A stretch of DNA of 64,000 nt from the NCBI GenBank assembly GCA_001662655.1, contig KV460228.1; one strand, written 5' to 3'. The notes under the pieces were generated by a model that was not told the origin of the DNA, did no database searches, and worked only from the letters and a program-made list of their open reading frames with translations. Positions 1 to 64,000 of this stretch are shown one piece after another (the stretch's first letter is position 1; each line of letters begins with the position of its first letter). The translations under genes were made by a program, and so were the position numbers. Source of the stretch: Pseudogymnoascus verrucosus (taxonomy: Eukaryota).

Positions 1-46
1 GAAAGGTAGTATTCGAAAAGGCCGTCTGTGGGTGTGCGTGTGCCAT
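1..46 (-). CDS. Possible 5' end of a gene running off the window edge, divergent from the sugar permease
   Basis: ATG at 46 on the minus strand opens MAHAHPQTAFSNTTF to the edge; only 15 codons are visible. Confidence 0.25.
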   Translation of the reverse strand, partial: MAHAHPQTAFSNTTF

Positions 47-689
47 GATTGAGATGGAGGAAGGTAGCCCTGTCTATCTTGATATAAAATTATGTATGAG
101 AGAAGAATATATAAACTCAGGCAGAATATAGTAGCGCCTCTACAGTAGCTTATGCTGATTATTTATGAGCCAATGACAGATGCTTGATAGAAAAAACGTG
201 CCAGCCTTGATGTTTTATACATGCTCCACTGTTCGGTGGACGGTGGGTGATGGATAGAGCTGTCTCCATGTAATAAAACCCCAACTTCGACCCCTCGCAA
301 TGTCAACCCTCACCCCACCCCACCGGAGCACCAATTGAGCGGAACCCCGCACCCCGAACGCCAAGCTCTACACTAATAGTCTAGCTTCCAGTGTAGCTTA
401 CCCCACAAAACGTCAACCCCACGAAATTCCACCTCACCCCACGAACTCCGAGCCGCCTTGGCCCTGCCCATGGCTCGGATACCAAACTGCTTCGTTGCGG
501 GTTTAGCTGTATAGCTGATCCAACATCTGTTAATAGCTTATCCTCCACGAGGTCTATGCGGGGTACGCATGAGTATATGATCACCTCGATGGAACCAAAT
601 TAAAAGCTATTCGATACCATACCAAATATCTCCTCAGGTTCCTTATATCACCTCAGCTTTGACAATCAACTTATGCTACGCAAGTCGCC

Positions 690-2671
690 ATGGCAACAGA
701 AAAGGTCGTCCCGACTGAGCATGAGCTCCAAGGACTTGACCTGAGCAACCCTGAGGTTATCGAGCTCATCCACCATGCGCAAGAGAGCGATGCAGCCGAC
801 CGCCAGTTGACGGTGCGCCAGGCCTTGAAGAAGTATAAGAAGGCTGTCTTCTGGGCCATGTTCTTGTCTACTAGTCTCATTATGGAGGGATATGATCTTG
901 TCATTGTCAGTAGCGCTTCCTGAATCATTGATTGACTTCTCCGTTTATTTAGAATGGTCGCCCTAATGTCTCCTACAGATCACTTCATTTTACGCCCAGT
1001 CACAGTTCCAAAACCGATTTGGCTCATTCGACGAAACATCGGGAACGAACCTCATTACTCCCGCCTGGCAATCGGGTCTGTCTAACTCAGCTGTTGTTGG
1101 CCAACTTGCTGGGCTGTTGGTGAACGCATACTGCCAAGACCGATTTGGTTGTCGAGTAACCATGATGATTTTCATGGGGTGGATGACAGTGACGATCTTT
1201 ATCCCTTTTTTTGCGCCGTCGCTGTCCGTCTTAGCCTTTGGGGAGGCGATGTGTGGTATTTCGTGGGGTGTCTTCCAGGTACGCCTCGACTTGACTTGCA
1301 GAGCGCAGTAACCCGGCTAATATTGTTATTACCATCTAGACCCTCTCTACAGCATACGCTTCCGAGGTCGTTCCCACTGTCCTCCGACCGTATGTCACCG
1401 CCTATGTCTGCATGTGCTGGGGTGCCGGTATTCTCCTCTCCTCTGGTGTCGTCCGAGCCGTAGCAGGCGTTGAGGGCGATCTCGCTTGGCGTCTCCCGTT
1501 CGCCCTCCAATGGGTCTGGCCCATCCCTCTAATGATTGGCGCATACCTCGCCCCTGAATCTCCCTGGAATTCAGTCCGGCGAGACAAGGTGGATGAGGCA
1601 AGAGAAAGCCTGATGCGTCTTCGCGAAGATTCGCCAGATAGAGAGCGGGAAGTGAACGCAACACTGGCATATATCAGGCATACGACGGCTCTAGAGAAAG
1701 CCGAGACGGGTGATGCAAGCTTCTGGGAGTGTTTCCATGGAACTAATCTTCGACGAACTGAAATAGTAATCATGCCCCCTTTCCATCACGCCGCGTCGGG
1801 AATGTGTAACTGACTATTTCTCTTTTATTTTAGAACTGCGTAGTGTGGGCCGCCCAAATCCTTTGCGGCAATGCCATCCTTGGCTACTCTGTCCTCTTTC
1901 TCCGCGCTGCGGGGTTTTCTGAAATCCAGGCGTTCAACATCAACATCTCCCTTTCCGCATGCTACATTGTCGGCGGCGTAATTTGCTGGTTTCTGTTTCC
2001 CCATCTCGGCCGAGCAACAATCTATATGAGCGGGCTAACATTTATGTTCGTCTGTCTCATCACCATAGGTGGTCTCGGTTTCGCTAGTGGAAAGAACATC
2101 GAAATGGCAATTGGTATCCTCTTGGTCATATCAACACTGTGCAATATGATTACTATCGGACCTGCTTGTTATCCCATCGTGGCTGAGACACCGTCAGGGA
2201 GATTGAGGTACAAGACGATAGCCATCGGGAGATTTGTATACAACCTCACAGGAATTTTCTCCAATTCCGTCACACCGCGCATGCTTTCGCCTATTGGTAA
2301 GAATCCCTGGTCAAGCTACTATAACCTCTTGAGTAATTCTGACCTATGCTGACGTCCAATCCATAGGCTGGAACTGGGGCGCAAAATCAGCACTCTTTTA
2401 TGCCGGAACCAATCTCCTCTGCAATATCTGGTGTTGGTTCCGCCTTCCTGAGACCAAGGACCGCTCCTTTGGCGAGATTGACTTGCTCTTTGATAATAAA
2501 GTTCCAGCAAGAAAGTTCAAATATACTAAAGTAGACCGTAAGTTGCTTAAACCCTATACTTATTATAGCGAGGACGATTCAATAGCTAACTCACAAATCA
2601 TAGAATTTGCCCGGCAGAACGATTATGAAACGAAAGTAGCGGCTGTTGAGCACTTGGAGAACCAGCCTTAG
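690..2671 (+). CDS. MFS sugar porter, maltose/alpha-glucoside permease type (6 exons)
   Basis: Motifs STSLIMEGYD, YASEVVPTVLRPYV, WRLPFALQWVWP, PESPW, CYPIVAETPSGRLR, LPETKDRSFGEIDLLF; introns approx. 906-978, 1279-1339, 1766-1833, 2297-2367, 2538-2603. Confidence 0.93.
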
Positions 2672-4049
2672 TGATCGTGTATATTAGAAAGTTTCATTTA
2701 CTTGTTTGTCAGTTATGTTATAATATATTCATTATTCACAACTAGGCTGTGGTTAAGCTAGAATAGTTATAAGTGAACTGTGAACTACAGCTTCTAGAAT
2801 CAAGTTTTGGACAACGCGTACACCAGAGAGAGCATTCGTCCTCCAAGGCTAGCTGAGCGAGCCCAGTCCCTCTTAAAGCTGTTTCACTGAAGTCTCGCCA
2901 TGCTTTTTCTCGCTCCTAACGTGGCTCCAATCATGACTACAGCATGTGAGGCCGGATGAACGCTATGACGTCCAATCGTACAACATCGATGAATTAAGTG
3001 TGGAACTTTAGACGAGGCTGTTATTTGTGGCGTTCTATATGCAGGTAGGTTTGTCGGGCGGGCTGGGACTTTCGTTGCCACCTACTCAGAGGGGACAGGG
3101 AACGTACTGTGAGAGCACGCTGGGTAGCTGTGTTGTGTCTGAAGGGGGGAAAAAATGCGTTTGCACTGATAGAGTCGGGGGTGTTTGAGAAGTTGGATGG
3201 TGGTTGGTGGCTGAAGAGTAGATGGATGATGATTATTGGTTTTACGTGAAGGTCATTGGGGCTGAATGTGCCCTACTCCTTGGCCATCCGTTAAGATCAC
3301 ATAAGATCACCTGCCAAGGGTAAGGCTGACTGCACCTTTCCCATTTTGTTCTGTGGCGCATCCTACGGCAACATCCCACCACAGCATCCTACCACAGCAT
3401 CCTGGAAACATGCATTGGCATTACATATGTCTGCCGAGAACACCACAGAAGAGACAGAGTAAGCATACCCTGTAAGCCATATTGTGTATGTTTCAACTAT
3501 TCTCCTACGTTGTACTCTACATACAGCACACGCACAATCTTGGTCGTGCCGCTTACTTGCTTGGCAATGCCCACCGGAATGGGAATACAACCAGTATCCT
3601 TTATGGCGGCATTCTCCAACCATATTAGCGTCAATATATGGCACCGCTAGTTTCCGCCACTACTCAAGCCAAGCCTCATCCCGTCCCTGCGGAGTACTCT
3701 ACTGTTCTACTTTCTTGGAGCTGAGAGAAGCAAAATGCTCACTGTAGCTTCTCTGTGGCTCGTGAATTGGCACCCTCCCACAAAGTTTCGATACCAGTCT
3801 ATCATACCTAACTAGCGCATCTACTAGAAGCTAATGATTCCCCCATATTACTTTTGTCTCCTCAGAACTGGGCTGTACATGCTGCACGCCGGCGATCCCC
3901 AGGTGAGAAAGTCTCGGCCCAGCCCAGTCTTATAATAGCACTTGTATTCGGCGTTGCATTCAAAATGGCCTGTCCCCCCACGTAGCGCATAATGCATTGC
4001 GACAAAAAACCTCCTTTTTTGACACTTCATCGCGAATTTTGCCATTGCG

Positions 4050-5419
4050 ATGATACTGATATATCTATACTTCATGGTCCTCGGCGTCGCTATCGCACAA
4101 AGACCAAGTAACAGTTCGATATGCGACTACTATACGGAGGTCAAATATGGCTCGGCATCCGAGGCGAACCAGCTCAAAATGATGCAAGGCATAGTCTCTC
4201 TGGCCTTTGGTGGACCGGCGGCGGCCTCGATCGAGTCAGGCAGTGTCCCGGATGGGTTGACGGGGATCCTCAATCCAGGTGTTCATGATGGCGTTCCCGT
4301 CAATCTCTTGCCATTTTTCAATGGTAGCATTGCCTCGACGAACCTAAACAACCAAGCTGTCGGCATCAATTGGCTCGATGATGGAGGTATTCTACCACTA
4401 GTCAACTTCATGAGCGGCAAGACAGAGACTGTTGAACTCAGGAATACGACAAATGAATAGTATGTCCCCCCTCGTATAACCCTACCGCAATTGTATCGAT
4501 CATATGCTAACTAATGCCTAACAGCCGCCTCTTCGGCCATTTCTACACTGCCTTCGCCTATATATTTGGATGTTCAAATCCACCTGCTAGCCCTACAACT
4601 GGAAGACCCCCCAATCCCGCCTACGTCCACAAGTTCATGAGTCTCAACTTCACTGAGATCGGACATTTCATCAACCAGCTCACCCTCTCATCCGAGTACT
4701 ATGGCTTCTCGACGACAGACGCGCAATCGTTGGCTCTGCTCATGAACAGCCGGTACAATATTCGCTGCGCTCCAGCCGTCTCGCTGAATCCAAAGCAAGC
4801 CCCTCAACTCTTTTCGCTGTGTCAGGACCCAACGTGTCCATTGGCCGTACCTAATTCCGACTGCGAGGCGTACGCCAACCTTAGTTCAGAAGGTCCATCT
4901 TCATCTTCTCCTTCTCCATCGGAAAGTTCCAGCTCGACATCTGGTCCGACTACGATAACCAACTCCGAATCATCCTCCTCCCCAACAGAATCCCCGAGTG
5001 CTGCAGCCACATCTTCAGGCTCGAAAGGCCTTAGCACTGGCGGAATCGCAGGAGTAGCCATTGGCGGCGCCGCACTTCTCGCCTTCATCATCGCAGCCAT
5101 CTTCTACCTCCGCCGCAAGCGCCGACCCAAGACTCCGCCCCCACAGCCCGAACAGCCCGAGACCCGCTGGACGGGCAACACGGAATCCTTCGACGGCTCA
5201 CAGGCGGGGGGCAAGGGCTATCTGTCGCCGCAGAGCGAGAATTTCACCGCATACTCGCCCAATAGCCGCGACTCTTACATCAGCCACGCGCATACGTCAT
5301 ATATTCCGAACCCCGTGGAGCTGGCGACGCCGCCGTTGCCGCAGGGGCCACCGGCGGAGTTGAGTGGGGAGGTTGCGGTATCAACTGATGAGTATCGGAG
5401 GAGTCGGGGGATGATTTGA
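4050..5419 (+). CDS. Type I membrane protein: signal peptide, Cys-containing ectodomain (possibly truncated-globin-like), Ser/Thr stalk, TM helix, RRKRR stop-transfer, Pro/Tyr-rich tail
   Basis: Intron 4460-4524 (GTATGT..CTAAC..CAG) joins two ORFs in frame (TNEY/RLFGH); GLSTGGIAGVAIGGAALLAFIIAAIFYLRRKRR. Confidence 0.85.
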
Positions 5420-5746
5420 GATTTGTTGACTTGGTGGGGTCGGGGGGGAAGGCGGGTTTTGTGTCCGTGGACTAATCTAGTTGGCGCGATATATCATTTG
5501 GGGTTTTGCGAGCAATCATATACATAATGTTGTCATATATTCTTATTCTATAAACTGTCTGGCGATGATGTCCCAGAAATTAAATATTCGACCTGATGTG
5601 GTTCTAAGAAACTAGACGACGAACAGTATCCGAATCGTATATCGAAATTCTAGTATGGACTTTGCTCTATTTGCTTTGTGTTGGTCTTAGGCTTCAAATA
5701 ATGACTAGGACTGCGCCTAAGGTATAATTTGATTCCGCTAACTAGA

Positions 5747-6400
5747 TTATTGCTTCAGTTTCGATGTTATTAAGCAAGGTACTGCACCGACCGCGGGGAT
5801 GTGATGTAGACCCCTAATAAGCCCTCTCCATAGCATCACCAACAGTGATATCGTCCTTGAGAGGGCAAGGCAGGGCTTCAGAGTGCGTGCGTGGGGGGTT
5901 GGCGAACTACAGCTCAATATAGCCTTCAGTTGCCGCTGCATATCGTACGGCAATGGGGCTATATCTCGAACCAACCCTGATATTGACGTTCTGACTCTGG
6001 TGCCTCGAGAGCCCAGGATAGCATGGCACAGTGTTGGATGTGGTGTGAGCTCAACCTCTGAATTAAAGTACCTCTTACTATTGCGGACCATGTTAGTCAT
6101 AATGGTGGTAGACAGCGCTTGGGGTGTGTTTGAACGGACATGGAATTGGAATAAACGTTTCGTGTAGAGCGCGTACATACATCTTCGTATCTCTCTGATC
6201 TTAGGGCTTAGGTGCTGGCTTAGAAACGGCTGATGACGCAGTGGGCCTAGTATTAGAAGGAATGTTGTTACGGGAGCGTCAAGAGATCAGAGTCCTCGTC
6301 GAGGAGAAGAAGGGATTGGCCCTCAACAGGTAAGCGAAGAGAGTGGACGATTTAAAAAGTAAAAGGGCGGTCCTTGTCTCTAACGCCGCCTCCTTGCATA
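5747..6400 (-). pseudogene. Possible degraded gene remnant
   Basis: Fragments FYFLNRPL and KIREIRRCMYALYTKRLFQF resemble fungal F-box-like hypothetical proteins, but the frame is interrupted by stops. Confidence 0.2.
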
Positions 6401-7101
6401 GGCAAGGTGAAGACGAGTAGTTATGCCACTGGGATATCAATTAAGCTCCTCACTCTTGCTCATGTGACATCGCGCCGCTTTTGATCAATCCTACTCAGAG
6501 CCGGCTCAGCTTCATCCTTGAAAACCCATAGTCTTTTTCTTTTCAGATAGATAGCTCAGAGGATACAAATACGGTTCTGCTGGTGTGTGCTGGCATATCA
6601 CACAAGTTATGCGAAGACTTGTAGTGTACATGTTACGGCTCTTATGAAGACTATTAGCCGTGTAAGGCTCGGGTTGTAGAAGAGGAGTAATCGACTATCC
6701 CACCAAATTTGCAGCTCTAACTTACTCACTGGAAATATATGTCGCGGTGTTATAGAGGCGGCCCAACAAAAAAAAATGCCGCATATTGTGCTATCTGCCC
6801 TTTTGGCTAAAGCAAGTCGTGGAAGAGCAAGTTGGAATTGGTTTATTCCATGGATGTTAGAAAAATAGCTGGCAAGTAAAATTGCCAGTAATGATGAGCA
6901 CAGTGACCACTTGGATACCAATTGATTTGTCATGATGTTTCTTGCCAACTACCACAATTTCAGGAACAATACCGATGGCACGGTAAACAGGGTGGGGCAC
7001 CTGTCATTATCATGTTGAGATCGCCCTAGAATTGACGGGAGGGGGCTTAGATAGCTTGTTTGAGACCTGTTCTAGCGGGTAGCTAGACCCGGTTACAGCA
7101 A

Positions 7102-7107
7102 CACGTG
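7102..7107. promoter_or_regulatory. CACGTG box (candidate Pho4/NUC-1/PalcA site) upstream of the phosphodiesterase
   Basis: ACACGTGC about 270 bp upstream of ATG 7379. Confidence 0.5.
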
Positions 7108-7378
7108 CGCTGTCACTACGTTTCTAGTGGACCTAAAGGATATACGCGGGAAGAAGATCAATAAGTCAACGAAGGTGAGAAGAAGCACAACAGCAACAAG
7201 CTTTGTAAAGACGGGACAAGCTTTTGAAAAAGGTGGGGCTCGAAAGCTTCGCCTCAAAGATCGCCCTCAACGACGCGGAGCAGCAGTTATAAAAAGTGAC
7301 TATTTCCCTTCATTCTATCATATCAGTCCCTACCTTACCCCAGATCATCCTTGCTGAAGTCAATTAATAATTATAATC

Positions 7379-8891
7379 ATGCTTTTGCAATCATTGCTCG
7401 CTATTGCCGCCCTTGGCGGCGTATCGCTTGCTTCTGACAAGAAGGGATCCAAGACGGTATACAAGCATGTCGTGGCGATCAGCATTGATGGTCTGCACAG
7501 CTCTGATGTGCCCAAGTATGTTGCACTTCGCCCAAAGTCGACTATTGCGGAGCTCCTCGAGACTGGCTATGAATTTACCGACGCATACACATCTGCTCCT
7601 TCGGATTCGTTCCCAGGTGCGATGAATTTATTCTCGGGTGCGAGCCCAAGAACCCACGGTGTCTGGTACGATGATACCTATGACCGGAAGTTCTGGCTGC
7701 CATTTTCTACTACGGGCACTAACTGCCAGGGTCCTGCTGGTGCTGAAGGTAAGCTGAGGGAAGCTGATTCGTTCAGGATACTGGCTAACTACTCTAGTTG
7801 CCTTTGATGAGAGTAAAGATTATGATTCGACGCTCCTTTACTCCGGTGGCATCAACCCATTGAACCTTCCGCAAACCCTCGTCAATGGAGTCTGCACAAA
7901 CGTGTACCCTCACCAGCGTTCCCGCGTCAATACAGTCTTTGAAGTCGTGCACGAGGCCGGCCACCAAACCGCTTATACTGATAAGCACCCTGCCTACGAC
8001 CTTGTCCGTGGCCCATCAGGCAAGGGTCTTTCCGTTGGCTACTTCCCCGAGATCGCGGCCGTCCCAGTCACCACCGACGCGACCATTGCATATGACCAGC
8101 TGCACGTGAACGCGTTTATTGAGTGGATCATGAACGGCACCACCCCGGAGCACTCCGAGGTCCAAGAGAAGCTGACTGGTGTCCCAACACTCTTCGGAGG
8201 GAACTTCCAGGCCGTTTCGGTTGCACAGAAGACGAGCGGTTATGTGGCCAAAACCCTTGACTTCACACCCCAGCTCCTAAAGGCTCTCGACTTCGTCGAT
8301 GCTTCTCTGGGTCAAATTGTCGCCGCCCTCAAGGCTAAGGGTGTCTACGACGAGACATTGATTGTTGTGGCCTCCAAGCATGGGCAAGCACCCATTGACC
8401 CAACAAAGTATGCGAAGATCAATGGCGATCTGGTCTCCGCCGCCACTGGTGTCGACGTCCTTCATGCCACCACCGACGACATTGCTCTGATCTTCCTTAA
8501 GGACCAAACCAAGACAGAGACAGCAGTTGCAGGTCTTAATAAGCAACGCAAAGCCCTACAGATTGAGGATATTATTTACGGCGATCGCCTCGTCGACCTT
8601 GGCTACGGCAACCCGCTGACCGATTCTGCGGTACCGGACATCATTGTCAGGCCGACCGAGGGCATTATTTACACTACGAGCACTGCAAAGATTGCTGAGC
8701 ATGGCGGTATCAATGCGGATGATAGGAAGGTGGCTTGCTTCGTTAGCGCACCGGGGCTCAAGAAGACCAAGGTCAACCATGAGGCGTCCACGAAACAGAT
8801 TGCGCCAACGATTCTCAAAGCGCTTGGTTTAGATCCTAAGGCTTTGAAGGGTGCTGTTGCTGAGGATACGAAGGTTTTGGCTGGGTTTTAG
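7379..8891 (+). CDS. Secreted type I phosphodiesterase / nucleotide pyrophosphatase (alkaline phosphatase superfamily)
   Basis: Signal peptide; VVAISIDGLH, APSDSFPG, LDFVDASLGQIV, IVVASKHGQ, AEHGG; intron 7749-7797. Confidence 0.9.
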
Positions 8892-9414
8892 AGCGTATCA
8901 CTTGGATACAGTATTCTAGTTTGACAAGGTTACCACCGATCTTGGAGTATGTATTGACAAGGCATCATAAATGTGATGATTCTAAATCACCTCCCTACCA
9001 CGCAGCTCGAGTATACAGTACTGTGATCGTGATTCGCCGATCAAACGTAATTTTATCGCAACCTTGTCCCCCCACCGAAGTACAGAGAGATGCTGTTGGG
9101 AAATCTTGTATGAGGAAAGCAACGTCGTAGCTTAAATAAGCAAATCCAAGCCACGCTTCTAGAGCAGCCTACCCACATCGAGCAGTGCTACTGCAGGTAT
9201 TTCTGGTATCCCCGCGTTTAATCTCCGTGCCGCGATCTTCAAGCTAGGGGACGTGTAATTGGCGACATTTTACTGGTACAGAGAAGCTTTATGTCAAGGG
9301 TTATAGTGTTCTGCCTTAATCCTGTTCTAGTTAAGCGCATAAAACAAGACTTGCAATTGTTCCTTGATTATTGCGCTAGATCGCCGCTTGAACGTCGATG
9401 ATAAGGGGATTCAG

Positions 9415-9435
9415 CACGTGGGCCTACACGTGGGC
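9415..9435. promoter_or_regulatory. Tandem CACGTGGG boxes (Pho4/NUC-1-type)
   Basis: CACGTGGGC at 9415 and 9427 (12-bp period), about 240 bp upstream of the acid phosphatase ATG. Confidence 0.7.
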
Positions 9436-9665
9436 TCGCACGAAGATGTAGATTCGTCTTAGAGGTCAATCCTGCTGATACAATACAGGAAAGCCATGCA
9501 ACTATCTAGTGTACTCGGGACGGCTCAGGTACGGGGATGTTCTTGTTGAGGAGCTGGGAATCATTTATTAGTTTAAATAGATGATCCCCATCGCGTTTCC
9601 AGGACGTCGGTAAGTCGTATAGCTGGGTACCCCTTCCTCCAGGTTCATTTGCCTCCGTATTGGCC

Positions 9666-11257
9666 ATGTTTTCCTCTCTAGGTGCTGCTGCCTTCGTGGC
9701 TACTTTCGCCGCATCTGCTCTAGCTTCCAAGCCTCTGGCTACCCAGCCATGTAGCGACGCTCTTGTCCCTACCCAGATCCGCCTGGCTTATGCTGGTGAT
9801 AAGGGCATGGCCGTTAGCTGGAACACAAATGAGCAGTTGACCAACCCTACTGTGTACTACAATAAACATGAGAAGAACGTTCTCAAGAGTTCCGCCAAGT
9901 CAAAGATCTCCACTACCTACCCTACATCGTCTACTTACAACAACCATGTTGTCATCAGCGACCTCAAGCCGGACACCACTTACTACTACAGGCCTCAATG
10001 TGCTACTCAGACGTATACGTTCACAACTGCGCGTTCCGCGGGCGACAACGACGAGTTCAGCTTTGCCATGATCGGTGATATGGGTACCTTCGGCCCCGAT
10101 GGTCTTAGCACCACAGTTGGAAAGGGCGCCAGCAACCCTCTCAAGCCCGGCGAGCACACCACCATCGAGTCCTTAACGACGTTCAAGAACAGCTACGACT
10201 TTATCTGGCACGGTTCGTCGTCAATTTATTTTCGTTGTTTTATCACCAGCTAATCAATACCTTCTAGTTGGTGACATCGCCTACGCCGATGCCTGGCTCA
10301 AGGAGGAGAAAGCGGGATATGTCACCCCGCTCAACAAGACCGATGGCGGCGCCGAGTATGACAAGATCCTCAACCAGTTCTACAACCAGACTGAGGGACT
10401 CTCGAGCGCTAAGCCCTACATGGTTGGCCCTGGTTAGTTCCCAATCGCGCCAGCTACCTGCTATGCATAAACTAACATTTATCCAGGCAACCATGAGGCA
10501 AACTGCGACAACGGAAGTGACCTGACCATTTGCTTGCCTGGACAGTTGAATTTCACCGGCTACCAGGCCCACTGGAAGTACGTATATTCCACTAGATCCA
10601 CCACGTATCAGAAGCTAACTCTCCTCTAGCATGCCCTCCGCGGAGTCCGGCGGCGTCGGAAACTTCTGGTACTCCTTCGACCACGGCTCCGTGCACTTCA
10701 TCCAATTCAACACGGAGACCGACTTCCTCAACGCGCCTGATGAGCCCGGTGGAGAGGGCGCCGAAAATGCCGGCCCCTTTGCCGTCTCCGGCGCCCAAAT
10801 CGCTTGGCTGAAGAAGGATCTCGCCTCTGTCAACCGCAAGAAGACTCCCTGGGTAGTCGCTGCAGGACATCGTCCATGGTACGTCAGCACGACGGAGTGC
10901 ATTGAGTGCCAACTCGCGTTTGAGCCGCTCCTGCTTGAGTATGGCGTTGATCTTGTCCTGCACGGGCATAAGCACTTCTACGAGCGCCACGCAGCGGTCA
11001 ACAATGGCACGGCGACGGAGATTGAGAACAACCCGAAGGCCCCTTGGTATCTTGTCAACGGCGCTGCGGGCCATTATGATGGCTTGGATGTTCCGGATAC
11101 GCCGTATGTGTCTACATCGCGCAAGGTGATCTCTGCCTACGGATGGAACTTGTTTACCGTGCATAACTGCACGCACTTGAGCACGCAGTTCATTGCAAGC
11201 GGGAATAACACTGTTCTTGATTCGGCTACTCTGATCAAGAAACGCTCTTGTAAATAA
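9666..11257 (+). CDS. Secreted purple acid phosphatase (FN3-like N-terminus + metallophosphoesterase)
   Basis: Signal peptide; GDMG, GDIAY, GNHE, GHRPWY, GHKHFYER motifs once introns 10213-10267, 10433-10486 and 10578-10629 are spliced. Confidence 0.93.
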
Positions 11258-11789
11258 GCAAGGGTAGCATGGAGGTTTAGCTAGATGCTTTAGCAATATA
11301 AATCTTGTGTTATATAAAAGCGGTAAATTTAATTCAGCAAGAACCCTGAAAACCGTGTCCGGCTTGCCGTCTCGTTATATAATTCGTAAAATATCCCGCC
11401 CATAGCTCTTATGAGATAGTCATAACTACCTCTATTTCGACGGTGCACCATTCAACTTATATAATGTTAAAATAATACGGTACGATCTGGGGGAGGCAGC
11501 AAGTATGCCACCAGGTAGCCTACTGTGGCCAGTCGAACATGGCAGATTCGACCGACTCAACGACTCACTAACACATCCGCAACCAGCGTCAAATCTATGG
11601 ATAAACTATCTTAACAAGTTCTATAAACCCCTGTATAAGCGGCACAGAACATTACTGCGTGCGAACCAGGTTCATTTCATTACTGGCTGGGTTCTCAGCG
11701 CATATCCGCGTTTGAAGGGTTGTTATAATCAGAGGAGCGGCCAATGAAATAGTTAAAATAGAGAAATAACGACCCTTAAAATTATTTCA

Positions 11790-11960
11790 ATGGGGGAAAG
11801 AACGACGGGCTCCAGAGGGAAGGAACGACCTACTAGGGAAGGAAGGAACCACCAACTATTGAGGGAAGGAACAGCCATGTAAAAAGGGAAGGATCGACCA
11901 AATAACAAAGGAAAGGACGATCGTGTGTAGCTGTATTTTATATTTTTCGTTCCTTCCTTA
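11790..11960. repeat. Degenerate array of a GGGAAGGAACGACC-like motif (about 6 direct copies plus one inverted copy)
   Basis: Copies near 11793, 11817, 11840, 11863, 11886, 11909; inverted TCGTTCCTTCC near 11947. Confidence 0.6.
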
Positions 11961-12481
11961 TACGGACGAGAAGGCTAGGTTTTATATGATATGGTTGGTA
12001 AGGACGTCAGTTGCAGGGGAAGGAAAAAATAAGGTGGGGTCAAATACTCTATTGTAGGCCCCAAGAGACAAATATTGGTGGGTTTCTTCTTCAAAAAAAT
12101 AAATCCAAGCCGATTATATTCCTCTAGCAGCTGTGTTACCAAAGTAATGAGGGAGGACAATATCGAAACAGCGGTGGCCAATGCGCGCGTTGGGGTGGAA
12201 ACTTCGGGGCTAGCCTACGCACTTGTCAGACGCTTGTGTCTGACAGCGCCGATCTTGCGACGACGGACGAACCACTAGCAATATAATAGCGGGCTGTTGT
12301 AGTCATACTAGGGGAAATAGTAAGCTAATCTCTGTGTTCTAGATTATAACTGCATGGTAACCTCAGATCTTTAAATATTCCAATATAAATGCCCTCTTCC
12401 CCGCAATGGAAACTAAATCTCGAGTGCATTGGAGACCGCCGTGTCTCCCTCAGAGAATCTCAATTTCACGAGTGACACTCG

Positions 12482-13336
12482 CTAAAACCCCTTATTAAAC
12501 CCATCTACAGTCGTTAGAAGCAGGTCCTTTTCCAAAATCTCATCCTTTCTAGCCTTCAACTCCTCGATATCCCAGTCGGCCCATACAAACCGACCACTGA
12601 GGAAAGCGGCCTCCTCGGTCGCCAGCCACGCGAAGAAACCTCCCGTCAACTTCCCATCCGCCCACCCCCCCGGAGGCATCGGTGCTCCACAGCGCTCAAA
12701 GCCATCCGTATCAAGCAGACCAGGGTGCGCATTGATAAATCGCACATCAGGGTGTTCGAACCGGATGTTCTCGAAGATGCGCGCCTGAGCCATCTTACTA
12801 CCACTGTAGCCCGACCAGCCGGGGACCGGGAATCGCGTGTGCGCCGCCATGCTCACGACATTTATCACAATAGCATCTTTTGGCCGGTCTCCGATTTTCA
12901 AGAATCGCTGTGTGACGATCGCAGTTCCGAGGACATTTGTCTCGAAGCCAGAGAACCACTCCTTCAGGTCTTGTTCCACGAATGGTCCCTCGTCTGGGAA
13001 TACGCCCGCGTTGTTGACCAGGATATCTGGAGCGCCGAAATTGAAGAATACAGCGGCGATGGCTTCTGCGTCTGTGATATCGGCAGCGAAGGCGACGAAT
13101 GTTGTCTGTGGAAATTCACGGCCGAACTTCTCCCTGGTACTCTCGATGCGGGCTTTGTCTTTCCCGAGAAGGCCGATGGGTGATACGCCTGCTTCGGCTA
13201 GGCCTCGAGCGATGTGTTCACCTACGCCTCGACTAGCGCCGGTGATGAGGGCGCTTTTGCCGGCTAGGGAGCGTCCAGGAAGAGATGGCGAGAGAGCATC
13301 GTACGGAGCCTTGTGGTTTGTTACGAAACTCGCCAT
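12482..13336 (-). CDS. Short-chain dehydrogenase/reductase
   Basis: TGASRGVG, LVNNAG, YSGSK, HPG; single exon, 284 aa. Confidence 0.93.
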   Translation of the reverse strand: MASFVTNHKAPYDALSPSLPGRSLAGKSALITGASRGVGEHIARGLAEAGVSPIGLLGKDKARIESTREKFGREFPQTTFVAFAADITDAEAIAAVFFNFGAPDILVNNAGVFPDEGPFVEQDLKEWFSGFETNVLGTAIVTQRFLKIGDRPKDAIVINVVSMAAHTRFPVPGWSGYSGSKMAQARIFENIRFEHPDVRFINAHPGLLDTDGFERCGAPMPPGGWADGKLTGGFFAWLATEEAAFLSGRFVWADWDIEELKARKDEILEKDLLLTTVDGFNKGF

Positions 13337-14348
13337 AGTTGACTATTCGGTAGCTGCGATATCAGTTTTGAGATTTATGCTGAACAAATGGCAAGCAAGA
13401 AAGTATGGTATAGAAATATACTCATTTTATACTACCTTCCTTGTCCTTATATTGGAGATTCAGCCTTACATCCGGAGATGCGAGGGCTCAGGTGTGATTC
13501 CCTGCGAATCCTACATACTCGCTAAGGCAACCCCGCTTCCTTCAGGAGCATACGAATATTTCATCGGGCCTATTGGATAGTTCTTGATATTCAATTGATT
13601 CCATTACGCTATATTGAGCTATATATTGTATTTCATCCTATGTACCCGTTCTGGCCCTCCAAGTGACAGAACTTGAAACGTAAAGTGAGAATTTCTGTTG
13701 AGGCGTAATCGCTGCTAAGCCAGTCATAAATCCGTATCTACTATCATCAACTTGGCATCTTATAGGGTGCGCGTATGAAGAATCCTTTGCCTGTGGTCGG
13801 ACATGCCCGCCCCTATCGAATAGTGCTGCTATAATACCCGTGGGCCTCATCTGCCCTCTGCCCCGGCTCAGGTCCGAAGTTCCGCGAGGAAACTCTCGAT
13901 GGGGCTGCCGTAGATTTTATGCCAGGCATCAATCACCTCAGGCGAGTATAATACTAGTGATAGCTCTTGGCTTTGTATCCAACGGTTTCTTTATGTGCAG
14001 GTGGCATGTGCCGGCAACTTACCATGCTTGTATGTGCCATCCCCATATAGAAGACACCAGTAGAATTTGCGAGAAGCGACATTTGTTCTTGGCTTGTCTC
14101 CCCCTATAATTTATCAATTACATGCCGAAAACCCCCGGCCAAACTCAAGAGAGCCTTGGAATATTATATTCTAAGCTTTAAAAATCTCTCTATCTAGTTC
14201 CTAAACCTCTAATGTAATTGTTAATTTAAAATATTAATTAAGGAACTTACTCTCTCATTCCAACTTCGCTCTAAACTACCCCATCATACTATACTTCATT
14301 TCTTTTTGGTATCTTTCACTGGGATAAACTACCGCCTAAACACCGACA

Positions 14349-15932
14349 TCATATCATCTGCGACACACCACCATGCTCCAGTAACAACTTTACCACAGCA
14401 TCGTAATCACTCTTCCCCCCCAACGGATAAACCTCACTCCTTCCCTTATCATCCATCGCCAAAGCCAGCGCCGTGCGACCGCTCATATCCGGCGCATTCA
14501 CATCCACACTCCCCCCTTCCAACAGCAACCTCACCACCTCAACCTGCCCCGACTCCGCCGCCGCAGCCAGAACCGACTTCCCCTTAACTTCATGCGCATT
14601 AAAATCCACCCCCTCACACTCCATGAGCATCTTCACCACCTCCATCCTCCCCCACTTCGCCGCCAACATAAGCGGCGTAACCCCATCATAATCTCGCGCA
14701 TTAGCATCCAACCCCCCCCGCAACAGCAACCTAACGACCTCTACCTCACCCTTGAACGCCGCAATAGCCAAAGCCGTCGCCCCGGACCCCTCTTCGCGAA
14801 TATTCATATCCAAATCCTCGCGCTTTAAGAGCAACGGAATCATCGCCGCCCACCCATGCCTTGCCGCCAGTCCTAGAACCGGCGTCCCATCCGAGCCGCG
14901 TGCATTCACATCCACATCCTTCCTTTGCAAAAGCACCCTCACCGCCTCCACCCTCCCCAGCTGCACCGCCCACAACAAAGCCGTCTTCCCCTTCCCATCG
15001 CGCTGGTCAACTCTCACATCCTCCCTCTTCAGGAGCGTCTCCACCACCTCCGCATGGCCCCTAGTCATCGCGCATATCAGCGGCGTCGCCGCCGTCTCCG
15101 AAACGCCATTAGGATCCACATCCCCCCGCTCTAGCAACATATCCACAACATCCCGATGCGCCATCCGCGCCGCTAAGCACAACGGCGTGGCCCTTTCCCT
15201 GCAGAGCATGTCGGCAGCTACATCATCACGTGCCAGCAGCATCGCGACGACGTCGACGTGGCCCCCCATCGCGGCAAGCGCTAGCGGCGTCCGAAGGGTA
15301 CGATGCTCCTGGAAATTTGGGTTGACGTCGTCGCGCGCTAGGAATAGGGCCACGACAGGTGTATGCCCGTGCATCGCGGCCCATCCGAGGGCAGCACCTC
15401 GGCTCTCGGCGCGGACATCAGGTCGCGTGAGGAGGAGGGCGGTGATGGCGAGGTGGCCGGCGCTGGCGGCGAGGGCAAGGGAGGAGAGCGTGCGCATGAA
15501 AGCGGCTTCGGGGATGATGTCGGCGATGGTGGAGGGGTGGGCGAGGAGGGATTGCACGGCTGCGAGGTGCCCGGCGTGGGCGGCTAGGGAGAGGGGCGTG
15601 CGGTTGAGGCCGGGGTAGCGGCGGCCGGGGAGTGTGCGGCCGTCGGGGGAGTTGCTGAAGGTGAAGAAGGGGATGGTGGCGAGGGGGTTGGGGTCTGTGG
15701 AGGGGTTGGCGAGGAGGGTGGTTAGAAGGGCTGAGTCTCCTCGTTCGGCGGCGAGGTGAAGGATTGTCTCCTTGTTTTCGCCGGAGGCACGGATTTGTGC
15801 GGGGGAGAGGGAGGAGGCAAGGTGAGGGAGGACGCGGAGAAGGGAGAGTAGGTCGTGGGGGTCCAAGACTTGGTCTGCGATCAGATGGATTATTTCAAGG
15901 GGGAGATCGGAGAATGCTGCTAGTTTGTTCAT
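14349..15932 (-). CDS. F-box-like N-terminus + ankyrin repeat protein
   Basis: FSDLPLEIIHLIADQV; about 12 TPLxLAA..GH..VV..LL repeats. Confidence 0.9.
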   Translation of the reverse strand: MNKLAAFSDLPLEIIHLIADQVLDPHDLLSLLRVLPHLASSLSPAQIRASGENKETILHLAAERGDSALLTTLLANPSTDPNPLATIPFFTFSNSPDGRTLPGRRYPGLNRTPLSLAAHAGHLAAVQSLLAHPSTIADIIPEAAFMRTLSSLALAASAGHLAITALLLTRPDVRAESRGAALGWAAMHGHTPVVALFLARDDVNPNFQEHRTLRTPLALAAMGGHVDVVAMLLARDDVAADMLCRERATPLCLAARMAHRDVVDMLLERGDVDPNGVSETAATPLICAMTRGHAEVVETLLKREDVRVDQRDGKGKTALLWAVQLGRVEAVRVLLQRKDVDVNARGSDGTPVLGLAARHGWAAMIPLLLKREDLDMNIREEGSGATALAIAAFKGEVEVVRLLLRGGLDANARDYDGVTPLMLAAKWGRMEVVKMLMECEGVDFNAHEVKGKSVLAAAAESGQVEVVRLLLEGGSVDVNAPDMSGRTALALAMDDKGRSEVYPLGGKSDYDAVVKLLLEHGGVSQMI

Positions 15933-16418
15933 GGTTTCGATGCCAAATTTGGCGTTTGTTTTGTTGTTGGGCTATCCTGGTTTAACTAAGGCGATTGACG
16001 GTGTTGAGCATGAGTGAACTCTAGTATGATTATTGCCAGCCTTGGCGTTGATATGGAAGTAAAGGCAGAGGAGCGCAATATGACTTGAAGCAAAAGATTG
16101 TCGCAACCTACGATATTTATCGCTAACCATGCAGATTGAGAAATAAATAATGCTAGTGCGAGTGCGAGTACGCAGTTGTGGTTTATTCGTCCAAACTGCC
16201 TTGCCGCTCCGCTCTCAGTCGGGGTTTAGCGGAGTAAGCAATTGATGCCATCCTCATAGAGCCGACACTTAATATAAACCTCATTTTAGAATAGTACACC
16301 ATCAGACGGGAAGCGGTGCGTCTTTCAGCCTTCTTAGCGCCATAGTTTAGATCCGCTAATTTAGGTTTGGCGTGCACTATTTAGGCATGACAGCCTGCTG
16401 ATCTAGAACACGACCCTT

Positions 16419-16533
16419 TCCCCTCAACCTCAGAAGTATATGCAGTCACTGCTTCATGCTCCTCTATACTACACCACGTCACGTCCCCTCAACCTCGTAA
16501 GTGTGCGTCGTTACTGCCCGTCGCTCCTCTATA
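16419..16533. repeat. Imperfect tandem duplication (65-bp offset) upstream of the HET-like gene
   Basis: TCCCCTCAACCTC...GCTCCTCTATA occurs at 16419 and 16484. Confidence 0.6.
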
Positions 16534-16904
16534 TGCACTCTTGATCCAGTATGATAACTATCGACGTCGTTGAGCAGCTGCGAAATATTATATATCCTAA
16601 ATGTACACCCGTTTCACAAGTGAGACTGGCACAAAGCGCAGTAGATCCTTGCATTGTGATGGCTAAGTAATTGGCTGCTCATAGGTGGGCAGTGCAAAGG
16701 CTGTGTTATGGTAGTGTCTGCTGCACGACGCAATCTCCTATAGAGATAAGCTTGCTCGGCCGAAGTTCATAATCTGACAAGGCTAGATATAATAATGAGT
16801 TGTCCCTCTTTATTTTTTATCTGTTTATTTGTTATAAATACCATGTGAAGTTTCAGCATCTCCCTATCAACCCAATTTCGGCTTTCCACTACCTTATAAA
16901 CACC

Positions 16905-18947
16905 ATGCTTTCATGCCTAGGGTGTAGATCAAGCAGCAGCACCAGCCGCAAAGGCAAAGAGACGTCGGATGGCATCAAAGTTAGGGTAATGCCATCCTCG
17001 ACACCAGTTCCTCCACCAGCGTCATCCGCCAGCGGCAAAAAGACTTCAGATGGCATCATAGTTAGGGTAATGCCATCCACGGCACAAGCACAAATTTCCC
17101 CATCAGCAGCGGCCGTCGACCAACTCGTCTCTAGGCAATATAGAGGCAATGGCACGGGCACTACAGCCAACCCTACGCCGCCGCGGTTGGCTCATACTAT
17201 TCTAGCTATAGCTCAAACTATTGGATCTACCAATACGCAGCAGGTTGGCTCCGACGCTTCTACGCCCTTTAAACGCCTAGTGGAACGAAGTATCTCCGCA
17301 TGGTCTTCTCTGCGATTTTGCCAAGAAAATAAATATTACAATATTCACCTACACGCCACGGCCTTAAGGGGAATGAAGTCCCTAGATGAAGTGCTTAACA
17401 GCCGCACACCAATCTCGCAGATGTGGTTTTTCCAACTCAAGAGTTCGTTCATGCAACAGAGCAGGTTTACTCAATGGGACGAGTCACGATTAGATGACTA
17501 CGTTTTGATTCCCGTTGCTGCTGGGTTTGTCAACAAGACCGACTGCGTTTTCGTCAGCCACTTCTGGCGCACAACTCAACATCCCGATCCTGAGGGGTTA
17601 GATCTCAACCTACTTCGTCAGGATCTAGCCGACTCTAGGTGCTCGTATGTATGGGTAGATTGGACATGTCTGCCTCAAGGCAAGCTATCCGACTTACAAA
17701 AGTACTATTTCCAAGTCTCGCTCCGCAAATTACCACTATTAGTAAGAGACTGTGGCTATTCCTGGAGATTCCCCGACTTCCAACCTAGGTTGTGGATCTT
17801 ATTTGAAGTAGCCTGCTGGCTCTTCAACCATGAGAGCTGCGTCGAGTACGACGACATGGCGGGATATATCTCTGATTGCAGGGAAATGGTCCAGGTTGGG
17901 GTTAAAGCAGTGGTGGATAAACGTAAATATAAGTGCACGAATGGCGGCGACACGCGAATAGTGACGAGCTGGCTGGAGTTGCTAGTGCTTTTATATAAAC
18001 ACGTTCCGTCTATATCGACTAGACGAGACCTCTTGGACACAGTCGAGGGCTTTCATGCTACTACCATGGCGGAGGTGAAGTTCTACAGCGACGACGATAT
18101 CTCTGTTGACGTGGTGGGAGGAAAGCTGGTGGTGGGAAACAAGACTTACAGTTTTACCCCTATTCCACCTCCCTCCGTTACCAGACCAAACGTGACCCGC
18201 ACAACTAGAGAGACCTCAACCCACGACGTTACACCCAGCGAGGAGAAGGCGCTCATAGAAACCGCAACCCGCGACCTCGAATCCGACAACCCCGCACGAC
18301 TCACAGAAACCAACAAGCTAATCGCCGAACTCCTCAAGAAAAACCAAAACCTCGCCGCAGCAGAAACGCTCGCTCGAGCCATGAAGTCCCACACCGACAA
18401 AACATACGGCCCCAACCACGTCACCGCAATCACCAGCTCTCACCGTCTCGCACTAGCCTGCCAAGTCGTCGGAAAGCAATCCGAGTCCTCCGCTCTCCTC
18501 GCCCAAACCCTCTCCCTAAAAGGCGCGCTCATAGACGACTCCATCCAGCGCGGCGGCTTCGCCTCAGCATCCTCTATCTGCCGCGAAATCGTCGACTTCG
18601 ACGAGCAGTTTCTCACGAAAGCCGAACCCGAGGCGATCCGCGATATGGGCGTTCTGGGAACGTGTCTGTATCACCAGGGCAAGCATGGGGAGGCGGACGC
18701 ACATCTAGGGCTGGCGGCTGATTTGGCGGAGTTGATGCTTGGGCGCGGCGCGGAGTATACGCGCTTGGTGATGCTGGATTTTGCTAGTAATTGTGCGATG
18801 CTGGGGAGGTTTGAGGAGGCGGATGAGGCGTTGAAGAGGGTGGGGAGTGTTGCTGAGAATCATCGTCATGCTAGGTTGATTAGGCAGGCGAAGATGATAC
18901 TTGAGCAGCAGCGGAGAAAACAGAATGCTCAATATCTTGTTTTCTAG
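16905..18947 (+). CDS. HET-like (TIR-related) domain + C-terminal TPR repeats
   Basis: FVSHFW..HPDP, YVWVDWTCLPQ, RLWILFE; TPR-like GPNHVTAI..LA and LGTCLYHQGKHGEA; likely ATG 16905 (CACCATG); single exon. Confidence 0.75.
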   Translation: MLSCLGCRSSSSTSRKGKETSDGIKVRVMPSSTPVPPPASSASGKKTSDGIIVRVMPSTAQAQISPSAAAVDQLVSRQYRGNGTGTTANPTPPRLAHTILAIAQTIGSTNTQQVGSDASTPFKRLVERSISAWSSLRFCQENKYYNIHLHATALRGMKSLDEVLNSRTPISQMWFFQLKSSFMQQSRFTQWDESRLDDYVLIPVAAGFVNKTDCVFVSHFWRTTQHPDPEGLDLNLLRQDLADSRCSYVWVDWTCLPQGKLSDLQKYYFQVSLRKLPLLVRDCGYSWRFPDFQPRLWILFEVACWLFNHESCVEYDDMAGYISDCREMVQVGVKAVVDKRKYKCTNGGDTRIVTSWLELLVLLYKHVPSISTRRDLLDTVEGFHATTMAEVKFYSDDDISVDVVGGKLVVGNKTYSFTPIPPPSVTRPNVTRTTRETSTHDVTPSEEKALIETATRDLESDNPARLTETNKLIAELLKKNQNLAAAETLARAMKSHTDKTYGPNHVTAITSSHRLALACQVVGKQSESSALLAQTLSLKGALIDDSIQRGGFASASSICREIVDFDEQFLTKAEPEAIRDMGVLGTCLYHQGKHGEADAHLGLAADLAELMLGRGAEYTRLVMLDFASNCAMLGRFEEADEALKRVGSVAENHRHARLIRQAKMILEQQRRKQNAQYLVF

Positions 18948-21944
18948 GACGAAGACTGCCAGATCGCCAAAGTTTTGCGCATAATCACCGCTGGGATAGT
19001 GCGGTCACATTCTTATAACCCTTATAAGAACTATAAGCAGGCGACTTTAAGAGACGTCAACACGTGACATCTTCAACACGTGATCTCCGCGGCACGTGAT
19101 CTCTATAACACGTTACTACAACACCGATACTAGCATGTGACAACGCAATCATGAACCCGAAATCGATACAACAAGCAATAGAAAAGGGGACACCTTCCAT
19201 CGCGTATCTGCATCCTACAGCCTCGGTCGGGGAGACCGGAATGCGTTGGTCAGACCACAATCCTCCTACCCGATCCCACCCACGATCTAGATCTAGATCT
19301 AAGGTGGCGAAGGGCTGGGCGATATTTTGGGGTACGGGAGGAGCGGAGGGGGGAGTGGCGCGCGGGAGACATGGGAAGCTGTACGGAAGGATGGATTGAG
19401 GAGGTTAGGTAAGGATACGGTAAGGGGAGTAAGGTTGGGTAAGGGAGGATGAGGGAGGGAGTGGCGACGGGTGGGTGGCGAGGGGGTCGTACCTGCGTTT
19501 GTGATTGAGGGGTGATGTGATGTATGCATTGACTGATGGGTGGTTGATTGAGGGGTTGCGAGGGGGGGATTACGTAGATATGTGGCAATCAGGTTTATTG
19601 TTTGTGTCGTCAGTGATGCAATCGCGTAGTTAATTTTGTATGGGAGTTGATGCGAGTTTGGGGATGATGTCGCTTTGACATCATCGCGAGCGTTGTTGGC
19701 GGTTCGCCACCGCGGGAGAGCTTGTCGTGACGGGATTGAGTATGTTTAGTAAGTATAGCGACGGACTGATAGACAGATCTTCGTAGTGTGAGGCTATGAG
19801 TATTAATGTAGTAGAGGCTGAATTTATTATTGTACGTACCTTCACGGCGGCGAAACAACAGATCACCAAAAGACCAGATACCCACACACACAACTTCAAA
19901 AATCAAGAAAAGGCCCTCCCACATCGGGAAACGGCCTTCACTCCCACCCCACCCGCGATCGGCACCCCGAAAACCGGTGCAAGCGTGCGGCAAACGGAAC
20001 AAGCAGCTGCAACCCCCAATCCGCACAATCCCCCAATTGTGGTGCGGATTGGGGGAATCCGCTCAATCGCTCAATCGCTCAATTCAAGCTCGAACCTAAC
20101 CCCCCCCCTCTACAGTACGTACAGTGGGACGCGAGCAACCCAGACCCAGACCCGCCCCGCACCCCATCCCATCCCAGCCCAGACCCGCCCGCCCCGCCCG
20201 CCCCTCCCTCCTCACGCCGGTATGTGAGTTTCTTTCAGGTCCCGTGGAGGGTTTGGGAGGAGAGTGAATGACTGACTGGTCGTGCGTGCGTGCGTTGGCG
20301 GCGGCGACGGCGGTGGGGGGGGTGGGTGGTGGGGGGGAGGGGGAAGGTAGGGAGGGGGAGGCGGTAGATGGTGATGTGCGGTGGGAGATGGGCGAGGCGG
20401 CGACCGGCCGGAGGCGGGTGAGGTGATGTGCGATAGCTACTGCAGGAGGAAGGGTAATCTGTTCGTGTCGGTCTGGCTGTCTGGCTGTCTGCTGTACCCA
20501 CTGTAGAAGGATCGCGCGGTGTTGTGATCATCGAGGCCAGAACGAACGGCGCTGCGTCCTGCGCGCGTCCTGCACTGTCTGCGTCTTGCTTGTGCGCCTG
20601 CTTCTGCGTCCCCCACTCCGCTGCTGACTGCGTACTCGTAAGTATCACGAACATCTGATTATCAGCTCCATTCCCAACTCCACTCTCCTCCATCAAGCAT
20701 CAATCTACCATATCTACAGAAAGTACGTATATGTATACACCAAACCCAACGCCAGTCTATCAAACGGTCGCGTCGGTCGCGATACCCACCCGCGCGCGCC
20801 GTGCACGTGCACGCGCACATGCATTCAAACAGAGACTGGACCCGTTTTCCGGCTGGTCTTAGAATAGAATAGGAAAAAAACGGGGACGGGGAAATCGGCA
20901 GAGAGGTTCTTAGAATCGGAAGACGGAAAGTAGAAAAGTAGTTAAAAAAATGGAAGAAGGAAAGAAAAGTTGTGTGTGTGTGAGCAGAAAAAAAAAATGT
21001 TTAGATCGTCGGCCCCTCTTTTAGAACTTTTAGAACGGAATCCACCACAGCTTCGAAAGGTGTGTTGTGTGTGTGTGTGTGTGCCCGCCGCTGGCCGTTT
21101 CCTGTGTTAGTTTTAGTTTTCCAGACGCTCTCTCTCCTGGTGGTGGGCTTGTTCGCACCTATCTATCTATCTATCCTTTCACGGAAAATCCAGAAGGGGA
21201 AACAACGGCACTCGCTGGGAGGAGCGAACGGAGCCTTACTTCCACTTAGGCCGGCCGCCCCACGGCTTTTGATTTCGCCGGTCTAGAATCATCCGCTTTG
21301 GAATTTAGCCTCCCGCCGCGACCCCCCATCGCGTTCGGTTCGGTGGGTGCGTGGGCATGCATGCTTACCCCCCCTCTAGTAAAAGGCTAACGGGATGGGA
21401 TGGGATGGGTGAACTTCGCTCTCTTCGCCCACCCCACTACCCACTTACTGACTTACGCCGAACACACACTTTTTTTTCTCCGGCCAGCTGGTGTGTGTGT
21501 GTGTGGGTATACTAACGATCGTCGGTGGGTTGACAAGGCCAGGCAGGCACGTGCCGGATGCACCAAGGGAGACTCCACTGCTAAGGATGTTTCTTTCCCC
21601 ACTGGGTACTTCTGGGTGCAAGGCCAGTGTGTGGTACACAAGGTACAAATGGGCTGTGGAGGGAGTGTTACTTGCCATAATCCGGAAAATTAGAGCGATC
21701 GTCGGGGAGGATGGGGGATGAGAGGTTGGGGATGGGCGAGGAGGAGGGATGAGGGAGGAGGGAAGCAGGGCGGAGGAGGGATGGGGAAGGATTATTCCAG
21801 GGAGGGGAGGGGGTTGATGGTGCAAGTATTTTGAGGTTGTGAGGGTGGTGGGGGTTGCATGTGGTGTAGATAGAGTGTGGTCTGTCTGGCCTGTGTCTGG
21901 TCCGTGTCTGCGTGGTGGCTTGCTGTACGGGATGGGAGTGGTTC

Positions 21945-22270
21945 TATTAGATTGTGGTGTATGGGTGTAGTATGTGTATAATTGCATGTGTGTGGGTGTA
22001 TGGGTGTATGGCTGTATAGCTGTTAGCTGTACTGGCTGTATGTGTATAATTGCATGTGTGTGGCTATATGTGTATAACTGCATGTGTATAGCTGCATGTG
22101 TATGGTTGTATGGCTGTATAATTGCATGTGTATAGCTACTACTAGGTATATGGCTGTTACTTGTTAGTTGTAATAGCTGCTAGCTGTATGTATGTATGTG
22201 TATGGCTGTTTATCTGATGGTGTATGGCTATTTGGCTATTTGGCTATTAACCATTTATCTATTTAGCTGT
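21945..22270. repeat. Low-complexity TGTA/GCTGTAT-type degenerate microsatellite
   Basis: Recurring TGTATAATTGCATGTG and GTATGGCT units. Confidence 0.7.
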
Positions 22271-23593
22271 ATGGCACTGAAATAGGATCCTCTATATGGA
22301 ATTGTATAAACAGAATATGTCTGCAAGTATTTCTAGAAGTACTCCTCCCACTCCTCCATAGCCCGCAGTACCCTTCTCCATGTACCCTCCCTACCTCACC
22401 CCACTAACAATACATGCGTCTCTGCGGGTTCTCTCTCCCAAGCTACTGTACTCTTAACTTAACCCCCCACTCCTGGTACCACTACTGTAACTACTACAGC
22501 AATGTACTCTTAACTTTCTGTTGTTAGCGTGTACGCGCACCTTTATTGTTCGCTCTTGTTCAACCCCCCCCCACCCCCCCCGGTCGCTCTCGCCCCCTTC
22601 TCCCCCCCGTTCTTCCTCGCCCATCTCTTTCCCGATCATCCCTTTCTCTTCCCCGATCACGCTCTTCCCAGTCTTTTTCCAGTCCTCCTCTCCTCTCCCA
22701 CACACACTTTAGCAACAAACCACCTTAACCACCTTCTCCGCCGGGAAAACCTCTCCCTCACACATGATGCACACCTGATGTGGCTATGCAATGCTAAAAA
22801 CAGTCCCCATCTCTGTACCTACCAAGTACCGCTAAGTACCCAGCCCCGCACTTTCTTCCAACTTTTGCACCCCTTTGCCACCCCTTTTACGCTCTTTAAC
22901 CCCCCTCCCCCAAACTTCCTCTACCACCACAGTACCTAACTGCTACCTATAGTACCTACCGTACCTACCGGCCTCTTGGTGTAATTTACAACGCGATCAC
23001 CCGAGGGACTTCCTCCGTCGCCAGAACTCGGTCTGAGTTGCATGTACCTTTATCTCCGCAGGAGGGGTTGTTGGAGGGGAAGTGCATACCTCACCACTTC
23101 GTTCCCTCCTACTCCTGCTCTGGGTCCTGCCACCTCCACCACCTCCACCTCATCCCACGACGCCAATACTGCCAATCCTCGTCCCCTCTCTCCCCTCCCT
23201 CCCCTCCCTCCCCTCTATCACGCTAAGTGCACTACTCGCACTAATCCCACTACTCCGACTACTTACTCTACTCCTGCCCTGACTCGGACAATATCATCCG
23301 CCGCCCTTCTACTCCCCAGATCCCCTCCTCATCGTCCTTCTACTACTCCTCTCACTCTCACTCGCAAACAACTCCTCCCTAATACCAAATTTCACCTTCA
23401 CCAACTTCACCACCATCTTCACTCGTTCCCTCCATCAACAACCCTCAATCTGACCAGGAGATTCTCACCATCAACTCTCCGAAATACCAGGAAATCAGCG
23501 GCCAACTGGCACGTCGTTGCCACCCGCTCCAATCCCTCTCCACGTCGACACCACCGTTTCCCAATCACCCCCTTCTACAAACACCACAACGCC

Positions 23594-25572
23594 ATGAGCA
23601 CAACCGTGACGAGGTCTAACTCCTCCACCATGACGGTGCAGTTGCCGACCGCGTCACAATCGCTCCTCCAACCCCTCATGCACTCTCTCAAACTCTCCGA
23701 CCCCCCCAAAATCACCGCCGAACATGTTGAGAATATCGAGGATAGCAGCAATGTTGCGGGCTCCAATGACCCTCCAAAAGACACCGAGACCGACGAGGAG
23801 TGGTTCGTCGGCAGCATAGACCAGGGCACCACATCCTCTCGTTTCCTCATTTTCAACAGCCACGGAGAGCCAGTGGCGAGTCACCAGATTGAGTTTGAGA
23901 ACAAGTATCCTCGTTCAGGGTAAGTTTCCGATTTCCCCCTCTCTTGCTGTTCTGTCGTCATCGACTAACGCCCCAATCCAGGTGGCACGAGCATGATCCC
24001 CTCGAGCTGGTCTCCTCGGTGCACGACTGCATTGAGGAGGCGACGGAGGACTTCATAGACCTGGGCTACAAGGCCAACCAGATCCGGGCGATCGGTATCA
24101 CGAACCAGCGCGAGACGACGGTATGCTGGGACAAGGAGACGGGCCTGCCGCTGTACAACGCCATTGTGTGGCCTGATACCCGAACCAAGAGCATCGTGCG
24201 CGAGCTGAAGGGGCGCAAGGGGGCGGACAAGCTCCGTGACCTGTGCGGGATGCCGCTGTCGACCTACCCGTCGAGCGTGAAGCTGATGTGGATGTACCGC
24301 AACATACCCGAGATCCGCAAGGCCTACGACGAGTCGCGGCTTGCCTTTGGAACCGTAGACACATGGCTCATCTACCGCCTTAACGGCGCGACCCAGAAAA
24401 ACATCCACGTCACCGACAGTAGCAACGCATCGCGCACCATGTTCATGAACATCCACACCCTGCAGTACGACGACGAGCTACTAGACTTCTTCCAGATCGA
24501 CCAGAAGAACGTCAGCCTCCCCAAAATCGTTCCCTCCTCCGACCCCGAGGCCTTTGGCGCGCTCGTCGGCGGCGTGCTCAAGGGCACCCGCATCACAGGC
24601 TGTGTAGGCGATCAATCCGCCGCCCTAGTCGGCCAGTGCGCCTTCAACGAGGGCGAGGCCAAGAACACCTACGGAACCGGCTGCTTCCTCCTCTACAACG
24701 TCGGCTCCAAGCCTGTCATCTCCCAACACGGCCTCGTCGCCACCGTCGGCTACCACATCGGCGAACACGCCACCTACGCGCTCGAGGGCTCCGTAGCCGT
24801 CGGCGGCTCCGGCGTCAAGTTCCTCGAGAACAACCTCGGCTTCATCAGCAAGTCGTCCGAGGTCGAGAAGCTCGCCCTCTCCGTCCCCGACAACGGCGGC
24901 GTCGTCTTCGTCACCGCCTTCTCCGGCCTCTTCGCCCCCTACTGGATCGACGACGCCAAGGGAACCCTCTTCGGCATCACGGCGCACACGCAGCGGGGCC
25001 ACATCGCCCGCGCCACCCTCGAGGCGACGTGCTACCAGACTGCTGCTATCTTGGCGGCTATGCACGCTGATTCGGGCAAGGAGCTGAAGAACCTCGCTGT
25101 CGACGGCGGCATGTCCGAGTCGGATCTGTGCATGCAGACGCAGGCGGACGTGAGCGGGATCCCGGTCGAGCGGCCGGCGATGCGCGAGACTACGGCCTTG
25201 GGGGCGGCGATCGCGGCTGGGTTGGCGGTTGGTGCGTGGAACTCCCTCGAGGAGCTGAGGGGGTGGAGGGGACGCGGGAAGAGGACTTTCACGCCGAAGA
25301 TTGAGGCGGCGCAGAGGAAGAAGGGGGTTAAGAGGTGGGAGAAGGCGGTGCAGATGTCGAAGGGGTGGGTGGAGGAGGAGGAGGCTGAGGCTGAGGGGAG
25401 CGATGTGGAGGAGGAGGAGGCGGATAAGGCTGAGGAGGTGCAGGGGAAGAAGGAGCAGGAGGCTGCTGCGAGGGAGGCGGTGAAGGAGGCGGCTTCTGAG
25501 GAAGATGCGGATGCCGAGAGGAAAACGGCTGAGCGCGCGGATGAGGGCGGTGGTGAGAAGACCACCGCTTAA
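23594..25572 (+). CDS. GUT1: Glycerol kinase
   Basis: GSIDQGTTSSR, GITNQRETT, GDQSAAL, KNTYGTGCF, AFSGLFAPYW, ETTALGAA; intron 23920-23981; start codon inferred. Confidence 0.95.
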
Positions 25573-26375
25573 ACGGGGGGGGGTGACTACGGACGACGAC
25601 TACATTTTACAAGAATATCATCGGAGATTTATACAACGGCATATACATCGCATATTATTATAGATGGCATGGACGGGGGTATATATATGATCACCACACG
25701 CCCACCGAGCGCGGGGCGGGGCGGGGTTGGTTTTCAAGAGGATTGGGAAACGAAAGCGAGCGTTTTTGTTGAATAATCTTTATTTATTTTTGGCGGAGCG
25801 GGCGGTTGGGGGGGTTGGGGAGCGAAGGAAGGGGTTAAGGGATCTGATGGGCGATGGCGTTTATCATTCGCTTGCGGTTTTACGGTTTTAATTATGATTA
25901 TAATTTTTTGGGGGGGGATTTATGATGAGTTTAGGGGAGGGGGGGTTAATATGAAAGTTTATTAATAATCATCTTGATCTCTTCTATTTATGTGCAGCGC
26001 TTGTTATTTGTGACTTTGAAATGGTGGTTGTATTTCGAATTTCTTGTATTTGTATTTAAAGTGTTTTCGTCCAAGAGACTGACTGGGTCGATTTGACGCT
26101 CTCATATCCTCGGCCGATAGATAGGTTTCGGATGGCCACAACACAGGCCGCCTGACTCTCGTTCTTCGGCGGTTTATCTGGAATTTTATTCACTTCTTCT
26201 ATGCGAGACGACTGTGTTTATATCGCTCCTTAGCCGGGTTCGTCTGAGCTTCTTCCTATATCTTGGGTTGGGTTTCGGTGGGTTTGGGTTGATGGTTGTG
26301 TACGCTTTTTTCGAGGCTGGGGATTCATGCTATTGGAAGCTTTAGTGTTTTTTTTGTTTTTGTTTTCCTGCCGTT

Positions 26376-26816
26376 TTAAGGGATGTAAGAAGAGTGTAAT
26401 GATGCTGCCAGGAGCTTCATGTCGTATTGGAGCACCCGTTTCGAGTGGATGTGTGTGACTGCCTCGGCAGCCTCGAGGCACCATGATAGTCCATGCTGGG
26501 GAGAGGGGGAGTGGAGTGCCTGGTTCGAGGGGGGAGGAACATAAGTTGTCGTCCCGTTTGCGGCGCGCGAGAGGTAGAGAGGATGGTGGCTGGGGAGGGG
26601 TTTTAATTGTGTTATCCGAGGATGGGGGTTGAGGATTTAGAGAAGCTTTTTCTTGATTGAGAGACGGTGCGTGGCTTCGCTGGGGGAGAGGGGGTATTTG
26701 AGAACGGTGGAGTTATCGACTTCTCCGATGAAGGCACTGGTTCCTGTGGCGATGACGCGGTTTACACCTGGTGGGCAGTAGTGGCGGTATATTGTCACCT
26801 CTGCATCAACTGACAT
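26376..26816 (-). pseudogene. Protein kinase pseudogene (N-lobe to catalytic loop only)
   Basis: MSVDAEVTIYRHYCPPGVNRVIATGTSAFIGEVDNSTVLKYP...KLL*ILNPHPRI...LYLSRAANGT...SWCLEAAEAVTHIHSKRVLQYDM; in-frame TAA at 26639-26637; ends before DFG. Confidence 0.75.
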
Positions 26817-27403
26817 AGTTGAAGGTAGCGGGTTTTTAATTATGGATGTGTCGAGATGGGGAGATGTTGCTGCTATGGGGAAGTCGGCAAGTGAGGCCTG
26901 TTATATTGCAATAGAGATCTTAGGGAACTATATCAAACGGTGCGATTTCAAAGGGACGAAATACGGCGACCTTATAGGGTTACACAGGTACATCATGTCA
27001 AACCTAAATCAGTGGATTTAAATCCCAGCTTCCAGAATGCTGAAAGGTGCGCCTTGCTTCCCGTCTGATGGTGGTGTATTATTTCTAAAACTAGGTTCAT
27101 ATTAAGTGTTGATTTTAACAAGGATGGCATCAATTGCTTCTTACCCCGCTAAGCTCCGACCAAGAGCGATCCCAAGTTCTTTCGTCGGGTCTAAATACAT
27201 CAGTTGATCCTTGCACCTTTCGTTCTCGAAAGTGAATTTCTGCCTGAAGACAAAACTCTAGCACGTGCCTCCAGCTCGCTGACACCGCATACTCAGCCAC
27301 ACGATGGCACATATTCTAGCCTTGAATTATATCCTCTCAATGCTTCTCCTACATGCCATGCCACGCTTAACGTAATCGGGTTCATCCTTCTTCACAAGAC
27401 GTT

Positions 27404-29692
27404 ATGGACCCACTAAGCATCACCGCCAGCATTATCGCCATCCTAGACCTCACAACCAAAGCAATCCAATATCTCGGCGACGTTAAGGATGCCCCCAAAG
27501 CCCGTGCGAGCCTCGCAATCGAAGCCTCGAACCTGTACTCGCTCCTCATGAACCTACGATACCGGCTTGAAGAGGGACGATCTAATGAGGCGTGGTACAC
27601 GGCGGTGAGGTCGCTCGGGGTGCAAGGTGGGCCGCTTGATCAGTATAAGGATATGTTGGAACGGATTCAGCATAAGCTTGGCGGTGGGGGGAGTTGGATT
27701 AAGGAGGTGGGACAGTCGCTGGTGTGGAAGTTTAGTAAGGAGGAGGTTAGGGGGTTGTTTGTGAGTATGGAGGGCTTGAAAGGATTGATTGCGGTTGCGC
27801 TGGAGATGGATCACTTGTAAGCTGCTGTCATAGATATGAGGGATAGATGTATGCGGTTGCTCACCTTTCTTAGCAAATTGTCGCAGGCGATCAAAAGCGC
27901 GGTGGATTGTCAGGGAAGGGAGTTGTCGCTTCAGATCGATGGTCTCGCTCAGGATTTTCGGGACGAGAAGTTTATGCGTGAGCAGGAGAGTATTGGTGAG
28001 GTTTTCGGCCTTCGCTGAGATCGCTTTCGACTAATTCGGTTCGCAGATGGCCTTCATCACGAACTCTGCGGTTGGCTCAGTCCTTGTAATCCGGAGATGT
28101 TACATTTGAAAGCCTGTGGACACCACCATAGTGGTACGAGTGGGTGGTTCCTCGAAGGCTCGCTCAAATGGCTGGTTCAAAATAAGTCAGATTCGTCTGC
28201 GATACTGCTGCTAAAGGGAACCTGTGAGTTCCCCATCCGTGTCCTTAGTAGGCCTAAAAAAATTCTAACTCTCGTAATTATACAGCCGGAACTGGCAAGA
28301 GTACTCTCATGTAAGCCGGCCTGCTAAACTTCCAAATATTGTTCTCACTCTACTAGGTCACAGGCTATTAAACAAGCCAAATCCGACGTGGGACAGGACC
28401 CGGTCCTCTACTTCTACTGCTCTTTCGACGACCAGGCTACTCAGGATCCAGTTAACATTCTCGCTTCTTTCATTGTCCAGCTTTCGCACCAGGTACCTGA
28501 GCTACTCGACGACTTTATGCCAGAATATCTCAAGGCGAAACAACACTCTACACCTGCGCAATTATCAATAGAGCAACTCGAAAAGATTTTCATGGCGCAT
28601 ACGCGAAGTCTACCTCACGTGTTTTTGTTTCTTGATGCCGTCAATGAATGTCAGGATGCCTCCGCCATTTCTGATCTCCTCGTTCGACTAGCACTTCGCT
28701 GTAGCAATCTCAGGATGCTCATTACAAGTACTCGGGAGTTAAACAATCCCGAACCGAGTGGTACGCTTCAAACTCTAGTAGTGCAAATGGACTCAAGTAG
28801 CGTGACTAAAGATATATCCATCTTTGTCGATGACATGCTTGCACTAGATCAAGGATTAAGAAACGTTACTATGGAACTGAAAGCTGATATTAGATCAACG
28901 GTGATAAGTAACTCAGACGGCATGTAAGTTTTCTAACAATATACCATTTAAACATCCGGTCCATCTGCTTATATCCCTAATAGGTTCAGGTACGCTAGGT
29001 GGCTTATGAACCATCTCGCCGAGCAAAGGACCGGAAGAGCCATAAGGAAGGCTCTTACTGAAATGCCTACCAGTTTGAACGAAATGTACGCCATGCTTCT
29101 AAACAGAATACCCAAATCATCTCCCGATCGCGAACTCCTCCGCCGCTGCCTCGTATGGCTTTCTTTCTCAACCAGGCCTCTGAGGCTAGCAGAGCTGGCT
29201 GAGGCAGTTATTCTGGAGGACACTAGCGAGAATGTCGATAGCGACGACAGACTGCATTCGCCGGAGATCCTTCTTGATATATCGCAGGGGCTGTTTGAGG
29301 TTGATGGTAACAGTGGACGAGTTGCTCTTGCGCATTCATCTGTGAAAACATTCCTGCTCTCTAAGTGGATACAAAATACCTCGGTTGCGGATTTTTCGAT
29401 GGATGACGCGAAGGGGCATGGTGAAATTATTCGTTTGTGTCTGACCTACCTGACACTTTCTGGATTTATTAGTGGATGGGGAGAAACAATGGAGGTTACG
29501 GAAACTAGATTCAAAGAATATCCTCTCCTCGAATACGCCGTTGAAAACTGGCTAGGCCATTCAAAAATCGCCAATTACGAGTTCCAGATGTGGTCCAAGG
29601 TGACCGAAAACACTAGTTCCCACCACCTAAATTTAGGTATGCGGACCCTCGAATGGTGGGCAGGCTATCACTGGGGGCGTTCAAATTTTTAG
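27404..29692 (+). CDS. Fungal NLR-like protein: HeLo-like/SesA-type N-terminal helical domain + NACHT + winged helix, no C-terminal repeats
   Basis: MDPLSITASIIAIL..WKFSKEEV; Walker A GTSGTGKS and Walker B LFLDAVNEC; RPLRLAELAEAV, LAHSSVKTFL; introns 27817-27873, 27996-28046, 28224-28285, 28311-28356, 28924-28983. Confidence 0.85.
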
Positions 29693-30542
29693 GGAACCAG
29701 AGTCGATCTTAGAAATATGGACTTCGGACGCGGAAATCAGGTCGCGCATGGATCCGGCGTAGATTAGGCCAATGGGTTTGACGGGCATCGCGTGGCTTAC
29801 TTCGAAGTAGTCGAGCGCCGCAGTGACCGTGGCCGGATCTACGAACTTGCTGTGTCACATCCTAGAGGCCATTGTAAGAAGCATTGTGGTCTTCAGAATT
29901 TAGAAGAGTGGGCTGTTAACAGCTTGAAGGTTAACCCACCCCTACGGCAATTTGTGCTGCTGCAGTTTAAACCTAAGTAATTTACAATAATTTAGTAGGG
30001 TTGTTTAAATAGTGCAAGGTGTAAGGCTAAGGAGGAGAAACTGTTAGGACTAAGCTCTTGTTAATAGAGTCTCATAGTGGCAGCAGTGCAGGATAATTAT
30101 ATGAATTGATTCTATGAAGGCTCTAAGGTGTGTTTATGATATATCTAGTTGTGCCAAACCCAAAACAAAACCGAGAAGAGCGATGGAACGACGGTTCAAC
30201 TCCGTCATGAAGCTCCTAGTGGCATCATAACTCTCCTCCCTTTCTCACGGAAGGAAACCAAAAACAACAAAAATGCTTCTTATATCTAGTTAAGCGTACC
30301 TAAAGAGGCTAGCGCCATGTAGAGAAGTGAACTTAAAGTAAGAACTCTATAACATTTAACAGAAACGGCCTAAAACTCCGATTGTTATTAAGGACTCTAA
30401 AAAGGCTAGGTCGAGGAATAAGTCCTAATTTAAGTCTAGAAAACGACTTCTTACTAGCTCTTAGTGCTATGAAAAATCCACGCCTCATTTTTAAAAGTCT
30501 CACATCCAACCGGCATTCCTAACTTACAACCCACCCGTCTCT

Positions 30543-31393
30543 TTAAAATGCCTGAATCCTGTCCTTTACAACATACTTCCCCGTATCTGCATCCCTCTCT
30601 CCCTCCACCACGCTCCTCACCATTCGTCCCCCAATGCTCGGATGGCCTGCCCCCTGTACGGCGACCATCTCCCTCGCATCGCCAAGATCCGTCGCCAAAA
30701 ACCCAGGCCCGACGCACCAGACCTTGACGCCATCCTTCTGTAGCTTGTAGTGATAATCTAGCATCAACATATTAAGTGCGGTCTTGGTGCAACGGTATCC
30801 GACGGTCTCGAAGTCCATCTTCTTCGGCCAGCCGCGCTCTAGAGGCGGCAAGGGAAAGTTCCCCTGTGCGCACTGATCGAAGGTCCCGAGGCCGGTGATG
30901 AAGATGAGCCGCGGGTCAGTGGACAGCAAAAGTAACGGCATGAACGTAAACGTCATCACATGCGTCCCTGCCACGTTGACGTCGTAGGAGCCAGTTAAGC
31001 TCTCGCGTAGCGAGACCTTACCGCGGATGTGATCGAGGTCCTTTGTGATACCTAATGGAGGTTAGAAAGATGTGCAATTAATTCAGAGAGGGTTTGGTAT
31101 TGCGCACCAGCGTTGTTAATGAGGGTGTCGATGCGCCCGACGCTGGCCTTGACGGTCTCGAAGGCTTTCGCAATGGATGAGTCGCTGCTGATGTCGACTT
31201 CGATGACCTCAACAGTGTTTGAGGAGTCAGCGCACTCCTTTCGGAGCGTCGCGGCGGCTTCTTGGCCCCTTTCTAGAGAACGACTGCCCATAAAAACGTG
31301 GTAGGGCTTGTCGGATGCTAGTAGGGCCTTTACGGTCTCGTATCCGATGCCCTTGTTGGCACCGGTAACAAGAGCTATATTCTTAGACGACAT
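30543..31393 (-). CDS. Short-chain dehydrogenase/reductase (carbonyl reductase-like)
   Basis: LVTGANKGIG, LINNAG, YRCTK, PGFLATDL; intron 31107-31052. Confidence 0.92.
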
Positions 31394-31591
31394 CGCGTTG
31401 ACAATTCCGTTCCTAGATCTTGTTTATTTTTAGGTCTCTGAATTCTACAACTCAAAGCTTTAGTCAAATGCATTTATTTATATTGTATACATTACGATCC
31501 CTGTCATGGAAATCGTCATGTATACTTATACTTGGTGTTAGGACTTATAACAAAATCAGTTAACTCCGTTAACGCCATTACTCCCAGTCAT

Positions 31592-31730
31592 CAATATGTG
31601 GCTTATCCCCGTTGACTTTGCCTCACAGAATACGGAGTTTAATAAATCGAGCGCTTATCGAGGAGAACTGCTCGATTTATTAAACTCCGTATTCTCCGAC
31701 GCAAAGTTAATGGGTATAAGCCACATATTG
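31592..31730. repeat. Long inverted repeat / hairpin (~60-bp arms, 17-nt loop)
   Basis: Perfect 26-bp core AGAATACGGAGTTTAATAAATCGAGC (31627-31652) / GCTCGATTTATTAAACTCCGTATTCT (31670-31695); outer arms CAATATGTGGCTTAT / ATAAGCCACATATTG. Confidence 0.92.
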
Positions 31731-32004
31731 GTCGAGCCCCGACAGCGGCTTCCTATCTAACGGACGGATCCTAGAGCATAAGACTTACTAACAACAATTT
31801 TCTCCACATCGCATTCTTCTGTAGGTTATCAGCGGGTCTAAATGCGGTCTATTAGCGAATTGTGGAGAGCTGAAAGTGTAGTATAGTAAGTCAACACTTG
31901 GATAGACCTCTAATTCGTTCGCGACAGTTTGATCGAGACTTATAGGGTATCAAAATGAAAGCAAAGCTTAAAAGTTTCATGTTGAAGACATATGTTAAAG
32001 GCTA

Positions 32005-34862
32005 CTAAGAGAAGCAGGAACTGCACGCTAGAAAAGCAAGATCATCTGACAGAGAAACGGCATCCGGCCGGACTTGCGATATCATGCGCTTCGTGAGTTT
32101 CACCACTTCGCCGCATTCCGTCTCCTTGTCGCCAAATGACAGCTGCTGCAGCCACTCAACAGCCTTAACCTCGTTTAGCCCGCGATAGCTGTATCCAGGC
32201 TCCTCAGGCGACTTCTGAAAAATATCCCACACCTTCTTGCCAGCGATGACGGTTAACATCTCAACATAGACGCAGCCAAGCGAGAAGACATCCGTCGTTA
32301 ACGTGCGGTCGCCCCCGTCGGCGACCTCTGGTGCGCTATAGGGAGCAGTATGGCCGGTTGGTCCCCTTGTCACGTCGCCTGGACTCTGGAAGACGTGTGC
32401 CAAGTCAAAATCGGTGTATAGGATATTATTGCCATGCACGAGCAGGTTAGAAGGCTTAATATCCTTGTGTTTAACCTGATTGCCATGGATGTACGCAAGC
32501 CCATGTGCTAGACAGCCTAGCCACTGAACTAGACTTGCTGGGTCGGCAACGGCACCGCCCTCGTTGTTCATGTACTTCTTTAGATCCCACTCGGCGACGG
32601 GCTTCATTAGAATGAAGGAGTTCGGACTTCTTGAATAGGACCCTAGAATCTCGACGATATGAGCATGCTTGAGTTGCTCCATGATTAGCACTACGTCTGC
32701 AAACTGCTGCCGCCGCGCTGCGGGGATGCGCATCGTCTTGCGCGCACAAATGGAACCGCTTGCGAGGCTCTCTACCATGTCTACATAGCCCATGTTGCCA
32801 GACCCGAGCTCCCTACGGAACTCATACGGGTCCGACTCACTGCCATTCAGAACAATATGCCGCGGTAGGTCTAATATGTCGCCATCCAGGCCCACCTCGT
32901 CCGTGTTTAGTTCTTGCATCCTAGCCCGTAGGAGATCAGCGATCTTGGTGTGCCTGACAAACTTAGCAGCCTGTAGGGCCGTGCCGTGCAGTCCGCAGCG
33001 GATGAGCGGGTCGGCGCGGTATTCTAGCAAGAGCTCGACAATTGGCAGGTGGCCGTGGTAGGCTGCCGCTTGGAGGGCCGTGCCATGAGTACCGCCGGTG
33101 TCATCGATGTCGCTCTTTCCGATTTCGAGGAGTTTGCGGGCCAAGGACGTTAGGCCTAAACAAGAGATGTAGTACAATGGCGTCGAAACGCTAGGAGGTC
33201 TGTTCGAGACATTTATCTTAGAAATCCAGGGCCGATCAGGGTCAAAGAGCCTAACCCAATTCTGTATGTATAGGCCTCCGGGGCCGTGGAAGAATTCGGT
33301 GACTACAGGGAGCAGGCGGTCTAGGTTCTCATGCGAAATGCTGGCCTGTTCCACGTGGTAGTACCAGAAGCGCGCGGCATAGTCGGCAAGCGGGAACCGC
33401 AGGCGGTAATCTGATGAGCTGAGAGCATCAGCGCTATCTAAGAGGCATAAATACCGCAGACACGCGTGGGCGATTTCAAAATGAGGGTTCCAGTGTGACA
33501 GCTCGACATCCATATAGGTGCGGATTGTGAAGTGGGCGAGAGACACGCCTTGGTAGCTCTCGTCGGCAGTTTGAATTGTGGTCGTATGTAATAGTTCTGG
33601 GCATATATTCAGGACATCTTCACCCTGGAACAGCTGCTTCTTGGCTGACACGATTGGGTCGACTGCTACGTTAATTGCGACTACTTCTGATACTTCGTCG
33701 ATCCGTAGTGGGCGGCGCGTGTACCCTACCCATACTAGGACCTTCTCTGTATCCGCTGATCTCTGGAGAGACCCGTCTACATATGTCTTATACAAATCTG
33801 CCAGACCTTGTGGCAAAGTGTATAGAGCACTTTCGACCTGTTGTAGTTTATGGAACCGCTTAAGCTCTGCGAATACGAGGGTAGCCCATACGAACCTATA
33901 TATTCATTAGTTAGAACGCCCCCGTGTAGTCCTACAGTTATTGTAGTGACCTGTTAACTCGCACTTACGATCCGTGGGCCCTATCACCTACCATTCTTAT
34001 CACATGCTCCTTAGTAGTATCTGGCCAGTCTAATTGTTCTGATACCCTTGCTGTAATTAGACTAAGGATATCCTGATGATTTCCATCGGCGGTGATAACG
34101 CAATGCAGATGATGCTTTCTCTTTAAGTTATAGATAGACGGGAGCGGCTGGGCGGATAAAAAGAGGTGCAGTCCGTCTAGCTTCCAGTCGAGCATACTCT
34201 CCAAGGTGGCGATGAGGCGGCGGATATCGGAACACTCGTCAACCGCGTCGATGACGATAAATACCTTAGAGAACTTCCTCACAGCAACGGCGAAGGCGCG
34301 AAAGAGCAGCTCAAACTGCGGTTGCTCGCCGTTGGCCACATCCCCGAGGACCCTCAGCTCGGTAGGTACTACACCCAGCTGGTGGCAGAGCTGGAAGAGC
34401 ATGGACGAGAACAAACTCTCATCTGTAGCCCGCCGTAGGTCATTCATCTTAAAATAGTAGTACAGGACAGCCGTCGCCGACTCGCTAGACCTATGCTCAT
34501 CTCGCAGTGCATCGATGACCGTAGAACTAGTTACTTCTTAGTGATAACTCTTCATAATTAAGATTGGTTAGTTAGTAGGACTTACCATAAGACTGTCTTC
34601 CCGGTGCCAGCTGTATTAACAGAGGTCGAGTTAAATCAAGACTAAAATAACAACCCTAACAACACACCTCAAAGGGCCGAAACTTACGTGATCCTGCTAG
34701 CAAGAAAGCCGTATTCTTCCCTGTCGACCACGCTTGGTACTCCGGGTGCTCGAACAGCCAGCAACTAGCACTTTCGACGATGTTAACAGAAGCAGACACA
34801 TGTGCCTCTTCCTGGAGCTGGTGATTTAGCTCTAGGAATTTAGGCAAATGAGATATATCCAT
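32005..34862 (-). CDS. NLR-like protein: NACHT + winged helix + ankyrin repeats + C-terminal Ser/Thr protein kinase; no recognisable N-terminal effector
   Basis: Walker A GSPGTGKT split by introns (34687-34611, 34585-34527); Walker B IVIDAVDEC; intron 33968-33896; RPLRIDEV, GTALQAAAYHGH; kinase LGSGNMGYV, ARK, HKDIKPSN, DFD, APE, DVFSLG; start codon uncertain. Confidence 0.88.
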
Positions 34863-35163
34863 TGTCCTCAAGCAACCTAAGTTGTTTTGTAGCAGTGAAG
34901 ATCCGCAGTGATCGGCTTACTCTCGGTACCTCGTAAACTAGACACACAAGCCGTTTGAGAGCACGCACGACTACCTAAAACTCGGCTTCGCACAACCAAC
35001 TGCGATGAAGAATAGCTAAGCACGGTTTTCAGGATCGTTCTACTATGTCGTGAAGCTTCTAGAGCATTGAACTTAACAGTTCGTGCCTCCACTATACTCG
35101 CCTAAGTTATGCATGCTGCTCCTGCGAGGCTGGCGGCTATGCTCTCCGCTGATTCGCTACAAT

Positions 35164-35275
35164 TAGCGTGCGTCACGGGGGACCGACGGTTCCAAACCGC
35201 CGTCTGAAGGTTTTCCAACCCGGACCGGACCGCCCCATGGCCCGGTCTAGGGTCGGTCCCCCGTGGCGCAGGCTA
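35164..35275. mobile_element. 112-bp non-autonomous element (hAT-like MITE) with 24-bp TIRs and 8-bp TSD
   Basis: TAGCGTGCGTCACGGGGGACCGAC...GTCGGTCCCCCGTGGCGCAGGCTA (2 mismatches), flanked by GCTACAAT at 35156-35163 and 35276-35283. Confidence 0.8.
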
Positions 35276-35511
35276 GCTACAATTGCTCTAACAAACAAAC
35301 ATGCTGCATTTTGCACAGAGAGGCACACCGAGACAACGTCTGCTGGCATTGCATCCTCTTTTTACTCGGTCAAATCTTATCTTCCACTGTAAAGACCATC
35401 GCCTACCAACTTATCTTGCTACATGTAATATACAAGTATCGCACGCTTGCTCGAAACCCCGTTGCCTCTTCCTTAACGCTTTTACAAGGCTGCGGTCTGT
35501 GATATGCGATA

Positions 35512-37606
35512 ATGGATCCTGTTTCTTTAGCCGGCCTTGGTCTTGGTGCAGCTTCAATCACTTTTCAAATATTTGAAGGGATTAAGATGGGTTCGTAACG
35601 AGCATAACCCTTCCCCAACGGGACCTCCATCCTAGATCGTATGCTAACGTCGCATATTGGTAGGTTACGGGATATTTGAGGATGCGGCCGACATGCCAGA
35701 GCACTGTGAATCGCTAAGGCTGAGGCTGCGGCTCGAATGCACTCGCCTCCTAGACTGGGGCGATCTTTCTGGCCTTTCGGAACCCGAGAATCATTCGAAG
35801 TTCGATCGGAAGCTAAAAGCAAATCGGGCAACTATTATAGCCCTTCTGAGCGAGATGAAAATGATAATCGACAAGATCCAGAAGATAAGTCTACGATCTG
35901 ACTGTATCCTGCTCCCCGGCATCGACATCGCAGCGGCCCAAGGAACTAGTATGGCTAAAGAGCTGCATCTAGCTAATGGGAAAGAAGATCTTAAGGGCGT
36001 CGACATAGAGCAGTTTTGCAGCATTCTTAGGCCCATGGAGGACCAGCTCAACAACAAGAAGAGAACCCTATTAACAAGGAGTTTGAGACGAGTTGTAGAT
36101 ATCGGCCAGGGTATAGCAGACGTTGCTAAACAGCCCGGCCGCATTCGCTGGGCCCTAAGTGATAAAGAAGCATTCCAGACCCACGTTAGGCGTCTAAAGG
36201 AGCTAACAGACTACCTACATGAGACTCTTGGTGATCACCAGATGAGCATCCTGATTGAACAGACGAAGGAGACGTGCATGGCTATGCTGCAGATGACGAG
36301 CTCCATTAGCGAGATGAAGGAGCTTATTGAGGCAGTCGAGATTGCAACTAGCCATGCCAGTATTGAGTCGGAAACACGCGCCTGGCTGCCTCTTGGTGAC
36401 TTTGTAGATAGACAAGCTTCAGTCAGCGAGTCTGTCTCAACAATCTCTATACTAGAGCGTCGAGAGACGCTATTTACCCAGCTGACAGAATTTCGATATC
36501 ATGTAGCTAGCCTACAAATTGGTGTGCCAAAGAATAGAGAGGTAACGGGTCTTAAACTCCAGGGGAGGGAGCTAGATAATCTAAAGTTCGACCACACCAG
36601 GGCGACAGGCAACGGCCGGACCCCGGCAACCTATCTGGGAGCGGCAGCTTGGGTAGAGTGGAAGGCCTACCGCATCACTCGACATAAAGATGAGCATGGC
36701 AAATTCTATTACGGCCCTACGCCTCTCGCCACGGCCAACCTAGAGCGCTTAGCAGCCATTCTCCACATAGACAAGCGGCCAACACAGTTCCGCGTGCCGC
36801 TATGCGCCGGATACTTTGATGACGAAATCAACGAGCGCTTTGGGCTTATCTATCAAGTGCCCTACGCAACACCGCAGTTGGCAGAAACCATCTCTCTATC
36901 CCAACTATTGCTACAGCAAAATAGCCTCCCCCCTCTCCAGAGCCGCATCCGTCTTGCCAAGGAGCTTGTGACCTCTCTCTACTTTCTACACGCCGTCAAC
37001 TGGCTACATAAAGGCCTCCGCGACGAAAGCATACTTGTCCTAACGCAGAATGGACGTCCGGACTACTCCCAGCCATTCATCAGCGGCTTCGAATACTCCC
37101 GCCCGGACGAAACTGACCTTACTACGACCGCGGCTCCGGATACTTGGGCTGTATACGCCCATCCAGACTACCAGGGCTTCGACAGGAAGACTTACCGCAA
37201 GACCTTTGACATTTACAGCCTAGGAATTATCTTGCTTGAGATTGCCTTGTGGAAACCGGCCGAGGAGATTCTCGGCTTTGGGCAGCCCTCTGTGTCTACT
37301 GGAGAGAAGAACAAATCTCCGGGAACAATGGACGAGTCTCAGGAAAAGAAGGTTTATTCGAAGGATTCTCTACAAGATCTCAAGAACATCAGGAGCCGCC
37401 TTCTCATAGACGAGCCGTCTCTGCTCGAGCAAGTCCGCGCGACGATGGGATCTCGGTATCACGACGCGGTGAAATCCTGCATCGGTGGTCTTGAGTATTT
37501 CAACCTTCCGACTGAAGCCGACGAGACTAGCCCAGTCATAGCGACTCTACTCCAGCAGGCGTATCTCCGTTTAGTGGTGGATATCTTACGAAGTATCAGA
37601 GTGTGA
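35512..37606 (+). CDS. HeLo (HET-S-like) domain + pseudokinase (MLKL-like architecture)
   Basis: Exon 1 MDPVSLAGLGLGAASITFQIFEGIKM, intron 35591-35663; LRLRLRLECTRLLDWG, IRWALSDKEAF..V.RLKELTDYL; kinase-fold WVEWK, LHKGLRDESIL, GFEYSR, YAHPDY, DIYSLGIILLEI. Confidence 0.88.
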
Positions 37607-38032
37607 TCAGTAGCTCGTTGCCTTAGCTAGATCGCACCGATAGTTCTCTTTAGTAAATAGGTATAAGTCTTCCACGGTGAGTGCGAACTTTGTCATCTGT
37701 GGATGGTTTATAAGTTTTGGCTCCAGAAGCCATCACTTATCGTGGGGATACACAAGTGGAGGTGTATAGCAAGTAGGGAGCCCTCAAACCAGCCCTGTAC
37801 GCCACCACCACCAGGGAGCGTGTTATAGGTGTGCGAGATGGACCAACCAAAGACGGCAGTTGTTGAGATTCCGATGGTGTAACATTGCAAGCGGAGAGTC
37901 AAGAGAAGGAATTCGCCAACAGGAGATATTATTTTATTTTAAAGAAATCCACGTCAAACTAATGGATATCCACAGCAAAATTGTCTTAACAGAGACCTCT
38001 CACTCTCCACGACAGCATGGCTCTGGTTATTT

Positions 38033-38775
38033 TCAGGAGATCTTCCAAAGATCCACAGGACGAGGATCCACAACCGCTGCGAAAACGATGTTGGAGCGAG
38101 TAGCCGCGATCAGATATTCTCCACCACCCACCTCCTTATACCCCATGACTTTTCCACCCTCGTTACAATTTGTAAAGATCCATTGCAGTCCCAGTGCCGC
38201 ATCCCAGCTACATCTACCAGTTAGTTACGCGAGCCAGAGAGAAAACCAAGCACGGGAGAGTAGGGAAGGAAGTATGTAACTCTTACCACTTCGCGGTAGA
38301 GAAAACGTATGGAACGTCCCAACCCAAATTCGCTCTATGTCCGTTCTTGTTTAACCCACTAATCTTAGCGCTGCCAATCCTGCAGAGTTCGCGTTCTCTG
38401 CAGGTATAGTCGCCGAGGGCGACGAGGTAGTTGTAGCACGCAATTACGTCGTCGACGTTGGCGGCATATTCGGATCCCTCGCTAGAGCTACGGCAGCGGG
38501 TGTGCTGTGTGTATTTATCATCAACCCGGGTCGCGACTGTGGATGGTTGGTTAGTTCGTTTGCTGGGGTGATAAAATGGGGTGCGGGAGTGGGTGGTGTT
38601 ATGGGGGTAGGTGGGACTTACGGGCTGGGGGGGGCGTGGTGAAGAGCTGCTCGGAGGTCAAGCCGAGTTCTTCGAGGGAGGGAAGGCCTTTTCCTGGGGT
38701 AAACTCGGGGTATGAGGCCGATACCACTACGATCATGGTGGCGACGAATATTCTGGAAGGGGCCATTTTAAACAT
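38033..38775 (-). CDS. Small secreted cysteine-containing protein (3 exons; not assembled in the ORF track)
   Basis: Signal peptide; PGKGLPSLEELGLTSEQLF / VIACYNYLVALGDYTC / KCWDAALGLQWIFTNC; introns 38621-38537 and approx. 38286-38208. Confidence 0.75.
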
Positions 38776-39487
38776 TTTTGTGACGGGGATTTGAGGTTGG
38801 AGTTTAGGAAGAATCGGGGGCAGTGACGATTGAAATGGGAGGGGATATTCAACGTTATTTAAGGGGTTCATTGCGGCGCCGGATTTCATTGTTGTTTTTG
38901 CATTTGGGCCGTGATCCTTCGATCCTTCGATCCTTCAGCTGTTCGATATACGACCTATGAATCCCTTCAATTCTCGTCGCCAAGGTCTTCTTCGCTAACC
39001 ATTCAAATCAAACGTCGTAAATGTAGAATACTTAGTCACCGTATGAACCCATCTCTTCAGCCTTTGCAAATGTACATCACTATTATGATTGATGTGTCGA
39101 TATATTAATAGAACTATCCTGCAGAGAGCACTCTAGATGTTTATTCATCTCTATCAATTAATTTCTGACGACCCGGGGCGCCGACGTGTTCGGGTGGGGG
39201 GGGGGGGAGCTATTTTTACACACTCCTCCTTGGCATGGATTTGGCATTTCCGTTTCTCCTGCCCTTTCTCATAGTGTTAGAGCAATTCAAGTCACCTATG
39301 CCCTCACTACTCAAACTACACCGCGTATGGTCCCCTTTTTTCACCACACAGATAGGACTAAAGGTTTAAGTTTCTATTATTAAAAGAAGGCGTGGGGTAT
39401 ATGTGAAGAATGCAGGGCTCACTTCAATCGTTCTCATCCACCAGCCTTCAGTCCCTACCCGTATCTATCAGCCTTTGCAAGTGCCCA

Positions 39488-41059
39488 CTAATACATCTCT
39501 TCATCAGAGTCTAGATGTAAACCAACAGGCTCATTTCCCGAAAGAAATTCCCCAACGCCATAATTTCCTACAGCCAGAGCCACGTCCAGCGGAGTCCTGT
39601 CACGACCGTCCCGTGCTGCCGTATTAGCGCCCCTTTCAACTAGGAGCCGCACTATATCAATAGGTATCCCTCTGGCGCCGGCGGCGGCATGAAGCAGTGT
39701 GTTTCCCTTATCCAGCTTAGCATTCACATCCGCACCTTCGTCGAGCAGGATCCTCATGGCATCTAGGCGACACTTGCGCAACGCTTCGAACAGCGGCGTG
39801 TACCCGCCACCTTCGAAACACCTTAAATTGACATCACTACCGGCATCAATCAGCAACTTCAGCGCATCTAGTGGCGCATAAGCTGCTGCTCGATGAAGTG
39901 CTGACAAGCCTTTGACGTTTGTTGATGTAACCTCGGCACCTGCCCCTAGAAGAATTGTGATCATGCGAGCATCCGCCCCCTTTGCCGCCCAGTCAAGCAC
40001 CGCTGCCCCCAAATTCGTTCTAGCAGAGACTTGACTCCCATGGCTGATGAGCAGCTCGCACATCTCGTGTTGATTATATCTCGCAGCCCTATGCAACAAG
40101 GTTGACCCATCTTTTTCCCGACTCATGGGATCGCAGCCCATGCTTAGTAGAAAACTGACCAGCTCTAGATTCTTTGATTTGACAGCCATATAGATTGGCG
40201 AGCGGTTTTCGCGGTTACCCGTGCAGACCTCTGCACCTCTGTTAACAAGCAGCATTACGATATCTAGGTTTCCGTTGCTACAGGCGAAATCTAGAGGCGT
40301 CCATTGCCGTCCGTCAAAAGTGGAGACGTCTGCACCTCTGTCAATAAGCAGCTTTGCGACATCTATGTTTCCGTTGCTGCAGGCGAAATGCAGAGGCATC
40401 GATTGCCGCTCTTCGATAGCAGAAACGTCTGCACCTCTGTCAATAAGCAACTTTGCGACATCTAGCTCTCCATTGCTGCAGGCGTAATGCAGGGCGGTCC
40501 ATTGCCGCTCTTCGATAGCTGAGACGTCTGCACCATGGTCTAAAAGAAGCTGCACGACTATAGGGTAGCCAAACATAGCAGCTAGATGCAGCGGCGTGCG
40601 ACCTTTATAACCGGTGATAGTATAATCCGCTCCATGGCTGAGGAGGACCTTGACGGCATCATAATGTCCGCTTTGAGATGCAGCTGCTAATGGCGTTGTG
40701 GAGCAGTCGCCCTGGATCTGTGGGCAGGACACCCACTTCAGGGCGAAATTATGTTCTACGTGCAAGAGATATTCGAGGATATATACTTGGTTATTCCCGG
40801 CCGCGAGGTGGAGCAGCTTGCCCATGTCGATATCAGATATTATTCCAACGGACTGCGCATTCTGTAGAGTTTTGAGCTGGCCCGTCCATGCTGCCCAAAA
40901 TGGCGACTTTTGGTCGACCGCATCGCGACGGTAGAGCGAGGGGGTTAGTAAATTGTAGAGGTATTGATTTACCCTTAAGAACGCCGCTAGCTCATTTTGT
41001 GAATGGAGTTCGCCTCCAATAGCTAGTAGAAGCTCGGCTGGGAGATCGAGGAGCTGCAT
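39488..41059 (-). CDS. F-box-like N-terminus + ankyrin repeat protein
   Basis: MQLLDLPAELLLAIG..LRVNQYLYNLLTPSLY; about 12 ankyrin repeats. Confidence 0.92.
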   Translation of the reverse strand: MQLLDLPAELLLAIGGELHSQNELAAFLRVNQYLYNLLTPSLYRRDAVDQKSPFWAAWTGQLKTLQNAQSVGIISDIDMGKLLHLAAGNNQVYILEYLLHVEHNFALKWVSCPQIQGDCSTTPLAAASQSGHYDAVKVLLSHGADYTITGYKGRTPLHLAAMFGYPIVVQLLLDHGADVSAIEERQWTALHYACSNGELDVAKLLIDRGADVSAIEERQSMPLHFACSNGNIDVAKLLIDRGADVSTFDGRQWTPLDFACSNGNLDIVMLLVNRGAEVCTGNRENRSPIYMAVKSKNLELVSFLLSMGCDPMSREKDGSTLLHRAARYNQHEMCELLISHGSQVSARTNLGAAVLDWAAKGADARMITILLGAGAEVTSTNVKGLSALHRAAAYAPLDALKLLIDAGSDVNLRCFEGGGYTPLFEALRKCRLDAMRILLDEGADVNAKLDKGNTLLHAAAGARGIPIDIVRLLVERGANTAARDGRDRTPLDVALAVGNYGVGEFLSGNEPVGLHLDSDEEMY

Positions 41060-41373
41060 TGAGGAGTTGCATCGATAAAAATTATCTGGATTTATCGTTC
41101 TTGGGGGCGAAGCGCAAAGTCTATGTTGACAAATTTGCAGTCAGACTGTTTTTTGAAGCGCCTTGGGGAACAACTTTGGTTGGCTGGCCAAGATTTACAT
41201 TACATAGGACACCCCATCACATTTCCCTTCACAGCGCAACAGGGTCCTATTGCCATAACTCCACCATCAAGCTTATACTATGCCTTATATATAGAAGGGT
41301 CTCTTATCCGAGCCCCAAGTCCCACTACCATATGAGAAATTGACCAGCCTTGTGGTTATCGTGGCGTATAATT

Positions 41374-41949
41374 TCATCCCTCTACCTTGAAATACTTTTC
41401 CCTCCACTCCCCCTCCAACATACCCATCTCAATACAATCATGCCATCCCCCATTCTTCCACGCCACCTCTCTCGTCCTCCCCTCCACCACGAACCCCAAC
41501 CGCTCATACAATCTCCTCGCCCCCTCATTGAAAGAGAAACACCCAATGCTCACCCTATGCAACCCCGCAACCAGGAATCCCCACTCTAATACCCACTTAA
41601 TAGCCTCAGACCCATAACCCCTCCCCTGCGCCGCTGGGACGATCCGAATACTCATCGTACAACTCCTGTGATGCGGATGCGTAGTGTGTTGGAGATTTAC
41701 ATATCCGATGATACTCGGGGTTTGCGGGGCGGAGGGGTTGGGGATGCAGACTAGGACTCCGAGAAAGGCCTCGCGGAAGCCGCGCATGAAGCTGTCTACA
41801 TCCGCTGAGGACGCGGGCTTGACGAGGTAGTTTGTTGCGTTCTCGGAGCTGGTGCGGTCGGAAAGGATCGAGTGGATGAAGGCTTTGTCGCGGGGAGTGT
41901 CTTCTAGGCCGCAGTACATTAGACGCTCTGATCTGAATGAGGAGGCCAT
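41374..41949 (-). CDS. GNAT acetyltransferase (RimJ/RimL type)
   Basis: RSERL, QGRGYGSEAI, GLHRV, NEGARRLYERLGFVVEG. Confidence 0.92.
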   Translation of the reverse strand: MASSFRSERLMYCGLEDTPRDKAFIHSILSDRTSSENATNYLVKPASSADVDSFMRGFREAFLGVLVCIPNPSAPQTPSIIGYVNLQHTTHPHHRSCTMSIRIVPAAQGRGYGSEAIKWVLEWGFLVAGLHRVSIGCFSFNEGARRLYERLGFVVEGRTREVAWKNGGWHDCIEMGMLEGEWREKYFKVEG

Positions 41950-42414
41950 GTTTATTGAAGGGTTGGGATGGATGGAGATGTTTGTATCGGTTTAATAGTG
42001 GTGGAATGCGATGAGTTGCTTTACGCTGATTGCGAATCGAAAATGAACGGCGCCGTTTCTACGAGGCTGTAAGCTTCGGCGGGTTATATGCCCGCCGTGA
42101 CTCACTTAATAGGCCCATGCCAGGCAGTCAGCCTAGACCACGCCGATCGAGTTAGTACAGGTTACGCAACAAAGAGACCTTCCTATATAGTATAGATCAA
42201 TATATGAAGCTACTTGCTCATCTGATCCTAGGCTCGAAGACAATTTACTTCATTTGATGATTGATTTTGATGGTAATTGAACTTTGTTGGATTTTTTGTT
42301 TATACAATGTCTAGGCTACTTGATACAACACTCTAGGTATAATTCCATCTTCTCTCTCTCTGTCTCTTGTTCTCACATACATCTTCCTCAAGGGAGGTGG
42401 GAGGTTAGTTTGGT

Positions 42415-43912
42415 TTAGTCGCTACGCGGTGTGTTGCGGTCAATCTCGCGACGCATCTCATGCTTGATCTTGGTGAGCGTTCCAGCGCCGCCGTAGACGA
42501 GTCTGTTGAATTTTGTCAGTCTTCCATATCCCTGTAGGTCGCAAAAAGATAAAAGGGGATAAAACTCACGCTGTATAAATCTGCACCATATCCGCACCCG
42601 CCTCCAAAACCTTCAGCGCCTCCTTTCCATTCGTAACCCCCCCACTCCCAAACACCGTCTTCCTCTCCCCACTCCTCCCCTTATCCAACTCCTTCCTATA
42701 CTTCCTCACCAAATCCACCGTCCCCTCAAACAGCTGCGGTCCCGAATAACCTCCAGCCTCCTCCCTTAGTATCCTCTCCTCCTCCGCCGGCAGGACGAAC
42801 CCAGCGGGAACAGGCGCCGGCCGCCTCTTAGTCGTGTTTCCAACGATGACCCCGTCAACGCCCGAATCCCACACCGCGTTACAGATCCCCTCCACCTGCT
42901 TCGCTTCATTCTCATCAGGGGAAACCTTAACCATAACCCTTGGCGCGACCTTCCTGTCTGTCTCCCCCGCAGCCTTAACAACGGCCTTCAAAATCGCCGT
43001 CAACGGCGCCTGCGCCTGCAGATCTCTCAGCCCAGCCGTGTTGGGGCTGGACACGTTAACCACCAGCACGTCAGCGTAGCGCGCGAGGCGCTGAACGCAG
43101 TACACGTAATCCGCGACGACAGAGTCAATATCATCAGGCGTACTTGCGTTCTTCCCAATCTGCACACCCATCAACTTCCCCTCCACCAGCGATCCCGGCG
43201 GCACACCCGCCTCGCCATCAAGCACGCGACGTTCTCCATCATCGCCACCGCCAAATCCGGCAGAGATTGCGTAACGACGGACGCGCTCGCGGAGACGCGC
43301 AGCGACAGCGTCGGCGCCAAGGGAGTTGAGTCCGAAACGGTTGATCAGGGCGTTTTGTGAGGGGATGCGGAAGAGGCGCGGCTGGGGGTTTCCGGCTTGG
43401 GGCTTAGGCACTATACCGCCGACTTCAGTGTATGCGGCGCCGAGGGCGAGGAGGGCGTCGGGGACGGAGGCGTTCTTGTCGATTCCGGCGGAGGTGCCGA
43501 GGGGGGAGGTGAGGACGTGGCCGAAGATTGTGGTGCTGAGGTCTGGACCGGCGGAGGGGGTCCGCTCACGGGGGTGGAGACCGAGGGTGTAGAGTGTTGA
43601 GAGCGCGGTAAGGGTGAGGGAGTGTGCTTGTTCTGGGTCGGGAACGAGGTAGCGGAGAGAGGGCACGATGAGATGGCGGTGCAGGGCTGTGAAGCGGGTG
43701 TCGGTTGTGGAGAGGTAGGTTATGAGGAGGGCGGTGGTAATGAAGGTCGTGGTGACGAGGCGCTTGAGAGCTGTGACGATGCGGGAGGGGGGAGGAGGGG
43801 TGCTGGTCGTGGAGGAGAGGCGGGTGAGGCGTGCTGGGGCGCGGGGGAGGGTTGGGCGCGTGAGGGTACGGAGGGCGAGGGGGGTGCGCGAAAGGCGCGG
43901 TAGGAAGCTCAT
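42415..43912 (-). CDS. URA9: Mitochondrial dihydroorotate dehydrogenase (quinone, class 2)
   Basis: Arg-rich presequence; SAGIDKN, PQAGNPQPRLFR, INRFGLNS, NVSSPNT, KVSPD, GGYSG; intron 42569-42503. Confidence 0.95.
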
Positions 43913-44771
43913 CGTTAGGGGATTGGTGAGGGGTGTCCTCCGCTGTGTAGATGAGGAGTGTGGGTGTTCAATTGGCGGGGGGAGGTGTTGGGGGAGGAAG
44001 TGAGGTCGGGGAGGTTTCAAATGTTTTTTTCGGCTAGTCCCGACGTCGCGGAGGGATCCCTGGCAGAATAAAAATTTAGAGTTATCGCGGCGGATCATGG
44101 AGATGTAGATCGATAAGGTAAGGGCGCCACGGATTTATTATGGGGTTTTACTTTTTTAAAGGAAATGGTAGTTTACATGGAGAAATTCAGTGTGCGTAGT
44201 AGAAAAATTATAAATGTACCACTAAATTAATAGGAGTCTTCTGATTCACTGTGATTAGAGAGAAAGTCAGGCTGGTGATGATCAAATGCGGCAAGCCAGC
44301 CTTCCATCTCCTCGGCGTGGCGGAAATCTAGATTTAAGGATCTTGGCTACAGCATCATTGTCCTACATGAAAACTTCTGACAGTACTACCTGCAGTAATA
44401 TTACCTGATCTACTACACATGAATCTCACCGAGCAGTCATTTCAACACCTCTCACATGGCAAACCGATTTCTTTTAGATCAATCCCTTATATTCCTTCTA
44501 ATCCGACTCAATGGTCAGTCAAAACGCTTTTCAGGCTGCGTCGACTATTATATGCAACCGCGTGTCTGGTTCGTGACATTATGTCGTACCGTAACTATGC
44601 ATCATAAGTAGGAGCTATCCCTATGCCCGGCCCATCTGAACGCCAATCTAAATAACAAAACGCATTCATTCATCCATCCACATTCCGCAAAATCAAAACC
44701 ATAGATCAAGTGGGAACGGTCCGCGCTCTAAGCCGCCAGGTGCCGTCCCAAAACACCACTCAACACCCCCT

Positions 44772-46012
<1,241 letters not shown>

Positions 46013-46459
46013 AGTTGGAGATCGTAGGGATAGATAGGTAAGGGTATTGAGGAAGGGTGCGCTGCAAAAACAGAAGTAAGATGTTTATACAAGAAGGTTT
46101 TGTTGCGGTGAGAGAAATATAAGAAAGAGAGAATGGAGGGGTGTTTGCGTGGGGAATGTATGATGCCAAGACTTAACGCACTGGGGGCGAACCCGATCTT
46201 TTTATTTACATCCTGAATTTTTATCTCCCCCACTGTAAATGCCCGTTAAAATTCAAAATGGCCGTTATGATTCGAGAGCCAGTTTTCTCCACGGTTATAG
46301 CCGCTCAAGATGGCGCTAGACTGTTCTGGGATGCGGATTTGGGCCGCATGTCTTGATGGTGCATCGTAGGACCAGCATCACAGCAAAACAAGAGTTGCTC
46401 CCAAGAGTCAACTATAACCTCCAAGGCTTGGCCCAGACCTCCAATTGTCACTATTCAAG

Positions 46460-47609
46460 ATGATACTGAGGTATCTACGAAACATTGGAGGCCTCCCTTT
46501 TCTCCTTCTCGCCCTATGCCTCTTGATTGGGACCACCAATGCCTCAGTGGGTGACAGGCTGCCGGAGTTTCGGAAATGCCTAGAGGTCCGTCGAACTGCC
46601 CCAGCTTCCTCCTGTCCATTCCCCTCCTAACCAGTCTCCAGGTGTGCAAAACAGAGAACTGCAAGAATGGCGACTCCTCCGTTGGTACGTTCCGCGCTCC
46701 CCCCACAGCTCTCCCCCAACTGACCACGCGACCAGCCCTCTTCCACCGCCTGCTCCTCTGGACGTGCCCCGCCGAATGCGACTACACCTGCCAGCACATA
46801 ATCACCGACATGCGCGTCACCTCCGAGCCTCCCCTCCCCATCGTCCAATTCCACGGCAAATGGCCCTTCCACCGCATCCTCGGCATGCAAGAGCCCCTCT
46901 CCGTCATCTTCTCCCTCCTCAACTACGCCGCGCACTACCAGGGCCTCCACAAGATCCGCAAGTTCATACCAGAGTCATACCCGCTGCGCAAATACTATGT
47001 CAACCTCGCGTACGTCGGCATGGCTAGCTGGATTGCCAGCTCCATCTTCCATACTCGGGACTTCCAGTTGACGGAGGAGCTGGATTACTTCGGCGCCGGC
47101 GCGAATGTGCTATACGGCCTGTACTACACCCCCATCCGCGTCTTCCGTCTCGACAAGGGCGGCGCGCGGGCAAAGAGCGTAGTCCGCGCGTGGACGACGC
47201 TGTGCATTATCCTGTTCCTAGCGCACGTCACGTACCTGAAGTACTACTCCTGGGACTACACGTATAACATGGCTGCGAATATCGCAGCGGGAATTCTGCA
47301 GAATGCGATGTGGACTTGGTTCTCCATCACGCGGTATCGGGAGTCGAAGCGCATGTGGGCGGTGTGGCCGGGACTTGTGGTAGCTTGGGTCATGATTGCC
47401 ATGAGTTTGGAGTTGTTGGATTTCCCGCCGATAGGGGGGCATTTGGATGCGCATGCGTTGTGGCATCTGGGGACGGTGTTTCCGACGGTGTTGTTTTATA
47501 AGTAAGTTCCCTAGTGTTGTGTGTAATGTTGCGTTTACTGATACTCCGTTGTAGCTTTCTGCTGAAGGATTCGCAAAACGATATTGCTGGCGCCAGGTTG
47601 AAGGCTTAA
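46460..47609 (+). CDS. PER1: Per1/PGAP3 GPI remodelling protein
   Basis: ASVGDRLPEF, CDYTCQH, QFHGKWPF, FHTRD, DAHALWH; 3 introns. Confidence 0.93.
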
Positions 47610-48003
47610 TAGAGGGCAGGTTTGAGTTTTAAAAGTTGGAATCTATTGTGGCGTCGCTTCATGGAGCTTAATTAAGATACCCAGGAATATCATTAAATAA
47701 TATCAGAAATAATAAGCCTACTTATCTGGTGCGAAAAGGACCACATACGGAATTACTATCTACTGCTTTAATTTGAGATTATTTATTTCATCCTGCTTTC
47801 CTAAACTTTTCATCCCACAGCACTTAACAGAAAAAAACATCACGAGCAAACTATTGGCGTATATCAATGCCGTTTAGATATTGGAAATATTGTTGCCATT
47901 TTACGGATATATACCGCACGACAAGACGCCTCATGAATATAACAATAATCGTGCAAGCCACCATACTCCACATCCCAGACCCATCCCTATTTTCAGCTTT
48001 AAT

Positions 48004-49510
48004 TTAACCCTCCTCCTTATCCATCTCGTCTCTCCCCCTCTTCCCTGGCTTCGCTGGTCTCCTCCCCTTCAGCACAGCTCCCTTATTCCCACGATCTCCA
48101 TGCAAATTCTTCATCTCATTCCTCGCATGCCTCTGTGCCTCCTCCACCCTCGCCTTAAACACCATCACCTCATCCTTAACATACTTATACTCATTCTGCT
48201 TCATCCCCAGCGCCGCCTCAATCCTCAACCAGATCTCCACATCATACTGCGTGACGATACTAATCGCATGTCCCGACTTCCCCGCACGCGCTGTACGACC
48301 CACACGATGGATATACGTCTTGCTATCCGGGGGAAGATCGTAGTTCAGGACGACATCGACGGACGGAATATCAAGACCACGCGCCGCGACATCAGTAGCA
48401 ACGAGAATCTCGCGCGAGCCAGCGCGGAACTTATTAAGTGCGCCCAGACGCGCCGACTGCGACAGCTGGCCGTGCAGCGGGATGGCGCCGAAGCCGAGTG
48501 TGCGCAGGAGGATGGCAAGGCGCTGGGTCTCGTTCACGGTGCGGGTGAAGACGATAGCGGACTGGCCGGCAAAGTCGTTGAGGAGGTAGATGAGATAGGT
48601 GTCCTTGTGGGGGTGGGGGATGAAGAGGTAGCTCTGAAGGAGGGTCGAGACGGTTTGGTACTTGTTGGTGCTGATCTGCACGCGGAGGGGGTCGCGGAGG
48701 GAGGCGCGTTGGAGGGACTCGACTTTGGAGGACATGGTGGCGGAGAAGAGGTAGGTGCGGCGCTCGCGGGGGAGGACCTTGAGGATCTTGTCGAGGATGG
48801 GGCCGAAGTCGAGGTCGAGGAGTCGGTCGGCTTCGTCCATGACGAGGTACTTTAGGGCGCGGAGGGAGAAGCCTTTGGTGTTCTCTAGGTGGTCAAGGAG
48901 ACGACCGGGTGTCGCGACGATGATATGCGGCTTCTTGCCTAGGGCTATGGATTGAGTGACCATGTCCATGCCACCGACGATGACGGCGCATCGGACTGAG
49001 ATGAGAGCTCCAAGGCCCTCGAAGGACTTGGAGATCTGATATGCCAGTTCACGGGTCGGGGCGAGAACCAGACCAAACAGAGGTTGCGGTTTGTCTAGCA
49101 GAGCTTGTAGAATCGGCAGGGCAAATGCGGCCGTCTTTCCACTACCAGTCTCTGCGAGGCCGATGAGATCGCGTCCAGCCAAGGCTGGGGGTATTGATTC
49201 CTGCTGGATCGGGGTTGGGCTCTTGTACCCAAGGGATTCGCAGGCTTCGCATAACGAGTCGATGACTCCCTGTAAGGAATTAGTATTGAGTATGTCAAAT
49301 GTCCATCGGGGTCCGTACGAGGTCTTTGAATGTCTTGGGCGCAACATCTTCTGCGTCGACTTCCACATCACCCGCCTTCTCAGCAGCCTCAGGTGTGGGG
49401 GAGCTGCTACTCCGTGCTGGAGCTGCTGGCGCTACTGTTTTCGTCGTCTTTGGTACATCTCCAGATGCAACATCTTTAGTAATCTTCCTCTTTTTTATTA
49501 CAGACGACAT
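48004..49510 (-). CDS. RRP3: DEAD-box rRNA helicase
   Basis: [39 protein letters not shown]; one intron near 49316-49270. Confidence 0.93.
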
Positions 49511-49702
49511 TGTGGTGTTTAATGTTCAAAAGCGTCCCAGTAACGGTCCAGCGAAAGAAAGTTGTGGCTCCAGAGAAAATCTTTATCAGCTTATCGCAAT
49601 CCCTGCGCTAATTTGTAGCGCAAAGTTACTACAGCCTCGAAATTATTCCTGACTTTTCATAACCCCAACTGCAACTTGCCAGCTTGCAAGACGACGCACA
49701 AA

Positions 49703-51143
49703 ATGGCACATAAACGCACCAAGAAGCGCACTCATGTCGGGGCCAAGGGCGGCGAGAACAAGGCCGTCACTGCGAACCAGGTCAATCGCACGCCGAAGAG
49801 CATGGTTATTCGCATTGGCGCTGGCGAGGTGGGACCGAGTGTAAGCCAGTTGGTCAAGGATGTACGATTGATGATGGAGCCTGGGACTGCTGCGAGGCTG
49901 AAGGAGAGGAGGTCGAATAGGCTGCGGGATTATCTTACGATGGCTGGCCCCTTGGGTGTGTCCCATCTTATGCTCTTCTCGAGGTCGGAGTCTGGGAACA
50001 CGAACATGCGCTTGGCTGTTACGCCGAGAGGACCAACGCTTCACTTCAGAGTCGAGAAATATTCGCTCTGCAAGGACGTTAAGAAGGCACTGAAGCACCC
50101 GAAGGGAGGTGGAAAGGAATACCTTTCACCGCCGTTGGTATGTTATGCGCATTATGGTATATTATTTGGACATAACTAACCCACCCCAGCTCGTCATGAA
50201 CAACTTCACAGCCCCAGCAGCCGATGAATCAAAGCCCGAGTCCAAGAACAAAGTCCCCCGCCACCTCGAGTCCCTCACAACCACCATGTTCCAGTCCCTA
50301 TTCCCACCCATCTCTCCCCAAGCCACACCACTCTCATCCATCCGCCGCGTTCTCCTCCTGAACCGCGAAATCGACCCCAACGATGACAGCTCATACGTTA
50401 TCAACCTCCGCCACTACGCCATCACCACCAAGAAGACGGGTCTGTCACGACCGCTGCGCCGCCTTAACGCTGCTGAGAAGCTGCTGCACCAGGGTAACAA
50501 CAAGAAGAGCAAGGCTAGCTTACCGAATCTGGGAAAGCTGGAGGATATTGCGGATTTCATGATTGGCGGCGAGAATGGCGAGGGGTACATGACTGATGCG
50601 ACGTCTGGAAGTGAAGTTGAGACAGACGCGGAGGTTGAGATGCTAGAGTCTACGACTAGAAAGGTTCTCAACAGCAAGGCGAGGCAACGTGCGAGAGCTG
50701 CGGAGGCAAAGGAGGGCGATGCGCCTGGCGTTGAGAAGCGTGCGGTCAAGCTCGTTGAGTTGGGCCCGCGGATGAGACTTCGTATGACCAAGGTTGAGGA
50801 GGGTGTTTGCAACGGAAAGGTCATGTGGCACGAGTACATCAACAAGACCGCCGCGGAGCTGAAGGAGATGGATAAGGTCTGGGAGAAGAGGAGACAAGAG
50901 AAGGAGGCGAGGAAGAAGATCCAAAAGGAGAACGTAGAGAGGAAGAAGAGGGAGAAGAAGGCCAGCGGTGCGGGTGCCAAGAAGGATGGCGAGGAGGAGG
51001 ATGACGATGATGAGTACGATGAGATGGATGTGGATGAGTGGGATAGCGAGGGGCTGGAGGGAGATGCGGAGATGGAGGTGAATGAGGACGCCGAGGAAGA
51101 GGGTAATTGGGAAGAGCAGGAGAAGGAGATTGCTGCTGGTTAG
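49703..51143 (+). CDS. SSF1: Brix-domain ribosome biogenesis protein Ssf1/Peter pan
   Basis: PKSMVIRIG, PRGPTLHF, ELGPRMRL; intron 50138-50189; acidic tail. Confidence 0.93.
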
Positions 51144-51401
51144 ATGTCTGAATTTAAGGAATAGGAAAGGTTGGAGTTAGGGGCTATTGTACGGCTGGCG
51201 AACAAAGAGTTTTATTACTGTTAATCTGTTCTTGATTTGACCTATATAATGAATGTATGGGTTGCAAATACACTACGTAACATACCGCCCTGGGACATAC
51301 AGGAGTAGAAAGATGTGAGTGAGATTTGAGATTTTGCGTGGATATCCATCATTCCACATAGCATCCAAGTGTCTCCATAAGCGGTAACCCATCACCAATA
51401 C

Positions 51402-51489
51402 CCCTTTGTAGCTCAGTTGGATTAGAGCATCGGACTGTAATGTAACGCAAATCATCCGGGGGCCCCCGGTTCGATTCCGGGCGAAGGGA
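51402..51489 (+). tRNA. tRNA-Tyr(GTA) with 13-nt intron (51441-51453)
   Basis: Acceptor stem CCCTTTG/CGAAGGG, D arm GCTC/GAGC, anticodon GTA 51437-51439, T arm CCCGG-TTCGATT-CCGGG; T-run terminator near 51528. Confidence 0.95.
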
Positions 51490-52241
51490 CTATAACCCTT
51501 CAGACGAGTTAACTCGTCTACGGTATTCTTTTTTTGCTTTTTTTTAATATATATCTATTTAACTGTATTCAATCTCGGATTTTGAGGTATTTTACGTTAG
51601 AGCTAGGCGTCATTATTCCTTACCATGTCGCCCTCTGTCTGGATTTTTTTTGGAGTGAATTTTTTGCCCTAAACCGGCGAAATACCCCGCGCCTTATCAG
51701 GTTCGCTTGTGAGACATACGTGAATAACGTTCGATCCTGAGTTGAACCGCTGACCTATGTCTTCAAAAAGTGAATCAGCATCAAAATTACTACAGATTTA
51801 AAAATCGTAAATTTAATATTAGGCGCCCACCGCCATATTTTCTCCTACAAACCACAACAGACAGAGTTGTTGTCCTGCCAAAATTCACCTCCACAAGGCT
51901 AAGCGAAGCTTTTCCCCTCCAGAAAAAGTTAAAAAAAACTCGCTTAACCTCCCGACCGCCAAACCCCACAAGCCAGGAAATTTCATCTGAACCAGCCCAC
52001 CACCCGATTTCGAGACTCCCGACCTTCCTCATCATCACCACACACGCGCATCCATCGAACACCCCAACCTCCACCATCCATAAAGTTATCACTTTGATCA
52101 GTGTAGCTACTTATCTCGCAATCCACCTGAAGCAACTTACACAACCACCGCGATAACTCCGATAATCTCGCGACGATCAATACACTGCGGGGTAACCAGC
52201 CAAGCATCCCAAGAAGCTGCCAATCCCAACACCCATCCACC

Positions 52242-54475
52242 ATGGGGCGAACCCCAAATCCCCCAAAGGTCAAACGGCCCAACCCACTCAGCACCATCAG
52301 GCCAATTCGTGCCCCGACACCTGTGGCGCGCCCACCTCCTCCTGTCGGTCCCCCGAAGGCACGCAGACTATGCCCAAACAAAACTTGCCCCGCGCCTAAG
52401 ATCGAAGATGGGATCTGTAAGACATGCGGTACTATCGTGGAGGAGTCGACGATAGTGTCGGAGATCCAGTTTGGAGAGAGCGCGTCGGGAGCGGCGGTCG
52501 TGCAGGGTAGTTTTGTGGGCGCGGGGTCGGGAGCGGCAAAGAGTATGGGACCTGCGTTCCAGAGAGCAGGTGGGGGGACTGAAGATAGGGAGAAGACGCT
52601 TAGAGAAGGTATGTGAACTCGTGAGGGAAGGGTGAAGTGATATGGTTACTGACTGAGTGCTAGGGAAACGCATTATGCAAGGTTTCGCGGGTGAACATAA
52701 GATTCCGGAGTCGGTGCTCAATAGTGGTGTGCAGATCTTCAAACTTGCTGCTATGAACAACTTCATCCAGGGAAGGAGGATGAACACCGTTGCTGCCGTT
52801 TGTCTGTATACGGCAGCGCGTAAGGAGAGACCTTGTAGGGTCATGTTGATCGATTTCGCAGACTCATGCGGAGTAAGTTTATTCCCTTTAACCTTCAGGG
52901 GAAATATACTAAACATTTTCCCAGGTCAATGTCTTCAAACTCGGCCACACCTTCAAAGCCCTCCACCAAAAGATCTCCATCAGCGCCGACGGCATCATGC
53001 CCGTCCTCCCCGAAGACCTAATCTACCGCTTCGCAACGAAACTCGAATTTGGGCAAGACACCACCAAAGTCGCCGAATCGGCTGTCCGCCTCGTCCAACG
53101 CATGAGCCTCGACTGGATGGTCATGGGCCGCCGCCCCTCCGGCATCTGCGGCGCCTGCCTGATCCTCGCAGCACGAATGCACAACTTCCGCCGCACCGTC
53201 AAGGAAGTAGTATACATCGTCAAAGTCACCACCGCAACCATCCAAAAGCGTCTCGAGGAATTCAAAGTCACAGCCAGCAGCGACCTCACCGTCGAAGAGT
53301 TCCTCAGCAACCAATTCCTCGAGTCCGCGCACGACCCGCCCGCATTCTACCAGCAATCCGAGTCCTACATCGCCACCAAGAAGAAGCGGAAGCGCAAGCG
53401 CCACCCCCTCGAGGGACCGGAGGGAGATGATGAGGAATCAGAGATCCAACGCATTCTTGACTCCGCGTCTCGCCAGTCCAGCGTAGCATCCTCCATCGAC
53501 CCAGGGCTAGAAATTAACCCCTCCGGCGCCGTTCGCCGCGACGCTGACGGCTTCGCTGTCCCGCCCCTCCCGGCGGCGAAGGCAATCCCCATCGATCCCG
53601 CCCTGCTAGAAAACACCGACAACGACGACTCCCTCAATCGCCTCGTCGCGGAATACGGTGAGGATCTCCCCCCCGGCGACGGCCCACTCAAGACCTCCGC
53701 CTCGCCTGGGTCGCCGGGGAAAGTAAACGGGAAGGGGGCTACACCCCCTCCCTCGGCTAGTGCGAAATCAGTAGTCGACCAAGCGTGGGAAGAGGACGAA
53801 GAGGAAATCGAAGACGAGATCTCGGAGATGATCGCTGACCCACACACCATCGAGCACGCCAAGGCCTTCGCTACCGCTGAGCAGCGCGCCCGTGTCCACG
53901 CCATGCTTGCCTACGCCCAGGCCCCCCAGGTATCCATCCCCATGACCGCCTCAGTCGATGAATCCGAGTTCGCCGACGACCCCGAGGTGGCGAATTGTCT
54001 TCTTTCCGAGGCGGAAGCAGCGATCAAAGAGCATATCTGGGTTAACGCCAATAAAGACTGGCTCCGCGACCAAGCCGTAAAACTCTACAACCAAAAAATC
54101 GCCGATAAAGCACCCAAAGCCCGACGCAACAGAGTCAAGCGCCCTCGTATCGGGGAAGGACAAACCAGAGCGGCGAGTTCGCCGGCTGAAGCGGCGGTGG
54201 AGGTGCTGAAGGAGAGGACGTGGAGTAAGAGGATTAATTATGATGCGATTAGAGGCATCTTTGAGGGGCCGGGGAGTAAGGCTACGAGTGCGGCGCCGAG
54301 TGTGGTGGCGGAGGAGGAGGAGGAGGGGGATGTGGAGAGTACGGCGGAGGATTATAGGGTTGATGGGGAAGGGGGGGTGGGGAATGAGTTGTTGGAGGAG
54401 TTGGAGGAGGAGGAGGATGTGGAAGAGGATGTGGATGAGGGGTGGGAGGAGGGGATGGAGGATGAGGATTTTTAG
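52242..54475 (+). CDS. BRF1: TFIIIB subunit Brf1
   Basis: Zn ribbon CPNKTC..CKTCG, IVSEIQFGE, FIQGRR, GRRPSGICGACLILAARM, SKRINYD; introns 52609-52663 and 52873-52924. Confidence 0.95.
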
Positions 54476-55126
54476 GCGGGGTGGGATGGGGTGGGGTTTG
54501 TTTATGGGTGTGCGGGTGGGAATGGGGGGAGTTTATGGGATGGGGGCGTGGATGGCGTTTGCGATTGCTTTTTCTGGCGCAGAAGGGATGGGTTTTACAA
54601 CAGGCGTCTCCTAATGAACGGGGGGATATACCAACACCACCAGTTGCACGGAGTTCCATGCATAATACCCCTCACCACACAACGGAACCAAATAGACAGA
54701 TAGATGAAACACTGCACATATCACGCAGTATAATAATACAACACAAGGATAGAGGAAAGTAAACCTTTATAAATACAACTACATGTACCACCACCACCAC
54801 CACCACCACAATTAAGTGAAGTGATCCCAGCACCCCTCGCTATGCCACCCCAGCTTCCCAAAGCAGAGTAGCTATACAAAGGAAACCCTTTTTCAGCGCT
54901 GTGGCCATTCTAATGCGCCCCCCCCCCCGGCCCGCCCCTCGCTATACCGCAACAGTGATCCCTTCCTTTCTCCCCTTCCGCCCGCACGCACAGTGCCGAT
55001 AATCCAAACTTTGTACCCCTTTAGCATCCGCGTGGTTGCTATAAAGGCACAAAGTCTGGAACTATCAGCACCCTTTTCCCGCCGTGCCAAAATCCAAACA
55101 ACGACGTAGTAGGTATCACCACACAC

Positions 55127-57843
55127 TCACGCCATCACCCCCCCCTTCGGCGGCTCCGGCTCAGTAGGCGCATCCGCCGCCTTACTCCCCGGAATCGGCG
55201 CTAGGGGTTTCTCCGGCGCTCCCGTCTCAGGCCTCTTAATACTCCCACTTGGCATGAGTAGTTTCCCCTCCAACTTCTCTCCCCTAATAACCTTGAACGC
55301 CTCCTCCTTATCCAGGGTCTCGTAGTTCACCAGCGCGCGGGCAAGAAGATCCAACTCCTTGCGTTTGTCGACTAGTAAGGCGTGTGCGCGTTGGCGCGCT
55401 TCTTCGATTGTGCGACGGACTTCGGATTCGATGAGTTGTTTGGTTTCGGAGGAGAGGTGGTTGTAGTTTGTGTTTAGGTCGACGTTGCCGGCGAGGTCGG
55501 ACATGCCGAATTGGGTTACCATGGCGTAGGCGATTTGGGTTGCGCTTTCGAGGTCCTGTGGGGTGTTAGTTGGGTCTGTCTAGGAGGTAAGATAAGGAGG
55601 GGGGGGGGGGAGCTTACGCCCGAAACGCCGCTGGTAACCTGATCAGCGCCATAGATGAGTTCCTCCGCCATCTTTCCACCAAGACAAACATCGATGTGAG
55701 CGCGGTACTCGCTCATAGTCTTAGAATACTTATCAATCTCCGGCAGATGCATAGTCATACCCAGACTCTGTCCACGCGGCATGATCGTAACCTTGTGCAA
55801 CGGATTCGCGCCCTTGGTGAACATGCCCACCAGCGCGTGCCCCGCCTCATGGTAGGCAGTCATCTCCTTCTCCTTATCCGTGATGACCATACTCCTCTTC
55901 TCAGCGCCCATCATGACCTTATCCTTGGCCCACTCGAAGTCCTTCATCGAGACGGCGAGGGCCTTGGCTTTGCTGGCGTGCACGGCGGCTTGATTGATGA
56001 CGTTCTCGAGTTCGGCGCCGGAGAAGCCGGGGGTTCCTGCGGCGAGCTGCTCGAGGTTCACGTCGGTGCCGCTGATGACGTTGGTCATGTGGTGCTTGAG
56101 GATTGCCATTCTTCCGCGGACATCAGGCAAGCCAACGACAACGTTGCGGTCGAAGCGACCCGGGCGCGTGAGCGCCTTGTCGAGGGTCTCAGGGAAATTG
56201 GTGGCGGCGAGGATGATGACGCCGCTGTTCTGCTCGAAGCCATCAAGTTCGGTGAGGAGTTGGTTGAGCGTCTGCTTAGCGTACGAGGCGTCGCGGGCGC
56301 TGCGCTTGCCGCCTATGGCGTCGAGCTCGTCGATGAAGATGATAGCGGGGGACTTTGCTTTAGCGCCTGCGAAGAGCTCGCGGACGCGCTTGGCGCCGAC
56401 GCCGACGTAGATCTCATCGAATTCGCTGCCGGACATGAAGAAGAAGGGGACGCCTGCCTCGCCGGCTACTGCGCGAGCGAGGAGGGTCTTTCCGGTACCG
56501 GGAGGACCGACGAGGAGAACACCCTTGGGGAGCTTGCCACCAAGAGTCGAGAATTTTCCGGGGTTCTTGAGGAAATCCACAAGCTCCTGAAGCTCCTCCT
56601 TCGCCTCGTCGCAGCCGTGAACATCAGAGAAGCGGACTTTCTGATGCTCAGCCTTGGCCTCATTATCCGCCTTCGCATTGCCGACCTTCTTGAATATCCC
56701 CACCGACTCAATCAGCACCGTGAGGAGCGCAAAGCAGACGTAAGTGAACAACGCGAAGTAAAGCGCAAGCTTCACCCACTTAAAGATCACACTCCCAATC
56801 GTCTCCTCAACAACAACATAAAGCGGGCTCTCCTTCGCACCATTTCCCGCCCCATCCCTCCCCCTCGAAACCGCCACATTCCCCCCCCTCGACGACGCCG
56901 CAACAGCCTGTCCAATAGCCTGGAGCTGCGAATTATTCAACCCGCCCCCGCCATTATTCGCCATCCCCCCAAACCCCCCTGCCATTTCATTACCAAACCC
57001 CGCACCGCCGCCTCCACCACCAAGTCCCGAAAGCGCCTTCTGATACGCAGCCTCGCACGCATTGTTAGATGCAAAATGCCCATTCTGATACCTCTCCACC
57101 ACAATCGCGCCCATATTCGCGCGCAGCAGCGCCTGGTAAAACGCATTCTGCGCCGTCGCGCTATTGGGGTTCTTGTTCGCCACCTCCTCCATATGCGCGA
57201 GCAAGTTCCGCGAGGTGTTGGCGCCGAAGACGGTGCGCTGTTGCGGCTTCAGGATGCGCGTGAAGGGTGTGCGTGGCTGGGAGAGGCGGAAGGCGGTGAT
57301 GCTGGTAATGGATCTGGATGTGGAGAATGAGGCGGGGAGACGGCGGGCGAGGGGGTTGGCGGCGGCGAGGGTGCCGCGGCGCATTGGGGAGAGGGTGTCG
57401 CGAGCGGTGAAGGGGGTGAGGGTCGCATTTCGGTATTCGCTGAGGGAGGAGGTCAGGCCGCGGGCGGTCTGGAGACACTCGGGGAGGACAGGTTTCGATG
57501 GCTGGGGAGGGAGAGTTAGCATCAATGCGCTGAACAAGGCCGCCTGGGTTGATGGAGAACTGGGAAGAAGGAGATTAAACTTACTTGTATAACCGTCGCC
57601 GCTGGAGGCTGTACTTCCGACCGCTGCGAAGGCCTAGACTGTGTCCTCGACCCGGCACTCCGCAACGGCGCACCCATCACATTAACCATCGACGGCCATA
57701 GCTCCGTCGTAGCCGCCGCGACGCTCTGTAGACCACAAATCAGCACACCGCACTCATCCCTTTCTCTGCTCCTCCGCAATTGCAGGACGGGTTGTTGGGG
57801 CAAAAAAACCTACCGGCAAGGCAGAAGCCTGGAACGCCATCAT
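55127..57843 (-). CDS. YME1: Mitochondrial i-AAA protease
   Basis: [25 protein letters not shown]; introns 57813-57726, 57584-57502, approx. 55617-55556. Confidence 0.95.
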
Positions 57844-59144
57844 AACGGTGCGTCCCCTTCCGAAAACCCCTATAGTTGAAAACAAAGGAAAGAAATATAA
57901 CAATGGATTGAAGAAACGGCGCAGAGATGTAGGATCAAGGAGTGACCGGCCGACTTGTTGAGAGGGTGTCGCGAGATCGGTGATGTTGAGGCGACAGATC
58001 GTGTACGTCGGCATCATCAACATTTCGGCCGGTGTTCGGGGTTGTGCGCTAACCGGATGAGGTAAGGGGGCACGGCATTTGTTGGTCTGTGCGGGATTCT
58101 TAGGAGATCGATAGGAGACGATCGTGGGGACGGTAGATCTGATTAAGAATCTTTGGAAATTTGGGTAGAAATTGTGAAGTTCGGATTTTGGAGGAAATAC
58201 TTTGATATATGGGCTCTGTAGGTGGGGATGGCTGGTTATATGGATTAAGATCTCGGCCTGTTCAGTCGGATTGTTTGGTTTTGGAGTATTTTATACGACG
58301 GTTTTTGAATATACTGAATGATCCGTATCATAGTCCCATATACTTGACTCTAACTACAACTCAACACTTCACAATTGCACAGCCAAATACTCATAAGCAT
58401 ACTGTAAATAATCCATTCCCATATCTGCAGTCATTCATCCCCCAAAAACCTAACTACAAACCCTCTCTCTTTCTCAACTATAGTTACATCCTCAAAATAA
58501 TCGCCCCAAAAAACCCATCAACGACGAATAGAGAGAGAAAAAAATAGCAAAAACGACAAAAATGTGCTTCAGGGTATTTCGTTAGTACATTACATGCCCA
58601 AACCTCCCTCCCACCCCCCATCCTCCTCTCCCACCTTCCTCCCATCCCACCAGTTCCGCCGAAAATTATACACCAATCCTCCATTCCCACCAGTCATAGC
58701 TATAAAAAACCACGCAAAACAGTAAAGCCGAAGAACAAAAAACAAAAGTCCACCCATCCATCAATCAATCTCCCATCAAGGTCATCATCAAGTGGGAATC
58801 CCTAAAAGGACCCGCGAGTGTGTGCATGCGTAAGCGCTATGAATACGCAAAGATCAAAATAAAGTTGAAGACGCAAATCGAGTAGTAGTAGTGAGCAAGT
58901 GCGCCAGTGAAGAAAACAAAAAGCAGAAATAAGTAGGGCGCGCTTTTTGTGTTGGTATAGAGAGAGGGTGGTAGAGGTAGGTCGGGCGGTGGTGGTGGTG
59001 GGTTGTGTAGAGTTGAGATGGCCCGTTTCATTAGGAGGAAATGTAATAGGTGTCGGTAGTCGGTAGTTGTTCGGGGTCTCGTGGGTGTTGTGTCATCAAT
59101 ATAATAATCGGAATCTTGTGTGTGTAGTAAAGTAGGTGTGTGTG

Positions 59145-59178
59145 AGTTGGTGAGTTGGTGAGTTGGTGAGTTGGTGAG
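59145..59178. repeat. (GAGTTGGT)n tandem repeat in the probable 3' UTR of the zinc-finger gene
   Basis: About 4 exact 8-bp copies. Confidence 0.8.
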
Positions 59179-59340
59179 TTTGTGTTGGTATCGGTGTATA
59201 GACTTCTCGTATAAATCTATCCCCCTCCTCCTCGTCGGTATATATATGCGTCTGGCGGTGATATGTAAAAATCCAGCTATTCCCCGTGCTGTTTGTATAT
59301 GTGTATATTCAAGTGTCGACACCACAGCTCCGTCGACTGA

Positions 59341-60890
59341 TTAGAGATTCTCACACCTCGCACTAGGCAACTGCATACTCGGATCCTCAAACGCCTCCAT
59401 CTTCACCTGCCACGGATCATACAAGCCCTGGGTCGTATACGAGTTAATCGCACTAATCACTTCCACCGGCTCCTGAAACGGCGCTTGGGCGTACCACTGC
59501 TCTTGCGGTGTCTGGTACTGCTGCTGGGGCGTCGGGACTACCTGCTGCACCTGCACCACTTGTTGTTGTTGCTGTTGTTGGTGCTGCTGGTATTGCACAA
59601 CTGGCACCTGCTGCTGCTGTTGCTGTTGCTGGTCGATGGGAGAGGGTTGGTGGACTTGCTGGGCTGGGTATTCGAATTTCTGGAGCGGTTGTTGTTGGTG
59701 TGCGTAATACAGCTCTGGAGGCGGAGGAGTGCGTGCGGATAGCGCGGAGTAAGTATCTGAACCTGCGTCCACGGAAGGAGGGAGTGACTGTGTCGTATAC
59801 GGAATCTGGCGATCTGGGATCTGTCGAGCGATGTAGGTCTGGATATGGATATTCGGATTTGTGTTCATCGTAGCCACACCAGGGTTATTTTGCTCCGAGA
59901 TGAAGTAGGGGTGTTGTTGGTGGATAGTAGGCTGCTGCTGCTGCTGTTGTCGTTGCTGCTGAATCAGTTCCTGCGGATGTCTCTGATCCTGCAACGACAG
60001 CGAGCGATGCTGATAATGCTGCGGGCTCTCCGAGAGGCTATGACGCGGCGGGTAGATTTCCGCATTCGTCACGTAAGGTTGCGAGTTGCCGTTATGGTGG
60101 TGTCCGAAATCAGCAAACGATTGCGAGCGGTGGATGGCTTGGTGGTGGTTCTGCACCACGTTGTGGGTGATGACTGTGTTGAGGTCCTGGGGCCAGTGGG
60201 CCTGCGTCACGAGCTGGGGGGTTGAGGGCGACTCGCCCATGTCGGAGTCGGAGGTGTCGCCGTCTTCTAGCTCGGAGGAGTTGATGCCGCCGCCGCGCTG
60301 GTGGGAGCGGCGCTGGTGCTTTACCATTGTGGTTTTGCGGCAGAAACTGGAGAGGGTTAGGTTAGGATGCTCAGCTGGGAACGGGGGGGTTGCTGGGGGC
60401 ATACCTCTTCAAGCAGCCTTCGTGGGCGCATTTATACGGGCGTTTGCCGGTGTGAATACGGCGATGGCGGGCGAGACTCGAGGACTGGGTGCATATTAGA
60501 AAGATGGCCAGAGGCAAGGATGTCGGGGGAGGGCACTCACGTCTGAGAACCGCTTGCCGCATCCTAATTGCTGGCATTGGTGAGGCTTCTCGCCGGTGTG
60601 TGTGCGGATATGGACAGTAAGGGCGCTCCTCTGGATGAAGCTCTTGTTGCAGCCGGGTGTTAGGCAGGAGTATGGGCGTTCATTGGTGTGGATTCTGAAG
60701 TGTCTCTGCAGGTCGGATTTCCTGTTGAAGTTCTGTTTGCCATGCCATTAGTATGCCATCCCTCCAAGTAAGAACGGGCGTCGTGCGAGTCCGCAGAACC
60801 GGTGACTCGACTCACCTTCTGACATGACGGCCACTCGCACTGGAAGGGTCGAACAGTGGGTTCATTCTCAACCAGCTCCATGAGTTCCAT
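59341..60890 (-). CDS. C2H2 zinc-finger transcription factor (5 fingers, Gln-rich C-terminus)
   Basis: [58 protein letters not shown]; 3 introns; polyQ tracts. Confidence 0.92.
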
Positions 60891-63800
60891 TCTAGATCCT
60901 CAGCGGCTTGATGAGTTGTGTATGAGATGCTCGACTTGGTAGGTGTGTAGTTTGCATCAGACGTCGTCACGGATTTGAGTGGTTGGTTCGTTGGTTGGTG
61001 GTTGGTTTTGGGGCGGGCACACGGGAATAAATGGGGATCTCTGGTTGTATTATAAGAAGCAGGTCCGGGGTATATAGCTCAGTTTCTTCTCTCTCTCTCC
61101 TCTCCCTGGGTCTGTGGGTGTGTTCCTGTGGCGGGATTGTTTGGAGGCTTTTTAGATCAGAGCTGGGGGTACGGCGTGGCAGCGTGGCTATCCGCAAGCC
61201 AGAGCCATCAAGAGTGGATCTTGCAGAAAGAGGGAGGGGGGGGGAGGGGTGGGGAAGGGATGTAGACGTTTGGGAGATGCTGAGCACGGTAGATGGAGGG
61301 GGGGGGGTGTGATGCAGATGGAGATGGAGGGGGGGGTAGGAGGGAGAGGGCAGGAAGTGGGTTGGGACTAGGGGGACAGGTGGAAGGGAGTTGCATTGGA
61401 AATGTGGTTGATTTGGACAGATCGGAGATAGTGAGGGTTAGGTGAAGAGCATGGGAACGGGATGGATCAATGGATGCGCTAGTAGAGATGCATGGAGGAG
61501 TAGTGTGTAGTATGTAGTAGTGTAATAGTGGGTGTAGGTTGTGTACCTTTCACAAATTTGTACGAGGGGGATTGTATTGGATTGTGAGAGTGGGAGTGGA
61601 AGTGGGGAGGAAAGAGAGAGGAGGGGGGTTAGAGTGATGGGCCGACAATGCCGTGATAGACGTTTTTTCTTCTTCACTATGGTAGGGGTATAACATGGTA
61701 TAGTATCGGTGTGAAAAGGAAGGAACAGCAACAGCAACAGAAGGAGCATGAGCGGGTGAAAAAAGGCGTGTTATCGTCCTGCTGTGTGTGATCAAAGGCA
61801 CATACATCCCTCCTCTCCATTTTCCCTATTCCCTAACAACCCATTTTTTCCTGGGGTCTGGCTGCACCACGGTTAGTTTTCCAGTACCAGGTCCCTACCC
61901 AACTCTCTTCTCGCATTTTCCACTAGCTCCATCCTCCTAAGACACTCTAGTGGTATTATGGAAGGGGTGGAAGGGGTGGAGAGGCAAGAAGGGGTTGCAC
62001 TAGAATCGATCGTGGCCTGTCCCTGTCCCTGTCCCTGTCCTTACATACTTATTACGCTAAGGGTATATATGCGTATCCCTGTCTATAGCCCCTTGAACTG
62101 GGGGGTGGGGGGAAGGAAGTGTAGGGTGCTAGGGTGCAGGGTGGTAGGGGAGGGGGTTAGGGGGCTTGTCTTGTCTGCCCTGTCATGTCATGTCAAGTGC
62201 AAAAACCCACATGTGTGCAGTGTAGTGTGCCGTATAGTGTGGAAGTATGGAGACTATAGTAGTCCACATTACACTTACTAGTGGTACTCCGTAGTGGAGA
62301 GGACAGTAGTGCAGAAATAGAAAGAGGGATAGTAGGAGCAGGAGTAGGAGTAGTAGTAGAGTAGTAGTAGGAGTAGTAAGGGCGAGTTGTAGGGGCGAGT
62401 AGTAGGGGCGAGGAGTAAGTAGTAGCCGTAGAGTAGAGTGCCACTAGTGTATGTATGGGCAGCAGTAGGGGCAGAGACTACCGACAGACAGACAGGCAGA
62501 CAGACAGACAGGAATCTAGTACGGAGGTAACTAGACCACATAACCTCCGTTCTCCACAACAAACTCCAACACAAATATCCACGGAGAGGAAGTACATCTA
62601 CCTCTACCACCACTACCAGCACCGCCGTCACAATTACACACACGCCGCCGCCATACTATATCACGCATCCATCGCATTCACACTTCCCCGTACTAAAAAG
62701 CCCAATACTAATACTAAATGCCCCAAATACAATAGAGTAAGTACACATTTCCCAGTATATGCACTTACTCACTCCCCGACTCAAACACAACGCCCGTCGT
62801 CCAGTCCTTCTCCTTCTCCCGGGTCCCAGTGGCGCTGCTATTAGTCGGCGGCGTCGGAGAGGGGACTAGCTGGAGCCAAACAAGGGGCCGATACTCGGGA
62901 ATTCATGTGAGTCCGTCTGTCTTGTCTCACACGCAGGAATTCTTCAATGGAAAACGCCCGCCGCCCGCTGCCTGTCCCGTCCCAGTCCCAAGGGAGGAGT
63001 TTGAGTGCCGTGACGCCCTCGAAATCCATCGATTGATCTAGCTGGTATCCATTCACCTGATTCATAAACACACGATGTATACAATACCCCACAACCACCA
63101 CTCACTCAAAACAACCATCGATAGTCTATCATGCCCTAATAAGACCGAATGAATCCCCCTCTCCGTCATATCCACATCGATCTTCTCCCATCTCCCATCT
63201 CCCACCCCCCCCACCGCCCCGCACGCCCATCAATGATCTCAGCTACCAGCACCGCGATCCGCTCGCTCGCTCGGTGATAGACGAGCCCCATCCATCAATC
63301 TCGCCCGTCACTCACCCATCATCTCACTCACCTCCGCGGAGATCCCCGAATCTCACACTACACAAAAACTAGTCCAGCCAGCTATCTCACTACACATACA
63401 CTACGCCAACTAGCTAGCCGGTCTCACACACGAAGTGGGCTGACTTTTCCTCATAGATCGCGGGTCTAGCTCTCGCTCACTCGCTTGTCTACGCATTAAC
63501 CTTCAAGACACGGGATGGATAGCTCGTCAGCGCGAGTAAGGATCTAGCGCCGTATCGCGTGGCACACGGGTTGGGAAGAAGCGCGGATTGGGGAGGGCGG
63601 GCTGGGCTAATCTGCCTAACTAACTAGCTGAGTAGCTAAACTAGGTGCCCTACGGACGTACTACTTTGCTGTATGTGTGGTAAAGAGGCGAGCGAGGGGG
63701 GGGATTAGAGATTACGCATCTCCTGAAATAGAAGTATCCAAAACCAGACTACGCACTCTCTACTCTGCCTATTCTGGGAAGTGATACAGCGCAGTTACTT

Positions 63801-64000
63801 TTACTTTCCCAGATCGATCTAAGACACACACACACAGAGAGAGGAGGGAGGGCACATCACAACTTAAAGGGGTCTTAGTTCATCCGAAAACTTCGAAAGT
63901 GAGACTCACTCCGCCGCCCGACCGACTGGACGGGGTAGGCGATGGAACAACCCCGAACTCCGTTTGTTAAGGCATGAACAGTCCAGTCGGGCGACTCGGG

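Follow-up and report, generated by a model that had tools for sequence, protein, structure and literature searches.

Does the pair of head-to-head genes in a 64-kb stretch of Pseudogymnoascus verrucosus DNA (the window, taken at its whole length) encode a two-component module for regulated cell death, in which a receptor with a kinase activates a HeLo-pseudokinase? The sequence-only reading had proposed an NLR-kinase gene and a HeLo-pseudokinase gene about 650 bp apart, forming a RIPK3-MLKL-like unit coupled by phosphorylation. The arrangement was borne out, the two ATGs being divergent and separated by 649 bp. The features of the locus are:

32005..34862, minus strand: NACHT-ANK-kinase gene VE01_05656, 882 aa (NCBI protein P0001, Pseudogymnoascus verrucosus)
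34862-34689, 34525-33968 and 33894-32008, minus strand: exons of VE01_05656, to which P0001 residues 1-58 and 68-882 map exactly
~34622-34596 (approximate), minus strand: P-loop mini-exon of VE01_05656 (PGTGKTVLC, residues 59-67), read by eye
32005-32007, minus strand: stop codon of VE01_05656
33968..34862, minus strand: NACHT/NPHP3_N NTPase with Walker A GTGKT, after 35 domain-free N-terminal residues
33000..33400 (approximate), minus strand: short ankyrin block, about 2-3 repeats (Ank_2, E 2.5e-13)
32008..32880, minus strand: C-terminal Ser/Thr kinase domain (Pkinase, E 7e-32)
34863..35511, no strand: divergent intergenic region, 649 bp, presumed shared promoter (from the positions of both ATGs)
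35512..37606, plus strand: HeLo-pseudokinase gene, exon 1 35512-35590, intron 35591-35663, exon 2 35664-37606
35512..36361, plus strand: HeLo domain (PF14479) with a Gly-rich hydrophobic N-terminal helix, MDPVSLAGLGLGAASITFQIF
36640..37603, plus strand: pseudokinase domain of the DUF7580 type, with VEWK, HKG, GFE and the loop SRPDETDLTTT

NLR-like, ANK and TPR genes abound around the pair in the window.

The 632-aa query ORF is 100% identical to P0001. In Pfam, residues 35-191 of P0001 match NPHP3_N at 112 bits (NACHT 32.7 bits), residues 498-583 match Ank_2 and residues 610-801 match Pkinase (E 1.2e-31). With its NTPase, Walker A motif and C-terminal repeats, VE01_05656 is a NACHT-type NLR (STAND NTPase). 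All the kinase motifs claimed for it were found, namely the Gly loop LGSGNMGYV, the β3 Lys in ICARK, HKDIKPSN and SAPE, and the domain carries a C-terminal CxxC tail. On the NLR-kinase family HMM it scored 462 bits and was the sole match within the window. Across 17 NLR-kinase relatives the catalytic motifs hardly vary; at the DFG position, the window clade has DFD and P0002 (80% identical) has EFD, so that full catalytic competence of the NLR kinase is not assured. The NACHT domain begins after no more than 35 or so residues, and the minus-strand ORFs further upstream yielded no Pfam domain. The N-terminal 30-33 residues show no conservation between the window NLR and its orthologue at a second locus, L001. 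The receptor thus lacks both an N-terminal effector, as had been claimed, and a conserved motif in its place, and would need a partner.

On the plus strand, exon 1 encodes MDPVSLAGLGLGAASITFQIFEGIKM-G, and the gene model is in line with the N-terminus annotated for P0121 (91% identity). The protein matches the HeLo HMM (PF14479) above the curated cut-off (85.8 vs 23.2 bits; E 4.6e-24; positions 19-205 of the 205 in the profile). AF2 models of the HeLo region are helical bundles. When likeness to the solved HET-S HeLo domain or the MLKL four-helix bundle was sought, the domain model, with a pLDDT of 69.6, gave no Foldseek match at E <= 0.001; the wide VIA search gave a best Z of 10.1 with DinB-type four-helix bundles, and comparison with the Rx CC domain gave Z 6.7, both below the caution level of that tool for helical bundles. 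In Pfam, the second domain of the window protein matches Pkinase weakly and DUF7580 at 20.6 bits, below the cut-off. Its kinase fold was confirmed by structural comparison with BRAF (6u2h_D, Z 22.4, rmsd 3.1 Å, 264 residues aligned) and CTR1 (3ppz_B, Z 22.3). HKG stands for HRD, without the catalytic Asp, and GFE for DFG, also without Asp, as the sequence-only reading had noted. This loss is family-wide: HK[GSAE] replaces HRD in all 32 HeLo-pseudokinase relatives and the DFG Asp is absent (G, S, N and others) in 31 of them, P0129 with D being the exception. The gene is a member of the Ascomycota HeLo + DUF7580 proteins (PF14479 + PF24476). DUF7580 is precomputed on most of its relatives, and several Atlas clusters of 50-104 members each have HeLo + DUF7580 content.

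The activation segment of the window pseudokinase is GFEYSRPDETDLTTT. Residues 506-517 of the activation loop are disordered in the model (pLDDT < 50). Phosphosite candidates had been suggested in this segment, and the loop does keep a conserved Thr or Ser: it lies 5-8 residues past RP in 32/32 relatives and, judged by eye, in all 42 distinct HeLo-pseudokinase segments encoded at the loci.

The two genes are found together beyond the window. In Chaetomium globosum, CHGG_10770 and CHGG_10769, whose products are 59% and 65% identical to those of the window genes, are neighbouring locus tags on one contig. At L001 both orthologues form a divergent pair with a spacer of ~390 bp, and three further NLR-kinase/HeLo-pseudokinase pairs were matched via common source and contig size (19518, 28119 and 102195). 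Six of the 10 NLR-kinases at >=44% identity are paired; the remaining four are not assessable. A wider survey took in 80 metagenome loci with HeLo-pseudokinases, reduced to 48 non-redundant groups, a family kinase being defined as one scoring >=100 bits on the NLR-kinase HMM. Such a kinase lies <=4.1 kb from the HeLo-pseudokinase at 24 of the 80 loci and in 16 of the 48 groups; 31 groups have >=2 kb of upstream sequence, and the kinase is present in 16 of these. The distribution is confined to the near flank: the 313,878 bp up to 5 kb away contain 16 family kinases, the 220,583 bp farther out none. The pairing of kinase and HeLo-pseudokinase is non-random and conserved.

The neighbour is divergent in 10 groups, upstream on the same strand in five and downstream in one. 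The HeLo-pseudokinases of these 16 groups are 27-61% identical to the query, and the surrounding genes differ. The neighbour kinases scored 102-196 bits on the NLR-kinase HMM, vs 43-75 bits for three housekeeping kinases at the same loci. H[KR]DIKPxN and DF[GD] are kept in all 16, and the C-terminal CxxC tail is common to them and the NLR kinases. In 15 of the 16 groups this kinase lacks a NACHT domain and either stands alone or is fused to ANK or TPR. It is the kinase, rather than the NLR itself, that pairs with the HeLo-pseudokinase, which corrects the sequence-only reading. Family kinases often carry ANK, TPR or lectin modules. No family kinase lies close by in at least 15 of the 31 assessable groups, among them a subfamily with a neighbouring Metallophos gene; the loop Thr is retained there all the same, and presence of the kinase gene varies between ~95%-identical genomes. 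The identity matrices of the two proteins are correlated (r = 0.87, 22 pairs; Mantel 0/5000), also when the NLR clade is left out (r = 0.80, 16 pairs; Mantel 0/5000). Such co-divergence would also be expected of any two linked genes with vertical inheritance.

How far does the pair resemble known death systems? MLKL carries GFE at its DFG position, as does the window protein, and in both a killer helical bundle (putative in the window protein, four-helix in MLKL) is fused to a pseudokinase without the HRD and DFG aspartates. In both, too, the partner protein has a kinase that looks active. Among solved structures, MLKL is one of the best matches to the window pseudokinase profile, tied with LIMK1 at E 1.4e-7; IRAK4 (6.5e-11) outscores it, so that shared ancestry of the architecture as a whole does not follow. 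The conserved pair and the MLKL-like layout of the proposed module stand; its kinase is not a relative of RIPK3. The best solved matches of the NLR kinase are CDPK and CDK2 (1.6e-19; CDK2 ~2e-30 by profile), and no RIPK occurs among its best 60 solved-structure matches in either sequence or profile search. A kinase of the RIPK3 type (RIP/TKL group) was accordingly rejected. Unlike RIPK3, the fungal kinase is stand-alone or fused to a NACHT-ANK receptor, the genes are adjacent, and by eye no RHIM or amyloid motif is apparent in P0001. The RIPK3-MLKL comparison is a well-founded analogy and not a claim of homology. In plant immunity, MLKLs and the ZAR1-RKS1-PBL2 system likewise have a helical-bundle death domain working with a pseudokinase and partner kinase; their domain fusions differ, and the likeness is drawn at the level of general description.

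In the amyloid-signalling NWD2/HET-S and PNT1/HELLP systems, as described in PMC12881547, the gene of an effector-less NLR likewise adjoins one encoding a HeLo or HeLo-like death effector. In the window pair no short motif common to the NLR N-terminus and the effector C-terminus was found. An amyloid-signalling pair was rejected, in line with the earlier remark that no amyloid motif could be seen: the ~30 pre-NACHT residues differ completely between the window and L001, and the HeLo protein ends in a kinase C-lobe helix. Unlike in NWD2/HET-S, both window proteins end in kinase folds, and the coupling element would be a kinase:pseudokinase contact. NLRs of NACHT-Ank-Pkinase layout are already in print, read as integrated decoys (PMC12258605). 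The literature searched gave no description of a partner kinase linked to HeLo + DUF7580 genes, nor of an NLR-kinase/HeLo-pseudokinase pairing.

A module in which the receptor/kinase activates the HeLo-pseudokinase is given a probability of about 0.5. The HeLo-pseudokinase would be the executioner, MLKL-like, its membrane-attacking helical bundle restrained by the dead-kinase domain. Its partner would be the active-looking Ser/Thr kinase, from a fungal family whose hallmark is H[KR]DIKPxN; this kinase in Pseudogymnoascus, Chaetomium and relatives is fused C-terminally to an effector-less NACHT-ANK receptor. A ligand or danger signal would cause NACHT oligomerisation, by which the kinase domains would be clustered and activated. 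The kinase may then bind the pseudokinase domain and phosphorylate the conserved Thr/Ser in the flexible activation loop; the HeLo domain, once freed, would oligomerise and permeabilise the membrane. Functional coupling of the two genes is likely. Phosphorylation as the means of coupling is put forward tentatively, with at best an even chance of being right.

Mere co-residence in a fast-evolving non-self-recognition neighbourhood, with the two genes travelling together by descent or co-regulation and functioning independently, is very unlikely. It would suit the abundance of NLR-like, ANK and TPR genes around the locus and the correlated divergence expected of linked genes. It is at odds with a pair retained in Pseudogymnoascus and Chaetomium, which belong to different fungal classes, and with pairing that recurs in 16 divergent groups in three orientations amid varied genes and is absent from the far flank. 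About as improbable is regulation in the reverse direction, by which the pseudokinase would allosterically activate or scaffold the neighbouring kinase, much as KSR does for RAF; the kinase would act on other substrates, and HeLo would mainly target the complex to membranes. The nearness of the pseudokinase fold to RAF and CTR1 (Z 22), the conserved linkage with co-divergence, and the ANK, TPR or lectin fusions of family kinases, which suggest outputs of their own, are consistent with it. Against it, at least 15 groups keep the HeLo-pseudokinase without a linked kinase, and HeLo domains are described as death effectors in PMC12881547.

The C-terminal kinase may instead be a sensor or bait (an integrated decoy or guarded kinase), while the HeLo-pseudokinase would be a helper that carries out the killing once heterodimerisation of kinase and pseudokinase has recruited it. 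Death would then follow from proximity, or from modification of the kinase by a pathogen, with no phosphate passed to the HeLo protein. We consider this unlikely on balance, though worth serious weight. The plant ZAR1-RKS1-PBL2 system resembles such a docking model. The kinase lies C-terminal to the repeats, the usual place of NLR sensors; DFD and EFD variants occur in the NLR kinases; and the presence/absence polymorphism of the kinase gene is typical for immune loci. PMC12258605 proposes that Sordariales NLRs ending in a Pkinase domain carry it as an integrated decoy of CHK2/PRD-4. One of these NLRs, cornov-1_g8924, has the layout T-NACHT(37-242)-Ank(359-551)-Pkinase(611-892), like P0001; the passages and files consulted make no mention of a HeLo-pseudokinase next to it. 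An N-terminal HeLo-like effector is present on 8/12 Pkinase-bearing NLRs there, including corsep-1_g4273, whose kinase is of the same type (distance 0.22 from that of cornov-1_g8924). As this protein has its own effector, a transmitting kinase seems unnecessary in it, and a sensor role fits.

A decoy of CHK2/PRD-4 was nevertheless rejected for the window family. In the same source (Table S11), the CHK2-like kinases are those of HeLo-like-NACHT-Ank-Pkinase proteins, 0.32-0.41 from CHK-2, whereas cornov-1_g8924, related to the window family by layout only, lies at 0.63-0.67 and corsep-1_g4273 at 0.73-0.78. Among the 53 closest representatives, which the Pfam scan covered (93 more lie beyond them), no FHA domain was found. 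For a sensor in general, CDPK and CDK2 as nearest solved kinases, the majority of partners being stand-alone kinases without a receptor, and the strong conservation of both the kinase catalytic residues and the pseudokinase loop Thr argue against it.

Activation of the HeLo-pseudokinase by its partner kinase is thus the preferred reading. Because most neighbour kinases are stand-alone or ANK/TPR-fused, the NLR fusion is a variant form of a module, kinase + HeLo-pseudokinase, that is older than it. As the pairing recurs in many distantly related fungi, the two genes probably make up a genuine switch for cell death, resembling by analogy the necroptosis of animals.

The query, a 632-aa ORF on the minus strand, was 100% identical to NCBI VE01_05656 of Pseudogymnoascus verrucosus (P0001, 882 aa), the NLR-kinase of the window. 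Gene models for both members of the pair rest on NCBI annotation and homology, and comprise the following features.

34862-34689, 34525-33968 and 33894-32008, minus strand: P0001 exons, by exact mapping of residues 1-58 and 68-882
near 34596-34622, minus strand: small P-loop exon of P0001, read by eye
P0001 residues 35-191, minus strand: NPHP3_N/NACHT (Pfam)
P0001 residues 498-583, minus strand: short ankyrin block (Pfam)
P0001 from residue 610, minus strand: protein kinase domain (Pfam)
35512-35590, plus strand: HeLo-pseudokinase exon 1, encoding MDPVSLAGLGLGAASITFQIFEGIKM
plus strand, after a 73-nt intron and ending at 37606: HeLo-pseudokinase exon 2, sequence read

The kinase domain of P0001 carries LGSGNMGYV as its Gly loop, ICARK with the beta3 Lys, HKDIKPSN and SAPE, and has DFD in place of DFG. 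No more than about 35 residues lie ahead of the NACHT domain, and no Pfam domain was found in the minus-strand ORFs upstream of the gene. This layout bears out the sequence-only reading of a NACHT-ankyrin NLR with a C-terminal kinase and no evident N-terminal effector, and each kinase motif that it had named (Gly loop, catalytic Lys, HKDIKPSN, APE) was found. In P0002, an 80%-identical NLR-kinase, Glu replaces the DFG Asp (EFD), and the window clade has DFD; the EFD may come from a mistake in sequencing or assembly, or may mean that catalysis is dispensable.

The start codon of the HeLo-pseudokinase gene lies at 35512 on the opposite strand, 649 bp from the NLR-kinase gene, which agrees with the divergent intergenic region of about 650 bp noticed earlier. 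The gene model agrees with the annotated N-terminus of P0121, a 91%-identical relative. HeLo was detected by Pfam with an E value of 4.6e-24, and Pkinase and DUF7580 were weak. In the AlphaFold2 model of P0121 (32-sequence alignment; pLDDT 72.6, pTM 0.76), residues 320-673 are predicted to form a complete kinase fold (Z 22.4 to BRAF, 22.3 to CTR1). HKG stands in place of the catalytic Asp motif and GFE at the DFG motif. The HeLo HMM, the P0121 model and these motifs together uphold the claim of a HeLo domain fused to a kinase fold without catalytic residues. Because domains, motifs and spacer were all recovered, the original observation was correct in every particular. The HeLo domain is assigned from its HMM match; a model built for this domain by itself (pLDDT 69.6) gave predicted fold matches to generic four-helix bundles only, with neither HET-S nor MLKL found among the matches listed. 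In fold searches with the full-length model, the matches listed were dominated by kinases.

Both losses recur among the 32 aligned HeLo-pseudokinase relatives: HK[G/S/A/E] is found in all 32, and the DFG Asp is absent in 31. A Thr/Ser lies 5-8 residues past an SRP conserved in the activation segment in 32/32 and, by eye, in all 42 distinct segments encoded by the metagenome loci. The activation loop bearing it corresponds to a stretch predicted with low confidence (506-517) in the P0121 model. When the pseudokinase family profile was compared with solved structures, the top match was IRAK4 (6.5e-11), with LIMK1 and MLKL next (1.4e-7). This ranking indicates that the domain is probably TKL-like and near MLKL, not specifically MLKL.

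The best solved relatives of the NLR kinase, among the matches listed, were CDPK and CDK2, and a RIPK-like identity was rejected. Of the proposed RIPK3-MLKL-like module, the MLKL-like layout of the second protein is supported, but the RIPK3 homology of the kinase is not. Compared by BLASTP, the NLR kinase and the pseudokinase domain matched weakly and only as kinases in general (E 0.008); therefore the two are not close paralogues, and a homotypic duplication of a kinase-fold domain within the pair was dropped. An exhaustive kinase search gave 146 new representatives, the closest 53 of which were analysed with Pfam: ankyrin repeats were present in 13, TPR repeats in one and a fungal lectin in four, and no FHA domain was found in these 53. 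Among P0187-P0201, many are large proteins with ankyrin repeats and two tandem kinase-like domains, joined in four cases by a fungal fucose-specific lectin domain; they may represent a further sensor-kinase architecture within the same family. A search for longer, fused kinase-HeLo-pseudokinase proteins yielded one weak protein, P0329. P0185 (1407 aa) has two family kinase domains, an internal HeLo and a DUF7580-type pseudokinase in series; same-strand neighbours merged into one gene model are more likely than a true fusion, and it was counted as adjacency.

The adjacency seen in the window recurs elsewhere. In Chaetomium globosum, the NLR-kinase CHGG_10770 (59% identical) and the HeLo-pseudokinase CHGG_10769 (65% identical) carry neighbouring locus tags on a single contig of 868,772 bp. 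At the metagenome locus L001 both genes were seen, divergent and about 390 bp apart. In three more such pairs, the two genes come from one source and from contigs of equal length (19,518, 28,119 and 102,195 bp), and so probably lie on the same contig. Overall, a partner is present for six of the ten NLR-kinases at ≥44% identity; the other four are on contigs outside the data examined.

To extend the comparison, JGI metagenome contigs were scanned with the HeLo-pseudokinase alignment, and the best 80 of 188 relatives were kept and merged into 48 groups at ≥90% nucleotide identity. An HMM was built from the NLR kinase domain, with ≥100 bits taken as a strong match. Strong matches were found in 24/80 loci (16/48 groups), all within 4.1 kb of the HeLo-pseudokinase, and in 16 of the 31 groups in which 2 kb or more of sequence lay upstream; these linkage counts call for caution, since two kinase-positive groups include members without the kinase and group representatives were picked for the largest flank. 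With one representative per group, 16 matches fell in the 313,878 bp within 5 kb and 0 in the 220,583 bp beyond. Linkage of kinase and HeLo-pseudokinase is strongly non-random.

To type the neighbours, Pfam was run on the flanking ORFs of 41 loci (283 ORFs, none overlapping).

L001: NACHT-ANK-kinase
L003, L005, L008, L012, L014, L018, L021: kinase-only genes, divergent, immediately upstream
L029: kinase, then an ANK-bearing ORF
L064: kinase-TPR protein
L040, L045, L048, L062, L028, L042: kinases, same strand

These neighbours are mostly kinases without NACHT, and thus the partner of the HeLo-pseudokinase is the kinase. The pair claimed from the sequence is real, but its NLR fusion is one variant of a wider kinase/HeLo-pseudokinase pairing. 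The neighbour kinases scored 102-196 bits with the NLR-kinase HMM, against 43-75 for three housekeeping kinases at the same loci, and H[KR]DIKPxN and DF[G/D] are kept in 16/16. In several (e.g. L003, L012, L014, L021, L045), the C-terminus carries the CxxC tail that is also found in the NLR kinases. A short motif of approximately [LM]x[DE][FY]x5-8[FW]xW precedes the kinase domain in the stand-alone partners of L003, L005, L008, L012, L014, L018, L021, L028, L042, L045 and L048.

Pairwise identities of kinases and HeLo-pseudokinases were correlated (r = 0.87, 22 pairs; Mantel 0 of 5000), also with the NLR clade removed (r = 0.80, 16 pairs; Mantel 0 of 5000). This correlation shows long-term co-inheritance and not random recruitment; alone it is no proof of interaction. 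The FastTree kinase tree, with two outgroups and no support values, serves as a rough guide only.

The partner kinase gene shows presence/absence polymorphism. A ~3.9-kb indel holding it is present at L040:4974-8910 and absent at L019:8368-8503, with flanks 89-97% identical, and the kinase-TPR gene of L064/L074 is absent in L068. At L016:7624-7866 (-) and L017:9475-9717 (-), a 39-bit family-kinase HMM fragment lies 86 bp upstream of a HeLo-pseudokinase that has no other kinase neighbour; it may be a decayed partner.

Around the pair in the window, a second NLR-like gene fragment (28328-29689, plus strand; NPHP3_N, E 6e-19) lies about 2.3 kb past the 3′ end of the NLR-kinase gene. Also on the flanks of the pair are two ankyrin-only ORFs and one TPR_12 ORF (14352-15971, minus; 16773-18944, plus; 39491-41140, minus). 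Housekeeping genes (DHODH, PRMT, Per1, DEAD helicase, Brix, BRF1, Yme1) enclose the 14-41 kb stretch, which resembles a non-self-recognition gene neighbourhood. At the metagenome loci, a patatin-like phospholipase gene recurs beside the HeLo-pseudokinase, at several between it and the kinase.

L028:3632-5221, minus strand: patatin-like gene
L042:8640-9491, plus strand: patatin-like gene
L078:7456-9366, minus strand: patatin-like gene
L048:2747-3604, minus strand: patatin-like gene (weak)

This arrangement suggests three-gene clusters of kinase, lipase and HeLo-pseudokinase. The patatin genes next to the HeLo-pseudokinase were examined for a second pseudokinase domain, and none was found.

The best reading of the pair, plausible but unproven, is a two-gene death module whose kinase targets the pseudokinase domain of its HeLo partner. 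NACHT oligomerisation would switch on the NLR kinase, which would most likely phosphorylate the conserved loop Thr and so release the HeLo bundle. At a probability of roughly 0.4, an old, mobile two-gene death switch may exist across Pezizomycotina, in which a dedicated 'HKDIKP' Ser/Thr kinase would phosphorylate the loop Thr of the adjacent HeLo-pseudokinase and unleash a membrane-permeabilising bundle. The kinase would have gained varied sensors: NACHT-ANK in the window, ANK or TPR at other loci, and no sensor at all in its simplest form. Some modules would include a patatin lipase as third member. Against the best reading stand the DFD and EFD variants, HeLo-pseudokinase subfamilies with no linked kinase (e.g. 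one with a Metallophos neighbour), and the presence or absence of the kinase gene between ~95%-identical genomes. The main rival takes the kinase as a bait or docking domain, the HeLo-pseudokinase being recruited by kinase:pseudokinase pairing with no phosphotransfer.

A decoy role has been proposed in print for such kinases. In the portions of PMC12258605 consulted, 12 Sordariales NLRs have a Pkinase domain, C-terminal in 9, and these domains are proposed to be integrated decoys of CHK2/PRD-4. Its Table S3 gives HeLo-like-NACHT-(Ank)-Pkinase for 8 of the 12 and the P0001 layout for cornov-1_g8924. By its Table S11, the HeLo-like NLR kinases lie at 0.32-0.41 from CHK-2 kinases, cornov-1_g8924 at 0.63-0.67 and corsep-1_g4273 at 0.73-0.78, the last two being 0.22 apart. 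On these excerpts, the CHK2-decoy version of the bait idea therefore misfits the window-type kinase. Yet corsep-1_g4273, as tabulated there, has both a kinase of that type and a HeLo-like effector at its N-terminus; this all-in-one relative leaves room for a sensor role of the kinase and counts against the best reading. Neither a description of the kinase/HeLo-pseudokinase gene pair nor the term DUF7580 was found in full-text literature outside subscription journals.

The pair resembles both the fungal NLR/HeLo clusters and the MLKL-type executioners, and is a variant of both. What connects cell death in fungi with necroptosis, as far as is known, is the HeLo/4HB domain and RHIM-like amyloids. 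To our knowledge, no kinase step in fungal necroptosis-like death is known. A conserved gene pair of this make-up, an active-looking kinase with a HeLo-pseudokinase, offers a concrete, expression-testable system for the question of necroptosis conservation and a natural series of sensor fusions open to comparison. For the C-terminal kinases of fungal NLRs, it provides a reading other than the decoy role put forward in print. A 2025 review (PMC12881547), in the part consulted, urges wider exploration of HeLo/4HB proteins and of the extent of necroptosis conservation. If true, the proposed switch would amount to a fungal kinase-to-MLKL-like necroptosis axis and be the first non-amyloid, phosphorylation-coupled NLR-to-HeLo pathway, and the kinase/pseudokinase logic of necroptosis would appear older than animals, or to have arisen twice.

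Follow-up and report, generated by a model that had tools for sequence, protein, structure and literature searches.

How is a fungal protein that is built like MLKL switched on, and does it share ancestry with MLKL? These questions are raised by a gene of Pseudogymnoascus verrucosus (VE01_05657) in a stretch of 64,000 nucleotides of contig KV460228.1 (GCA_001662655.1), which we analysed as a whole and refer to as the window. The gene encodes a HeLo domain followed by a degenerate kinase domain, an architecture that has been published before (PMC3689799 Table 5; PMC12881547 figure legend). Three Podospora genes for HeLo plus Pkc-like proteins have been tabulated (PMC3689799 Table 5), and the HELL-pseudokinase type of architecture has been called reminiscent of MLKL in a figure legend (PMC12881547). 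Reviews have asked to what extent cell death in fungi corresponds to necroptosis, and for the RIPK3 step no fungal counterpart is named in the accessible parts of that work (PMC12881547). With the architecture known, our main finding is the gene pair that the HeLo-pseudokinase forms with an NLR-kinase partner.

The spliced HeLo-pseudokinase product has 673 amino acids, encoded by two exons on the plus strand (35512..37606; Table 1). Read without splicing, the frame of exon 1 runs into a stop after 28 codons. An earlier note on this DNA, made from its letters, had placed a Gly-rich hydrophobic helix on a small first exon, and this model holds: the spliced product agrees at every residue with the annotated public protein P0242 (VE01_05657), and in the intronless relatives L075, L102, L057 and L104 the N-terminal segment of exon 1 lies in one frame.

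Table 1. Coordinates of the HeLo-pseudokinase gene, the NLR-kinase gene and the region between them, in window positions
Feature	Position	Strand	Basis
HeLo-pseudokinase exon 1, Gly-rich hydrophobic first helix (residues 1-26)	35512..35590, 79 nt, ATG at 35512	+	Translation, intronless relatives, P0242 match
HeLo-pseudokinase intron, 73 nt, GTTCGT...GCTAAC...TAG (branch site GCTAAC)	35591..35663	+	Spliced model identical to P0242
HeLo-pseudokinase exon 2, rest of HeLo, linker helices, pseudokinase domain and stop	35664..37606	+	
HeLo domain, residues 8-247, spans intron	35533..36325	+	Pfam PF14479 E 8e-29; profile match to HET-s/S structures
Pseudokinase domain, about residues 320-673 (structural range 318-673)	36542..37603	+	AF2 model, structure match
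Beta-3 motif WVEWK, residue 356	36650..36664	+	Translation, alignment
Degenerate catalytic loop LHKGLRDES, residue 474, HKG for HRD	37004..37039	+	Alignment
ISGFEYSR, residue 499, GFE for DFG	37079..37102	+	Alignment
Thr513-Thr515, activation segment, candidate phospho-switch	37121..37129	+	Alignment of relatives
Intergenic region between start codons, 649 bp, candidate shared promoter	34863..35511	.	
24-nt inverted repeat in the 649-bp region	Arms 35164-35187 and 35252-35275		
NLR-kinase exon 1, start codon 34862-34860	34688..34862	-	NACHT-associated profile from residue 35
NLR-kinase exon 2, 25 nt, completes Walker A GSPGTGKT	34586..34610	-	
NLR-kinase exon 3, NACHT, Walker B	33969..34526	-	
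NLR-kinase exon 4, helical region, ankyrin repeats 498-583, kinase from 610	32005..33895	-	
Partner kinase domain: Gly loop, K639, HKDIKPSN (729), DFD (748), APE, Val654 at alpha-C Glu	32008..32826	-	

Pfam HeLo is matched over model positions 20-205 when exon 1 is left out (E 2.3e-23) and over positions 1-205 when it is included (residues 8-247, E 8e-29, 101 bits against a cut-off of 23.2), the first 19 positions of the model coming from exon 1. A profile of 26 N-termini of the family matches the HET-s/S structures 2wvo, 2wvq and 2wvn (E 5e-10 to 2e-9) and, besides these, no structure below E 0.04, which bears out the earlier reading of a HeLo domain as in HET-S. The MLKL_N (4HB) Pfam domain was not found at the N-terminus, where HeLo alone is reported (E ≤ 0.1), and there is no HET-s_218-289 Pfam match, the C-terminus being kinase C-lobe to residue 673 and not a prion-forming motif. 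By inspection, no RHIM or amyloid motif is evident at the termini. The hydrophobic first helix, which the earlier note expected to insert into membranes, is conserved in full-length homologues; its peak 19-residue hydropathy in the HeLo-pseudokinase is only 1.42, which is moderate, and in the model of P0002 (91% identical) it comprises residues 3-33, with low confidence at 1-10. An Atlas structure search with the HeLo part alone gave nothing above TM 0.35 by query, and the PDB structure searches were filled by kinase matches, so that they barely probed the N-terminal part.

The second domain has a protein-kinase fold. Its AlphaFold2 model (pLDDT 87.8) is nearest to RAF/TKL/TK kinases, with CRAF as the best structure match (Z 22.1, rmsd 2.8, 256 aligned residues; VIA-align). 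By sequence this domain is a pseudokinase, because the HRD Asp and the DFG Asp are lost and no Gly-rich loop is conserved. A profile alignment sets HKG on HKD and GF[ED] on DFG, just as the earlier note had read a catalytic loop without Asp and ISGFEYSR in the place of DFG. The catalytic loop reads HKG in 104 of the 120 homologues listed, HKA in 4, HKS in 3, HES in 1 and HKD in 1 (7 not parsed); DFE is kept in 2 of the 113 with a parsed loop, and both Asp residues together occur in no homologue examined (120 listed). The reported absence of a Gly-rich loop is likewise upheld, as G342 is found in 5/46 and G344 in 4/46 aligned relatives. The C-lobe motif DIYSLG lies at residue 542. The layout of HeLo plus pseudokinase is thus confirmed by the Pfam HeLo match and by a kinase-fold domain in which HRD has become HKG and DFG has become GFE.

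The assignment of WVEWK to the VAIK position stands in part: the motif falls in the strand predicted as beta-3, though the Lys within it possibly does not correspond to that of VAIK. Trp356, Glu358 and Lys360 are conserved in 46, 45 and 42 of the 46 aligned relatives, respectively. The N-lobes failed to align in the profile alignment, and the candidates for the VAIK Lys position are Glu358 and Lys360. TKL kinases carry the beta-3 pattern W-x-G-x-x-V-A-V-K; judged by this pattern, the register would be V-W-I-E, with Glu358 at the Lys and with Trp356 at the Ala, where it would fill the adenine pocket. In the activation segment, Ser or Thr occupies at least one of the three columns 513-515 in 46/46 aligned relatives, and is conserved to the same degree in the 26 loci for which no adjacent partner is known and in the 20 loci that have one.

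Does this resemblance to MLKL reflect convergence or shared ancestry, the alternative posed by the earlier note? The HeLo-pseudokinase has the order helical bundle, brace and pseudokinase, as in MLKL, and in the alignment it has GFE for DFG and an absent catalytic Asp in common with mouse MLKL. The pseudokinase scores 43.7 bits with IRAK4, 42.4 with LIMK1, 41.0 with mouse MLKL and 40.8 with RAF. The structural search that the note had proposed bears out the kinase fold and gives no support for a special kinship with MLKL: rat MLKL reaches Z 18.8, at rank 48 of the best 50 listed, against Z 22.1 for CRAF. The alignment with full-length MLKL (4btf, rank 11) extends over 539 columns. In the feature search chordate MLKL is the sole non-ascomycete cluster among those listed (score 0.83), which is a lead only, and plant MLKL is not among the matches listed in the sequence and structure searches, which excludes nothing. 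Shared ancestry with MLKL is unsupported, as RAF, LIMK and IRAK4 match the pseudokinase no less well than MLKL does. Since neither sequence nor structure singles out MLKL, convergence seems the better of the two options, and convergence on a TKL-like scaffold is likelier than shared ancestry. The HeLo-pseudokinase is built like MLKL, and its membership of the MLKL family is not supported; its own family is large and ascomycete, with 120 homologues listed. Plant and animal MLKL are themselves regarded as convergent (bioRxiv 10.1101/681015), and if the pseudokinase here is convergent too, the MLKL design would have arisen independently three times.

What could act on such a pseudokinase? On the minus strand, head-to-head with the HeLo-pseudokinase gene and with 649 bp between the start codons, lies a gene of four exons for an NLR-kinase of 882 amino acids, identical to P0122 (VE01_05656). 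It matches NACHT (32.7 bits, cut-off 26.7), NPHP3_N (4e-32) and Ank_2 (9e-13). The 34 residues that precede the NACHT-associated profile have no Pfam match and, because there are only 34 of them, the NLR-kinase has no N-terminal effector. Its kinase domain keeps the beta-3 Lys K639, the catalytic Asp D731 and the Mg-binding Asp D748, and has Val654 for the alpha-C Glu and Asp750 for the Gly of DFG. The loss of the alpha-C Glu and the presence of DFD for DFG make catalytic activity uncertain as judged from these residues, and P0126, a close relative, has lost the catalytic Asp. A further NACHT gene and a gene for an F-box/ankyrin protein are also located in the window region. The earlier note had omitted the head-to-head NLR-kinase, in our judgement the more telling feature.

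The pair is conserved beyond P. verrucosus. Adjacent orthologues are found in Chaetomium globosum (CHGG_10769/CHGG_10770, 65% and 55% identical) and in locus L030, which has only the pair in common with positions 20001-50000 of the window, and three further candidate record pairs, the two members of each on contigs of the same length, show matching divergence (83/80, 81/78 and 49/43%). Within the P. verrucosus genome, searching with the domain yielded 11 matches, spread over 10 places, from which 8 intact paralogues were kept; the match at C17 was dropped as a Gcn2-type kinase (RWD plus kinase), and that at C18 was left out as a broken copy. Kinase genes were detected by profile, as a pattern alone misses loops split by introns. 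A kinase gene lies ≤3 kb from the matched domain in five of the eight intact paralogues, head-to-head in four (window, C29, C20 and C4) and tail-to-tail in one (C13); none is present within 20 kb at C31, C14 and C7. The chance expectation per 4.5 kb is 1.9-3.4% (128-226 kinase candidates in 30.2 Mb). Pfam HeLo is matched in 5/8 paralogues, only two of which are paired, and is not matched in the N-termini of the other three. In the reverse direction, a search with the C29 partner kinase gave five matches, of which the top three (E ≤ 8.5e-21) are the head-to-head partners on C29, C23 and C20 and the fourth drops to 4e-12; the C13 partner kinase finds itself and the C4 partner only. In two kinase subfamilies of this genome, 5/5 members found are paired. 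Among six control loci that have HeLo but no pseudokinase, one lies about 2 kb from a PNP-kinase gene, separated from it by a cupin gene, and immune-gene islands thus raise the background.

The same linkage is seen in metagenomes. We used 80 of 250 confirmed loci, which form 33 clusters at 70% identity, 21 of them with 4.5 kb upstream; the member with the longest flank represents each cluster, and intervening genes were ignored. A kinase is present ≤4.5 kb upstream in 12/21 clusters (8 head-to-head, 4 same strand), compared with 1/18 at 4.5-9 kb upstream, 3/22 near downstream and 0/18 far downstream, and at 90% identity the respective counts are 12/25, 1/20, 4/28 and 2/24. Fisher p for near versus far upstream is 7e-4 (70%) and 2e-3 (90%), values that are optimistic because the loci are related. 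The L046 kinase, one of the 12, is a partial match, and the housekeeping-like kinases at L055/L069/L072 (HRDLKTSN type, which we take to be CDK11-like) and at L082 (SNF1-type) were counted without being treated as partners. Nine of the 21 clusters have no upstream kinase. Another 12 clusters had short flanks and were dropped from the count, and five of them show a head-to-head kinase (L030, L037, L040/41, L043 and L047). In a quick tree, which has long branches and lacks the rows L030, L038, L039, L071, C7 and C13, paired loci turn up repeatedly, on the majority of the deep branches; in the 19-row group that includes the window, each of the 9 rows whose flank is long enough is a head-to-head pair, and unpaired loci fall mostly in two short-branched clades. 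The linkage is non-random, conserved and to particular kinase subfamilies.

The partners differ in the domains that accompany the kinase: NACHT-ANK before it (window, L030), ANK after it (C29, C20, L049, L062, L077), TPR (L098), or none recognised. The catalytic Asp, Lys, Asn and DF are present in 21/21 aligned partner kinases and the beta-3 Lys in 19/19 that cover this position, the alpha-C Glu is found in 16/21, and DFD replaces DFG in 6/21. Distances among kinases and among pseudokinases show weak co-divergence (Mantel rho 0.26, p 0.007, 18 pairs), a correlation that might equally stem from shared host ancestry.

What might the two genes do together? The gene models, the domain content, the loss of catalytic residues and the linkage are observed; for the function of this module we lean modestly toward a two-gene switch like that of RIPK3 and MLKL, in which a sensor-kinase would phosphorylate the activation segment of the pseudokinase and the released HeLo domain would damage membranes. 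The minus-strand NLR, with NACHT and ankyrin repeats, would be the sensor, and its C-terminal Ser/Thr kinase would provide the output, standing in for the N-terminal effector or amyloid motif of an NLR. The plus-strand gene would be the executioner, whose dead kinase domain may keep HeLo inactive. A non-self or danger cue would induce clustering of the NLR, the kinase of the clustered NLR would bind and phosphorylate the activation segment (candidates Thr513-515), and the first HeLo helix, from exon 1, would be freed, leading to membrane damage and death of the hyphal compartment. Co-expression, binding, phosphorylation and its activating direction, membrane damage and the trigger are all suggested by analogy, as every biochemical step derives from RIPK3-MLKL (PMC12881547) and HET-S (PMC7889193).

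This proposal has to be weighed against several others. The partner's kinase domain could be a decoy, a scaffold or a restraint: it would bind either the pseudokinase or an effector from a pathogen, with no need of catalysis, or keep the pseudokinase off, with death brought about by a conformational change or by lost restraint. We consider this unlikely, though likelier than the other alternatives: the alpha-C Glu is lost and DFD is present in the subclade of the window partner, and C-terminal kinases of Sordariales NLRs have been proposed as integrated decoys (PMC12258605), yet the core catalytic residues are retained in all 21 partners. A strict antidote, moreover, is at odds with L104, L107 and L108, where an intact pseudokinase gene stands beside a kinase cut after residue 111, an arrangement that is disallowed if the gene is expressed. 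A real signalling unit that does not kill, in which HeLo tethers a complex to membranes or relays a defence or developmental signal, seems to us rather improbable. It would fit with the moderate hydropathy of the first helix, with plant MLKL, whose immunity is separable from cell death (bioRxiv 10.1101/681015), and with the two slowly evolving, mostly kinase-less clades, which resemble conserved genes more than fast-moving death genes. The homology of the HeLo domain to HET-s/S and the conserved hydrophobic first helix speak against it, as does the induction of two of the three Podospora HeLo plus Pkc-like genes during incompatibility (PMC3689799 Table 5).

Linkage could also lack function altogether and reflect immune-gene islands or an old neighbourhood that is passively inherited. 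The additional NACHT and F-box/ankyrin genes of the window region, the kinase near one of six other HeLo loci and the many unpaired family members would all agree with this. However, the enrichment is limited to the adjacent position and has a head-to-head bias, the members found of both kinase subfamilies in the P. verrucosus genome are all paired, the flanks of the window and L030 are not shared, and the pairing is spread over most deep tree branches, all of which makes passive linkage very unlikely. We give hardly any credence to an atypical but active kinase domain controlling the HeLo domain of its own protein: Lys360 and the His/Lys of the catalytic loop are highly conserved among the 46 aligned relatives, and individual homologues with HKD (1/120) or DFE (two) exist, but both Asp residues are missing here and in nearly all relatives, as is a Gly-rich loop.

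If the phosphorylation-triggered switch that we favour is correct, it may have wider implications. We tentatively suggest, with somewhat less than even confidence, that ascomycetes independently built a necroptosis-like axis, in which modular sensor-kinases (here an NLR) phosphorylate a co-encoded HeLo-pseudokinase, as a third activation route beside amyloid templating and proteolysis; a genome could then hold several insulated cognate pairs, and split haplotypes, with either the kinase or the executioner intact, could act as incompatibility alleles. The conserved pair names both parts and candidate phosphosites, which turns the question of a fungal RIPK3 step into an experiment on two genes. 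It also suggests what the rare NLRs that end in a kinase, now read as decoys (PMC12258605), might do. Fungi may thus own a kinase-triggered cell-death switch, which is now directly testable.

In comparison with known systems, the HeLo-pseudokinase has in common with vertebrate MLKL/RIPK3 a helical, putatively membrane-targeting head, a linker and a pseudokinase, Ser/Thr in the activation segment and a candidate upstream kinase. In contrast, the head is here a Pfam HeLo domain of about 240 residues, and the kinase comes from the neighbouring gene, where it is joined to a sensor of its own. MLKL retains the beta-3 Lys, which is possibly replaced here (Glu358 or Lys360 at that position). The plant MLKLs (AtMLKL1-3) also combine a HeLo-type bundle with a pseudokinase, but have a Ser-rich tail that is absent from the HeLo-pseudokinase, and a genomically linked kinase is not mentioned for them in the accessible text (bioRxiv 10.1101/681015). 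Among fungal proteins, the HeLo-pseudokinase is a member of the HeLo plus 'Pkc-like'/HELL-pseudokinase group (Pfam HeLo and DUF7580-like), for which the available portions of PMC3689799 and PMC12881547 give no activator, partner or function. In the literature searched, mostly openly available main texts, we found no description of the kinase/HeLo-pseudokinase pairing, nor an account of it in the accessible parts of PMC10197012, PMC9815663 and PMC7885112, and a prior mention is possible. Fungal two-gene clusters of sensor and executioner do have precedents (PMC12881547; het-V in PMC9262711). In the NWD2/HET-S clusters an NLR gene adjoins the gene of a HeLo executioner (PMC7889193), to which the HeLo domain described here is homologous; the present executioner ends in a pseudokinase instead of a prion-forming domain, and its NLR carries a C-terminal kinase and lacks an N-terminal effector. 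In the fungal gasdermin/protease clusters an enzyme with interchangeable sensors (NLR, ANK, TPR) lies beside a pore-former (PMC12881547), with a kinase here in the place of the protease and a HeLo-pseudokinase in the place of the gasdermin. Finally, in Podospora het-V the HET-Va methyltransferase adjoins the MLKL/HeLo-TUDOR protein HET-Vb, and activation by a covalent mark has been proposed (PMC9262711); where that system would use a methyl mark and a TUDOR domain, the pair described here would probably use a phosphate and a pseudokinase.

Two of the places in the Pseudogymnoascus verrucosus genome that match the pseudokinase domain, C4 and C13 (L018, L024/L025), encode pseudokinases with unassigned N-termini next to a different, intron-split type of kinase, and the only strong matches of these two partner kinases are each other. 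They constitute a second class of pair; at C13 an APH-type phosphotransferase gene is also present, in head-to-head orientation.

The candidate partner kinase can also be present or absent at a single locus. L071 and L048/L053 represent the same locus (identity about 95%), but L071 contains about 3.9 kb of additional upstream DNA that includes a kinase gene, and this difference is a presence/absence polymorphism of the candidate partner. The pseudokinase of L071 carries substitutions at sites that are otherwise conserved. In the P. verrucosus genome, genes for an F-box-like protein and a HET-domain protein come after the unpaired pseudokinase paralogue at C14 (L016:4615-9173), and a C2H2 zinc-finger gene adjoins the broken pseudokinase copy at C18 (L026:5118-9104 and L009). 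The orthologue of the window pseudokinase at L030:4048-6104, which adjoins an orthologue of the NLR-kinase, splits into three frame pieces that may reflect introns, sequencing errors or decay.

In the window itself, the second NACHT gene lies tail-to-tail towards the NLR-kinase gene, and no repeat domain was seen for it in the frames scanned. Together, the NACHT genes and the F-box/ankyrin gene form a small immune-type island amid genes that look like housekeeping genes, as labelled from their translations. The inverted repeat between the paired genes may be a small element or a promoter structure.

Features of the window and of the control locus L110
Feature	Position	Strand	Remarks
Inverted repeat, 24 nt	window 35164-35275		arms 92% complementary, spacing 64 nt; between both start codons
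Second NACHT gene	window 27371-29692	+	weak PigL_N-type start, NPHP3_N, winged helix
F-box-like gene with long ankyrin array	window 39488-41140	-	
PNP_UDP phosphorylase-kinase fusion	L110:2500-4364	-	about 2 kb from HeLo gene without pseudokinase

The near-identical head-to-head pairs at L098/L101, L103 and L104/L107/L108, with a flank likeness of 91-98%, show breakage of opposite kinds. In L098 the kinase-TPR gene is intact and the HeLo-pseudokinase gene is interrupted near its start by a 1,850-bp insertion (L101 carries one like it), whereas in L104/L107/L108 the pseudokinase gene is intact and AT-rich DNA truncates the adjoining kinase past residue 111. Both genes of L103 are open as far as the contig edge. 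Such opposite breakage could be plain decay, or else it resembles the arrangement of split incompatibility haplotypes.
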